This document shows, in pieces, positions 1-64,000 of a stretch of 64,000 bases of DNA (its first letter is position 1; every line of letters starts with the position of its first letter). Below the pieces are notes generated by a model that saw only the letters and a list, made by a program, of their open reading frames with translations, ran no database searches and had not been told where the DNA came from. The stretch is from Macrostomum hystrix (lineage: Eukaryota > Animalia > Platyhelminthes): positions 14,136,001-14,200,000 of the forward strand of contig CATNEN010000001.1 in the NCBI GenBank assembly GCA_950097015.1. The letters are read 5' to 3'. Both the position numbers and the translations under genes were made by a program.

Positions 1-324
1 GTATCAATAATTTTATACGGCTATTGAGCGGTTTACTGCAGACAGCCGGAATATGCATGGCCGACCAGAAGATCGAATTGTATACACGCTCAGAATATTT
101 TGATGATTCCACTATATACTCGTAAATTGTTTCACTGATGCACACAAACTTTATTTCCTAGCTCTCACTGATCAGTAAAACAGTAAGTATATGTATAGTA
201 AATAATTTATATCTAAAAACTAAATATTACGATTATACAAACCAAACATTTAACTTGCTGTACTACTAACGTTTAAATACGAGTAGTATTTTAAGCATGT
301 TAGGTTCTGTACAGTAGATCAAAA

Positions 325-897
325 AATGTCCTTTTTGCGGACTGGAATCGGACTGTTGGAATTACACAATTTTTCATCTTTTAAATGCATAAGTAACGGA
401 AAATAAAGCCTTTTATGACGTTTTCAGCAGCTAACTCAAGAATTTTTTTATGGAACATCGTCCTCCTCGTCGCCCTATAGAGGACTCAAAACGGACCGCG
501 GACGCGTCGGCCTTTTGCGGACTAATTTCGGACTGTGCGAATTACACATTTTTTCATCTTTTAAATGCATTTAGAACTGAAATCAAGGCCTTTTAAGACG
601 TTTTTAGCAGCTAACTCACGAGTAATTTTTTTTTGGAACATCGTCCTTCTCGTCGGCCTTTTTCGGACTCAAATCGGACCATTTTGGAGCCGGTCGACGC
701 GTCGGCCATTTTCGGACTAAAATCGGACTGTACGAAGTACACCTTTTTTCATCTTTTAAATGCATTATAAGTGAAATCAAGACCTCTTAAGACGTTTTCA
801 GCAGCTAACTCGATTTTTTTTAGCTGAGCTGTCATAGGGTTAGATCGGACCGTGGGCGTCGAAAAGACGTCTTTTCGACGATGCTTTTTACACCTGG
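325..897. mobile_element. Right end of an EnSpm/CMC-like DNA transposon (subterminal ~190-bp repeats plus terminal inverted repeat); element extends left of the window
   Basis: Three imperfect ~190-bp units (…cggactg…tttttcatcttttaaatgcat…agcagctaactc…). The reverse complement of the sequence ending at 897 (CCAGGTGTAAAAAGCATCGTC) resembles the left terminus at 8884 (CCCGGTGTCAAAAACATCGTC), and both carry GTCGAAAAGACGTC nearby. It abuts and interrupts a unit of the next repeat array. Confidence 0.55.
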
Positions 898-1290
898 CTG
901 ATATGTTCTCAAAACGAAGGTAAGAGCAGTATTTTTGCAAAAGTTCTTAAAGATGTGTGTATGACTACATCTTATGGTATTTTCGCGAAAATACTGATAT
1001 GCTCTAAACAAAGGTAGTTGGCGGTATTTTTGCAAAAGTTCTTGAAGTAGTGTGCATGACTACATCTTATGGTATTTTCGCGAAAATACTGATATGCTAT
1101 TAAACAAAGGTAGTTGGCGGTATTTTTGAGAAAATTCTTAAAGTAGTGTGCATGGCTACATCTTATGGTATTTTCGCGAAAATACTGCTATGCTATTAAA
1201 CAAAGGTAGTTGGCGGTATTTTTGCAAAAGTTCTTAAAGTAGTGTGCATGACTACATATTATGGTATTTTCGCGAATGCAGATACGTATT
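898..1290. repeat. Tandem array of ~4 x ~95-bp units with a palindromic TTTTCGCGAAAA core
   Basis: Repeated units …atttttgcaaaagttcttaaag…gactacatcttatggtattttcgcgaaaatactgatatgct…aaacaaaggtagttggcggt. Confidence 0.9.
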
Positions 1291-1689
1291 CTCAGACAAA
1301 GTGACTTGTACTTTTTTACCATCGACAAATTTAGTATATTTCTGCTAATTGTCAATAATCACGAATGATTTTTTTCGTGAAAATACAATATATACTGTGT
1401 ATCTGCGGCTTTTAAGAAAACGAGAATAGTTTAATCTTAGTTTAATCAGATGATAATCAAATGATTTCATTTGTTAATTTATTTATTTACTAACGAAATA
1501 ATCAGTGTTGACAATCATTAGCTTCTAAACAATATATAAGAGAGCTACAAACAGAACATATGAGATTCTCGGTTGTAAAGGGACGGGTATTAGTGGGGGT
1601 ATCACAATTGACACAACTGATAATAGTTTGGCAAATCAGACAATCAGCACATATTAAGTCAGGTGACACGACTGGGACAATATGAGCAT

Positions 1690-4600
1690 TCAGATGTCCA
1701 GTCTAGTTCTCGAACTGATCAGGCGCCCAGATCGCGTCCTGTATTCCGTTCGACGAACCATGAGTAGCTCAGAATCCGAGCTGGTCTCATTGTCATTGCT
1801 GACGTGCTGTTGTTCACCATCATCACCTTCTTCGTCGATATCGTCGTGAACGTTGCCTTGTCCAGCCGATGCTCCAAGCATCGGCGGTTGACTAAGACTG
1901 CGTCGTCTAGACGATGTAGACGAAATAGGCGATGGTCTTGCTGAATCGATGGCCGGCTTTGTCGACTCGGTGTTGTCCGTTGTTGAACATCTAGGACTAA
2001 CCGTAGCGGGTCGCATTGTCGACATTCGAGGTCGCTTCTTGTCAGTGGCCTTGCAAATGGACGACCGTCGAGTGCGTCGCTTGCGTATGCGTTGACTATG
2101 TGGCATCACAATGTCATCAGCAGGTAGAGGAGATGCAGCCGATGAATTGGTTGCGTCCAGATCAACGCTACAGGCAGAGCGACGCCGCTTCGTGTCGTTT
2201 TCGGCTGTTGGATGTCGTTGATGTCGACGATCAAGAGGCCGATTGCGACAGAATGTCTCGAAACATCCTCTGACGTCGTCGGCGACCATCAGATTGGCCT
2301 GCTGTTTGGCCAGGCGTCCATACGCATTCACGACACAGTTGCGCGATGTGTCGTACAGTGGCACCAGCTGGTCTAGCTTGTCGGGATGCGCATGCACATA
2401 GGCCGACAGTACATTTCGACGACCATCGCCCATGCGATAGGGCCGATCGATGACCAACTCGGCGCCCTGCTTGACAAGCGTGCTGAAACTTGTCGAGTCA
2501 CGCTGCTTGCCACGATGTGTAGGAAACAGCAGACATTTGCCTGGCCTGACACGGATGTTGCACTCGGCGAAGTATGGCAATAGAAAGTTGTCTATCCATT
2601 GCAGTAGACATTCGCCGACTTTGTGTGGCGCAGTCCAGCTTGCACCTTTACCACGACCGCCCTTTTTGTGTGCCACTTCGGTAGGCGGCAGGACTGTGAC
2701 AATGGTGGAGGACGTTGATACGCCGCTATTGAGTGCAGCATCCAAATAGCAACGCCGAATAGCGACCCATGGACGTAGTCGGTTGGCATGTACAATTGCT
2801 GCACAGAAGAAGGCCAGTTCACGAGTGATCGGCATACTAAATGTATTCCATTTGCCGACGACGTTGGCCATTCGACGTGCACATTGTCCAATGCGACCCC
2901 AGTAGCCCTTCACGGGTAGATGAGACCACGAATGTTTGGCGACCATATCAATCAGGCAGTCTAGCCGGTTGTGAATGATGCGCCATTCGTCAGTGGTCAG
3001 GAACTTATCCGTGTAGGACAGCTGGCGTTCGTCATCGCGCAGGTGATAAATATTCTCTTGCCGCTGACGAATCAATCCAATGCAAGCCTGTACATGTTAA
3101 TGGGTTATGAAAGAGAAAGTACATGCAGTAGCTTCTACAATTGTTCATGATATATCAACTAACATAGTATACAATATGCGACACAACAATACTGCTCACC
3201 ATGATTGATTCGATGCGGCTAGTCAACAGACCAGATACTGCAGTCTGATGATAGAGAATACCATCTTTGCGCGGGTCAGGACAGGCAGGCAATTCTGACG
3301 CGGCCTTGACAATGTCGGCATGCACGTTGGCAAACAATCCATCTGGTGGCGAGGTCAATTGGAACGCGTTCATAACACTAGGAGCACCGAAGTCGTTGTT
3401 GGCTGCTAGAAACTTCTTCGCACCGCTCAATATGTTATGAAGCTCGTTCATTCGTTGTCCAACAGTCGATGGTTTCCAGATATGGCGCTTCACTATCTCG
3501 TCCAAATCGAATTGGATGCGCGCTGGATTGATGAACCACATCTCGACTGTGACATTGATTGCGTGTAGGAGACGACTAGTTGTAGCATGATAGTTTCGCT
3601 GGATTGCTTTCCTACGGCTAACATGCGATGCGTTCTCTTCTACACAGCAATGACCCTTGAACCAGATGTCGCCGACATTGTCTAGTTGCTTGTACATGTG
3701 TTCAGATGCAACGTGGTAGTCTGGGCCGTCGAAAACAACAAGCCTAGACTTCTTGTGCCTCCGTTGCAATACAAGCTCCTCTTTGGCCGATCGCTCGTCG
3801 TCACTGACAGAATCATCAGTATTTTCCACGTCAGATTTAGAGGTCTGAGTCTCTGCTTGTCGCTGACTGACAGGGTTCAGCAAACTGACAGCATTGGTGA
3901 CTCCGACCGGAACATAGTCTGACGTATACTGGAGGATTGCTTCTGTCAGATTGACCAGATTCTGCAAGCCAGTACACATGCTATTAACGCGTGGATGCTC
4001 AGCGTTGTGGGCTTTCTGCAGAATCTCGTTTAGGCCGGCCGCATTCAGACGCAGTCCGTTGATATATTCTGTTCAGACGAAAATGGGGTGAAAATAAAAA
4101 TATGAATACTCAGTAACTCAGTTTCCTCGAAATAATAAGTAATAGTTTATAGCACTTACCAATCATTGCCATTTCATGTTTGGCTTGGATTAAGACAGGT
4201 ACGTCGCTATAATTGCTTTGCAGTCGATCCAAGTCATTGCTGACAATCTCGGCCATGTATGAAGATTGTACTTTGGATGGACCCGGTTGCGCATGCGGGG
4301 ACGTAGTTTGACGAACACCAGATGTCAAGTCACATAAACGTTTAGTTGACTGTTGCGTGATCGTCTGTTTGTTTGCAGAAGTACTCGCATACAGCTCACC
4401 TACGTCTACTACGGCATATTGTTCGTTGTCATCCAATTAAACACTGCCGTTATCGGATACCACCGCTATGTCTTGAGCAGCCGGTAGACCCTTACACGGG
4501 CGTGCAATGTGCCTTTTCAGATGACGCACATATTTGCCACAGTGCGGACATGGCGAAAGGACATTATCGACTCCCGCTTTTTGCAACCGGACAATCTTCC

Positions 4601-4775
4601 ATATATTCATGGCCTTGACTTCATAGGACGCAGATTCAGCTGGTCGCTTGCTTAATGGTACGCAATCCCAATCAAAAGACTCGACAAAGTCCTTGTGGTT
4701 CCGGATGAAATGCCGTCGCATATTAGAACTTAGAATCGTCATTTGACATAGGAAACAATTAGTTTGTGCGTCCAT
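1690..4775 (-). CDS. Zinc-finger plus tyrosine recombinase (Crypton-like YR) protein, 3 exons (4775-4160, 4068-3200, 3087-1690), with one in-frame TAA at 4439-4437
   Basis: Phase-consistent GT-AG introns (G|gtaagt…aacag|AA; ATG|gtgagc…acag|GCT) join four track ORFs. N-terminal fingers CxxC-x11-H-x4-H and CPHC-x9-H-x4-C. YR-like motifs NRLRPWVA (first Arg), LLFPTHRGK, MGDGRRNV (HxxR position) and LYDTSRNCVVNAY (H…Y nucleophile position). Low-complexity C-terminal tail. Confidence 0.7.
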
Positions 4776-5127
4776 TTTACCTGCTGAATTATTATTATCT
4801 CCTGAACTGCTTATATACTGCTTATAACAGAAGAAATTTTACAAAGATTTGCAAGCGAGCGCGCTTGGCTTCTGACTTAAGCTGCTATCGTGACCCGTAC
4901 GACAGTTTAATCACATAAACTATCATTTTCAAGGTTTGTCTATGGCGAAATAGCATAATATTGAACTCAATATATTTAACGTTGCTATATTGTCTACTCA
5001 TAGTAGAGTAGGTAGTTTCGAACAGCATATGAACATAAACACGAATAATTAATTGATTTATGATTTATGTCAACAATTTTAATCTGTATGTTGAGAAAGC
5101 CCTTAAATTATTGTTGATTATTCGAGA

Positions 5128-5980
5128 CGTATTTTCGCGAAAGTACATATGTATTCTCAAACGAAGGTCAATGTAGTCTTTTTGCGAAAATACTTTTGTG
5201 TCAATATGATTACTGTTTCTGGTGGTATTTTCGCGAAAAAACATGTGTCCTAAACGAAAGTAAAGGCATTATCAAAAGAAGGTAACAGCCGTATTTGAGC
5301 AAAAGTACGTTAATAATAATAAAGATTTATTTTCATTAGTAGTAAATTATTAGCAGATTTTTTTAAATTAGAAAAATGTGTGGTAATGACTGGGATTCGA
5401 ACCCGAGCCACCGGTAACTATAAAAGAATGCTATAGACCTGCACGCCAGATCACTTGTAACTGAATAGTGTGTTATCTGGCTATTTATATTGATTTTCTT
5501 TCGGATGTTGGATTTTTAATGATTTTCGTCTGCAAATGGTAAAATCTTGAGCACTTTTTCCATTTTTTCTTACAGAATGATAAGATTTATTGAGAGAATA
5601 TAGAGAGTACTGCTGATATTGCGGGTATATATTCAAACGAAGGTAGAACAGTATTTTAGCAAATGTACTTTAAGTGTATTACCATTGTTTATACAGGGCT
5701 ATGTATTTTCGCGAAAGTACATTTTCGCGTTATACTTTTGCGAAAGAACGAAGGTAAATATGTTCTTGCGTCTATGTAAACTCGGTGCATTCGGGAAAGC
5801 ACAAGAAAATAGTTCAGGATCAGGACAAAGAGATATATTAGTACTTCCGCAAACACGACTACATGCTCCGCAGTGCCCGAGTGCGAAAAGACATAAGCTT
5901 AGCTGTCCTAATTATAGAAATACACTACGGAGATCAAAAAAGGTCATTTGGTATATCCGTCCGTATTTTCGCGAAATGAC
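5128..5980. repeat. Degenerate copies of the ~95-bp TTTTCGCGAAA / AAACGAAGGT repeat family seen at 898-1290, same orientation
   Basis: tattttcgcgaaa at ~5130, ~5227, ~5705 and ~5965; aacgaaggt at ~5160, ~5636 and ~5747. Confidence 0.7.
5385..5455 (-). other. tRNA-derived (Pol III A/B box) sequence, degenerate
   Basis: Minus strand reads GTGATC-TGGCGTGCAGG (A box)…GGGTTCGAATCCC (T arm/B box)-AGTCATT. No convincing anticodon arm. Confidence 0.45.
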
Positions 5981-6087
5981 CACATGATCTGTTCTTTTTT
6001 TAGAAATACACTACGGAGATAAAAAAAAGGTCTTTCAGTCTTTTTGTGCGCAAGCCTACTGTTAGTAGTCAATATATCGAAAATTTG

Positions 6088-6275
6088 GCCCGGACTTTTT
6101 TGCTCGGGTATTTTTAGCCGGACTTTTTTTAAACCAGGAACCCGGACTTTTTTTCACATGCCCGGACTTTTTTGCTCGGTTATTTTTAGCCGGACTTTTT
6201 TGCAGCAGGACCCCGGACTTTTTCGCTCGGTTATTTTTAGCCGGACTTTTTTGCACCAGGAACCCGGACTTTTTT
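6088..6275. repeat. Minisatellite built on CCGGACTTTTTT units (~50-70-bp higher-order period)
   Basis: Repeated cccggacttttttgctcggttatttttagccggacttttt; this explains the KKSPAKNNRAKKSG ORF. Confidence 0.9.
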
Positions 6276-6644
6276 ACCACTTTTCTGGGTGTCTCGTACT
6301 GACCTTGAGCATGGATTTCCCTTTGTACTCGAAAGTTGAGGGGAATTCCACGAGACCCCTGTAAAAAAAGTCTGGGCTTTGGAAAAAAAGTCCGATGCAT
6401 ATTTTGTGAATAAGGAGGATGATGCAAGCATATTTAAATATAAGAAAAGTAAAATAAAATGAGCATTTCGCATTGAGCAGCACAAATGACTATGTAGCCT
6501 AATGTGGCAGTTTTATTTATTAGACTAGAAACCGTAAGCTTGAAAGTGTGATATTTTAGATTAAAATATAGTAATGTTCAAATAGATTCAATTAAATAGC
6601 GTATCTATATGAGATAGCTTAAAAATAATATTTCCTGATGCTGC

Positions 6645-8883
6645 TCAGTGCCTAATGCAGCTGCGGGCATTCATGAGTTCATCTCGAGCCCAGATGAACC
6701 CACGAATCCGACTGCCTTTTGCAAACTGGGGATTCGGCAACACAGCGACTTCACTCACCAGTGCAGGGAACTCATCGCTCTGGCCCGCGAAGACGAACGG
6801 CTTCTGTCCTCCGGCCATCCAGCTCGAGATTGACTGGGTGCAAGCAGAGACGATGACTTGGTTGTCACCCAGGAGATGAATAACTCGACTCGGGTAATGC
6901 TGCCAGGAGTCCACACGTCCTCTGCACGTTGTCCGCACGGCGGCCAGCACCCAGCAGTTGAGGCTCGATTCCGGTAGAGGCAGCGGCAATAGCGGCATGT
7001 AATGCACCTCCGGGATGTGCGCCAGCTTGATCGGCTGAACACCTTGCATGCACCCATCCGGCAGGACCTCGGTTGGACAAGTGCTTTCAGGCTGGTAGAT
7101 GTGAATCGGCCTGCTAAGAAAATATGCTAATGCAACGATTATTGGGTGATCGGCATATGTGCTGGGAAGCCTCATTTTTGTTAAGTAAGTTTCAAGCGGC
7201 TTATCGAGAAAATTAACAATACTCTCACCATTGGATGCGAGTACTAGGCCATGCTTCTCCAAGTAGTCCCAGGTGTCCAGCCGAAGCTGGACTGCATCAG
7301 CTTCAGTGCCCTCAGACCGCAGAATCTGCTGAATTGAGTCAAAAAAGCAATTGCCGAATGAATCAGCATTACCAATTAAGCAATTTAGTGACTTCGCCTT
7401 CGCATCAAGCATGCGAAGTGCATCGTCAATACTGAGCGCGGCTGGGGTAGAAGCGGCTGCAGGCTGCTGCTCTGCGGCACTCGCGACTCGCATGGGCACT
7501 CGCCGTGGAACCGGAATCGGCTTCCTCTTTTGCAGCCGAGCAGCTTGCCGGGCACTCTTCACGTTTAGGGCAGCTTGACGCTTCTGCGCTCTGGCTCTGA
7601 AAAAGGCTAGAGTGGAGCGGCTTGTCAAGTTAGGATGTGGTATGTCCTGGTAGACGGATGTTTTCCTTCTTTTAGTAGGAATTGCAGGAGCCTGGCCATG
7701 CCGCTTCGTTGGAAACGCGATTTCCTGAGCAGTTGCCTCGGCAGCCGCTGACACGGATGACTCCGGGCAGAATGCACCTGCTGGAAAACCGGAAATGATA
7801 CAATATATTTCATTGCGAAATGGCCAACGAGGCATTCAAAATTTAATGAATAGATTCTTTCGTCTTTATTTGACTTAAGGTTAGTGCATTAAGCCGTAAG
7901 CAAAAAGGCTCATAAACCCCAAGGCTCAAACCCCAAGGCTCATAAACCCCAAGGCTCAATAAGACCAAATTGCTGAAAAAACCCGATAAATCAATAGAAT
8001 CAACTGACAGTTCATTTGATCGGTGAATGCACTTCACAACTTGAGAGTGAGTCAAATGAGTAAATAAAAAATATCATAATTTTATAATTTCTTACCTGGC
8101 TGCTCCTCGTCACTTAATGCCGCATTGACCGCCGGAATTGTTTCCTGTTCTTCATCCGCTGGCATTGGACTGCTCTCAACCAGGTTGCTGCAACTGTCTG
8201 AGCTCTGCGGGTCAGAGGAGGGGTCCCCTTCAGAGCTGACGTGCTCGTCATTAGGCTGCTCGCAGCATAAATTTCCAGTCAGTCGGAACAGCAGCTGCTG
8301 CAGTGTGCGATCTGCATCAGTCTGAGCCGGCTCGGTCTGCAGCCGTTCAAGGTAAGCAGCCCCCAGAACTTCCTCGAAGCAGCGCTCAACAGAGCCGGCG
8401 ACCGTCCAGCACTTTCTTAAAATCTTAAACATTTTCGCTTCTGGCTGGCTAGATTGGCTCCCGCCGATGCCGCAGGCAACGTCCTGGATCACGGGTACAG
8501 GTGCAGGGTCCTGGCGCTTGCAGAGCTTGTCGTAGGCCAGAGCATCCGGATTCCGCGGATAGATGCGGATGCATAGATGCATCACCTCTTCCTGAAGCCA
8601 GCGCTGATGTTCTTAGGAGTCGCCCGCTCCATCAGGAACTCCCGCAGCATGCTGACGAAGCTCAATCTGCTGATCATGCTGCCAAATGCCACTTTCCGAG
8701 ACCGGTCCGCCAGAAGCTCTCGCCAGCCAGCTTTCAACGAACGAAAGATCAAGCGGCTGAAGGACATGCGTGGCATTCGGAACTAGGCCGTAGAGCATGA
8801 CCTTCTGTTGCCGCAGGTAGTCAATAACCTCTAGGGAGAATCTAGAGTCATGCAGATCTGTGAAAAGGACAACTGGGCGACGG
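6645..8883 (-). pseudogene. 5'-truncated, frameshifted pogo/Tigger-like DDE_1 transposase spliced to an OTU-like cysteine protease domain
   Basis: PVVLFTDLHDSR…VPNATHVLQPLDLSF / FRSLKAGW…NISAGFRK / IYPRNPDAL are DDE_1 motifs spread over three frames. Intron 8095-7781 (G|gtaag…ttccag|CA) is in phase with ORF 6645-7835, which has OTU motifs ADSFGNCFFDSI, TYADHPIIVALA and EVHYMPL. Confidence 0.8.
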
Positions 8884-11700
8884 CCCGGTGTCAAAAACAT
8901 CGTCCGGCGGACTCCGCTTTTTGGTCTATTGTACGCCTAACTTTAGTCGAAAAGACGTCCGCTTTGGGCCAACAAACGACCAATTTCGGACTATTGTAAA
9001 ATGTTGTAAACACTACTATTAGTAGTGTAGCTCTAAATAATCTGTATTCATTATTCTCTGGTATTCCTTTAAAAAACTTATTGAACATGAACAAAAATAT
9101 TTTGATTTTCTTATTTTAAAATGAATGTTATCGTATGTTTTTTTATTTTTAGTTGCAAATAAATTACTCATTACATAAATCCATAATAAATTACATTTGC
9201 AAGTTATAAAAGAAAAACTATTTGGAATACAAGTAAGCATGAGACAGATCTTGCTACAAAATTAGTATTTTTGAAAAATTACATACAGAAAGACAGAAGG
9301 CAAAGTATAAAATGCCTTAGCAGGAATACAACGCACAACAGGCAGCATAGACATGGGGTCAAAAAGTTACAAATTTAAATACATAGCAAGAAATATATTT
9401 GTGTACTATACGCAACGTAAATAACTAAGCGCGTTTCTAAAGCATGCACGAAAATAATTGAAAGGAAGACGAATAATTTTTATACGTCACAAACACTACA
9501 AAATTTTTGCTGTATAAATCAAGACATAAATACAATTTGGAGTATAAATTGTGCCACTCATGTCCCATTTTAGCTACTCAACCTCTGGGTCGTTAGTAGT
9601 AGCATACTAATTATTGTTCCGAAAAATAAACGAAAGGTGGGACTTATGAGTGAGAGACAATTTATAAATATTCATCTTCTGAGCTGCTGCTCGGAACTCG
9701 AGGGTGCTTTCGAGCCGCCGTAGCTCCAGATGCCGCAGCTCTGACCGCCGCACCTCCAGATGCCGCAGCTCCGGCCTCCGCAGCTAAGGCCGCTGAAGCT
9801 CCGGCCTCCGCAGATCCGACCGCCGCACCTCCAGATGCTGCATTTTCAGCCGCCGCCGCGTTGCGCTGCCCGGCACTGACCCGCCGCTCCTTTCCCGCCA
9901 GCCTCTCGGCGGCGTGTTTTAGGAGGTTTTTAATCTCCCTCTCCACGTCGCACTCCGATGGTCGACTTTGCTTGTGGTAGAGCACGGCGACAGCCTCTGG
10001 AAAAGAGTGTTGAAAGTCTCAATGACGAAATGCTCCTGACATGAGTGCCTAATTTGCCTATACCAATTTCATGTTGCCTAAATATGAATGAATATGATGA
10101 AAATCTTACCTAAGAAAATACTGATGAAATTGCAGAATCCCAGCTCGTTGTCCGACAACTCATCGCCTGGTTCGGCCTCGCGCAGTCTCGCCGACATGTA
10201 TCGTCCTGACCAATTGACGACGCACTGCATGTTGCTAGCAAGGCACTTGTTCAGCATGCGCTTGCATGTGTCGTGGACTGAGCTTCCCCGACAGCTACGG
10301 AGGCAGTCGGCCTGTTTGAAATTGATTTAGTGTATTTAGTGTATTGGTAGTATAATGTGTACAGTGGTCTAAATTTTTTTGAAATAGCTTGACTTTTAAA
10401 ATGTTGTGGTGTGATGTGAATAATGTGAATATGTGAATAATAGCTACACTATTAATAGTGTAGCTCTGAATAAAAAAATCGTGAAAGACAAAAAATAATA
10501 CTCACCAAACGCTCTTGCTGCACGCGGGAATTCCGGAAATTCACGTAGGCACTCCAACTCGAAATCGGAGAGAAATCCGGTTGCCCAGCGTTGTTAGACC
10601 GCTGACCGAGCTGCTGCACACCGAGCTGCCGCTGCTGCTGCTGCATAAATTCAGTCAGTCTAGCCGAGATAGCATCAACTGACGAATTCATGTCTCTCCG
10701 GAGAGCTTCGACAGCGGCATGTGTCTCATAGCATCTCCTAGCAGTCAGAGTCGCCAAATAGATGGCCGTCTGCAGGGATGCAGGGTCCAGGCCGCTTCTT
10801 CGCAGCCGGTTCTGCGTTCCGGCCATAGAGGAGCCCGGTTGGCCTAGGAATCTGCCATTGTCTGTTGACAACGTTGAGTGAACGGACGGGTTGATATGTA
10901 AGTTTGTAACTAAGCAAGTCTATTTGCGAATAACCAATCAATAAGATTGTGAATGGATCAGTGAGTCTCAATGATTCAATAGTGAGTCTACAAATGAGTG
11001 AATGCAGAAATATTATTTTGAAACCTTACCATCAGCTACTTCCTGATGGACCGAGCTGCTCAGCCTGCTCGGTGAACGCTGAATGTCTGATGCCGATGGC
11101 CCCGAGAATTTGGCACAGTAGTGGCATTGTCATGACCTGTGAATGTAAGCAGAGTGTTGGGGGAAATAAATTAGACTTTGAATCACTGTTTGTAAAACTG
11201 CTAGTAATTGATTGAGTAAGTCTGTGAATGAATTGAACAGTGAGTCTGTGAGTGAATTGAACATTGAATTGTGAATGAATGAACCAGTGAGTCTGAATCA
11301 ATAAATCAATGAGTTTTCGCGAATGGATCAGTGAGTCTGCGATCCGTGAGTTTTTAGATACGTGTTTGCATGGATGGATTGGATGAGTGAACCAATTTAG
11401 TCTATAGTCTAATAAACTCTTACCATCAACAATCGGAGATTCCATGGCGCTGGTTGAATGCAGGTGGTTCTCCTGGTCCTCCATCAGTCTTTGAGGTGTG
11501 GATGGGAATGGGATCAGTGTCGCGGTGCTGCTTAATCTCTGTAGCTGCGGTCGATCAGGCAGAGGCGCTGCTTTGGAGCCCACATTCCTCTGATTTATGG
11601 CCTCGGAAGCTTCCCTCTCGCTCTCCGATGAAGTAATGTTCTGTTTTAATTTTAGAAGGAAATGTGATGATAGGCAGTGTAATGACTTGTGTTAGAAGTC
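8884..11700. mobile_element. EnSpm/CMC-like element fragment: left TIR plus DUF4806 gene; transposase and right end not seen
   Basis: Starts CCCGGTG exactly where the DDE transposase is cut. Same terminal heptamer and same TIR-to-DUF4806 arrangement as the element at 44058. Right boundary approximate. Confidence 0.55.
9662..11640 (-). pseudogene. DUF4806/BEN-like accessory protein; exons 11640-11423, ~11136-11030, 10861-10506, 10311-10110, 9996-9662; 5' exons missing; one frameshift in the ~11.1-kb exon
   Basis: Spliced translation FSPISSWSAY…ERL|ADCLRSCRGSSVHDTCKRMLNKCLASNMQCVVNWSG…FISIFL|EAVAVLY…DVEREIKNLLKHAAERL fits DUF4806. Canonical splice sites. The exon starting AAC ATT (NIT) matches the exon start (NIS) of the paralog at 47085. 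Confidence 0.7.
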
Positions 11701-12230
11701 AAAAGGAACTCCAATTTCAAGTGTCTCGGCTCTCACTGGGAGCAGACAGAAAAGGAGGAACAGAAGAGTGTGTGGAGCCCCACCAGTCAGGCTTAACACA
11801 GTCTATGGCCGCCGGCTAGCCGGCCCCAGCTCATGCGTTTATTGTGCGCCTAGCCGGGGTGCCCTCATGGTGAGGTGAGCTGGGCTAGCCGATCGCAGCT
11901 CATGGGCCCAGCCGGGGTGCGCTCCTGGTGAGGTGAGCTGGGCTAGCCGATCGCAGCTCATGGGCCTCGGATATGGGATAGAAGGAAGGTGACGTTGGGC
12001 CAGCCAACCAAAAGCATGATTGCCATGCAAGACAAAGAGTTTTTCAAAACAGATAGGCTATCCTACTGTATGTGATTCCTTTAGTGCTTCGAGTGTACTG
12101 TATAGTGCTGATATTTATGTAAATCAGCGTAAAACCGCTTTTTTTCTTACTCAGCCTGGATTAAGAAATGAGTAGGCTTATATGATGTTCTTGTTGTTCT
12201 GCAAAACATACAATCATTAATTTAAAAAAA

Positions 12231-12292
12231 ATGAGTCGAACCAACGACCCGCAGTTGTCAGGCTGACGTGCTACCAGTTTCACCACATGACA
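12231..12292 (-). other. tRNA-derived (Pol III A/B box) sequence, degenerate
   Basis: Minus strand GTCATG-TGGTGAAACTGG-TAGCACGTCAGCCTGACAACTGCGGGTCGTT-GGTTCGACTC; acceptor stem incomplete. Confidence 0.45.
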
Positions 12293-15200
12293 TTGCCTAT
12301 ATACTACGAAGAATTACTATTTATTAGTATATTCTTTCGTTCGAATTCTTTTTTGACTGCAAGCTGCAGCTTGTGCTTACTTATTTTAAGCAATGGCCAT
12401 CGTAGCGATCAAATTCGCAACGCAATATTAGCAACGCAAGCAAATATATCGCGAGCTAGCAAATCGCTCCATTTTCTAACGACGGGTCCACCAGGTCCCC
12501 AAATTTTATCTGCAAAGCTTCGAAAACCAAAAGGGTGAATGTCAATATTACAAATACTCAGCAAAAGTCAAAATTATTAGCACCCGTAACGAAAGTCATC
12601 GATTTATCGTTGCACCAAACATTCTACATTTTTTGTCATTACATGTAATCCATAAAGTTTTAAATAAAGACGAGCAAGGCATAAATCATTAAATAGTTAT
12701 TTTTAAAGCATAAAAGTAACTTAAACGAAAGGTTGAAGCGAAAATAGTTCGCTAAAATTATTTTTTTAAACACATACTGCACAAAACGGCAAAACAGCGT
12801 TTAAATTTTGTAGGGTACGAAGTGCAATGCCTTACTATTCCTCACACCAGTATCTAAATGTTTTACTTTGTTTAGAGTTACATAAAGTTTCCGGAACATT
12901 TAACCTTTTCGACAGAAATCAACATGATAAATAATCGACCATTTTATAAATCTAATTAATGCAAAGTCATTGCATTCTGTCGCAAAAAGCAGTATAATCG
13001 CACGAGTTCAACCTACTGAAACATCGATTTAGTTAATTCATCTACAAATATAATATATTTTTTTAGTAAGTGTCTGAGCTTTCGTGTTCTGCTACAAAGT
13101 AGGGAAACCTTGAGACTTTCTGGTATTTCAGGTCTTAATTTAATAATTCTCGAAAAACCAAGGTATTCCAAATAATTAGCTACGAAACATATTGTTTTCC
13201 TTTCTTGAAGATCGGCTCGATATTACCCGCAACTTACGTATATAAACCGTAACGTACTCGTAACATTAAAGTTAAAAAACAAAATCTTATTAAAGGTATA
13301 GGCTACTTAATACTGCTTTGAAAAAACAAATAATTAAGTTCTTAAACATATACATAAAGAAGGCTCTGCAGATTTTTTTGGCGCGTTTATATTAAATTCA
13401 GATGCATGTTCGTCGGAGTTGTCCGCCATGTTGTTTTTAGCTTTTTCAAATTTTTTTTTTGTAATGAAATTATTGGTCGGTGGTCGCCATTTAAAATGAA
13501 TTGTAAGACGTTAAAGGTTGCAGTCCAGTATAATGTAATTGGTAATAGTTAATTGTTTATGTCCACTAGAATTTAGAAATGCCGATTTGCTGACGCATGC
13601 GCTGTTCCCTAATTCTAAATCAATCTAGGTCAAAATTAGTTGCAGCAAGTTATATACTTAGATTCAAGTCTAACGTTCCAATCTGATTCTAATAATTAGG
13701 CCTATCTAAACTTAATGGCTTGAATCTCGATGCGCGCGCGCGTGTCAGAAAACCGGTTGCAACTGGTGTCACTTTATATTTAACTTGTCAAGCTTAGTTT
13801 AAACAAATACTGAATACATAATTATTACAAAACATCCGTACGAAAATACCAGTTATATGAGAAGATGATTTAGCATAAATTTAGTTGTAATAACAGTACA
13901 CAAGAAATATTTTGATTTTACTAACAATTTAAAATAGACGAATTATTTCATTACAATTTTTAGTTGAACTGAAAGTGAAAGACAGCTAAATCGGGACAAA
14001 AAGTACAAGATTGTACCAATTGCAATCATTCCACATTACTGTTATTTTTTCTAGATTATTGCCACTTTAGTAGCTAATTTCGTTCTTCGTAAATCGTAAA
14101 TAAGGTTAAAAAGAAAAATATTAGTATTGTTTACTTCACTCTTCACTTAGTTTTGGACAAATCAGAGTCATTTGCACAAGTTTTAGCTGCACCTGCAGGT
14201 AATTAAAAACTCGATAAATGTCTAAACAATGTCAGTTGGAAAATAACATATGTCGCTATATGGCAAAATTACATGGTTAATATGATGTTATATAACACTC
14301 TAGATAGCTAGTATTGAGTAGGAAATATTATCTTACTATCTTTGGCAGGCCTTTGGCAGGTTATAAACTAGTTAACTCGGCAGTATACCAGTACTATAGT
14401 TAGTGCCTATAAGCATTTACTAATATTTAGTTTACATTGAAGATAGGTTAATCCAAAATTTTGTTAGAGGTTGTGCCAGTGTGTATTAAATTAGAAACAG
14501 TTGTCCGACTATAATATTCACTTTTATTTGTTAAGTTCTGCTGCTAGTTTCTTTGCATTTCTTGCTTAACAGTGTACCAAGCTCTGCAACTTTTTATGAA
14601 GCAACACAGTCACTAATTTCATTTGGTCTTTAGACCTAGCCTCCTAGCCTACTTCCAGAGTCAGAAAGGTGGCTCTGTGTGCCAGAAAGAAATTATAAAC
14701 AATGTAATATGTGACATGCACCACCAATATAAGTAACTTTAACATTGAGTCAAGTAGGCTTTGGTAAATAGTAAATAAAATAAATAGTTAATAGGGCAAG
14801 ATCTCAAAAAACTAATGCATACTCTTTGCACATAAAGGCTTCTTTCGAGTGGACCTTGAACTTGAGATCAGTATATATATCAATCAATCGCTCTTGAAAT
14901 CAATCACTTGAGAGGGTATTAGACTGAGATTAGTGGCAATCCATTGGAGGATTAGAGAAGTCCATGCTGGTATCAGTATCAGACAGGCTGATCATCTAGG
15001 CAGAACAACTGCAGCTGGACACTGCAGCATGTCAGTCTGGCCCTGGCGAAGCTAAGCAAACTGCCACCCCGAGTGCTACCAATTTTTGTCACATTCCATG
15101 GAGTCCATGGGTGGCAGAATGTGTTAATTTGTGAGAGTGAGAAAAAGGGATTTGTGTGCAAATTTTTAAGTAAATGTTCAATTTTTTATATTCAAGCAAG

Positions 15201-15413
15201 TGTATAGAAATGATGCCCAAGTGCAGGTCTGCAATCTCCACAGACTGTAGTTACATGACCACAATACTTGTGGGAATATATGTGGAATATAAGTGCTATG
15301 ATTTCATTGTAGAATATATAAAACTTTATAGTAATAAATAGAAAACAGTTGTCTGTCTACAATATTAAATACTGTGGAGCAATGCTTATAAATTACTTTC
15401 TCATTTCCAGACA

Positions 15414-17872
15414 ATGTATCGCGGCATCGAACTGAAGCGTGTTGTCAAAGCTTCACTGCAAACTGGCTGTCGTGGGCGACCCAGAAAGATTAAGACAATC
15501 ATTAGCGGCCGAAATCGAGGCTCAACATCTCGGCATCCTGTGTCCGAAACTACTCCTGTTCTAGTGGAAGCTAGCACCGAGAATGATGTCGGTATGCCTG
15601 AGTCTTTTGCTCCTACAGTAGAAGATGTTGAATGGATAGATTTTGACAGCTTTGCTGAGAAATACAGCGGTAGTTACGAGAAGCATTTTCTCTTAAATCT
15701 GTGTTCCTCTTGCTATGAGCACGAAGGTGTATATCGATGTGTTACTTGTCGACTTAGCTTATGTGCCAGCTGTAAGAATGAGACGCATAAAAAGTTTTCA
15801 GCCCACAAGTTTCTCATATGGAATAAGGAGAGTCTAATGTTTCAGGAACTGGATGCTACTTACGATGCTTTTGAAATGTTTTGCTGCGCTTCTAGTAAAT
15901 TGAATCTAAATGTCTGTGCGGCTACAAAAGTTGACCTTATAGATCTGGCTGGAAGCGTAAAGGTCATTTTTATTACCTGCGACTCCTGTGATCTTATTGG
16001 TGCACTCCTTTCCCAGGGGTTCTTCCCTTGTTGGGAAGGGTCAAAGCCTGATTCAGATGGGTATGCATTCTTTTCTTTTACCTTTTTGTCCCTGCTAGAC
16101 AGTTTGTGTATGACTGGGCAGTTGCCTGTTCACAGAGCGGTCAGTACACTGCTCATTGGGCCAACTCTGGGACAAGGTACATATAATTTGGCTCTTGTAA
16201 AAAGCACTTATCAACGCATTCAACGACATGATGTTTTGCTGCGGTTTCGCCACCTGCAAATGGCCTCAGCAAAATGGCCAAATAATTGTCTTCTCTGTGC
16301 AGATAATCACGCTGTGCGCAAAACTGTTGTCTGTGCAGATGCTCTATTTGGTTGGCAGCGCTTTAAAGCCAGGGGGCGTACACAACTGGAAATACCATCA
16401 GATGGTCGTCCATTACCTACGCCGCTTGTCTATGTAGATATTACAGCGGATGTGCCAAAAAATCGAGCAGAGGAACAGAATTGTCCTAATTGGAAGGCCG
16501 GTGCTCATGAACCATTAAGTCGTGAGCAGAGACATGATGTCACGGGTTTCTTTGGGTTATTCTGTCGTCACAATCGCCTTTTGTGTGGCTCAAATATCAC
16601 AACTGGTGGTGAAAAGTTTTGCTACCTGGAACAGTGCCTTGAACACTTTCTGCGAAACGTCAAAGTGTCTAAGGAATTACTTGTCGTATATGACGTGGGT
16701 AAGTTTATTATTATTTTATAAAATGCATACAATCTATGAAATACTGTTGCTTGTGTACAGTTATATGACAACATGACTTACTCTTTATCCCAATTCACAG
16801 GCTGTCGCGTATCCAGCCGGGTAACTTCCGCTATTGCGAAGTCTGGTGCCAACATTCAAGCGAGTAGCTGTGCAATAAACGCTTTTCATGCTCTTGGTCA
16901 CCTGCCCGGTTGTCAAAAAAAGTTTTCTGTTCGCGTTACTCCAGGCGCAGGTCTATGCGATGGAGAGAATACTGAGCGAGCCTGGTCTCAACTCAGGCCG
17001 TTCGGTAAGTTTTTAAAGTACATGCGAAAAGACCGACGAGCGCAATACATGGCGCATATTCTATACTTCTTTAATGCACAACAGGTTCTTAGCGCTTCTG
17101 GGTGGTTTACACAACGTATTTACGGTATTAAGCTTTTTATGGTAGGTGCGAGAAAAAGCATTCTAAGTGAGCTAAAAGAGCTACAAAGCCAGTCTGCGAT
17201 TTTGCAGCACTCGGGGGTCCTAAATGACAGTCTGGTCATTTCTGAGGATGAAATTTTGGATTTAGCCTCCCAATGGTATGAAGATTCCCTCCGAGTAGCT
17301 ACTCGGACGCTGTACACAACTCGGAAGATGATATCCTATGTGAGCTACGCGGTCTTGCAGTGCACAGAGATCATTGGAGTAAATAGGTTGGTAAGTCGGT
17401 TGGCCAAAGTCAAACCAGAATGTGCTTGCGAAAGGTTAAAAGTTATGCATCCGACATGAAGAAACTCTACGCTCGTCTTCCAATTGAAGACAGAGCTTCT
17501 TTCGATGAATATAAAAAGCCGCGTAGTGCGAAATATGAACATTTGTCTGGAACCAACCTTTCCATCCGATTTAGTCAGCGGGCTATAGACGTCAGTAACA
17601 AGTATAAACGGCTAAGAGAAGAAGCGCATATTATTTCAGATGAGTGGGTTGACCTTAAGGTTAATTTGCAGAGCCTCTGTGATGACTTAGCGAATCAGCC
17701 GGGCTTAGCCGCTCAATTTCGGGATTTGTTTAAAAGACTGCTTGAAGTTGTTTCAAGTAAAAGCGTGACTGATGCTGTAAAATATCTTCTTGCGAATAAG
17801 TTCTCCCTAAGCACACTGAGTCAGAGCGCTAATGCTTCAGAAGATTGCTTCAGAAAATTCGGGGTCTTCTGA
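15414..17872 (+). pseudogene. KDZ (Kyakuja-Dileera-Zisupton) transposase with N-terminal AT-hook and CxC cysteine cluster; intron ~16700-16800; C-terminal part disrupted
   Basis: RGRPRK; CSSC…YRCVTCRLSLCASC…H…H; GFFP; VCADALF; TGFFGLFCRH; GGEKFCY; VYDVG|C; INAFHALGHLPGCQ; GAGLCDGENTERAWSQL are KDZ core motifs. The downstream region needs a frameshift near 17290 and has an in-frame TAG at 17384-17386. Confidence 0.85.
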
Positions 17873-18642
17873 TAGCGACTCCGATTAAGTATACAACCAG
17901 TGTACTAATAATTCCACCTTTACTTGTGCTTTTAATTGAAGTCAAGCGCTGCCTTGTAAATTCACTCTGCACCTACTTTTGTGTGGTGCTGTGAAGCGTT
18001 AAGTTTAAGAGCGCTAAAATTAATGCCGATTTTGCCCACATTTTGGACACATTTCTTTCAACTAGCAAATATTTACAGGTCACTTTGCACATGAAATTCA
18101 ATGTGCTGTGAAGCGCTACATTTTAAAGCGCTAATTTCATGAGCCCATGAGTCAGCCTTCTCGCGGCGGACTCGTTGAGCGTGAATAAAATCTGCTAACT
18201 ATCGTGCGCGGCCAATCTTACCGTGCATGTTTGCACTATCCAGCGGACTGGCAGTGTACTTACGTTAGCTGTTTTTATTCGTGGGACTAATGACACTATT
18301 AATTTCGTTCATTTATCAGCTTTTCCGTTCAATTCCGTTTTATTATTATTATATAGCTCACAGTTTCATTGTCTGTCAAATAAATGGAGGGGCTCCTAAA
18401 CAGTGTTTCGCGTTTCCGTTTTTTCATTGCTTGTTTTTTAGATGCGCTTTCTTTCTGCTCATTAGTTGGCTGTGCAGGGAACAGCTAGGACAAATGGAGA
18501 TAGATGTGCATTTGAGAATAGACTGCCTGCTTTATACAATTATATGCATAGTAGATCAATGTCATTATTAGCGTTCACGGCTTCATTTAGGGTCAAGCTT
18601 TAATTTTCAACGTTTCAAACTTCAATCTCGAATAAATTTCAG

Positions 18643-19180
18643 GCCAGCATCACTTCCATTGAAAGTTGATGACACCCCCAACATTCACGCCGCGATTACG
18701 TGTCTTCAGTGCCACTGGAGTGGCAGGGCATCAGGTTTTAAACAGCATTGCCGCCGAGCTCATCCGTACCTATCTGAAAAGCGAATTGACGCCAACCTTC
18801 GCTACTGTCGCCTACAACATAAGCTGGAGTTTTCTCCGATTATTTATCTCTGTCCATATTGATCTACTATCACTTCGGGATTCGATACGCACATGCTCAT
18901 TCACAATCGCGGGAAAAGAGGAGGCGATAGAATCATCATCACGACTGAGGACTTCAAAGCTGCTAACCTTGCTGCATTAAGTTTCATTGACGAGCTACGC
19001 AACATCGCTGTTGGTGGTAAAACTTGCGGTACTCCTGCCAACGACATATTGCCGGCTCTTCCAGCAGCTGGTCAACCTACGAGTGCTCATTCAGTTGATT
19101 TAACCTCCAAAAGTCTGATGGTATGCACTGCTTACCACGTAGACACACCAATTCCAGTCTGGCCCAGGCAAGCAAATTAG
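18643..19180 (+). pseudogene. Two-zinc-finger exon resembling the N-terminus of the YR gene at 4775; TGA replaces a zinc-ligand Cys
   Basis: ORFs 18659-18862 and 18893-19180 are in frame: CLQC-x11-H-x4-H … CPY*-x9-H-x3-H. Acceptor tttcag at 18642. Confidence 0.6.
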
Positions 19181-19540
19181 TATCTATGGCCAAAGTTTTT
19201 TATCCGTTCCGGTCGTCATGGTAAGCAGGGCTTACCCAAGCATACTCGTATATTCTCCATACAACAATATTTTTCCATTTTTGTATTCAAAGACAGGTTG
19301 CAGTACGCTTTAGGATATATCGAATTAGGCTATGAGAAAGGTTAAAATATGCTAGATAACACTGGTTAAATTATGCTATATTAGACTGGTTGAGTTATAA
19401 TAATTATTCTGGCAATCGTTTTTTAAGCTAATTGAAACTGAAAACGTGTTAAAAACGGTTGAATTTAATTTTGTCTGGCAACAATTCGATAATACTTGTA
19501 TTAAGTTTTTAACGCTTGCAGTTAATCAATCGGACTGCAA

Positions 19541-21179
19541 CTAGGCGTGCCATTCTTGAAAGCAGCCTTCCAGGCACAGACCAGGCGCACCTGGGCACTC
19601 CGGGCAGCAGTAGATTGTACGCTTGCTGCTTCCAGCTCGATAGCAGACGCGGCACCGCTTCGTAGGTCTCGGTTGACTCTCGCGAGCCGTTATTTTTGTT
19701 GGAAAGTGCGGGCCGATCAGACCGATTGCCTGGACTGCCAGAGTTACAGCAGCCGGTCGCTTTCTACTCCCTCCAGTGCACTGCACCAATTCGCGAATGC
19801 TGGCCTCCAGAAACTTGGAAAAAACCTTCCGCCCGCCACACCGACAGTACACAATCCAAGCATTCCGAACCATTTGCAGGAACAGGTGCAGACCAAGCTT
19901 CAGAAACCACTTCGTGGTTTTTCTGCCAGGTTGATGAGGCTGCATGTGACCATCCATTCGGTCAACGCCGCCCATGCATCGGTTGTAGGTCAATGCAGAT
20001 CTGCACTTCTGCACGATGGCTTCTCCTCCACCACGGATGATGCGTCTGACTGGCACTCTGGAAGCCGCCTCCTTCGTATCCAGTAGGTACAGAGTCTTCA
20101 GGCCGCTCTCTTTTCTCTCTACTATTTTAGCTACAAGCACGGAGCCGTTGCGCATGAAGCCAACATCATTCGGTGGCACATTCGACTGTCTGAGTTCAAT
20201 CGGCACACCACGATCGGACCGGATAGTGCAGGTCAGATTAGTTCCTCGAGTCAGCAAGTACTCAGCGAGCCGATAAGAGCCAAACCACTTGTCAACAAAT
20301 ACGCGATAGCCTTTATGCAGGAGATCTCGGCACAGCTCCACGACAATCTTCTCACTAAAAGACAGGTGGCTTTCTTGTAGATCTTCGTCGAACCTGCGAT
20401 TCTCCACCGGGGTTGAGTGGACGCGAAAGTTGTAAAGATACCCCGTCTCGGCTTCACAGGCGCAGTACAGCTTGATGCCGTACTTGGCGCGCTTCGTTGG
20501 GATATACTGCTTGAAGCGCAGGCGCCCCTTGTACAGCACCAGTGACTCGTCGATGCTTATATCCTCCTCCGGCATGTAGACATTCATGCACAGCTGTCTA
20601 AAGATGTCCAGCAAAGGACGGATCTTAAACAACGGATCGCCCGGAGCCGGACCCTGAGCGCAATCGTAAAAGCGAAGCAGACCGAGCAGCTGCTTGAAGC
20701 GATCCCTGAAAGAATGGAGTCGAATAGTAGCTGTCAATGCACCAGTACTGGTTCATCTCGGCCTTCTTGTTGCTGCCCATGTAGAGGTACATCCCGATTA
20801 CCTTCTTTACTTCATTCTTGCTACAATCGATCCATTTCTGATAACTCACAGGGAGGTCCTCAGCAGGCGTTGAATGGATTACGACCTCGGCTCTTCGGTT
20901 AGTCCATTTAGCTAAATTGTCAAACAAAGCGTTGGGTAGAAAGAGGCCAAGAAAAAATGAAGTGGATTGCTGAACATTAACGGGAACTTCGATTCCAGGA
21001 TTAAGGCCAGGTGTGACAAGAAACTCTGTTTCACTATCAGAAACGTCAATCTCAGCGATAGCAGGACGCCATGGCATCTCGTCGGTCGCTTCTTCATCAC
21101 CTGTCTCCATGACATCAGACGCCTCATCCAAGACAATCAATTCCTCATCATCCGACGTCATTAGCTCGTCAATTTGCAT
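19541..21179 (-). pseudogene. piggyBac (PGBD4-like) transposase with one frameshift near 20710
   Basis: YWCIDSYYSTPFF / RDRFKQLL junction in different frames. Catalytic SIDESLV, VFVDKWF and MGGVDRMD; KRAKYGIKLY; C-terminal Cys-rich CRVC…CPECPGAPGLCLEGCFQEWH. Candidate 5' end …GATCGGAAGAGG|TTAA at ~21614-21618. Confidence 0.93.
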
Positions 21180-22124
21180 ATTGTTTTAGAGTTATTAAAA
21201 AAATTGCTACTGTCAAATGAACTGTGGTTGATGCTAGCCTGGCAAGATTGAGCAACTATTGGAACGCGTAGTACATGGGAAGAAGAACAGTTTCTTAACT
21301 TGAAGGCTTAGTGAGACAAAAATCGTGATATACACTACATGTAGTATTTTCGATAGTTAACTACTCTATGGTCAAGACCCCAGACCATAGACGGATTTTA
21401 CAGTGGTATACCGATGCCATTATGTACATTGGTTAGTATACACACATGAATATATTTTTCTGCTGCTTTTCTCAAGCCCTCTAGACCCATTCCAAAATTC
21501 TAGTAGACTGGAATGTCTATGCCCTCGGCAAAAGCGAGAGTAGTCTATGGTAAGCTCTGCGTACCATTCCGACCGGAACGGATATGTTGCACAAACTGGA
21601 TCAGATCGGAAGAGGTTAATCCACAGGTGCCTGGGGCCCAAGACTACAGTTGTAATAAACGCTCCGCTGCAGCTTTAAGCTACAATTCTGATGTCAACAT
21701 GATGACGTGCGCGATGTCAACATGACGTGCGCGAGCATTCAACACAATGGAAATGACGATCCATTACATTTTTGGTGGTGCTTCTGGTCTTTCGACCATT
21801 GTGGCCAATCTTTGAAGAAGCATCTTGCTAACGCTATTTTAGCTTTTAAAAATAGTTGCACAATTAAAGGTACGTGGCTACGCACTTCTACGCCTTTAGC
21901 CTTGTCTAATGTCTTTTTTTCAATTCCCTCCAGTCGTCCAAGGCGTTTTGTTGTAATGCGAACTCGGCCAATCTGACTTCATAATTGCTTCATATGCGTT
22001 CATATCCATACAAGTGTCAATGCTCATATGCGTGTGTACACCTTTTATGTCTGCTTGCCTGCAATCCTACTTGTGCATGTATTTGACTTACCTATAGTCA
22101 TTACACTTAGCTAGAATAATTTAG

Positions 22125-22320
22125 CCCAGGTGTGGCAGCAATGGTCAGAGGAGAGCTAGAGTCAAACTGTTCAGAATATGTTCTGATGACTAAATTATTC
22201 AGTTTTCCCTGGTAGTCATGCAATTTCTTGGATGGTCAGAGGAGAGCTAGAGTCAGACTGTTCAGAATATGTTCCGATGAATAAATTATTCAGTTTTCCC
22301 TGGTAGTCATGCAATTTCTT
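22125..22320. repeat. ~110-bp direct duplication
   Basis: atggtcagaggagagctagagtca…ggtagtcatgcaatttctt occurs twice; related sequence at ~25028. Confidence 0.85.
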
Positions 22321-22633
22321 CAATAGTCGTGCTCCCTTGCAAACGAGCAGCGGAGTGAGAGAAGAGAGTTCTGACGTTCTAAACGCGTTTAACAAAGATA
22401 AAATCTCAAACTCTAATTCCTGCTTTCTTTATGCTCACTGTGCGTGCACAGTATGTGTTTTTACGTGAGGGTCTGTACTTTGTTCAATTAATGTTTCTGT
22501 CTAACTAGGACTTTTAACCATCTCATTGGCAAAAATTGTGTCGCACAGGCACAGCATAGGTGACCTGCTCAAGGTATACTGACTAAAATTATTATTATGT
22601 TATTATTATTATTACTTCTTTCTTAGAATCACA

Positions 22634-22800
22634 GGGTGAGGTGACAGAGGAGAGAGTGAGGTGACAGAGGAGAGAGTGAGGTGACAGATGAGAGAGTGAG
22701 GTGACAGAGGAGAGAGTGAGGGCACAGAGAGGAGAGAGTGAGGGCACAGAGAGGAGAGAGTGAGGACACAGAGAGGAGAGGGTGAGGTGACAGAGAGAGC
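22634..22800. repeat. 20-22-bp purine-rich minisatellite
   Basis: (gaggtgacagaggagagagt)n. Confidence 0.9.
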
Positions 22801-22802
22801 TT

Positions 22803-24165
22803 GTGGGCACCTATTGTCGTTTAGGAAAACTCAAGAAACCAAAAATTGGTGCCACGCTTGGCCTTAACTGCATGCGTTTCCCACCACACAGACTACTTAA
22901 TTACTATTGTAGCCAGAGTTATAAACTTGAACTGGAGCTTGTGCGCACCTATGATTCGGACAATCGCACGTCGATAGAGCATGCCTAGAGCTTTCTAACG
23001 ACACCAAGATCGTCGATAAATACCCACCGGAAGGCTGTCAAATGATGTCTAGAGTGTCAGAGGTACCTCCTAATGGATAGCGCTATGAGTAGATTATGAC
23101 GCTTTACTAGACCGGCTGCCAGCAGACAGCGAATGCAGATCTATCGACGCAATCAGCGACATCCGACGCGCCATTTATTGGCCTACCAGACGACATCAGT
23201 CTCATCTCTCTAAATATAGCGGTTCTCAAATGGGGTCATCAAAAGAAAGAAATCACAAAAGTGATTTCGTGATGCCCCTTAATTTTGATGGATTTAGATG
23301 GGATTTGATGTCCCGTAGTCTGGGATAGACGTAGAGGAGATCCCCGTCGAAAACTAGGGTCTAAAAGACAGCCTGCGGCCTCAGAATGACAACAGTGTAT
23401 CGCCCCTGTGTATTTCGTCAAATTTTCTAGGTGACTTTCCAGGTTAATAAGTTCGAGTAGAAATCATTTGAAATCATGAAACCAACTCAGTCGTGTAGGA
23501 AATCATTTCTAGATTGATTTTCAATTGAATCCGACTCTATAAATTGTGCTCAAATCTCTTGGGACAACGACGACAGCCATATACTCGTACTATTGACTGT
23601 AGTACGAATAGATACCGTTTAAAATATGAATATATATGTGCAATGGTACAGCTTGTTATACATGTATATGTAGAAACATGATACATGTATCATGTTTAAA
23701 TTTTTGCCTAGGTTATATCTACTGATTTTGCTTAGCTAAATTTTTTTTCAAGAACTTTTGTACAATATAGTATGACTATTCTTATACGAATTACTTACTA
23801 GGGACCTTATTATGAATACAACTGTGAACTGCTTTTGCTACTCTTAGTACGACAGTACTAAGGCCTTGGTAAGAATACCACGTAAGACTTAATTTAATAA
23901 GAATACCATGAGCAGTCTGAACTTAGTAAGTTAATTACTGGTCGTCCCACTGGGAAACCAACAATTGGTGCCACGCTTGGCCTTAACTGCATGCGTTTCC
24001 CACCACACAGACTACTTAATTATTACTATGTAGCCAGATTTATAAACTTGGCTACAATTGGTGCCACGCATGGCCTTAACTGCATGTGTTTCGCACCAAC
24101 AATTGGTGGCACCTATTGTCATTTAGGAAAATTCAAGAAACCAACAATTGGTGCCACGCTCGTCT
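22803..24165. repeat. Dispersed repeats: AATTGGTGCCACGC… units (22803-22950, 23955-24165) flanking an inverted copy (~23420-23600) of the repeat at 40830-41045 and 56630-56814
   Basis: caattggtgccacgcttggccttaactgcatg recurs. ctaggtgactttccaggttaa is the reverse complement of ttaacctggaaagtcacctag. Confidence 0.75.
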
Positions 24166-25399
24166 CTTTTAATCATCCCAGCGTTTCAGCCCCATCGCCG
24201 AGTTTCTTTTCATCCAGCTCCCTGTCCCGCGGCTTCTCAACCCAGCCCAGCCCATATTTCAGCTTCTTTCTTGGAAACACTCACACTTTATTGTGTAAAT
24301 TGTGCATGTACTGTATGTGTTGTCAATGGACGGGCTTTAATTTGTGGAATTGCAAATTACTTATGTGACATTACTTATTGTTATTCAATGTGACATTCAA
24401 TGTTAGCTTAGCTCGTTTGCATGCACTTGTCACCACTGTCTGGGTGCACCCCCGTTGATGTTGTTTGTGTCTCATGCAATTGGTTTGCGTGCAACTGGGG
24501 TGGGCCGTCTGTCTGGGATCCCCAGATCCCCCCAAATCCTCAGCCCCAGGGTCTGGAAATTAGACTGCATGAACGCAAATATAAGGAGCCGCGATATCAG
24601 ACTGGTTCTTTACTGTGTTTCAATTCTGGCCTTACTTCTGCCTTTGAGTTATTACAACTTACTTAAGAAGCCGTTTACAAATTATCAGTAAGATATATAC
24701 ATGGAGCTTGTGGATGCACAGCACGATTTTGTGAATGTCACACGGATATGACATCCCTCAGAGAAACGGAAATTAAAGGGAAGCATTCGTCATGAACTTA
24801 TACTCATCTATGAGCAAAATGAGGTGTGCAACGAAGCCAATAATGAGGTAAGTCAGAGTTTAACGAACACTGACCATATCAATAGAATAAATATATATGT
24901 GTGTATCTGGCTTAACCTAAAGTCAGTACAACTACTGTACCGTACTTTATATGTTTGCCAGTAGATGAATCCGAGATATTATTAATATTAGGCCATATAG
25001 TGCAGCTTCGACGAAATTTAGCACTGGTGTGGCAGCGATGGTCAGAGGAGAGAGTCAGACTGTCAGTGGTCCCACTCTGATGGATGCATTTTTCCACCTG
25101 GTAGAATCCACCTGGTGGAATCCACCTGGTGGATTCACTTATGTATTCAATTTCAAATTCAGTTGCCTCTCCAAATAAAAGAAATGTTGGGGGTCGTGAA
25201 TAATCGTTGGGGTCGTTGGGGATCGCGATTCGAGGCTAGAAGCAATCTGAATTAAACAAAGCATCTCAAAAGTTTCTCTTTTACACGTTGCATGAGCAGT
25301 TGCTTAACTTTATGCTCGAAATCAGGCATGAGTCGCTTTCTGTTATTTTTGTAATTAAAAAACACAAAAACACAATAAAAAGCACAGATATGCAAGAGT

Positions 25400-26330
25400 G
25401 AGCAGATAAGCAAAAAAGGCGTTCGACAGGGTGACGAAAAAATATCTCGTTTATAAGATGAGCGGCATGTTGAATCAAAGGCTCATAGGCTCATAGATTC
25501 ATAGCAGAAGCCGTAGCAGGAATCGTAGCCAGAATCGCAGCACAGCAGTACAAGAATGAGCACAGAGAAGCAATACTGAGCACAGATAAGCAATAATGAG
25601 CACAGACAAGCAATCATGAGCACAGAGAAGCAATAATGAGCACAGATTAAGCAGGAGCACCTACAAAAGCGGGCGCAACAGGAGAAAGATTCAGTCTTTG
25701 AAATTTCATCAAATTTCTGCGGACAAACCGTTACTGTTAATTGCGCCTGATTACATTTGATTACCTTATTTCTGTAAATGTATTAATTTTAGACTACTCC
25801 TGCACAGCCCTCTGTTATATATATTTGCATTAATGCATCCTATGCTTGGCTTCAATCAGTGATGCATCCTACATGTGGAAGTCAGTCACGAATTTCCCCT
25901 CTCAATCGGCAAGTAATCGGCGAGACAGCTTGCCCCCTGTCTCGCTGAGGTCAGTCCAGGGTTTGCACTTTCTCAACACGCAAGTCAGGCGTCGGTGAGG
26001 CAGGTCTGCGGATCCAATATCGGCAGCACTGGTGTCACCTGGCCCTGCTTCCGTCTGCCGGTAGCGCCACCGCCGCTTCCGCTGCGACGCCGCCTCCGCC
26101 ACCGAAGCCGCCAACCCAGGCAGCAGAGGTCCGGGCCCATTCGCTTGACCTCCGGTTTCGAGCGCAGCTCCGTGATCAGGTTGGCTGCCGCAGCTCCTGT
26201 AGCAGGTCCTGACGGGACAAGCCTGGAGCTGATGGATTGTCCAAGTTGACAACCAAGTTTGAGAGCCCGTTGATGCGTCTGATGAAGGCCATACGTGTCG
26301 GTAGGCCTGTTTGAGTAGTGCAGGTGAGTA
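25400..26330 (-). pseudogene. Possible heavily decayed DUF4806-like gene
   Basis: Minus-strand fragments LPILDPQTCL, LADYLPIERGNS*LTSTCRM and LIQHAAHL parallel FSPISSW, ADCLRSCRGSSVHDTCKRM and LLKHAAERL of the gene at 9662. Confidence 0.3.
25555..25655. repeat. ~20-21-bp tandem repeat x ~5
   Basis: (tgagcacagagaagcaataa)n. Confidence 0.85.
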
Positions 26331-26379
26331 CGGGCTTGATGTTTAACAGGTACCATGCCAAGCAGAACAGGTGAACACT

Positions 26380-26750
26380 GTGTCTAACAGAACAGGTGAT
26401 CACAGGCTCTCTGTCTAACAGGTGACGCTCTCCAACATGTGACGCTCTCTGTCTAAGAGGTGACGCTCTTTGTCTAACAGGTGACGCTCTCTAACATGTG
26501 ACGCTCTCTGTCTAAGAGGTGACGCTCTTTGTCTAACAGGTGACGCTCTCTAACATGTGACGCTCTCTGTTTAAGAGGTGACGCTCTTTGTCTAACATGT
26601 GACGCTCTCTGTCTAAGAGGTGACGCTCTTTTTCTAACAGGTGACGCTCTCTGTCTAACAGGTGACGCTCTCTGTCTAACAGTTGACGCTCTCTGTCTAA
26701 CAGTTGACGCTGTCGGCCTAACAAATGACGCTCTTGGTCTAACAGGTATT
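26380..26750. repeat. 21-bp minisatellite
   Basis: (ctaacaggtgacgctctctgt)n; source of the RQRASPV and ERHLLD ORFs. Confidence 0.92.
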
Positions 26751-28601
26751 TCTAACAGAAATGAATTCCAGAATGACAGATTTAGAATGACAAATGAATT
26801 CCAGAATGACAAGTGATGGACAGATTAAAACAGGACTTGATCTTCATTCATATTCACATTAGGAAATGTCAAGTAACTCACTGGAAATGCAGGCGCATCA
26901 CTGATCTAGACCACAGGTCGAAGAGAGGTAGCCACGTGGCTAGTGCACTAGGCCTAAAAATAGGCCTCAGGCCATAGTTTATCTTGCATCGGAAAAAGCA
27001 CAGACAAAAACAAAACGATGACGAGAATGATATTGAGAAATTGGTGTTATCTTGGTGTTATACAAGTCTTCAGGCGGTTGAACAGTAGGGTCAAATGAAT
27101 GACTGCACACTCGATGCTGAGAGAGTAAGTTGTTTATGTTAATCTGCGGGATTCTGCACAATTATGAAATTGTGTTGCTATTTTGTGATTAAAAATGTTC
27201 GCATCATTCTATTTCAATGCCATTTGTATCTGCCATTCTCGAAATCCTGCGTCATCAAAATCTGGACAACATCAAAATCTTACGCTATCGAAATCTCACA
27301 CTGTCAAAATGTAAGAATTCGCCCCCAAGAATTTGAAGCATTCCATTTCTCTTAAAGAAATTAAATTCTGCACAAAATGATGTAATAACCTACAGAATAA
27401 TTTCTAATTTAAATCTATATAATATCATTCTGATATCATTGAGTCGGCATTCGTGCTTTCATATCATCTACATCTAAATCTAAATCTAAATCTAAATCTA
27501 CATCTAAAAGCTACAAGCGGTGCAACAAGCTACACAAGCCGCAAATTGCTTGACGGTAGCCGCCGTAGGCGCCGCCGTTCAGCAGCGACTGGCGGCGCCG
27601 GTGGCGGAGCATCCATTCTGCAATAATGCATTAAATGCATTAAATGCAATTTAAAATTAGGGGGAAATTTCAATTAGGAAAATAGAATTCCAACTTAAAA
27701 GTAGGATTAAAGGAATAATTTCGAAAATGAGAATGACGATTGGGAGGCAATGAAAGTTGACAGTTTCCCTGAGCGAGAATTTTTTAAGTGAGCAATAACA
27801 ATAATGTGTTGTAAAGCATGCTCTGTGGAAATGTTGGCCCATTTAAATGAGCATCGGAAAGTCATAGAATTATAATGAGATTTTTTACGACCGAGCAACA
27901 ACAGTTATGTTGTTTCACAGTATAAAAGCGAGGCATAATGTGAAAGCGGAGAATATTGAAATTTAGCAGAATACAATATGCTGTAATGTGCAGAGCTGGA
28001 CAAGTGTTACTGCTAATCACAGGCTTGGGGAGGCAGTATGAGTCTGTTGTTTGTTTTATGTTTGACTTGCAGTTTTTAGGCCTCAACTCAAACAATATGA
28101 ATCTACTGCTCTCAACCCAATGCCACTAATATGTGACCTTCTATGATCATCACTAAATGAATGCACCCACATTCCATTCATGTAAAATATAGACCTCTAA
28201 GAGTATAAAGTTTTAGTGTATTATAAATAGTGAGCTATACAAGCCTTTTTTACATAGGCTGCAGAGTTTATGCGTATCTTAATAAGTCTTAATATTAGAA
28301 TAAAAAACCTGTATATTGGGTCTATACACATAGCTTATTGGCTGGCCACTCGTCATAATTGTATGGAAACAATGCATTAGTCTAAATGAAATTGGGACCC
28401 AGGAATATAAGTTCTTATTAAGATTTCCAAGCAACTACTGAGATATGGGATCTATGAGCTGGGAGCCTAGGATCAACGACTAGTGTTGCCATTGCAGTTT
28501 GGCCTTTTTTCTGTAGCCCTAAAAAATTCCGCAGGGCTTAATTCTATGATTGAATTGATAATTAGTGTAATATGTAATCCAAAGTAAACTAATTGACTAT
28601 T

Positions 28602-29210
28602 TGATGTGGAGTGTGCTGCGGGAATCGAGTGGGAATGTGAGCCAGCAGAATTTTTCAATTTTTAGGCAGTAAATAATCGCGACCCACATAGCAGCTGGCC
28701 GCAAAACAAGATCATTAATCTTAGGGCCGGGTTTGGGGCGGCGGTGAATTGAGTAGCCGACGAATCCCCTCTCCCTGGATCTGTTTTAGCCCCTGTAGGA
28801 ATGATTGATCGCGGGCCATAGCTTTATTGTATGAGCTAGTTTAGGTCATAATTCCTCTCCAAACCGCGATCAGATGTTGGGAATCACTCGGGCATTATGA
28901 GTGATCATTAATTCTTCATGTCCCCACTTCTTTACAGTATTCGAGCCCAGCTCGACTTTATGACCTTCCTCCTTTTAGATACATGTAATGTCACTGTAGG
29001 CAGGTCGGCGCCTGCGCTTCCCATTGTCCCGGCGGAGTAAAAATTGCTGGCCGACTGCCGACGGCTGTTCGCGCAGAACACCTGTCGTTTCCCGCCGCCG
29101 GTTCATTGGATGATCAGGGCGGCCTATCGCCGCCCCGATCCCTCGTTGACAGGCTGGCACGAATGTGGGTTGCTTTGATGAATGTCGAGGTTGGCGTGCT
29201 GCAGGACTAT
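28602..29210 (+). mobile_element. Truncated, diverged copy of the LTR of the element at 56815
   Basis: Begins TGATGTGGAGTGTGCTGCGGGAATCGAGTGGGA and aligns with 56815-~57422 with scattered substitutions. Confidence 0.9.
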
Positions 29211-29423
29211 TCACAGAAGCAATTACCATTCCATGGATAACAGTGATCAGTGGCTAAGATCCCACTGCGAAGGTTCGGGCACAGCAGGGCCCGGTTTAAA
29301 ATCGTTTGAAGCGCGCATCGATCGCCCTCAGTGAGGTGAGACATCAGAAGCAGCAACTCACGGCTATTTTTACACCTGCTTTATTCTTTTACTTGCACAG
29401 TCACGTCTTGCATGTTATCACGA

Positions 29424-29815
29424 AGAGTGAGAGGTGGAGTGAGAGGAAGAGGAGTGCGAGGTGGAGAGTTTAATCCTTGCATGTAGGCCCAATCTCTGTC
29501 TGTTATGTTAAACTGAAGTAGAGTGAGAGGTGGAGTGAGAGGAAGAGTGAGAGGAAGAGTGAGAGTTTAATCCTTCCATGTAGGCTCCATCTGTCTGTTA
29601 TGTTAAACTGAAGTAGAGTGAGAGGTGTAGTGAGAGGTGGAGTGAGAGGTCGAGTGGGAGGAAGAGTGAGAGGTGGAGAGAGAGGAAGAGTGAGAGGAAG
29701 AGTGAGAGGTGTAGTGAGAGGTCGAGTGGGAGTTAGAGTGAGAGGTGGAGTGAGAGGTGGAGTCAGAGGTGGAGTCAGAGGTGGAGTGAGAGGAGTGAGT
29801 GGTGGAGTGAGAGGT
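29424..29815. repeat. 12-bp purine-rich minisatellite in a probable intron upstream of the SET ORF
   Basis: (gagtgagaggtg / gagtgagaggaa)n. Confidence 0.9.
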
Positions 29816-30131
29816 TTAAGTGTAAGTTTGATTAATTATAATTATGCATGTTAATTTTTCAGACTAACAACCGCGCCGTCCCTGAAGTTGAACCCAAAGT
29901 CGATTTGTCCTTCACCGACAGCGAGGAAGAGGGCGAATTACGCGTGGATCAATCGCTTCGTATCGCCCTAGCCGTATGTGGATTAGAGGTACGTCTATTA
30001 ATACCGATTAGTGTGGCTGTATAAATTGATATAGGAGCCCAAGTTTCTCTTTGCGCAATTGTCTCTCTTTGGGGAATTTAGATTCTAAAGGGGAGATTTC
30101 GATTTAGACGGATGAGAAAGCAAATTAAAAC

Positions 30132-30698
30132 ATGTTTAACTACACCCCGCAGCCTGAGCCTGTGCCAACCGTTGAGACGAGGCCGGCTCGGAGGCTGAGC
30201 CGGTCTACCATCAATTATCATCCCCCGACAACCACTAAAGATATTACGGAACGCGTTCTGGGCATCAACGGAAAGACGGACACCGCGATCGCCGTTGCAC
30301 CTGCTGGCGAGAAGGGACTGGGCGCCTTCGCAAGAATTAACCTAGCTGTCGGGGCGTATGTCGACGAGTTCGCCGGAATCCTGCTGAACGAGCAGGAAGC
30401 GATTAGGCGGGAAGTTGAACCCAACTCTGACTGGCTTCTATTTGAATTTAAATTTAACAGTAAATTATGGGTAGTTGACGCCAGCAACAGCGATGGATTG
30501 GGGAGGTATCTCAATCATTCTGCTACTGCTCCCAACTGTAAAGCGAAGTTCATTGTCATCGACCAGGGGCTCCGACCCGTCGTTTATTTTGTGACAACCC
30601 AATATGTTTCAGCCGGCACAGAACTTACGTTCGACTACACGGCTGGTAAAAGTATTGACAGTGACGTTCTTGTTAAGAATCCATGGCTGCGAGACTAG
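30132..30698 (+). CDS. SET-domain lysine methyltransferase, KMT5A/SETD8 (PR-Set7)-like, copy 1
   Basis: EKGLGAFA, VDEFAG, EAIRRE, VVDAS, LGRYLNHS, PNCK, GTELTFDY and C-terminal NPWLRD (compare SETD8 HPWLKH). No Cys post-SET. Probable upstream exon at ~29863-29988. Confidence 0.88.
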   Translation: MFNYTPQPEPVPTVETRPARRLSRSTINYHPPTTTKDITERVLGINGKTDTAIAVAPAGEKGLGAFARINLAVGAYVDEFAGILLNEQEAIRREVEPNSDWLLFEFKFNSKLWVVDASNSDGLGRYLNHSATAPNCKAKFIVIDQGLRPVVYFVTTQYVSAGTELTFDYTAGKSIDSDVLVKNPWLRD

Positions 30699-32025
30699 GT
30701 ATATAAACATGTTTCTATGACTCGTTTAGTTTATTTTGCGTAACTTGCATCCGTGTATATGTATAACTATGTATCCTATGTATAACAGTTGGCATATAGG
30801 GCTCTTCGACATAGTCACAGAACTTGCAAGGCCGAAAGAGCTGAGGTAACGGCAGAATAAAAACTGATAAGAATGTTTAGATTTTCGACCCTGGCTACCT
30901 AGACTGTACGGGTCTCCCCAGAAGTAAAGCCTTATCTAATTAGTCTGTGCTCCCCACCGAAAATCGAAATTTGTGAACAGGGACTTTGTTTTTGGATAAG
31001 GCAAATTTTAGGGAATTTCTCACATTGATCGCTTCATATGTAGCGATGTCTATGTATATTAATTTTATTCATGTAGCTATTCTAGCTATTCCTTGATATA
31101 TTGTCGTGCAATAATTGTTAGCATTTGAATTCCTATTACAAATATTTCCCCATTTTTCCAAACATAAACGTTTGAGCTACTGCTTACCAGTTACATAGTG
31201 TACAAATTGAAAATGAAAACGCTATTGCTACTGTGCGAATAATGTCATGAATGTTAGAAAATGCTATTATTGCAATAAATAAATTGTCGGTTCTGTTTGT
31301 ACACAGTAATCAAGTGCAAGCTAAGTGTCAAAAATTGTATGTGACTGAAAGTTTCTAAAAGCTTTTAAAAGGATTTAAAAGCTTATATGTACTTTGAACT
31401 TTGTATTTGCACTTTGACCACATCCGGAAATTCCGCCTATGCGGAATTCAATATAAGGCGTATATCGTACTTGCACCAAAAAGCAAGCGAAGCAATCTAG
31501 CTCGTACTTTTGAATTTCGAGAAGCAAGAGTCAACGAAAATAAATATTGATTTATTGTAACGCAGTTTAGTATAAAGTATAATTCCGACTGTGGCTGCTT
31601 AATTTCCCGCACAAAGAGCATGAATGTGGAGTGAGGTGTTTATCTTCGTACCCAGTTGCTATCTTCTTCTTTAAATTTGCAGATAAACTGCTATAAAGCT
31701 TGGAGGATGGCTCATGCAATTTTCTGGTTAAACACGAACACGACAAGACACGACATATGACATTATGACTACAATGTCATCATATTGAATGTGAGTACAT
31801 TTTGCTACGTTCTAATATTGCATTAGCATTGTAGTGTGACAATCGCATTTTGATAAATGGTGCTATAATGGCTAAAAGTAAATATTTTTTTACCAGAGTC
31901 AATGAAAACTTACACCTGCAAACGGGTATAATTTTACCACTAGCGCTTATTTAAAGAATTAACGATTAAGGAGTAAGAATAAAGGAATAAAGGTATCACA
32001 TATAGGTAGCTTAGACGAACCTCAT

Positions 32026-32233
32026 TTATTTCTTCGCCGGTGTCGGTGAGGGAGGGCACCGGCGCCTCGGCGGCGTAAAGTTAGTGGCCGCCCCGGCCCC
32101 CTCCTTTGCCTTCCACCACTGGACTTTAGACTTCGGGCCCACCGTGGTGGGCAGCAGCTGCCACGGGCTGCTGGGCTGCGGCTGCTGCTGCTGTTGTTGT
32201 TGCTGCTTTTGCGATTCAGACTTCAGCGGCTGC

Positions 32234-32273
<40 letters not shown>

Positions 32274-32275
32274 GC
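32026..32275 (-). CDS. polyQ/WWK microprotein family, copy 1 (no in-frame ATG seen; possibly an internal exon or pseudogene)
   Basis: Q-run-PLKSESQKQQQQQQQPQPSSPWQLLPTTVGPKSKVQWWKAKEGAGAATNFTPPRRRCPPSPTPAKK*; not in the ORF track; homologous to 35833 and 54801. Confidence 0.55.
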
Positions 32276-32869
32276 TAATCTGCACGTCGCATCAAAGCTG
32301 TTCCTTCTTGTTCCACTCCTTCTTCAGCCACTCCCAGTACCTGAGGGCCCCGGACTTCTTCTTCTTCTTCTTCTTCTGGGCTAACGAGGGCCCCGGACTA
32401 CGGGACAATTATACACGTATTTTTATTAGGCTTAACTTTATTGCTAAGGGGATTAAATATTCGAAAAACATGATTTTTCAAAGGTCAAACCATCTTGGAC
32501 TATTGAGAATTTTACTCACTGCCACTGAATTAGAATTGCAACAACCCCTAGCTGATTGAATTTGAAGCCTGCACTCTGGAGACAAATTTGAAATAAATGT
32601 ACACAACCAATCGCGAGACTGAGTGTACTCTATTTTCTTACTTCATTGTACAAAGCCAGAACTTTGAGAATTCATTTTATAAGGCTGATTTCTGCACCCA
32701 CTAACCAACAGTCGGAATAGCCGATGTGTAGGCACTAGGAATAGGTTAGGCTAGGCTAGGGTTCGATTCTGCACTGCGTCAAATCATTTAGACCAATTTT
32801 CAGCCAGTAGTGATTGAAGACTATTTTAATTTATTTTTTTCATTTCGTAAATAAAATATCATAAATCAT

Positions 32870-33185
32870 AGCAAATCTGAGTTTGAATCATTGCAACAAT
32901 AGAGTCTGAATCATGGCTAAACCAGAGTCTGAATCATGGCTAAACCAGCGTTTCAATCATGGCTAAACCAGGGTTTGAATCATGGCTAAACAAGCGTCTG
33001 AATCATGGCAAAACCAGAGTTTGAATCATTTAGTGAGATTGAAGGACATTGGATTGTTATGGGAGAGAAAGGGTGAGATTGGGTTAGATTGAGTGAGATT
33101 GGGTTAGATTGAGTGAGATTAAGTGAGATTGGGTGAGATAGAGTGAGGTTGAGTGAGATGGGTGAGGTGGCGTTAGGTGAGGTGG
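32870..33185. repeat. 23-bp tandem repeat followed by ~10-bp TGAGTGAGAT-type repeats
   Basis: (gaatcatggctaaaccagagtct)n then (tgagtgagat / tgggttagat)n. Confidence 0.85.
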
Positions 33186-33617
33186 CAAACAAAGCGTTTC
33201 TTTAGGGTAGCATATAGATAGCTTACATTGTAACTTGGCTAGCTGTCTAAAGCGGATACATGCACCCAAAATCTTTTTTCCAACAACTATAAGCAACAAA
33301 GCGGAAGCGGCCAAGAGTAATATTAACTGCTTCCTCTTAGAGGCTGTGCCAGACACTGGGACCATGAAGTTTGATAGCCGAAATACAACTGAATCCCTAA
33401 AGGTAAATCTATGATTCAAGACAGTGACTGGTAGTTCTATGGGAGACAGTGGGTATCTCGTAGATTTTCTAGGTAGCTAGCTTATAGCTAGAAAGACAGT
33501 TACTATAGCAACACTTTATTGCGGAGACTGGCTAGATTGTCTAGCTATGGGACACGCTGTCTAGATTGATTATTCACGGGAGACAAGCTAATCGCAAACT
33601 CATTTATTCTTACCAGC

Positions 33618-34247
33618 CCGTCGATGACCTGAGCGGTCTAGACGCCTTGGACTTCACCGTGATGCGCCGTGAATTCGGTGACCTCCAATCTTACGACAGC
33701 GCTGCCCTCTTCGATCTCTATAAGCCGGTTGCCGACGAAGATGCCACGGGGGCCATGAGCGCATCGGAGTGCTTCGCAGGCAAAAATGAGCAGCAGAAGC
33801 AGGGAAGTCGGTCCTCTGGCGATACCATCAGGTCCATCGGACAGCAACAGCAACAGCAGCAGCTGCCTCCGATTGATAGCTTCCTTTGCTTGGTTCCTTC
33901 GAATCTCCCAACGCATGTGCAGCCGCCGGCGCCAGGCGTCAGAAAAAGAATAAGTAAGCAGCGATGCGGTTAGTGTTTTTGAGCTGCAGAAACTTGGGAT
34001 TTGGGAATCTTTAGTGTATTGGGGATTACGGGATATAAGTTAGCCCAGGTTCAGGGGCGGTTTACAGATTTGTGGAAATGGCAAGTGATTCTGGGGCTTG
34101 GGATTTAAAGTGTTAGCTATCTCATTAAACATTTTTGCATTGTTGAAACAATTGGCTATCAAAACTAAACATTGCCCAATGACAGACAAGAAGTTGCTGC
34201 TGTGGGAGTTTATCTACCAGTTACTGGAAGCTCCGCCGTCTGACCTA
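33618..34247 (+). pseudogene. Truncated ETS-family transcription factor gene (N-terminal region plus ETS helix 1 only)
   Basis: Intron 33969-34185 (G|gttagt…gacag|AC) joins …RKRISKQRC to DKKLLLWEFIYQLLE, matching the ETS LW(E/Q)FLxxLL helix. The sequence switches to a dispersed repeat at ~34250. Confidence 0.6.
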
Positions 34248-34249
34248 CA

Positions 34250-35120
34250 ACAAACAAAACAAAAAGATCATTCAACATTGTTGCGAGCGCAGCCGTGGAA
34301 CTCCATTGACATGACATGGAGTACGTGAAGGTCGCTGTCGTTATCTAACCTGCTAAACTCGGCCAGATACAGCTCGCCGGGATGCTGGGCCAACTGCTAC
34401 TCGACGCTGAGTAGCTGACTGAATTAGAATAGACACTAATATCAATGTCATCCGCAGCTTCCGTTTCTTGACACGCCTGACCGTGTACCAGGCGTCAGGT
34501 GTTCATGGAGAACGTCTGGAAAAAATATGGAATGTTTCAGACCCAATTTACATATTTATCATTTGTCTATAACGATTGCCTGTAAGCAGATGGGAAGCAT
34601 GCGAATCTTTTAAGTGAGCTAGCTTAAGGGTCGGAGCGTAAATGTTAGTAGCAGCTTAGTATAAATGTTAGTAGAAATGAAAAATGAACTTTTGCTACGA
34701 ATTGTAGCAAACTCTTAGCTACAGGGACACAGAGGTCAGATGGGAAGCATGCGAATCTTTTAAGTGTTAGCCAGCTTAAGGGTCGGAGTGTAAATGTTAG
34801 TAGCAGCTTAGTATAAATGTTAGTAGAAATGAAAATAATGTACTTTTGCTACGAATTGTAGCAAAGCAGGCAAGCAAAGCAAGTGAGCAAGTGCAGGAAC
34901 ACGAAGCAAGGAGTGCTCGATAAATATGTTGGTTATCATGCTAAGCTAAAGCTAAGAAGCTAAACATTTAGGCTGTGCATCAAGCTAATAAATAAATATG
35001 AGTGAAATAAAGGAAGACAACAAGCAAAGATGTATTCCAAAATATCTTATGACGAAGTTATAACGAAGACGAAGTCCAAAATAAATGCGTCTGAAATGAC
35101 GAAGTGGGAGGTTTCGAGGT
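34250..35120. repeat. Segment duplicated at ~53640-54375; contains an internal ~150-bp duplication (34585-34870)
   Basis: Near-identical sequence gcagccgtggaactccattgacatgacatgg… through …gaggtttcgaggtg. Confidence 0.9.
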
Positions 35121-35832
35121 GCGTGCCAATTAAAGTGCATCTCAGTGTTAGGCATGCGACAAAAATAGCATAATGGAAACTTGTAAGTGCAGTAAGTTAA
35201 CAAAAAATGATTAGATAAATAAAAAAACAACTGAAATAACAATAAGTACATCAATAGTTTCCCGATTTTCCATATAATTTGCTGAATTGTTGGACTGTGC
35301 ATGTACATGCTCGCTCTGCCATCCAGATACTATATTATGACCGTTGAGACCCAAAGCAGCTCGTTATTGGACAGCATGCATGTGGAGTGAGGGGTTATCT
35401 TCGTACGCAGTTGCTACCTGCTTCTTTAAATTTGCAGATAAACTTGCTATAAAGCTTGTAGGATGGTTCATGCAATTTTCTGGTTAAACGCGAACACGAC
35501 AAGACACGACACATAACATTATGGCTGCAATCATATTGAATGTGAGTACATTTTGCTACGTTGTACTATTGCATTAGCATTGTGGTGTGACAATCGCATT
35601 TTGATAAATGGATAAATGATAATTCATAAATGGTGCTATAATAGCTAAAAGTAAATATTGTTTTACCAGAGTCAATGAAAACTTACACATGCAAACGGGT
35701 ATAATTGTACGCTTGGCGCTTATTTAAGGAATTAACGATTAAGGATTAAGAATTAAAGACTAAAGGTATCACATATAGGCAGCTTTGACAAACCATTTTA
35801 TTTTTTCACCGGATTAAGAAAAGGATTAAGGA

Positions 35833-36093
35833 TTAAGAATTAAAGACTAAAGGTATCACATATAGGCAGCTTAGACAAACCATTTTATTTTTCACCGATG
35901 AGGGAGGGCACCAGGGCGCCTTCGGCGGCGTGAAATTGGTGGCCGCCCCGGCCCCTCCCTTTATTTTCCACCACTGGATCTTAGTGCCAGTGCCCACCGT
36001 TGTTGGCTGTAGCGACCAGGGGCTGTGCTGCTGCTGCTGTTGCTGCAGCTTTTCCTGCTGCTGCGGCTGCTGATTCTGCTGATTCTGAGACAT
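35833..36093 (-). CDS. polyQ/WWK microprotein family, copy 2
   Basis: MSQNQQNQQPQQQEKLQQQQQQHSPWSLQPTTVGTGTKIQWWKIKGGAGAATNFTPPKAPWCPPSSVKNK…; the C-terminus runs past the stop used by the other copies. Confidence 0.6.
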   Translation of the reverse strand: MSQNQQNQQPQQQEKLQQQQQQHSPWSLQPTTVGTGTKIQWWKIKGGAGAATNFTPPKAPWCPPSSVKNKMVCLSCLYVIPLVFNS

Positions 36094-36729
36094 AATCACA
36101 AGATTTGTGTAAGACAAGACAAGTACACCTCCAATTCTTTGAAATCTAATTGATTTGTGTAAGACAAGACAAGACAAGTACACCTCAAATTCTTTGAAAT
36201 CGAATTGATCCTTTTCTCTGAAAATTGAAAAGTGAATAAGTAAAAGTAAAGGTATAGCAAAAGTAGAAGTGAATAAGAGTAAAATAAGTGTATCAAGGGT
36301 GTTTTAAATGTTCCAATGGATTTAAGGTAGTTAAAAGGATGGTAAAAGTGTATAGCTTGGTTTCACTAGCTAGAGAAACCTAGCTTTTAGCTCAATGCTC
36401 CTGAGCTGCAGCTCATTGCTCATGGATGATGTCAGAGCCATTTCAGCTAAAAGCTTAAAAGAAAAGTGAAATGTCGCTACAAATAATTGAAGAGCCTGAA
36501 AGGAATTATGGATTCAAGAAAGTGAAAGCTGTTAAAAGGATGGTAAAAACTTAGCAAACTGCAGTGAGGGATAGTACATCTTAACAGGTCCTTATCACAC
36601 AAGCTGGAATGGTGGCTTTGCTTGCTATCTTCAGGCTGGCATCTGAGAACTGGTAAGGCTTGGCTAATCATTTGTTGTAAAGTGTTTGCTAGCTACCCAA
36701 CCCAAAATTGTTGGTTAGCTCCTGCAAAG

Positions 36730-38420
36730 CAATAACAATTGATCCCAATGTACACTAGAGTTATATAACTTTGCTCAGAAATTTCCTTATAATGACTATT
36801 TATTTATCAACTTTATTTTACCAGGTCTTTATCACACTGGCTCACTAGCTGGAATTGTGGCATCTGGTTGTCTTCACTCTCATGGTATAGCTAAGGGCAT
36901 ATGAGAACTAATCACATAGGATCAAAGGCTATGGTAAGTGCTTAAGTACATAATCATTTTTAGTGTTAGCCCAACCCAGCCCAAGATACCAACACACAAT
37001 TGCTGGTTGCTTGAGCTCTTAGTTTTGATAATGCATGCACAGTAGTTTGCCTTCAGCTATTGGTTGTGATACTGCATGAGCAGTTAGTTTGCCTTGAAAC
37101 TGCTGTTTATGAAATTCTCTCCTCTCCTCTTCTCCTCCCCCTCCTCTTCTCCTCTCCTCTCCCCCTCTCCCCTCCTTTCCTCTGCTCTTCTTTCCTCTCT
37201 TCTTTCCTCTCCTCTCCCCCCTCCTCTCCCCCTCTCCCCTCCTTTCCTCTGCTCTTCTTTCCTCTCTTCTTTCCTCTCCTCTTCTCTCCTGCCTTTATTC
37301 TCCTCTTCTTTTCTTGTTTCTATAAGCAATATAAGTGATCCTAGTGTACACTAGAGTTATTTGGTCTAGTACAGTTATATAACTTTGCTATGAAATTTCC
37401 TTATAATGACTATTTATTTATCAACTTTATTTTACCAGGTCTTTATCACACTGGCTCACTAGCTGGAATTGTGGCATCTGGCTGTCTTCACTCTCATGGC
37501 ATAGCTAAGGGCATATGAGAACTAATCACATATGATTAAAGGCTATGGTAAGTGCTTGAGTACATAATCATTTTTAGTGTTAGCCCAACCCAGCCCAAGA
37601 TACCCAACACACAATTGCTGGTTGCTTGAGCTCTTAGTTTTGATAATGTATGCACAGTAGTTTGCCTTGAGCTATTGGTTTTGATACTGCATGAGCAGTT
37701 AGTTTGCCTTGAAACTGCTGTTTATCAAATTCTCTCCTCTTCTCTTCTCCTCTCCCCCCTCCTCTTCTCCTCTCCTCTCCCCCTCCTCTCCCCCTCTACC
37801 CTCCTTTCCTCTGCTCTTCTTTCCTCTCTTCTTTCCTCTCCTCTCCCCCCCTCCTCTCCCCCTCTCCCCTCCTTTCCTCTGCTCTTCTTTCCACTCTTCT
37901 TTCCTCTCCTCTTCTCTCCTGCCTTTATTCTCATCTTCTCTTCTTGTTTCTACAAGCAATATAAGTGATCCTAGTGTACACTAGAGTTATTTGGTCTGGT
38001 ACAGGTATATAACTTTGCTCTGAAATTTCCTTATAATGACTATTTATTTATCAACTTTATTTTACCAGGTCTTTATCACACTGGCTCACTAGCTGGAATT
38101 GTGGCATCTGGTTGTCTTCACTCTCATGGTATACCTAAGGGCATATGAGAACTAATCACATATGATTAAAGGCTATGGTAAGTGCTTGAGTACATAATCA
38201 TTTCTCAGTGTTAGCCCAACCCAGCCCAAGATACCCAACACACGAATTTTTTGCTGGTTGCTTGAGCTCTCAGTTTTGATAATGCACGCACAGCAGTTTG
38301 CCTTGAGCTATTGGTTTTGATACTGCATGAGCAGTTGTTTGCCTTGAAACTGCTGTTTATGAAATTCCTCTAGCTAATGACTATTTATTTATGAACACTA
38401 TTTTCCCCCAGGTCTTTATA
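36730..38420. repeat. Tandem array of ~3 x ~620-bp units, two with CT-rich tracts; partial copy at ~55710-55970
   Basis: gtacactagagttat…aaatttccttataatgactatt…gcccaacccagcccaagatacc… repeated at ~36750, ~37346 and ~37976. Confidence 0.92.
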
Positions 38421-39511
38421 ACACTAGCTAGAATTGTGGCATTGCTAGCTATCTTTACTGAGTTATCTGATGTACTAGAGTGTACACTTGAGCTATCAGA
38501 TCTTGTACATTTATGCTCAAGCCCCATACACAGTTCATACCAGCCCTGTATAATTACCTCAATTGTGGTCCTATTTAACCTAATATAGCTAACAATCCTT
38601 TATAAGCTCTTATCAGCCTTCTGCCCCTTCTTGCCTAGCTATAGATCTAAATACAAACAGCAAACCAACTGTCTCACCTCTCACACCTAACAGGACAAGG
38701 AGAGCCTATCTAACAGGACAAGGAGTCCCAAGAATCCTAGTCTGGTGTTGAAGCTGAATGGCCAACAATCAACAACAACCAAAAAGACATGATTGACTAA
38801 CTGTGAATAAACTAATCTTGTTCTGAATGCCTTTATGAATATTGATTAAACTGAGGCCCTCTTTTTATCCCTAGTTGACATTTCAAAATTTGCTAATATA
38901 GATAAACACAGAACTTGAGCTGCTATAAGAGACTTAAAGGTAAAATGGTAAAAATGAGCCTTCTGTAAAAACTGTAGCTACAGTGCATAAATATTTCAGA
39001 ACCTATACACAAACTTCATAAGAACACACTTTGCTGCTGTATTCATATAACATACTCTAAATACAAATGCCAACTCAAATAATTATGACATGGCTGAAAT
39101 TCCTAGCAATTAAATGCTTGAAATAATAATTAGCTTTGCAAAATAAACTTTTCCTATGTTTCGTGAAGAAATGGCAGGAAAAAATCTCATGAGTCTTTGT
39201 ATTTATTTCGTCTTGTCTAATTAATTTCAGTGTCAACTTATGTTTATCGGTTTGAAATTTCACACGTGCATTAGATTAACGGAGAAGTGAAAGTGAAAGT
39301 GAAAACAAAGGTTTGCAGTGCATTGCAGCTTAAAAAGTGATTTGCTCAAGCCAAAATAAATGTGAATTCTCAAATTCTACGTTTGAGAAATATGTGATAT
39401 ATGAAATATGTTTATGATTTTCTAACTATTGCTGTGTGACTGGCTTTTTGAAGGACAAAAACACTTTTTCACTGGCTGGTATAAACTCGGCCGGTCGATT
39501 TCGAAATTTCG

Positions 39512-39880
39512 ATGGAGCTCCGAATTAAAAAAACACGAACCACGCGCCCAGTAGAGTTGATGGAGCATAGGAGAATCAGCAAGCAGGTGATGGAGCAGCA
39601 GCGCAGAGCCAGAATTAATGCCAGCTTGGACAGACTCAAAGAGCTGCTGCAGGCCAACAAGGTGATAAAACCGTACCGGATTAAGCGCCTAGAGAAGGCC
39701 GACATCCTGGAGCTGACTGTGGAGCTGCTGCTGAATGACTCAGCCAAGACTCAATCTACGGCCATGAGCTTCTGCTGCAAGTCTTCGGCCTCATCAACGG
39801 TGTCGGCTTTGTCTACTGACGAAGAATCTAGCCAGTCGATGGACCAGGAGGGAGCCCAGCCTGTGTGGCGTCCTAGGTAA
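39512..39880 (+). CDS. Intronless Hairy/E(spl) (HES)-like bHLH protein, no Orange domain, ends WRPR; true start possibly 39560
   Basis: RRISKQVMEQQRRARINASLDRLKELL…RLEKADILELTVELL; C-terminal PVWRPR. TATAAA at 39480 lies only 32 nt before the first ATG. Confidence 0.88.
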   Translation: MELRIKKTRTTRPVELMEHRRISKQVMEQQRRARINASLDRLKELLQANKVIKPYRIKRLEKADILELTVELLLNDSAKTQSTAMSFCCKSSASSTVSALSTDEESSQSMDQEGAQPVWRPR

Positions 39881-39964
39881 CCGGCCCCTGGCAACAGCAT
39901 CCGGCATTCCAGCATAAGTCAACTTAGTGAATTAGTTTCGTTGTTTTGTTATTTAGTTGTCATG

Positions 39965-40500
39965 GACTGATTGTCCCCAAACTGAGAATCTGGGATTGTC
40001 ACCAAACTGAGGATCTGGGATTGTCACCAAACTGAGGATCTGGGATTGTCACCAAACTGAGGATCTGGGATTGTCACCAAACTGAGGATCTGGGATTGTC
40101 ACCAAACTGAGGATCTGGGATTGTCACCAAACTGAGGATCTGGGATTGTCACCAAACTGAGGATCTGGGATTGTCACCAAACTGAGGATCTGGGATAATT
40201 GTCATTAAACTGAGCTTTACATTTTTATATATTGTTGTATCATTGTATCGTTGTATCGTATCAATGTTGTATCATTGTTGTTGTGTTGTATCAGTGTTGT
40301 ATCAAGGCTTAGTTCATTTCATTGTTTAAAACTTTTTATCTGGGGGATTATCACCAATCTGGGATTGTCCCAAACTGAGGATCTGAGATTGTCACCAAAC
40401 TGAGGATCTGGGATTGTCCCAAACAGAGGATCTGGGATTGTCACCAAGCAGAGGATCTGGGATTGTCACCAAACTGAGGATCTGGGATAATTGTCATTAA
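39965..40500. repeat. 25-bp minisatellite within a larger duplicated unit; related copies at ~41365 and 56030-56300
   Basis: (ctgggattgtcaccaaactgaggat)n, contiguous, no spacers. Confidence 0.93.
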
Positions 40501-41719
40501 ACTGAGCTTTAAATTTTTATATATTGTTGTATCATTGTATCGTTGTATCGTATCAATGTTGTATCATTGTTGTTGTGTTGTATACAAATCATTAAATAAA
40601 TAAATCAATATATGCTCAGTTAAAGAGTGACTATAAGCATGCCAAACTTAACTGGTGCCTACGAGAGTCAGTTCCGATGTCGCCGCATTAGAAATCAACT
40701 AATGCGAAACAAAAAATTTAAATGCTTTCACTGTCGATCAATTCTTTTCTTTGATCTCTTTCTGACTTGCTCATGCCATTTTAAAGAACTGACTTACCTG
40801 TATTACGTATTACGTATTATGACTTACGTATTAACCTGGAAAGTCACCTAGAAAATTTTATCTTTACTCTGACTATGTCAGTACTATATGGCTGTCGTCG
40901 GTGTCCCAATAGATTTGAGCACAGTTTATCGAGTCGGATTCAATTGAAAATCTATCTAGAAATGATTTCCTACACGACTGAGTTGATTTCATGATTTCAA
41001 ATGATTTCCACTCGAACTTATTAACCTGGAAAGTCACCTAGAAAATCCCGGGCTCTATGAGCAATGGGATATTGCATGCATGCGACTTTGCCAGTGCGAT
41101 TTTTAGTGCAGCACATGAACAAACAGAGCTGGGAATTGCCGTTCGAGCTGAGCATGACAGCTAGGACTGATAAGAAGTTTCTAGAACGGAAATCAGCGGA
41201 GCGGGATAGAGACGTTTTCTAGCACCGAAAATGTAAAGGAAAGACATGCGTTCACGCATGTACATGTTGGCAATAAAGCTATTTAGAAAGCAGCGAAAAG
41301 TGACGTACAGTCACACAGTTTTAAAGCTCACCTGAACTCTAGAGCAGTGTCTCGTTGGCACATTGAGGATCTGGGATTGTCACCAAACTGAGGATCTGGG
41401 TTGTCATTAAACTGAGCTTTAAATTTTTACATGTTGTATACCGACTGAACACATGCGGGATGACGGCTTAGTTCATTTCGTTGTTTCAAACATTTTAATT
41501 AACTAATACAAATCTTTAAACAAATATATGTCTATAAATATATGGTCAGTTAAAGAGTGACTAAGCATGCAAAACTTAACTGGTGCCTACGAGAGAAATC
41601 AACTAATGCGAAACTAAAAATTTAAACTCTTTCTGTCTCAAATCTTTTCTTTGATCTCTTTCTGACTTCTCATGCCATTTATGGCATTAATGAAATTAAT
41701 CGTAATTAAAATTTAAACA

Positions 41720-41945
41720 TTCTACTACATCTCACTACCCCACTTCCCCTCACTCTACTGCATCTCACTACCACACTTCCTCTCACTCTGCTGCATCTCA
41801 CTATCCCACTTCCTCTCACTCTACTGCATCTTACTACCACACTTCCTCTCACCCTACTGCTCTCCCTCTCACCCTACCTGATCCCCCTTTCACCATACCT
41901 GCTCTCTATCTGACCCTACTGATCTCCCTCTCACCCTACTAATCT
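41720..41945. repeat. C-rich ~33-bp then ~20-bp degenerate minisatellite
   Basis: (ctcactaccacacttcctctcactctactgcat)n. Confidence 0.8.
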
Positions 41946-42348
41946 AGGGAATCTAGGGATTCTAGGGAAGGCACGGAATCGATTTTGGGACCTCCCTTAA
42001 TCCAGATTGATCTCGACGAATTTTGAGTCCCTATGCTCTATGATAAATGTAGAGGAAACTGAAAATTAGAAGCAACCATGCTAATTTATATACTAGCTAG
42101 CTATTATACTAAGTTTTCATGCAGAGTCATATAATTTCAGTCTACATGAGCAGGTCTTTCGGAAAGAATGAGCTATAGGATATGACTGAAACAGTCACCT
42201 ATCGTTTCTACTAATAGTAGCACATGGCGAATTAATCTTCCTGCAAATATTTTCGCATACTAAAAAAAAGTTATAAAATTAAGTAGAAAATTTCGAAAAT
42301 GATGCAAACAATATTTCCAAATTAAGGAGCAACTAGACATGTTAAAGG

Positions 42349-43148
42349 CGGCGATCCATGCCCTTGGACGCACGCACACCTGCTCGCGCACAGTCCTCGA
42401 CTGCGTCGCGCAACTCAACCGCTTAGGGACCCACAACAAGGTGTCCCTAAGGTGGATTCCAGGGCACTCTGGCCACCCTGGTAACGAATTCGCCGACAGC
42501 CTCGCCAAGGCCGGTTCGACGGGCTCGCTTTTTGGCCCCGTGCCTGCGGTCTCCACCCCTACCGCCGTCTTCAACACTCGGATTAACCAGTGGGTGACCT
42601 CAAAGCACAAGGACAGATGGATCAATACCGCCGATTGTCGGCAGTCTCGCGCTGCTGTCCCTTGTCCCTCCACTGCCCTTCGCAAAGCCTTGCTTGGACT
42701 GAACCGCAAGGACATCAGGGCAGTCACCATGGCCCTCTCTGGCCATGGCTGTTTCGCCAGGCACCGCTTCCTGCAAGGCAAAATCCGCAGTGAGGAATGC
42801 CCCTTCTGCCTCTCCTATGTTGAGGATGCAGAGCATTTTATTTGCGACTGCCCCGCCTTCACTCAGGACCGGCTCACCTATCTCGGCCCAAACCCGGATC
42901 TCCCCGACGTTTTCAGGCCTGAGAACATCTGCCAGCTCGTCCGATACCTGAGGGCCACCGGGCGAGCAACCCTCCACCTCCTGGACACTCCGGAGGAGGA
43001 CCGCGCTGCGGACGCCGGCACCACCGGATCCCCCTGCGCGACACCGCAGCTCTAGTTGCCCGTGGTCGCCAGGGGCTAGCGGAATGGGCGGCAACGCCTC
43101 CCCGCTGCATCCGGAAGATGCCCCCTGCAGCTAAGTCAAGTCAAGTCA
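42349..43148 (+). mobile_element. 5'-truncated non-LTR retrotransposon (RNase H-bearing, LOA/R1/I-group-like) with (AAGTC)n tail and 14-bp TSD
   Basis: ORF 42339-43055 has RNase H C-half [29 protein letters not shown] and zinc knuckle CPFC…[13 protein letters not shown]. Tail taagtcaagtcaagtcaag. TSD AGACATGTTAAAGG at 42335-42348 and 43149-43162. Confidence 0.93.
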
Positions 43149-43248
43149 AGACATGTTAAAGGTGAAATAATATTTTTCTGCAACCATAAGTCACGTGTAC
43201 TACACGAAAAGATAAAAAAAGCGCGTAAAAAGTGATGTTTACAAAACC

Positions 43249-43600
43249 GTGCGCCCAGGCGGCGGGAGGCGTATAGCAAGGGCGTGTAGGAAAATCACTA
43301 TGCGCCCAGGCGGCGGGAGGCGTATAGCAAGGGCGTATAGGAAAATCACCATGCGCCCCGGCGCCGGCTGGGCGTATAGCGGGGCGCACGGCGCCCCACT
43401 CTGCGCCCCAAAAAGCTGTCCCACCCCCGGTGGGACATTACTATACGCCCCCTCTGTACGCCCCACCCTGCGCCTCCCGCCGGGCGCACAGCGCCCGGGC
43501 GTATAGAATGTCCGTGCGCCCGCGACAGCGCCCCGCCCTGCGCCGGGCGCAGGGTAGGTGGAGGGGGGTGGGGGTGCAGTGTAAATAAAATTCGGCGCAT
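43249..43600. mobile_element. Abutting right and left ends of CCCGGTGGGACA-terminated (EnSpm/CMC-like) elements with GC-rich subterminal repeats
   Basis: GGCGTATAG / CTATACGCC repeats in mirror orientation around TGTCCCACC-CCC-GGTGGGACA (43417-43437). The left end is repeated at 44058. Confidence 0.6.
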
Positions 43601-43699
43601 ATCCTCAAAGTCTACTGTTAGTAGGCTGTGCAGTATTTTTGAGCGCCGTAAAAAGCCTAGCTTTTTAAAAGGTCCGCTCCTACCCAGCAGCTCCGCTAC

Positions 43700-43860
43700 T
43701 GTGGGTCATCAGTGGGTCACAGCCTATCACTGTCTCATCAGTGGGTCACAGCCCATCAATGTCTCATCAGTGGGTCACAGCCCATCACTGTATCATCAGT
43801 GGGTCACAGCCCATCACTGTATCATCAGTGGGTCACAGCCCATCCTGCACTGTATCATGA
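43700..43860. repeat. 29-30-bp tandem repeat
   Basis: (catcagtgggtcacagcccatcactgtat)n. Confidence 0.9.
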
Positions 43861-45745
43861 AAATAATGGGACGCAGATAAACAACAGTTTTTATAAATCG
43901 CAGTTTTCTAAATAAATAATGACTCCGCATTCTCTACAGTGCTGCTCTTGTAATTTTCCGCCCTACTTTATTGTATAGTTAATATTATTATTCATATATT
44001 TTGTTATACTCCACTTGTAGTTCTAACTACCATAGTAATTCGTACCTTACACTTCTACCCGGTGGGACATTACTATACGCCCCCTCTGTACGCCGCTCCG
44101 CTACTGCCCCAGCAGCTCCGCTCCTGCCCCAGCAGCTCCGCTCGCCACGCTGCCCCCTCCCTCCTGACCATGTACTTTTCATACGTATGTTTCATTTTTT
44201 GTATGCATGCCGTATATATAAAGCTTTACTTTGAATTTAAAGTCACTTTAAATAAATAAAATTGAACATGCTCATGTAATTTTTCTATTCGTCACCGCTA
44301 TAAATGGTTTACGAATATGTTCATTCTAGTCTCATTAAATACTTTTGACGCTGCTAAAGGTACAAATTTATTATCAATTTCAAAGCGAATATGCAAGCCA
44401 TGATTGAAAAGAAAAGTAAAGAATGCTTTACAGTATCATCAAGCAAAGACAGTACGGTATAAGTGATTCAAAGTACAAAAATTAGTCCACATTTTGTCCC
44501 TGCCATGCCAGCTCTGCCAATCCTCCCTGTCAAGCCCTGCACTGCGTGATTTTGTTAATCTTATAATTATAATGTTATAATTAAATTCTTACTGACGCAG
44601 CTAAAGGTACAAATTTATTATCAATTTCAAAGCGAATATGCAAGCCATGATTGAAAAGAAGAGTAAAGAATGTTTTACAGTATCATCAAGCGAAGACAGT
44701 TACGGTTTAAGTAAATACAAAGCACGAAAATTAGTCCACATTTTGTCCCTGCCATGCCAGCTCTGCCAATCCTCCCTGTCAAGCCCTGCACTGCGCGCCA
44801 GTCAGTCGTCCTCGTTGTGCCACCTCTGCGAGTCGTCCGTGCCACGCCACCTCCGCCAGTCGACCATGTCGTCCCGTAACCGGCTGACTGGTTTTCTGGA
44901 GAAATTGGAAAGTATCCACGATTTATTTGTGTGTGCAAGGTTTACTGTAAAATTACTTGTTTACATACACTGTACAGCAATGCAGATAATAGAGATCCAG
45001 TGAGATAGAATCCAGATGTATATGGAATGAGGTACACGACATTTGAGATTGTAAACGAGATGAAGCAAAGATTCTTAATAAGCGGAAATATTAGAATAAG
45101 ATCAGACATGAGATTCAGAATGAGATGAAGTACAAGATCGAGCATAAGATTAACCATAAAAAACTTAAATTTTAAACGCTACTTATCTTTTATAGCAAGT
45201 CAACCAGGTCCCGCAACTGGTAGACGTCCGGCACCATGGTAGAACTGGAAAGAAATATTCATTATGTAATTCATGCAAAAAAACTAGTGCTTCTGTAAAC
45301 TTAGTTCTAAATAAAAAAATTCACTGTGCTTTTTGTACTGCTAATATTAGAATGTACAAATAATTTTTTGTGTGTTTGTTCAATTATTAGATACGATAAG
45401 CAATTGAGTTGCAGACTTGAGTAAGAGCTGCAGGCATGTAAATAGCGAATTTTAGTGTTTTTGATTACAGGATGCGATGAGCAAGAGTTGCAGGCACGAA
45501 CAAGATGTCCGGGTATAAAGACGACGTGTAGGCATGTAGATTGTAATTTTTTGTGTTTTTCATCGACTATACGACGAGCAAGAGTTGCAGAAATAAGCAG
45601 TGCAAATTCCTAGTACTTGTACTCGTAGTAGGCAGTAAAGATATTTAAAAGCCACTTATCTTTCCTGTTCCGCCGGAAGCCTTGTCATATAGGAGCACTC
45701 GGTCGGATCTCTACCGAGTTTAATCCTCCTCAGTCATCTCGCTCA

Positions 45746-48173
45746 TCAGGCCATCAGCGTCCTCATCGGAGCACTCCACAGCTCTGCTCGACTGTGATGC
45801 GGCTGCAAAGAATGCCTTTTTCGCGAGGCATGGCTGACCAGCTGCGAGCCAGGTCTCTTAGCGCCGGCTGGCGAAGGTGTGGCAGATGCTCCTGATGCAC
45901 CAGAGGCTGACAGGCGTCGATGCGGTCTGCTCGTTTGACGGTCCTTGCCTCGATGGAGCATGTCGCATAATCGGCTACCGACGTACGTGGCGGTCAATTG
46001 TTGTCCGGTTGTCGTGCCGTAGATGCTGGTGGCGGCATCTAGATTAGAGGTAGAGTGAGAGGTAGGTAGATTGACAAGTACAGGTAAAGTTTGTCGGATA
46101 GGAAATGTGAAAGTACCAATCAGATTCCTGAAAATTTCGTACCTTGGACGTGTCGCAATAAAACGGCCTTGAAGCCAAGGCATGCGTCGGAAAACTGCGT
46201 TTCGACACCGTCCTGGATGCATTTCTGGCGTAGGCCTGCACCGCTATAATTCACCTTCGTCTGCATCTCAGGTGTCAAGCAGGTGTCCAACCACACCCGG
46301 ATGGTGGCTCCGACAGTCGCCATTTTTCTGTTGGGCAGGGCTTGTTTCAACTGGTACGTCCACTCTGCAGGCGTGTTCTCCGCGTAGTGGACATACCTCT
46401 GCCAGGAGTCGATGGGCCAGAATTGGAGCTGTTGCACTGGTTGCTGGTCCTTCGTTAATGACAGGCGCAGTTGCTGCACTTCCTCCTTAACAGAGGCCAG
46501 CTCGGTGGCTAGTTTCTGCTGTGTTGCTTCCATCTTCTTGAACAATCGGGTACTCTCGCGTACTGCGAACAGGGCGACGTAGAGAATGCCGCGATTGCTT
46601 TCTAATGGGAAATCGACCCCCGACTGTATTTGCTGCTCCAGTCGTCCGATGGAGATGCCCTGGAAGCTTCGGAAACCTGCTGATGTCAGTCCGGTATCCT
46701 CTGCATCTGCCTCTGCTTCAGCTGCTGCCTCTGCTTCCGCTGCTGCCTCTGCTTCCGCTGCTGCCTCTGCTTCCGCTGCTGCCTCTGCTTCAGCTGCTGC
46801 CTCTGCTTCCGCTGCTGCTTCTGCTGCCGCTGCTGCCGCTGCTGCTTCCGCTGCTGCCGCAGCTGCCGCAGCTGCTGCTTTTGCAGCTGCCGCCTTAGCT
46901 GCCGCGGCTTTTGCAGCTTCTGTGGCCGCAGACTTCGGAATCGTTGATGGCAGTGGCACCAGTTTTGCTAAAGTCAGCGGCACGTCTACGCAGGGCAGCT
47001 TTAGTAGCTGCGCTTCGGATTCCGCTTGCTCCTCCGGACAGACGAAAAAATCGTCCGTGTCGGACGCAGAACCAGTCGAGATGTTCTGTTAGGTCGGATA
47101 AGTTAGGGGATAAGTAAGTGAGGAAAATGTTGGGGTTACTAGCATTGGATAACAGTGATTGATTATCGATTCGAATGATTGACATTGAATAACAGTGATT
47201 GATTATCGATTCGAATGATTGACATTGAATAACAGTGATTGATTATCGATTCGAATGATTGACATTGAATAACAGTGATTGATTATCGATTCGGATGATT
47301 GACATTGGATAACAGTGATTGATTATCGATTCGGATGATTGACATTGAATAACAGTGATTGATTATCGATTCGGATGATTGACATTGGATAACAGTAATT
47401 GATTATCGAAAATGTTGATAAACATTCGATAATATATTTTTGATGGACAATCGTTGTTAGTGATTGATAATTGATGATGTTGACTGATAATTTACTGAGG
47501 TGATTAATTGTACTGAGATATCTAAATGTGTGTGCGTGAGAGAGAGAGATATAGAGTGGACAGACAAACAGATTGTAACTTACACCACACTGAAACTTGC
47601 GTCGCGCCTGCCGCATATCTTCAGCGCAGAGAACCCTCGGTTTCAATTGCCGAATTATATCGACAATTGACCGTCTTTTTTCGATCATGTTGCGGACGAA
47701 GCGTAGGCTGGGCGGCTCCAGAGAGTCATCCAGGTATACCTAAATTGGTCATTTTTAGAAAAGATCTTGTAGAGAAAGAATTGAACCAAATTGTCAGACA
47801 AACTGACTTAACTGACAGACATTTTTCTCACTCCACCTCACTCCACCTCTCACTCCACCTCGCACTACCTCTCACTCCACGTCTCACTACCTTTCACTCC
47901 ACCTCTCACTCTGCCATACACTCCACCTGTCACTGACATATATATGCGGCATATATCGTAAAAAAAGCAAAAATGTGCATTAGATCTCACCTGGAGGACT
48001 TCAGCTGCGTAGACTCTGCCTGCATATTTGGCCGTGCAGCGCCACCTCTCTTCACTGTCCTTTAACAGTGACAATTCAGAAACTGTCCGATTTTTTAACT
48101 CACATTCACCTACATCACTCTCATTAGCTTCAATAACCTGCCTGTCGGCTTCAAATACGACTAAAAACTTCAT
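45746..48173 (-). CDS. DUF4806/BEN-like transposon accessory protein, ~524 aa, 4 exons (48173-47991, 47739-47584, 47085-46143, 46038-45746)
   Basis: All three GT-AG introns are phase-consistent with no stops. Ala/Glu-rich linker, coiled coil, then FWPIDSW…TVGATIRVWLDTCLTPEMQTKVNYSG…VGSRLCDMLHRGKDR. Confidence 0.78.
47151..47410. repeat. 40-bp intronic tandem repeat x ~6
   Basis: (aacagtgattgattatcgattcgaatgattgacattgaat)n. Confidence 0.93.
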
Positions 48174-48565
48174 GTCTGCAGAATATTTGAGAATTGAGAT
48201 TTGAGAAAATTTGAGAACGACAGGAGGTTAGGGGAGCGAAGATAAGCTAAAGCTTTACTTATATGTCAGATCAAACTGCACGGCCTAGACAGTGGGAAGG
48301 CTCGTCGCGCGCTCATTGGTTAGTTATGAAAAATCCTGTAAACCCACTATCCGCTAGCTACCGATTGTGCCATTGGTGCCGACTATGGAGAGTGGAGTCA
48401 GTTTGTTTTGGAGGATCTTTGTAGTGTAGCTATTGAAAGTGCGTTGCAAGACTAAGAGCACGACTAAAACTACGACTAAGAGTTGACAAATATTACACTA
48501 TTACATACTTTTACTATTACATATTAATTACTACAGACGTACAGACAGTAGTAAACATTTACAGC

Positions 48566-50506
48566 ATGTCCTCTACGTCTAGGAATATTAGGAGACTGAC
48601 AAACAAGAGTTTGTTGGCCATGTTCAGAGAAGAAGCTGAGGGGCCCAGAAGTGTCCAGGTTGGAGGGCAGTCGGCAAGTCAAGGCGATGTGGAAATGGAG
48701 ACGGAAGAAGATTTTAGTAGGGTAGAATTCGACGAGTTTGAGCAGGAAACTCAAAGCGATGACGACATGGACAGCGAAGAGGATGAAGACAATCGGCCCT
48801 TGGAGGTAAGGCTACAGGCACTCCTTGTTTTGTTCTTTTCTACATACAACATTCCCCGTGACGCCATGGCTTTCCTACTTGCGGGTTTACGCGACATTGG
48901 TTTGCCTGTCACAAAATCTTACAAAACATTTGAACGCCTGGCCAGAGAAAACTGTCCTACTGGTGACTTGGTGGCCATGGGAGACGGGCACTTTCGTTAT
49001 ATTTCTATTCTGGAGAATCTGCAGCAACTACTTTCGAAGAATTTGTTGACACTGCGACCAGAAAATTTGCTGCATGAAGGTTCAACCAAGTGTTACAAGT
49101 TCGACGCATTTCTAAACAGTGACGGACTTCCCCTCTATCGATCCAGTACGATTAGTCTATGGCCACTCCTAATGAAAATTAAATCCGCATTCGCTAAGCC
49201 TTTTCCAGTGGCTGTTTGGGCCGGCACTGGAAAGCCACCAGTACAGGAGTACCTGCAACAGTTTTGCCAAGAGGCAAAAAACTTTCTGTCTGGTCCAGTC
49301 AAAATCAGTGAGAAAATCAGCATCATGTTCTCCACTATTTATTTTGTCTGCGACACCCCTGCCCGCAGTTTTTTAATGTGCACTCTGGGTCACACAAGCT
49401 ACTTAGGATGCAGTTACTGTCGAGCTGTGGGCTTGCGTGCTGAAGGCAGAGTATCATTTTCCGTAACTGCTGGCCAGAATAGATGTGGGGAAGCGTACCG
49501 ATCCCTAGTAGAGAACAACCAGAAAAAAGACGCCACAGGAGCGGTCATCAAGTCACCACTGTTGGACCTGCCCAACATTGACTTCGTCAACTGTTTTCCT
49601 CTGGATTTTCAACATGCCGTTTGTCTGGGAGCAGTAAGGAAGTTAATGCACTTGTATTTTGGAGAAGGAGGCTGCCGCTTTAGTCGCAGGAATATGAAGT
49701 CTTTGTCTGACATCATTGCCGGTATTGCCAGCTGGACTCCGTCTAATTTCCAGAGAAGGCCTCGCCGCATAGATAAGTGTCTTAACCATTTTAAGGCGAC
49801 AGAGTTCAGACAAATTATTCTTTACCTGGGACCAATAATTTTTAAGGGATATGTTAAGGAACAGTTTTACAAAAATTTTCTCCTACTGCACTTCGCCGTA
49901 TACTGCTATTCCACGGAAAGGTATGCTAATCTATGGGATTCAGCGAAAAGCTGCATCGAGGTATTCGTCGAACAGATGTCAAAGATATTTGGCCAAAAAT
50001 CAATTAGCTACAATATTCATGCACTTCTTCACCTCGACCAGTTTGTTAGAAGGCTAGGTAACTTAAATAATTTTAGTACATTTCCATTCGAAAGCTATCT
50101 GGGAGCAATCAAGAGAAGGGTCAAAGTCACCAGGCATGTCGCCGCTCATTCAGTATGTCAAGTACTACAAGTACGAAATATGTACCTCAGCCAGCCAGCA
50201 GAAACAACTATAGAATTCAGCACGAAGAAGGGTGACAATTGCTGCTTCGTTGGGACGACATGCATTCATATTGATGAAGTTAAACCGGACGGCATGGTAA
50301 GTGGCAGAGTGCTCCAGGAATTCGACAATGTCTACAACTATCCTTACGACTCTCTGGCACTTGGGATTGGAGTTTACTGCCTAACATCCGAAATCGCAAC
50401 TGGCCGCCCAGGGCAAAAATGTTGGCTGCTTCCGAAAGCTCTTAGTAGACCGGCCCAAAATGACGACTTTTTTTACGTCATTCCGCTAACGGGACAGGAA
50501 AGCTAG
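48566..50506 (+). CDS. EnSpm/CACTA (CMC superfamily) DDE transposase, intact 646 aa
   Basis: NSDGLPLYRSS…LWP, FVCDTPARSF, GHTSYLGCSYC, PLDFQHAVCLG, FKATEFRQ, NIHALLHL, STFPFESYLG. Confidence 0.9.
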   Translation: MSSTSRNIRRLTNKSLLAMFREEAEGPRSVQVGGQSASQGDVEMETEEDFSRVEFDEFEQETQSDDDMDSEEDEDNRPLEVRLQALLVLFFSTYNIPRDAMAFLLAGLRDIGLPVTKSYKTFERLARENCPTGDLVAMGDGHFRYISILENLQQLLSKNLLTLRPENLLHEGSTKCYKFDAFLNSDGLPLYRSSTISLWPLLMKIKSAFAKPFPVAVWAGTGKPPVQEYLQQFCQEAKNFLSGPVKISEKISIMFSTIYFVCDTPARSFLMCTLGHTSYLGCSYCRAVGLRAEGRVSFSVTAGQNRCGEAYRSLVENNQKKDATGAVIKSPLLDLPNIDFVNCFPLDFQHAVCLGAVRKLMHLYFGEGGCRFSRRNMKSLSDIIAGIASWTPSNFQRRPRRIDKCLNHFKATEFRQIILYLGPIIFKGYVKEQFYKNFLLLHFAVYCYSTERYANLWDSAKSCIEVFVEQMSKIFGQKSISYNIHALLHLDQFVRRLGNLNNFSTFPFESYLGAIKRRVKVTRHVAAHSVCQVLQVRNMYLSQPAETTIEFSTKKGDNCCFVGTTCIHIDEVKPDGMVSGRVLQEFDNVYNYPYDSLALGIGVYCLTSEIATGRPGQKCWLLPKALSRPAQNDDFFYVIPLTGQES

Positions 50507-50942
50507 CCTTGTTTATCCCCTTCTACGAGTGCCACATGTTCATAAATTTTCTTATCTACTCTACACAACTCTAAACTTGGATTTGGGTTTAGCAAACAGG
50601 AAACTTTGCAAATTGTTCAGGACAGGTTTGCGCCCTTATCGACGTGAGGAGAGATAAGGAGCAAATAGTGTGGGAACTTGAGCCCTATGCAGAATCCACC
50701 CACCTATGTTGACAAAACGGCCGCCGATTTTCTGCTTCCCAAATTCGCTTGCAACTCAGACGAGCCGACCAGGGACCACAACAGACGGAGATAAGCTGAA
50801 GGGCGTTTGGTCTGGCGTGCAATAAGAAATAGGTTACTTTGTTTACCCTTGACTTTGACTTGACTTGCCTCTGGGGTGGGGCAAGGTAGCAACTTAAAAT
50901 CCACTATTCTATGGAAATTCGAAGCAGATAAGACAAGTGTCC

Positions 50943-51012
50943 CCTGACTAGCTGAGTTGGCAAATAACAGTTACAGGCCTGTAACTGTTATTTGCCAACT
51001 CAACTAGTCAGG
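50943..51012. repeat. 70-bp spacer-less palindrome (35-bp arms, one mismatch)
   Basis: CCTGACTAGCTGAGTTGGCAAATAACAGTTACAGG|CCTGTAACTGTTATTTGCCAACTCAACTAGTCAGG. Confidence 0.95.
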
Positions 51013-51804
51013 ATTTTTGCTATTTGTTACAGACATACATGTTACTGGACATAAAAAAATTATCCCGTTCACAGAACTGGGTGTATGTATACTCCATTTC
51101 TTTTGGCACCATCGCATCTTAAAATTGTACAAAAAGCACAAAAAAATTACAAATCGTTTGTCTTGGCTAAGCTGTATATATGAGACATACAATTTATCCT
51201 GTTCATACAATTGTGTCATGATAAACTCCCGCATCATTACATCTGAAAAATAGACAGAAAAAACAATAAATTACTTTCCACATGCCCGCACACCTAGCAC
51301 CTAGCACCGTAGCAAGTACCTGCACTGTTCTTTTCGACATTCTTTTTAAACCAATATTTTACATGCGATAGTGGCTTCGACTTGGTTCTTCAGCAGCAAG
51401 CATAATTAAATAAACAAGTGATATCACTTGGCCATAATAAGCAAAGGAAATTATAAAAAACTAGTCTCGGGTAATCAACACCACTTCATAATTCCGAAAT
51501 GTTCTCAAGAGCATAGGCTATATGCTTGCTGCTGCGGCAGGGAAGGGCCTCCTTCTCGGTTAACAAAAGACCCTGACGATCAAACCAAGAAAGGAAGCTG
51601 ACTACTATTTAATTCCCTAAATTGCAGTCATGCCTCCGAGCCACGACGAGAAGGAATTGAAATAAGTCTGGAAGCTATCTGGAAGCGTTTGAAGCGCGCA
51701 TCGATCGCCCTAAGTGAGGTGAGACATCAGAAGCAGCAACTCACAGCTATTTTTACACCTGCTTTATTCTTTTAACAGTCTCTGTCTGTTATGTTAAACT
51801 TAAG

Positions 51805-52405
51805 TAGGGTGAGAGGTGGAGTGAGCGAAAGAGTGAGAGGAAGAGTGAGAGGAAGAGTGAGAGGTGCAGTGAAAGGTGGAGTGAGAGGTGGAGTGAGACG
51901 AAGAGTGAGAGGTGGAGTGCGAGAAAGAGTGAGAGGTGGAGTGGGAGAAAGATTGAGAGGTGGAGTGAGAGGAAGAGTGAAATGTGGAGTGACAGGTAGA
52001 GTGAAAGGTGGAGTGAGAAGTAGAGTGAGAGGTGGAGTGAGAGGAAGAGTGAGAAGTAGAGTGAGAGGTGCAGTGAGAGGTGCAGTGAGAGGAAGAGTGA
52101 AAGGTGGAGTGGGAGAAAGAGTGAGAGGAAGAGTGAAAGGTGGAGTGACAGGTAGAGTGAAAGGTGGAGTGAGAAGTAGAGTGAAAGGTGGAGTGAGAGG
52201 AAGAGTCAGAGGTGGAGTGAGAAGTAGAGTGAGAGAAAGAGTGAGAGGTGCAGTGAGAGGAAGAGTGAGAGGTAGAGTGAGAGGAAGAGTGAGAGGTGCA
52301 GTGAGAGGAAGAGTGAGAGGTAGAGTGAGAGGAAGAGTGAGAGGTGCAGTGAGAGGAAGAGTGAGAGGTAGAGTGAGAGGTGGTGTGACAGGTAGAGTGA
52401 GAGGT
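51805..52405. repeat. 12-bp purine-rich minisatellite (~50 units), paralog of 29424-29815; also at ~47827-47935 inverted
   Basis: (gagtgagaggtg / gagtgagaggaa)n; source of the RG-rich and HSTS ORFs. Confidence 0.93.
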
Positions 52406-52723
52406 TTGATAAATTATAATTTTGCACAACTTCCCAGACTAAAAACCTCGCCGTCCCTGATGTTGAACCCATCTGCAACGTCGATTTGTCCTTCACCGAC
52501 AGCGAGGAAGAGGGCGAAGAAGGCAAGTCACGAGTGGATCAATCGCTTCGCATCGCCCTAGCCGTATGTGGATTAGAGGTACGTCAACTAATAGCGATTG
52601 GTGTGGCTGTATAAAATTGATTTAGGAGCCCAAGTTTCTCTTTGCGTAATTGTCTCTCTTTGGGGAATTTAGATTCTAAAAGGGGAGATTTCGATTTAGA
52701 CGGACGAGAAAGCAAATTAAAAC

Positions 52724-53290
52724 ATGTTTAACTACACCCCGCAGCCTGAGCCTGTGCCAACCGTTGAGACGAGGCCGGCTCGGAGGCTGAGCCGGTCTAC
52801 CATTAATTATCGTCCCCCGACAACCACTAAAGATATTACGGAACGCGTTCTGGGCATCAACGGAAAGACGGACACCGCGATCGCCGTTGCACCTGCGGGC
52901 GTGAAGGGACTGGGCGCCTTTGCGAAAATCAACCTAGCTGCCGGGGCTTATGTCGACGAGTTCGCCGGCATCCTGCTGAACGAGCAGGAAGCGATTCGGC
53001 GTGAAGTTGAACCCAACTCTGACTGGCTTCTATTTGAATTTAAATTTAACGGTAAATTATCGGTAGTTGACGCCAGCAACAGCGATGGATTTGGGAGGTA
53101 TCTAAATCATTCTGCTACTGCTCCCAACTGTAAAGCGAAGTTAATTATCATCAACCAGGGGCTCCGACCCGTCGTTTATTTTGTGACAACCCAATATGTT
53201 CCAGCCGGCACAGAACTTACGTTCGACTACACGGCTGGTAAAAAAATTGATAGTGACATTTTTGTTAAGAACCCATGGCTGCGAGATTAG
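52724..53290 (+). CDS. SET-domain lysine methyltransferase, KMT5A/SETD8-like, copy 2
   Basis: Same length and motifs as 30132-30698 with ~14 amino-acid differences. The shared flank runs 29303-30720 versus 51686-53310. Confidence 0.88.
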   Translation: MFNYTPQPEPVPTVETRPARRLSRSTINYRPPTTTKDITERVLGINGKTDTAIAVAPAGVKGLGAFAKINLAAGAYVDEFAGILLNEQEAIRREVEPNSDWLLFEFKFNGKLSVVDASNSDGFGRYLNHSATAPNCKAKLIIINQGLRPVVYFVTTQYVPAGTELTFDYTAGKKIDSDIFVKNPWLRD

Positions 53291-54800
53291 GTATACAAAC
53301 AAGTTTCTATGATACATGACAATGATACAATGACAATGATACAATTACAATGACTCAGACTCAGAATGACTCGGATTGTCCGATTCTCAGTTGCGTTACG
53401 TCACTCACGAAAACTATTTTTTCTTACGGATATGTTTTCTGTTTTCTCGTGTTTTCTCATATTGCCCATGCATGACGTATCATCTGTAATTAAACCTTGA
53501 TTTTGAAGACATGTAATTAAGACAGACTGTATCCTATAAAAGTATGAGATAACTACAAGTACTTATAAATGTTATATAAATGCTACTTATAAATACTATA
53601 AATAAACTAATTGTTGCTGCACATTATTTCATAAACTAAAACAAACAAAACAAAAAGATTATTCAACCTTGTTGTGAGCGCAGCCGTGGAACTCCATTGA
53701 CATGACATGGAGTACGTGAAGGTCGCTGTCGTTATCTAACCTGCTAAACTCGGCCAGATACAGCTCGCCGGGATGCTGGGCCAACTGCTACTCGACGCTG
53801 AGTAGCTGACTGAATTAGAATAGACACTAATATCAATGTCATCCGCAGCTTCCGTTTCTTGACACGCCTGACCGTGTACCAGGCGTCAGGTGTTCATGGA
53901 GAACGTCTGAAAAAAATATGGAATGTTTCAGACCCAATTTACATATTTATCATTTGTCTATAACGATTGCCTATAATCAGATGGGAAGCATGCGAATCTT
54001 TTAAGTGAGCTAGCTTAAGGGTCGGAGTGTAAATGTTAGTGGCAGCTTAGTATAAATGTTAGTAGAAATGAAAAAAATGTTCTTTCGCTACGAATTGTAG
54101 CAAAGCAGGCAAGCAAAGCAAGTGAGCAAGTGCAGGAACACGAAGCAAGGAGTGCTCGATAAATATGTTGGTTATCATGCTAAGCTAAAGCTAAGAAGCT
54201 AAACATTTAGGCTGTGCATCAAGCTAATAAATAAATATGAGTGAAATAAAGGAAGACAACAAGCAAAGATGTATTCCAAAATATTCCTAATATAATCCTT
54301 GTCGAATATAATGAAAGGATCGACTCCTTTCATTTGAAATGCGTCTGAAATGACGAAGCGGGAGGTTTCGAGGTGTGTTAGCAGCTTGTTATTGGACAGC
54401 ATGAATGTGGAGTGAGGGGTTTGTCTTCGTACGCAGTTGCTATCTGCTTCTTTAAATTTGCAGATAAACTTGCTATAAAGCTTGGAGGATGGCTCATGCA
54501 ATTTTCTGGTTAAACACGAACACGACAAGACACGACATATGACATTATGGCTACAATCATATTGAATGTGAGTACATTTTGCTACGTTGTAATATTGCAC
54601 TAGCATTGTAGTGTGACAATCGCATATTGATAAATGGTGCTATAATGGCTAAAAGTAAATATTGTTTTACCAGAGTCAATATAAACTTACACCTGCAAAC
54701 GGGTATAATTTTACTACTAGCGCTTATTTAAAGAAGTAACGATAAGGATTAAGAAATAAGGAATAAAGGTATCACATATAGGTAGCTTAGACAAACCTTT

Positions 54801-54958
54801 TTATTTCTTAGCCGGTGGGGGAGGGCACTGGGGCCTCGGCGGCGTGAAGTTAGTGGCCGCCCCAGCCCCTCCCTTCTCCTTCCACCACTGCACTCTTGTG
54901 CCTACCGTGGTGGGCAGCAGCTTCCAAGGGCTGCTCGGAGTCGGAGTTACAGTCTGCA

Positions 54959-55009
<51 letters not shown>

Positions 55010-55019
55010 TACTATCCAT
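54801..55019 (-). CDS. polyQ/WWK microprotein family, copy 3 (72 aa)
   Basis: MDSK-Qn-LQTVTPTPSSPWKLLPTTVGTRVQWWKEKGGAGAATNFTPPRPQCPPPPAKK*. Confidence 0.62.
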
Positions 55020-56481
55020 ATTGTCTATATTAACTAGATAATCTATAAGTAGCTGCAAACTAGAAATCAAATCAGGCTGCGACAAAGACTAGCCAATTGT
55101 GAGATCTATTGCGACCTAAGTTCTCTCAGTAACTATGCAAAGCAAGTAGTAGTAAGCAAAGTAGAATCTCCGAATTCTCTGAAAATTAAAAAGTAAATAA
55201 GTAAAAGTAAAGGTATTGCAAAATTCGAAGTGAATATGAGTAAAATAAGTGTTTTTAAAAGGTGTTTAAAATGTTCCAATGGAGTTAAGGTAGTTAAAAG
55301 GATGGTAAAAGTGTATAGCTTGGTTTCACTAGCTAGAGAAACCTAGCTTTTAGCTCAATGCTCCTGAGCTGCAGCTCATTGCTCATGGATGATGTCAGAG
55401 GCAATTCAGATGAAAGCTTGAAAGAAAAGTGAAATGTGGCTACAAATAATTGAAAAGCCTGAAAGGAATTTAGGATTTAAGAAAGTGAAAGCAGTTAAAA
55501 GGATGGTAAAAACTTAGCAAACTGCAGTGAGGCTTAGTACATCTTAACTGGTCCTTATCACACAAGCTGGAATGGTGGCTTTGCTTGCTATCTTCAGGCT
55601 GGCATCTGAGAACTGGTAAGGCTTGGCTAATCATTTGTTGTAAAGTGTTTGCTAGATACCCAACCCAAAATTGTTGGTTAGCTCCTGCAAAGCAATAACA
55701 ATTGATCCCAGTGTACACTAGAGTTATTTGGTCTGGTACAGGTATATAACTTTGCTATGAAATTTCCTTATAATGACTATTTATTTATCAACTTTATTTT
55801 ACCAGGTCTTTATCACACTGGCTCACTAGCTGGAATTGTGGCATCTGGCTGTCTTCACTCTCATGGCATAGCTAAGGGCATATGAGAACTAATCACATAT
55901 GATTAAAGGCTGTGGTAAGTGCTTAAGTACATAATCATTTTTAGTGTTAGCCCAACCCAGCCCAAGATACCCAGTGTTGTATCAAGGCTTAGTTCATTTC
56001 ATTGTTTAAAACTTTTTATCTGGGGGATTATCACCAATCTGGGATTGTCCCAAACTGAGGATCTGGGATTGTCACCAAACTGAGGATCTGGGATAATTGT
56101 CATTAAACTCAACTTTAAATTTTTATATATTGTTGTATCATTGTATCGTTGTATCGTATCAATGTTGTATCATTGTTGTTGTGTTGTATCAGTGTTGTAT
56201 CAAGGCTTAGTTCATTTCATTGTTTAAAACTTTTTATCTGGGGGATTATCACCAATCTGGGATTGTCCCAAACTGAGGATCTGGGATAATTGTCATTAAA
56301 CTGAGCTTTAAATTTTTATATATTGTTGTATCATTGTATCGTTGTATCGTATCAATGTTGTATCATTGTTGTTGTGTTGTATCAGTGTTGTATCAAGACT
56401 TAGTTCATTTAATTGCTTAAATTTTTTAAATTTACTAATACAAACCATTAAATAAATAAATAATTAAATAAATATATGCTC

Positions 56482-56582
56482 TTGACTTACTTGACTTAGC
56501 GGCAGGGAGCCTCCATGACGGACGCAGCGAGGAGGCGGCCGGTGCCGCCCATATCAGAAGCTTAGACTTAGAAGCTTATCGG
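56482..56582 (-). mobile_element. ~100-bp 3' end of an (AAGTC)n-tailed LINE with 11-bp TSD
   Basis: The reverse complement resembles the 3' UTR at 43085-43148. TSD AATATATGCTC at 56471-56481 and 56583-56593. The paralogous empty site is at ~40607. Confidence 0.75.
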
Positions 56583-56814
56583 AATATATGCTCAGTTAAA
56601 GAGTGACTATAATAAGCATGCCAAACTTTATCGGGTCGGATTCAATTGAAAATCTATCTAGAAATGATTTCCTACACGACTGAGTTGGTTTCTATTCTCA
56701 AATGATTTCCACTCGAACTTATTAACCTGGAAAGTCACCTAGAAAATTTTATCTTGACTCTGACTATGTCAGTACTATATGGCTGTCGTCGGTGTCCCAA
56801 TAGATTTGAGCACA

Positions 56815-57422
56815 TGATGTGGAGTGTGCTGCGGGAATCGAGTGGGAGTGTGAGCCAGCATAATTTTTCAAATTTTTAAGTGTCTAATAATTGCGACCCA
56901 CATAGCAGCTGGCCGCAAACACGATCATTAATCTTAGGGCCGGGTTTGGGGCGGCGGTGAATTAAGTAGCCGTCGAATCCCTTCTCCCTGGATCTGTCTA
57001 GACCCCTGTAGGAATGACTGATCGCGGCCATAGCTTTTATTGTATGAGTAGTTTAGGTCATAATTCTCCTCCAAACCGCGATCAGATATAGGGGATCACT
57101 CGGGCGTTATGAGTGATCATTAATTCTTCATGTCCCCTCTTCTTTACAGTATTCGAGCCCAGCTCGACTTTATGACCTCCCTCCTTTAGATACATGTAAA
57201 TGTCACTGTAGGCAGGTCGGCGCCTGCGCTTCCCATTGTCCCGGCGGAGTAACAATCGCTGGCTGACTGCCGACGGCTGTTCGCGCAGAACATCTGTCGT
57301 TTCCCGCCGCCGGTTCATTGGGCAATTGGGGCGGCAATCGCCGCTTCAATTCCTCGATGACAGGCTGGCGCGAATGTGGGTTGCTTTGATGGATGTCGGG
57401 GTTGGCGTGCTGCAAGGCCTAT
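56815..57422 (+). repeat. 5' LTR (minimum extent; true 3' end and PBS not resolved)
   Basis: Matches 63502-64000 (few substitutions, one ~13-bp indel) and 28602-29210. TATA-like TATTTAA at ~57420. Confidence 0.85.
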
Positions 57423-58146
57423 TTAAGCAAGCGCGCTGCGCTGCTCCCTAGAGGACCTCTTTTCTCCCACCGGCTCTTCCCCTTCTCCCTGCCGGTTTAC
57501 TTTTGCCGGGCCGGACTCCCACCGGACCCAGAGCACCTTTCCGGACCCACTTAGGGCCTAGACCCTAGAGCTCATAGCTCCACAGTTAGCGCGGGCCCAT
57601 TGCCTGCCCCCATTCCCCCTGAGCGCGAGCCACCTCTTTAGGTGAGCCGTTAAATTGAGCCTTGAGCTCCAAGCGTGTGGGCCCCTTTGGGGATCGGGGA
57701 TTAGCCTTCTTTGAGTAACTTATTGAAGTCGTGTACTTTCCAAGGTAGGGCGATAGGCTGCTGCAGGCGCTGCCAGCAGTAGTACTGGCCCCGCCGTACC
57801 TATAGTGTAACAGTTCGCTATGGGGTTGCTGAATGAGTGCTGGTTAAAACCTAGACTCCTATGTCCCAAGTTCGAGTGCGCGCAAGCAGTTGTCGGAAGC
57901 CAAGGCCGAAGGTAGAGCTAGCCAGGGCCCCGGGCCCTTTTTCTCCCCTATCAGTTTTCCCTTATCGCTTTATCGGCCGCTGCATCGCAGTCTTTGTTCA
58001 CGAGGGCCGGTTTATCAATTGCTCATTCTCCGCGGCCACTGCCGTGTGCAGCACCCCGCTTAGCCCACTTTTTCTCATCCCCAGTGTTGCTTTAGCGACT
58101 AACCCCCTCTTAATTCGCAAAATCCTCATTTCCTCTTTTGGTCGAC

Positions 58147-59220
58147 ATGTCCGACCAGGAGGATGAGGTGGTGGAGGCCGTTGGCAATGCCCGCCCACCC
58201 AGAGGCCGCGCTGCAGCAGCAGCGCGAGCCGAACCCCCAGCAACTGCGGCAGCCCAGCCGGAAGACCCAGTGGAGCGCCTAGCCTCCCTGATGGAGCGTT
58301 TAGAGCCGCGACGGGCTAGGACCCACCGAGTAAAAATTGCTCTAGAGCCGTTCGAGTCGGCGAAGGACTCATTTCCCCGCTGGCTGCGCCGGTTTAATTT
58401 GAAGGTCGAGGCCGAGGGTCTGGAGACGGATGAGGAGAAAATCCTCACTCTCCTGGCCCACCTAGGAGGCGAACCCTTGACCCAGGCCATGAGCCTACCG
58501 CGCCGAGTGACCTACCCGCGGTTTGTGCAAGACCTGACCGAGGCCCTCAGCGGCGCCTGCACACCCTATGCCCGGCTCCTTAGCGGGCGAAATCTTAAGC
58601 AGGACAGAGGCGAGTCATACGCCTCGTTCGCTGACCGCCTGCGATCTGTGGCCACCCAGGTCAATCCCAATGGGCGCGGCCCACCTTTTGAACAAGCCCT
58701 CCTGGCCTCCTTCCTAGAAGGTATCACGGCCCCCCCGGAGGTGTTGGCGCCCATGATGCGGATAGAATTCGCCACGGTAGAGGCGGCTGCCGCTGAGCTG
58801 CGCGCCGCCACCCAGGCGTTTGAAATGGCCGCTGAACGCGACCCCCGTCGCCGAGTGCGCCAGGTCCGGGCAGGGCTAGACGAGGCGCAAGAACCCCCCG
58901 GCGAGATTCAGGCAGTCCGCCGTGAGCAGCAGCACTTGGCCCAGGAACTGGCCAAAGTTTCCCAACAGCTCGCGGAAGTCACGCGGCAGCTGCGAGAACC
59001 ACGACCAACCCCGGCCCACCCGCCTTGTCCGCACCCGTCCGGGCACCAGTGGTATCTCAGGGTAGAGAGGGGGCCGCGCAGGAAGTACCGTGGGGGCTCT
59101 GCCGCGGGAAACGGGAGTGGGGCCGCCGACTGGAGGCAGCTCGATTATCCGGAGGCGCCTCAGGCAGCTCGGGCGGTCGAGGCCCCCCCGTTGATGCCGC
59201 CCTCATCGAAGTCCGAGTGA
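58147..59220 (+). CDS. gag: Gag (Ty3/gypsy-like capsid)
   Basis: LEPF…FPRWLRRF, LLAHLGGE, MHR-like LKQDRGESYASFADRLR, FLEGI; coiled coil; degenerate knuckle CPHPSGHQW. Confidence 0.88.
   Translation: MSDQEDEVVEAVGNARPPRGRAAAAARAEPPATAAAQPEDPVERLASLMERLEPRRARTHRVKIALEPFESAKDSFPRWLRRFNLKVEAEGLETDEEKILTLLAHLGGEPLTQAMSLPRRVTYPRFVQDLTEALSGACTPYARLLSGRNLKQDRGESYASFADRLRSVATQVNPNGRGPPFEQALLASFLEGITAPPEVLAPMMRIEFATVEAAAAELRAATQAFEMAAERDPRRRVRQVRAGLDEAQEPPGEIQAVRREQQHLAQELAKVSQQLAEVTRQLREPRPTPAHPPCPHPSGHQWYLRVERGPRRKYRGGSAAGNGSGAADWRQLDYPEAPQAARAVEAPPLMPPSSKSE
59106..59190 (+). promoter_or_regulatory. Programmed -1 ribosomal frameshift signal (G GGA AAC plus downstream GC-rich stem)
   Basis: Heptamer in correct gag phase (GCG GGA AAC). 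GGGGCC…CGAC about 6 nt downstream can pair with GTCG…GGCCCC. The protease ORF is in the -1 frame. Confidence 0.8.
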
Positions 59221-59651
59221 ATTCACTCGGCCGAGTCCCCACCCGAGTGCGCACCCGCCCCAACCGCTCTGAGGAGCTTAGTGAGGTGTGGGTCGCCTTG
59301 GAGTTGGACGGAGCACCCCTTGGCCTCCTGATCGACACTGGGTCAATGGTGAATGTGCTCCCGGGCTCGTTGTCATCCATCATCTCCCATTGTCATTTCG
59401 ACCCCCCTCAATTCTCTTTATTAGCATATAATGGCACCCCTATAATTGCACAGGCGCAAGTCAAGGTCAAGTTACAGGTTGGCGCCGAAGCGTTGGACAC
59501 GCTGTTCTTAGTGGTCGAGGGCGACTGCTCTCCCCTTCTAGGCGCCTCCTGGTTGGCTCATCACCATGCCATCCTTGACTTCGACTCGCGCCCATTAATC
59601 ATTTACAACCAGTCCATTCCCTTCTCGCTCAGGCGGAAGCCTGCATTTTAG
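59112..59651 (+). CDS. Retropepsin-like aspartic protease (Gag-Pro frameshift product)
   Basis: LLIDTGSMVNVLP, LLAYNGTPI, FLVVEG, PLLGASWL; stops at 59651 with no RT following. Confidence 0.9.
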   Translation, partial: REWGRRLEAARLSGGASGSSGGRGPPVDAALIEVRVNSLGRVPTRVRTRPNRSEELSEVWVALELDGAPLGLLIDTGSMVNVLPGSLSSIISHCHFDPPQFSLLAYNGTPIIAQAQVKVKLQVGAEALDTLFLVVEGDCSPLLGASWLAHHHAILDFDSRPLIIYNQSIPFSLRRKPAF

Positions 59652-59797
59652 GTTGGGTAAGAGGGTGGCGAGAAACCTCCTCACCTCCCTTCTCTCTCCC
59701 TTTTTCCCCCCCTTGCGACTATTTAGACTAGAGGCTAGAGGAGGAGCCGGGGAGTTTAGGAAGAATATAGTCGGTTAGCACTAACAAAATAGTTGTC

Positions 59798-60343
59798 ATG
59801 GCTGGCCTGAGTATAACTGTAGCCTGGTGGCTAGAGGCAGTCGCCACCGACTATCGGCGAGAGTTGGCCGGCAAGAGGACGTGGCTCATGATCCGCCTGT
59901 GGCTACTCCCTGCGTTGGGCCGCGCGGCACAGGCCAGGTGGATGGCGCAGGCATGGGCCGAAGAGCGGGACCCGAGCCCGCCAAAAGGTGAGAACGAGGA
60001 GACCCTGCCTTGGAATCTCCGGTGGCCCGAATACAGCCCGCCAGAAGACTGGGGCATGGCAGTGCCCGAAGCCCTCATGTCCTGGCTACAGGCTACCCGG
60101 ATCCCTGGCAGGTGGGATCTCGAGCACCAGCTGGTAACATCGCGGATTGGCGAAGCCGTCTGGAGGCAATCTTCCGGACTAGCCTCTACGCCATGGAGAA
60201 GCTGGGCGGTAGAGGCATCAACCATCGAGGAGACGCCGCCAGGGGACAGTACGCTCGGCCACATGGTGAGACAGATGGAAGGTGAAGGTGTTAGCGAGGA
60301 TCCAGCAGAAAGTACGCCCATCAAGGAGGAGGCAGAAGAATAA
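59798..60343 (+). CDS. Orphan Trp-rich 181-aa ORF with acidic tail inside the LTR element
   Basis: GC-rich open frame with ATG in good context (GTCATGG), set in AT/pyrimidine-rich flanks. No recognisable domain. Confidence 0.55.
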   Translation: MAGLSITVAWWLEAVATDYRRELAGKRTWLMIRLWLLPALGRAAQARWMAQAWAEERDPSPPKGENEETLPWNLRWPEYSPPEDWGMAVPEALMSWLQATRIPGRWDLEHQLVTSRIGEAVWRQSSGLASTPWRSWAVEASTIEETPPGDSTLGHMVRQMEGEGVSEDPAESTPIKEEAEE

Positions 60344-61511
60344 GGGAACGCAAGGTAGGATCAATTGAGGCGGACCGCAGGACTGTATTAATAGGACCCC
60401 TATCCAATAGGCCCCTGTTCTCTGTCCCCCCCTTGTCCTTTTCCCTTTTTTTCTCCCCGTTAATAACTTTTCGCACCGCGCACTCTTTCTCGTAGTGTTG
60501 TGTTTTCCTTTTTCATTAAAGCCATCTTGGTGCCAAAATTCTGCCTAAAAAATTATTATAATCTAGCCAAAACCACAAAAACATACGTAATGGGGTGAAA
60601 TTCCCCTTGTACGATTTTCGCATGAGATGTTTTCAATAATTGTAGCAAACTAGGAAGTGCACCTTCTTTTCTCAAACATTTAACATTTTTCGCACTGCAT
60701 TATGCATGGCACCCTTCTTTATCCTTTTTGCTTCGGGTGGGTCTGTGGGGTGCATCTCGGGCCGATTTCTATTTTAGGAGGGATACCAACCCGCTAAAGT
60801 GAGCGGGGTGGTATGATGGGCACTCTAAGTTTGGAATGGGGTGGGTGTCTGAACAAGGAACTGTCAGGTTTTTAGCTCAGGTTGAGAGAAGTTTTCTTAT
60901 TGGTTTAGAAGGCAGTGGGTTCAAATGGTGTTTTCCTTTTCTAAGGGAAGTGAGAAATGAATGAGGGGGCACAGTTAAAAGAAAAGGGTTGTTTACGCAG
61001 ATGAGTCAACTAGACTGCGGGCACCTAAGCAAGGCTTTTTGTTGTAAACTTTCGAAATGATTCTATATATCCACCTTACTATTATTGTGGGAACGCACTT
61101 TAGTGGCAGATTTGGAATGATGTCTTGTCCTTTAGAATTTTCTAAGAACGAGTAGCACAATTGTCAGAAAGAGCTCACAAGGAGCATCACGTAAGAAACA
61201 CATCATTCGTTTTCGCACGGGATAAGTGTATTTTATTATAGCAACATTGATAAACAAATAAACAAGAAGGTAGGGCTATGCAAGGAGAGGACGCTCTGGG
61301 GGCCATCTTATCCTCCTGGTCAGTCTAGTACATAAATGCGGTCTGTTACGCGCTTAATATGTACTATGTTAAGTGAGAATGATGTGACATACAGTCTTTA
61401 CGAACACATAGCAGAATAACACGTTCAGGCACCGGACTGGCGCTGCATGGGAGACAGGTGTCATAAGTTCACGGGAATAAAACGTCCTGCTGTGTACTTG
61501 CACTGTATCCA

Positions 61512-62589
61512 CTAGTGTTGGCGGGCCAACCAGAAAACGCCGACGGCTGCCATCAGGCCAGCCGCGAGGGCGAGGCCACCCGGGCCAGTTGCAAAGTTGT
61601 TGATTAGAGTACAAATGGCCGCCTCCTGGCCTGGAGCCACTTCAATATCTGTGGAAGGTGGAATAGGGTTTCGTTTCATTACGAAGTAAGAGTGTCAAAT
61701 GGTGGCCAATTAGGAGTAAGGTGTAGGATCGAGTCACGGCAACTTACTGATGGCGAACACAATGCGCAACGGTGGCTGCGGCACGACATCTCTGGAAGTA
61801 GGAGGGCAGGTATCGTAGTGCTCAACAACAATGATAGCCACTCCACGCAATGGTTAAAATTTAAACTCAATTTAATTCGAACTTAGGTTTTCACTGGAAT
61901 TTCTCAACTTAGCGGGCTGAGGGATCTGGGTTCAGGTTAAGATCAATCATAGATCGGAATCGGGCTGGGGGTGCCGGGAACAGCGATTAATCTAGATCAG
62001 GCCAGCCGCGAGGGCGAGGCCACCCGGGCCAGTTGCAAAGTTGTTGATTAGAGTACAAATGGCCGCCTCCTGGCCTGGAGCCACTTCAATATCTGTGGAA
62101 GGTGGAATAGGGTTTCGTTTCATTACGAAGTAAGAGTGTCAAATGGTGGCCAATTAGGAGTAAGGTGTAGGATCGAGTCACGGCAACTTACTGATGGCGA
62201 ACACAATGCGCAACGGTGGCTGCGGCACGACATCTCTGGAAGTAGGAGGGCAGGTATCGTAGTGCTCAACAACAATGATAGCCACTCCACGCAATGGTTA
62301 AAATTTAAACTCAATTTAATTCGAACTTAGGTTTTCACTGGAATTTCTCAACTTAGCGGGCTGAGGGATCTGGGTTCAGGTTAAGATCAATCATAGATCG
62401 GAATCGGGCTGGGGGTGCCGGGAACAGCGATTAATCTAGATGGCCTAGTTATTATTCAATCATTTTAATCACCCCTCAATAACCGGCCTTGGAAGGCCGA
62501 GTAGAAGCAATAACTCACCTTTCTTCTCCAGGCTGAATCGAGGACTGAGTCTCGCATAATGGCACGAATGGGCGAGTAGCGTTAAGCAT
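61512..62589 (-). CDS. Predicted antisense 3-exon gene inside the LTR element; 83-aa protein with C-terminal hydrophobic anchor (exons 62589-62519, 62235-62192 or 61791-61748, 61648-61512)
   Basis: ACCATG start; AG|gtgagt…cctacttccag|A; A|gtaagt…ttccacag|AT; phases 2 and 1 are consistent. CCAAT at 62732, TATAAAAA at 62694-62687 and AATAAA at 61237-61232 on the minus strand. Confidence 0.62.
61553..62440. repeat. 444-bp tandem duplication, apparently identical copies
   Basis: atcaggccagccgcgagg…gcgattaatctag twice; identical ORFs at 61679/62123 and 61692/62136. Confidence 0.95.
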
Positions 62590-63501
62590 GGTACATGGAT
62601 TAGGGGTAGAAGCTTGGCAGGCGCAGTAAGGGAAGTGTTTAGTGAGTTAACAGGCCTGAAGTTAATGGAGCATCAAGTGGCTATTATTTTTATAACAGTT
62701 TGGTTAGGGGTTTTGGTGGCCGAGGCGCCAGCCAATAGGAAGGCTCGGGAAGGTTGTGGGGAATTCCATGAGTAAGGGGACCATAGCTATAGTTTGGTTA
62801 TTGGGGCCTTGACTTTTTCGGCGAAGAGATACCACAGCCGGCAACAGCGTAACTGGGCGGCCTGAGCAGCGGTTTTCTCCAGCTGCGACCAGCTACAGCG
62901 CCGACTGGACCGCGCGCAACGGCTCGGCAACCGGCCCGGCGAACATTGTCGGGCACGGCCAGCTGTGAAACACCTGGGGCGCGCGGCAAATCAGAGGCTA
63001 CCAATGCCCGGCAGCAGGATCGGTGAGGACGCGAATGGGCCAACCAACCTGGAACCACCTGGTGAGAGCACGGCCGGACCCCTCGGACTCAAGGAAAGAC
63101 GGCCGGAGCCTCCCAGGATTGCGCAACCGAGACCAAGCCGGGCAGGAGAAGATGGGCACAGCTGCAACCACCTGGAGAAGAAGGCGAGCCGGGACAAGGC
63201 ACACCCCTGGGCATCGAGGAACTCTATTCGCCGCGGCTGGAATGCGCACCCACCCCCCATAGGACGCTATACCGCAATCACTAGGGGCGCCGACCATTTT
63301 ATACTCACGCACCAATCTATTTATAGTATCCGTACGTAAGTACGCATTAGGATTTCCTCTCTAGCGGAATTCTTCTTAGGGTTCTGTACCGTATGTTGTA
63401 GGTAATTATTATTTTTTTTATCCCCATTGATTCTCGAGACACCCCGCTACTTCTGTCAGTAGGCACGTAAGTGTCTTACGTGAAAGTGAGCGAAGGTGGA
63501 G

Positions 63502-64000
63502 TGATGTGGAGTGTGCTGCGGGAATCGAGTGGGACTGTGAGCCAACATAATTTTTCAAATTTTTAAGTGTCTAATAATTTGGACCCACATAGCAGCTGGC
63601 CGCAAACACGATCATTAATCTTAGGGCCGGGTTTGGGGCGGCGGTGAATTAAGTAGCCGTCGAATCCCTTCTCCCTGGATCTGTCTAGACCCCTGTAGGA
63701 ATGACTGATCGTGGCCATAGCTTTTATTGTATGAGTAGTTTAGGTCATAATTCTCCTCCAAACCGCGATCAGATATAGGCGTTATGAGTGATCATTAATT
63801 CTTCATGTCCCCTCTTCTTTACAGTATTCGAGCCCAGCTCGACTTTATGACCTCCCTCCTTTAGATACATGTAAATGTCACTGTAGGCAGGTCGGCGCCT
63901 GCGCTTCCCATTGTCCCGGCGGAGTAACAATCGCTGGCTGACTGCCGACGGCTGTTCGCGCAGAACATCTGTCGTTTCCCGCCGCCGGTTCATTGGGCAA
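63502..64000 (+). repeat. 3' LTR (runs off the window)
   Basis: TGATGTGGAGTGTGCTGCGGG…, nearly identical to 56815 onward. Confidence 0.92.

Follow-up and report, generated by a model that had tools for sequence, protein, structure and literature searches.

Antisense accessory genes of LTR retrotransposons have no established function. The closest described systems are the aORF-3R genes, antisense ORFs with their own promoter between pol and the 3' LTR, which include gene23 of maize Grande and those of rice RIRE2, Silene Retand (TRP28) and Boty (excerpts of PMC7264820, PMC11963269 and PMC8365987). Such ORFs are present across the copies of a family according to the excerpts of PMC7264820 and PMC11963269; the word "intron" has no occurrence in the latter excerpt, and the former urges a search for antisense and spliced transcripts. 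Outside plants, brtn has been described in the Boty-like gypsy elements of Botrytis (Zhao 2011, as related in excerpts of PMC8365987 and PMC7264820), and bdelloid LTR elements carry extra membrane ORFs, which the excerpt of PMC5408684 does not describe as antisense. The sORF2/FAST proteins of the MDG1 group are always sense, with a central helix, an ectodomain of ~30 residues, a polybasic tail and often myristoylation (PMC11952523, in part). Additionally, hbz of HTLV-1 is a spliced antisense mRNA, and ASP of HIV-1 is an antisense-encoded membrane protein (PMC10186651, in part).

We compared these systems with a locus in a 64,000-nucleotide window of the genome of the flatworm Macrostomum hystrix, where a putative antisense gene sits on the minus strand between the protease and the 3' LTR of an LTR element, which is the aORF-3R position. 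It resembles the aORF-3R elements in this position, its orientation, its internal promoter (a candidate here) and its lack of an assigned function, and some aORF-3R carriers are also non-autonomous. In contrast, the aORF-3R products described in those excerpts are nuclear or DNA-binding and mostly long, whereas the product here would have 83 aa, three exons and a predicted membrane tail, and belongs to an animal element. As with brtn, an extra antisense gene lies in a gypsy element outside plants, although brtn is fungal and the likeness is one of description only. The resemblance to sORF2/FAST lies in a micro membrane protein (predicted here) within 63-107 aa in an env-less LTR element, and some sORF2 genes are likewise downstream of pol (PMC11952523, in part). 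However, the present gene is on the minus strand, its product starts with M-L without an N-myristoylation motif (which is not universal in the sORF2 family), its helix is at residues 62-80 of 83 rather than central, and its 3-residue tail has no polybasic patch. While hbz and asp are driven from the 3' LTR and overlap sense genes (PMC10186651, in part), the promoter candidate here is internal and no known sense gene is overlapped.

The literature searched, chiefly the main texts of papers available without subscription, contained no spliced membrane microprotein encoded antisense in an animal LTR element. The antisense accessory architecture is already known; what is new is the small size, the predicted tail anchor, the animal host and the fast-changing ends, and the tail anchor is the least secure of these. 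Since microprotein screens translate unspliced ORFs (PMC11952523, in part), a three-exon antisense gene of this kind would escape them. Should the anchor prove general among the copies, it would widen the accessory-protein repertoire of env-less elements and provide a small testable target. Our preferred reading, to which we assign a probability of about 0.6, is that the locus is a three-exon antisense accessory gene of a gypsy-type LTR family with its own TATA promoter, that its small product is predicted to hold a partner at an internal membrane, and that in this copy it has likely been cut short by a perfect duplication.

The host element

The element has the following features on its sense strand.

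56815..57423, plus strand: 5' LTR; right end at least 57325, agreement with a second LTR copy up to 57423
58147..59220, plus strand: gag, 357 aa, gypsy-type, zinc knuckle degenerate
59106..59651, plus strand: in-frame slippery site G GGA AAC, followed in the -1 frame by an aspartic protease that ends at the stop at 59651
59798..60343, plus strand: orphan sense ORF of 181 aa with 14 Trp and without a membrane-like stretch
62857..63145, plus strand: non-coding block, widely shared and differing in relatives by 1-nt indels; candidate for a structured RNA signal
63480..63501, plus strand: candidate polypurine tract (PPT), a purine-rich tract read directly
63502..64000, plus strand: 3' LTR, ending at the window edge

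The LTRs beginning at 56815 and spanning 63502-64000 shared 494 matches over 499 nt, with 5 mismatches and one 12-nt indel (99% identity apart from the indel); because the pair differs so little, the insertion is taken to be young. A primer-binding-site (PBS) search gave a single TGG candidate at ~57366, within the sequence common to the second LTR copy, and the window ends inside the 3' LTR. The second copy (28602-29211, plus strand) is 91% identical, has no interior and is bordered by CTATT on both sides, as a solo or truncated LTR would be.

The 357-aa gag had 15 distant relatives, the best at 29% identity (E 1.5e-15), and 14 of them showed Retrotrans_gag, PNMA, Ty3_capsid or CCHC zinc-knuckle matches; the named members came from a flatworm and a barnacle. 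The gag of the window itself gave no gag Pfam match, and its gypsy link runs through these relatives; a word-indexed protein search with it returned none among 7997 candidates. The protease was weakly recognised, by PF13975 at E 0.0014 (below cutoff) and as a retroviral-like aspartic protease at E 0.004. No RT, RNase H or integrase was found after the protease by ORF and Pfam examination of the element, which is therefore non-autonomous. Judged by its coding content, it is a gypsy-type derivative with gag and protease. The 181-aa orphan ORF had 0 Pfam matches and no Atlas match, and its GC3 was 0.68 versus 0.70 for gag.

Minor features were also present on the sense strand: a strong donor at 59987 inside the orphan ORF, a candidate intron in the gag leader (57642-58084) and a 101-aa upstream ORF (57861-58166) overlapping the gag start. 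A 157-aa plus-strand ORF at 62866 was ruled out as coding by the 1-nt indels in relatives, and it had 0 Pfam matches. An Rfam search gave one match at chance level, and no tRNA was detected; no related loci were found in the metagenome contigs or the viral contigs searched. The surrounding sequence (1-56600) is rich in repeats. It contains a KDZ transposase (15369-17459), a piggyBac-like DDE gene (19541-20752) and two SET-domain copies (30129 and 52721) that neighbour 12-nt arrays, as well as an OTU protease (6645-7835) and a fragment of RNase H (42303).

The antisense gene model and its duplication

The gene model, including the duplication that interrupts it, comprises the following features.

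62732..62736, plus strand: CCAAT box candidate, in plus-strand orientation
62687..62694, minus strand: TATA box candidate; the ATG follows 105 nt later
62519..62589, minus strand: coding part of exon 1, 71 nt, matching relatives in its last ~14 nt only
62236..62518, minus strand: intron 1, 283 nt
62192..62235, minus strand: exon 2 of the first unit, 44 nt
62093..62191, minus strand: intron 2 of the first unit, 99 nt
61992..62092, minus strand: exon 3 of the first unit, broken at the duplication junction, with TAG at 61994-61992 after 32 codons
61748..61791, minus strand: exon 2 of the second unit, 44 nt
61649..61747, minus strand: intron 2 of the second unit, a GT-AG intron of 99 nt; relatives retain both of its splice sites
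61512..61648, minus strand: exon 3 of the second unit, complete with 44 codons, predicted membrane helix and stop
61232..61237, minus strand: AATAAA poly(A) signal, 275 nt past the stop, one of only two such motifs that the 6-kb interior has on this strand
61552..62441, unstranded: perfect tandem duplication, 61552-61997 being equal to 61996-62441 (446 nt, 0 mismatches, period 444)

The sequence-only reading had proposed a minus-strand gene from its signals, and nearly all of these were recovered. The TATA box sequence TATAAAAA is present from 62694, the ATG of the ACCATG start is at 62589 with A at -3, splice signals stand at the donors after 62519 and 61748 and at the acceptors before 62235 and 61648, and both the TAG stop (61514-61512) and the AATAAA (from 61237) are in place. 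The CCAAT motif claimed at 62732 is also present, but it reads as such on the plus strand, the minus strand reading ATTGG. Around the start we observed a weak-context ATG at 62596 (minus), 7 nt upstream of the main ATG, which opens a 4-codon overlapping ORF, and, over the TATA box, a 36-aa sense mini-ORF (62665-62775, plus; hydropathy 2.15) that is not shared with relatives and is likely due to chance. Two further TATAAA motifs at 63325 and 63303 (minus) may mark an upstream antisense promoter, and the best minus-strand acceptor, at 63171, may belong to a non-coding antisense exon.

Splice sites on the minus strand of the element interior were scored with rough matrices. Donor 1 ranked first and donor 2 twelfth among 292 GT sites, and the acceptors ranked 3-4 and 6-7 among 360 AG sites. 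The best three-exon score, 37.1, was reached by one of 300 dinucleotide shuffles; the model with this score uses another last acceptor, and the path proposed earlier sums to ~36.8. As a control, 11 other strand-stretches of the element were scored, two of which came to 33.9 and 35.3. Because these score nearly as well, the sequence alone gives modest support, and the pattern across copies, described below, is stronger evidence than the sequence of this copy. The GC content was 0.51-0.61 in the exons versus 0.44-0.45 in the introns and 3' UTR.

The duplication had been overlooked in the sequence-only reading. Each unit runs from the last part of intron 1 through exon 2 and intron 2 into exon 3, most of which it covers, and the proposed junction 62519/62235 enters the first unit, while junction 61748/61648 belongs to the second. 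Two clean introns with consistent phases, as claimed for this copy, were thus not borne out: the duplication intervenes between junctions from different units, and, read literally, these would give one exon (62235-61748) in which translation ends after 42 aa. A path through both copies of exon 2 shifts the frame. Splicing at the nearest sites gives 71 aa ending at the TAG of the first unit, with a best 19-residue hydropathy of 1.23 and no anchor, and such an anchorless product, whose stop comes early and precedes further introns, would likely be a decay target. The 83-aa form would require this copy to skip one unit, through a 543-nt intron 2 or a 727-nt intron 1 (same exons). The duplication is real. 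In the public run X2, a 474-nt contig with 0 differences goes back 444 nt across the junction, and in run X1 the unit forms one contig with a depth of 202 versus 82 and 87 in the flanks and a loose end at the junction, which together ruled out an assembly artefact. Run X1 is from one study (P1) and may be the source of the window itself; X2, X3 and X5 are from a single other study (P2). The case also shows how an internal duplication can give a first-pass gene model a tidier appearance than the copy has.

The hydrophobic tail proposed earlier held for the unit-skipping 83-aa form but failed for the nearest-site product. In the 83-aa peptide, the best 19-residue hydropathy was 1.93 at residues 62-80, and the tail after it has three residues, one of them Arg. 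Of 750 window frames, 11 reached this value near the stop and 57 anywhere in the frame. AlphaFold2, run on exon 3 alone as a single sequence, placed a helix at exon residues 22-42 (pTM 0.46). An N-terminal signal peptide was not indicated, the 11-residue hydropathy, sampled every 4 residues, never exceeding 0.6 within the first ~25. Tail-anchored proteins are defined by a single hydrophobic helix at the C-terminus, and such an anchor is a prediction here for the unit-skipping form of this copy only. The exon-3 peptide had no homologs by Pfam (0 matches) or by a word-indexed search (none of 1 candidate, the first 16 residues of the query being intron-derived). The best Atlas score was 0.84 for both queries (this peptide and the 181-aa ORF), and these hits serve as leads only. 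A possible likeness of residues 33-57 to the strand-helix starts of ABM-type barrels was dropped.

Diverged relatives and alternative readings

Relatives were represented by contigs from five of seven public runs. None of the seven is on record as RNA, and the contigs compared were DNA-like or of unknown kind; no spliced joint was among the joints listed for them, which in such material has no bearing on expression. The run comparison comprised 193 variant rows, 97 loose ends and 641 pieces, and the features of relatives given here are among those listed. The LTR-to-interior depth was near 1 in X2-X5, which have smaller contig sets, versus ~10 in X1, and X2-X5 may therefore derive from RNA; no argument here draws on this. 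When region 61420-61900 was compared at 80% likeness, there were 15 records, 13 of them listed; among these 13, four were identical to the window and the other nine aligned only at 61627-61671 and/or 61771-61810. Each aligned block consists of one acceptor and ~20 exon bases, and random placement of two such blocks covered both acceptors in 0.99% of 200,000 trials. Donor 2 lay at an equal distance from acceptor 1 in all three loose-end cells reaching it, so exon 2 stays at 44 nt and its phase is kept. The donor 1 motif and phase were kept in one X4 cell, at 62508. The span between the blocks, which holds intron 2, was longer by 54 nt in X3 and X5. A single X1 record had 88 extra nt there, a difference not divisible by 3 and in keeping with an intron.

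Exon 2 itself had changed considerably. In two single-contig cells compared by eye, 9 of 23 and 12 of 25 bases differed without a stop or an indel (the counts leave out a third, two-contig cell). R33, F36 and I38 were kept, five codon changes were silent and eight replacing, and four of the five replacements in one cell were aliphatic to aliphatic. Beyond this core, relatives ceased to match ~14 nt into exon 1 and ~six codons into exon 3, while intron 1 was ~88-90% identical over 62305-62533 (two records, with 23 other letters and 5 gaps). Judged from these alignments, the pattern is not one of uniform purifying selection. Two exon-3 continuations were seen in relatives, neither aligning to the window; both were open for 10 codons (~60% by chance). 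One continuation has charged residues within those codons, and one is hydrophobic. Only 30 nt are visible per continuation and the helix of the window begins 16 codons later; as exon 3 diverges after ~six codons, the membrane tail is unseen outside this copy.

The check that the sequence-only reading had called for, conservation of the splice sites, thus came out in its favor: diverged relatives keep both donors, both acceptors and the length and phase of exon 2. With regard to the family-wide presence known for aORF-3R genes, nine diverged records here keep the splice anchors, and the coding ends are not conserved. The kept splice sites and phase, together with the promoter-like and poly(A) signals, support a spliced gene that the element family carries in antisense, and we consider it probable, from these sequence comparisons, that a coding gene of this kind is real. 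Recent capture of a host gene, also suggested earlier, is disfavoured because the layout is common to diverged copies of the element and the Pfam, word-indexed and Atlas searches with the exon-3 peptide gave no homolog.

The same conservation could be read in other ways. The family may make a spliced antisense RNA with a regulatory job, pairing with genomic RNA or feeding small RNAs, with the peptide incidental; conservation is indeed centred on the splice sites and intron 1 rather than on the coding ends, and the antisense transcripts of micropia are non-coding. The latter also qualifies the Drosophila antisense ORFs invoked earlier as a precedent (PMC7264820, in part). However, at 40-50% base divergence, exon 2 keeps its length, phase, three residues and hydrophobic character (by eye), the ATG has A at -3 and GC is high in the exons, and we regard an RNA-only role as unlikely. 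That there is no antisense gene at all, the conserved blocks being sense-RNA signals (packaging, or the acceptor at 62532) and the model a chance reading, would fit with 62532 being the best of 454 sense acceptors and with control stretches at 33.9 and 35.3 against 37.1. The retention of both minus-strand acceptors and both donors, the fixed exon 2 beside a variable intron span, the block placement (P ~0.01) and the lack of a fold signal in intron 1 (z 0.36) make this account improbable.

Two further alternatives accept the gene and concern its product. The product may be small and soluble, with ends that are swapped or evolve fast, and the hydrophobic tail may be peculiar to this subfamily. 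This would fit the difference between the two exon-3 continuations, their failure to align to the window and the charged residues in one of them; equal hydropathy somewhere in 57 of 750 window frames is consistent with this. Yet the visible 30 nt of each continuation end before the point at which the helix of the window starts, and one is hydrophobic, and we hold this reading to be decidedly unlikely. The earlier suggestion of cell-to-cell transfer corresponds to a sORF2/FAST-like fusogen, for which one may cite the 83 aa (within 63-107), the single membrane helix and the lack of env. It was not supported: all 105 sORF2 candidates are sense (PMC11952523, in part), the peptide has no myristoylation motif and, with its C-terminal helix and short tail lacking a polybasic patch, it fails four of five sORF2/FAST features, leaving a fusogen highly improbable.

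Returning to the antisense accessory gene, we propose the following course of events. The packaged RNA is the plus strand and reads the minus-strand introns backwards; they are therefore not removed and survive reverse transcription. Transcription would start from the promoter candidate, ~105 nt ahead of the ATG, and yield an mRNA of three exons with its end beyond 61237. The conserved middle of the protein (~residues 20-45, proline-rich and then a hydrophobic strand) is probably the binding core of the family, and the last helix, which in this subfamily is rich in Gly and Ala, would insert post-translationally into the ER or an organelle membrane. Whether the inserted helix localises element particles or a host factor at that membrane is doubtful, though we consider it conceivable.

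The mirror of donor 1 is the best sense-strand acceptor of the interior (62532; rank 1 of 454), and the conservation of donor 1 therefore has a second reading. One further feature bears on this acceptor.

63166..63195, plus strand: arm that could pair with the complementary 62510-62540 and may mask the sense-strand acceptor at 62532

Among 1194 sampled windows, 63166-63195 was the best partner of 62510-62540 at -29.5 kcal/mol, the next region reaching -25.2. Speculatively, this duplex could hide the cryptic sense acceptor. An extended scheme would then be an antisense membrane-microprotein cassette in which the splice anchors are fixed while the coding ends diversify or swap faster than their own intron, as in host conflict; the duplex in the genomic RNA would hide the cryptic acceptor created by the antisense donor, so that the gene survives copying, and env-less animal retrotransposons would have a second, independently controlled route to tiny membrane proteins. 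We consider this full scheme rather unlikely. By eye, the contig of one relative seems to extend the complementarity of the two arms. Elsewhere in the interior, the block at 62857-63145 was the most widely shared in the runs; its fold had a z-score of -2.56 (2 of 200 shuffles as good), and it is a candidate packaging or dimerisation signal.
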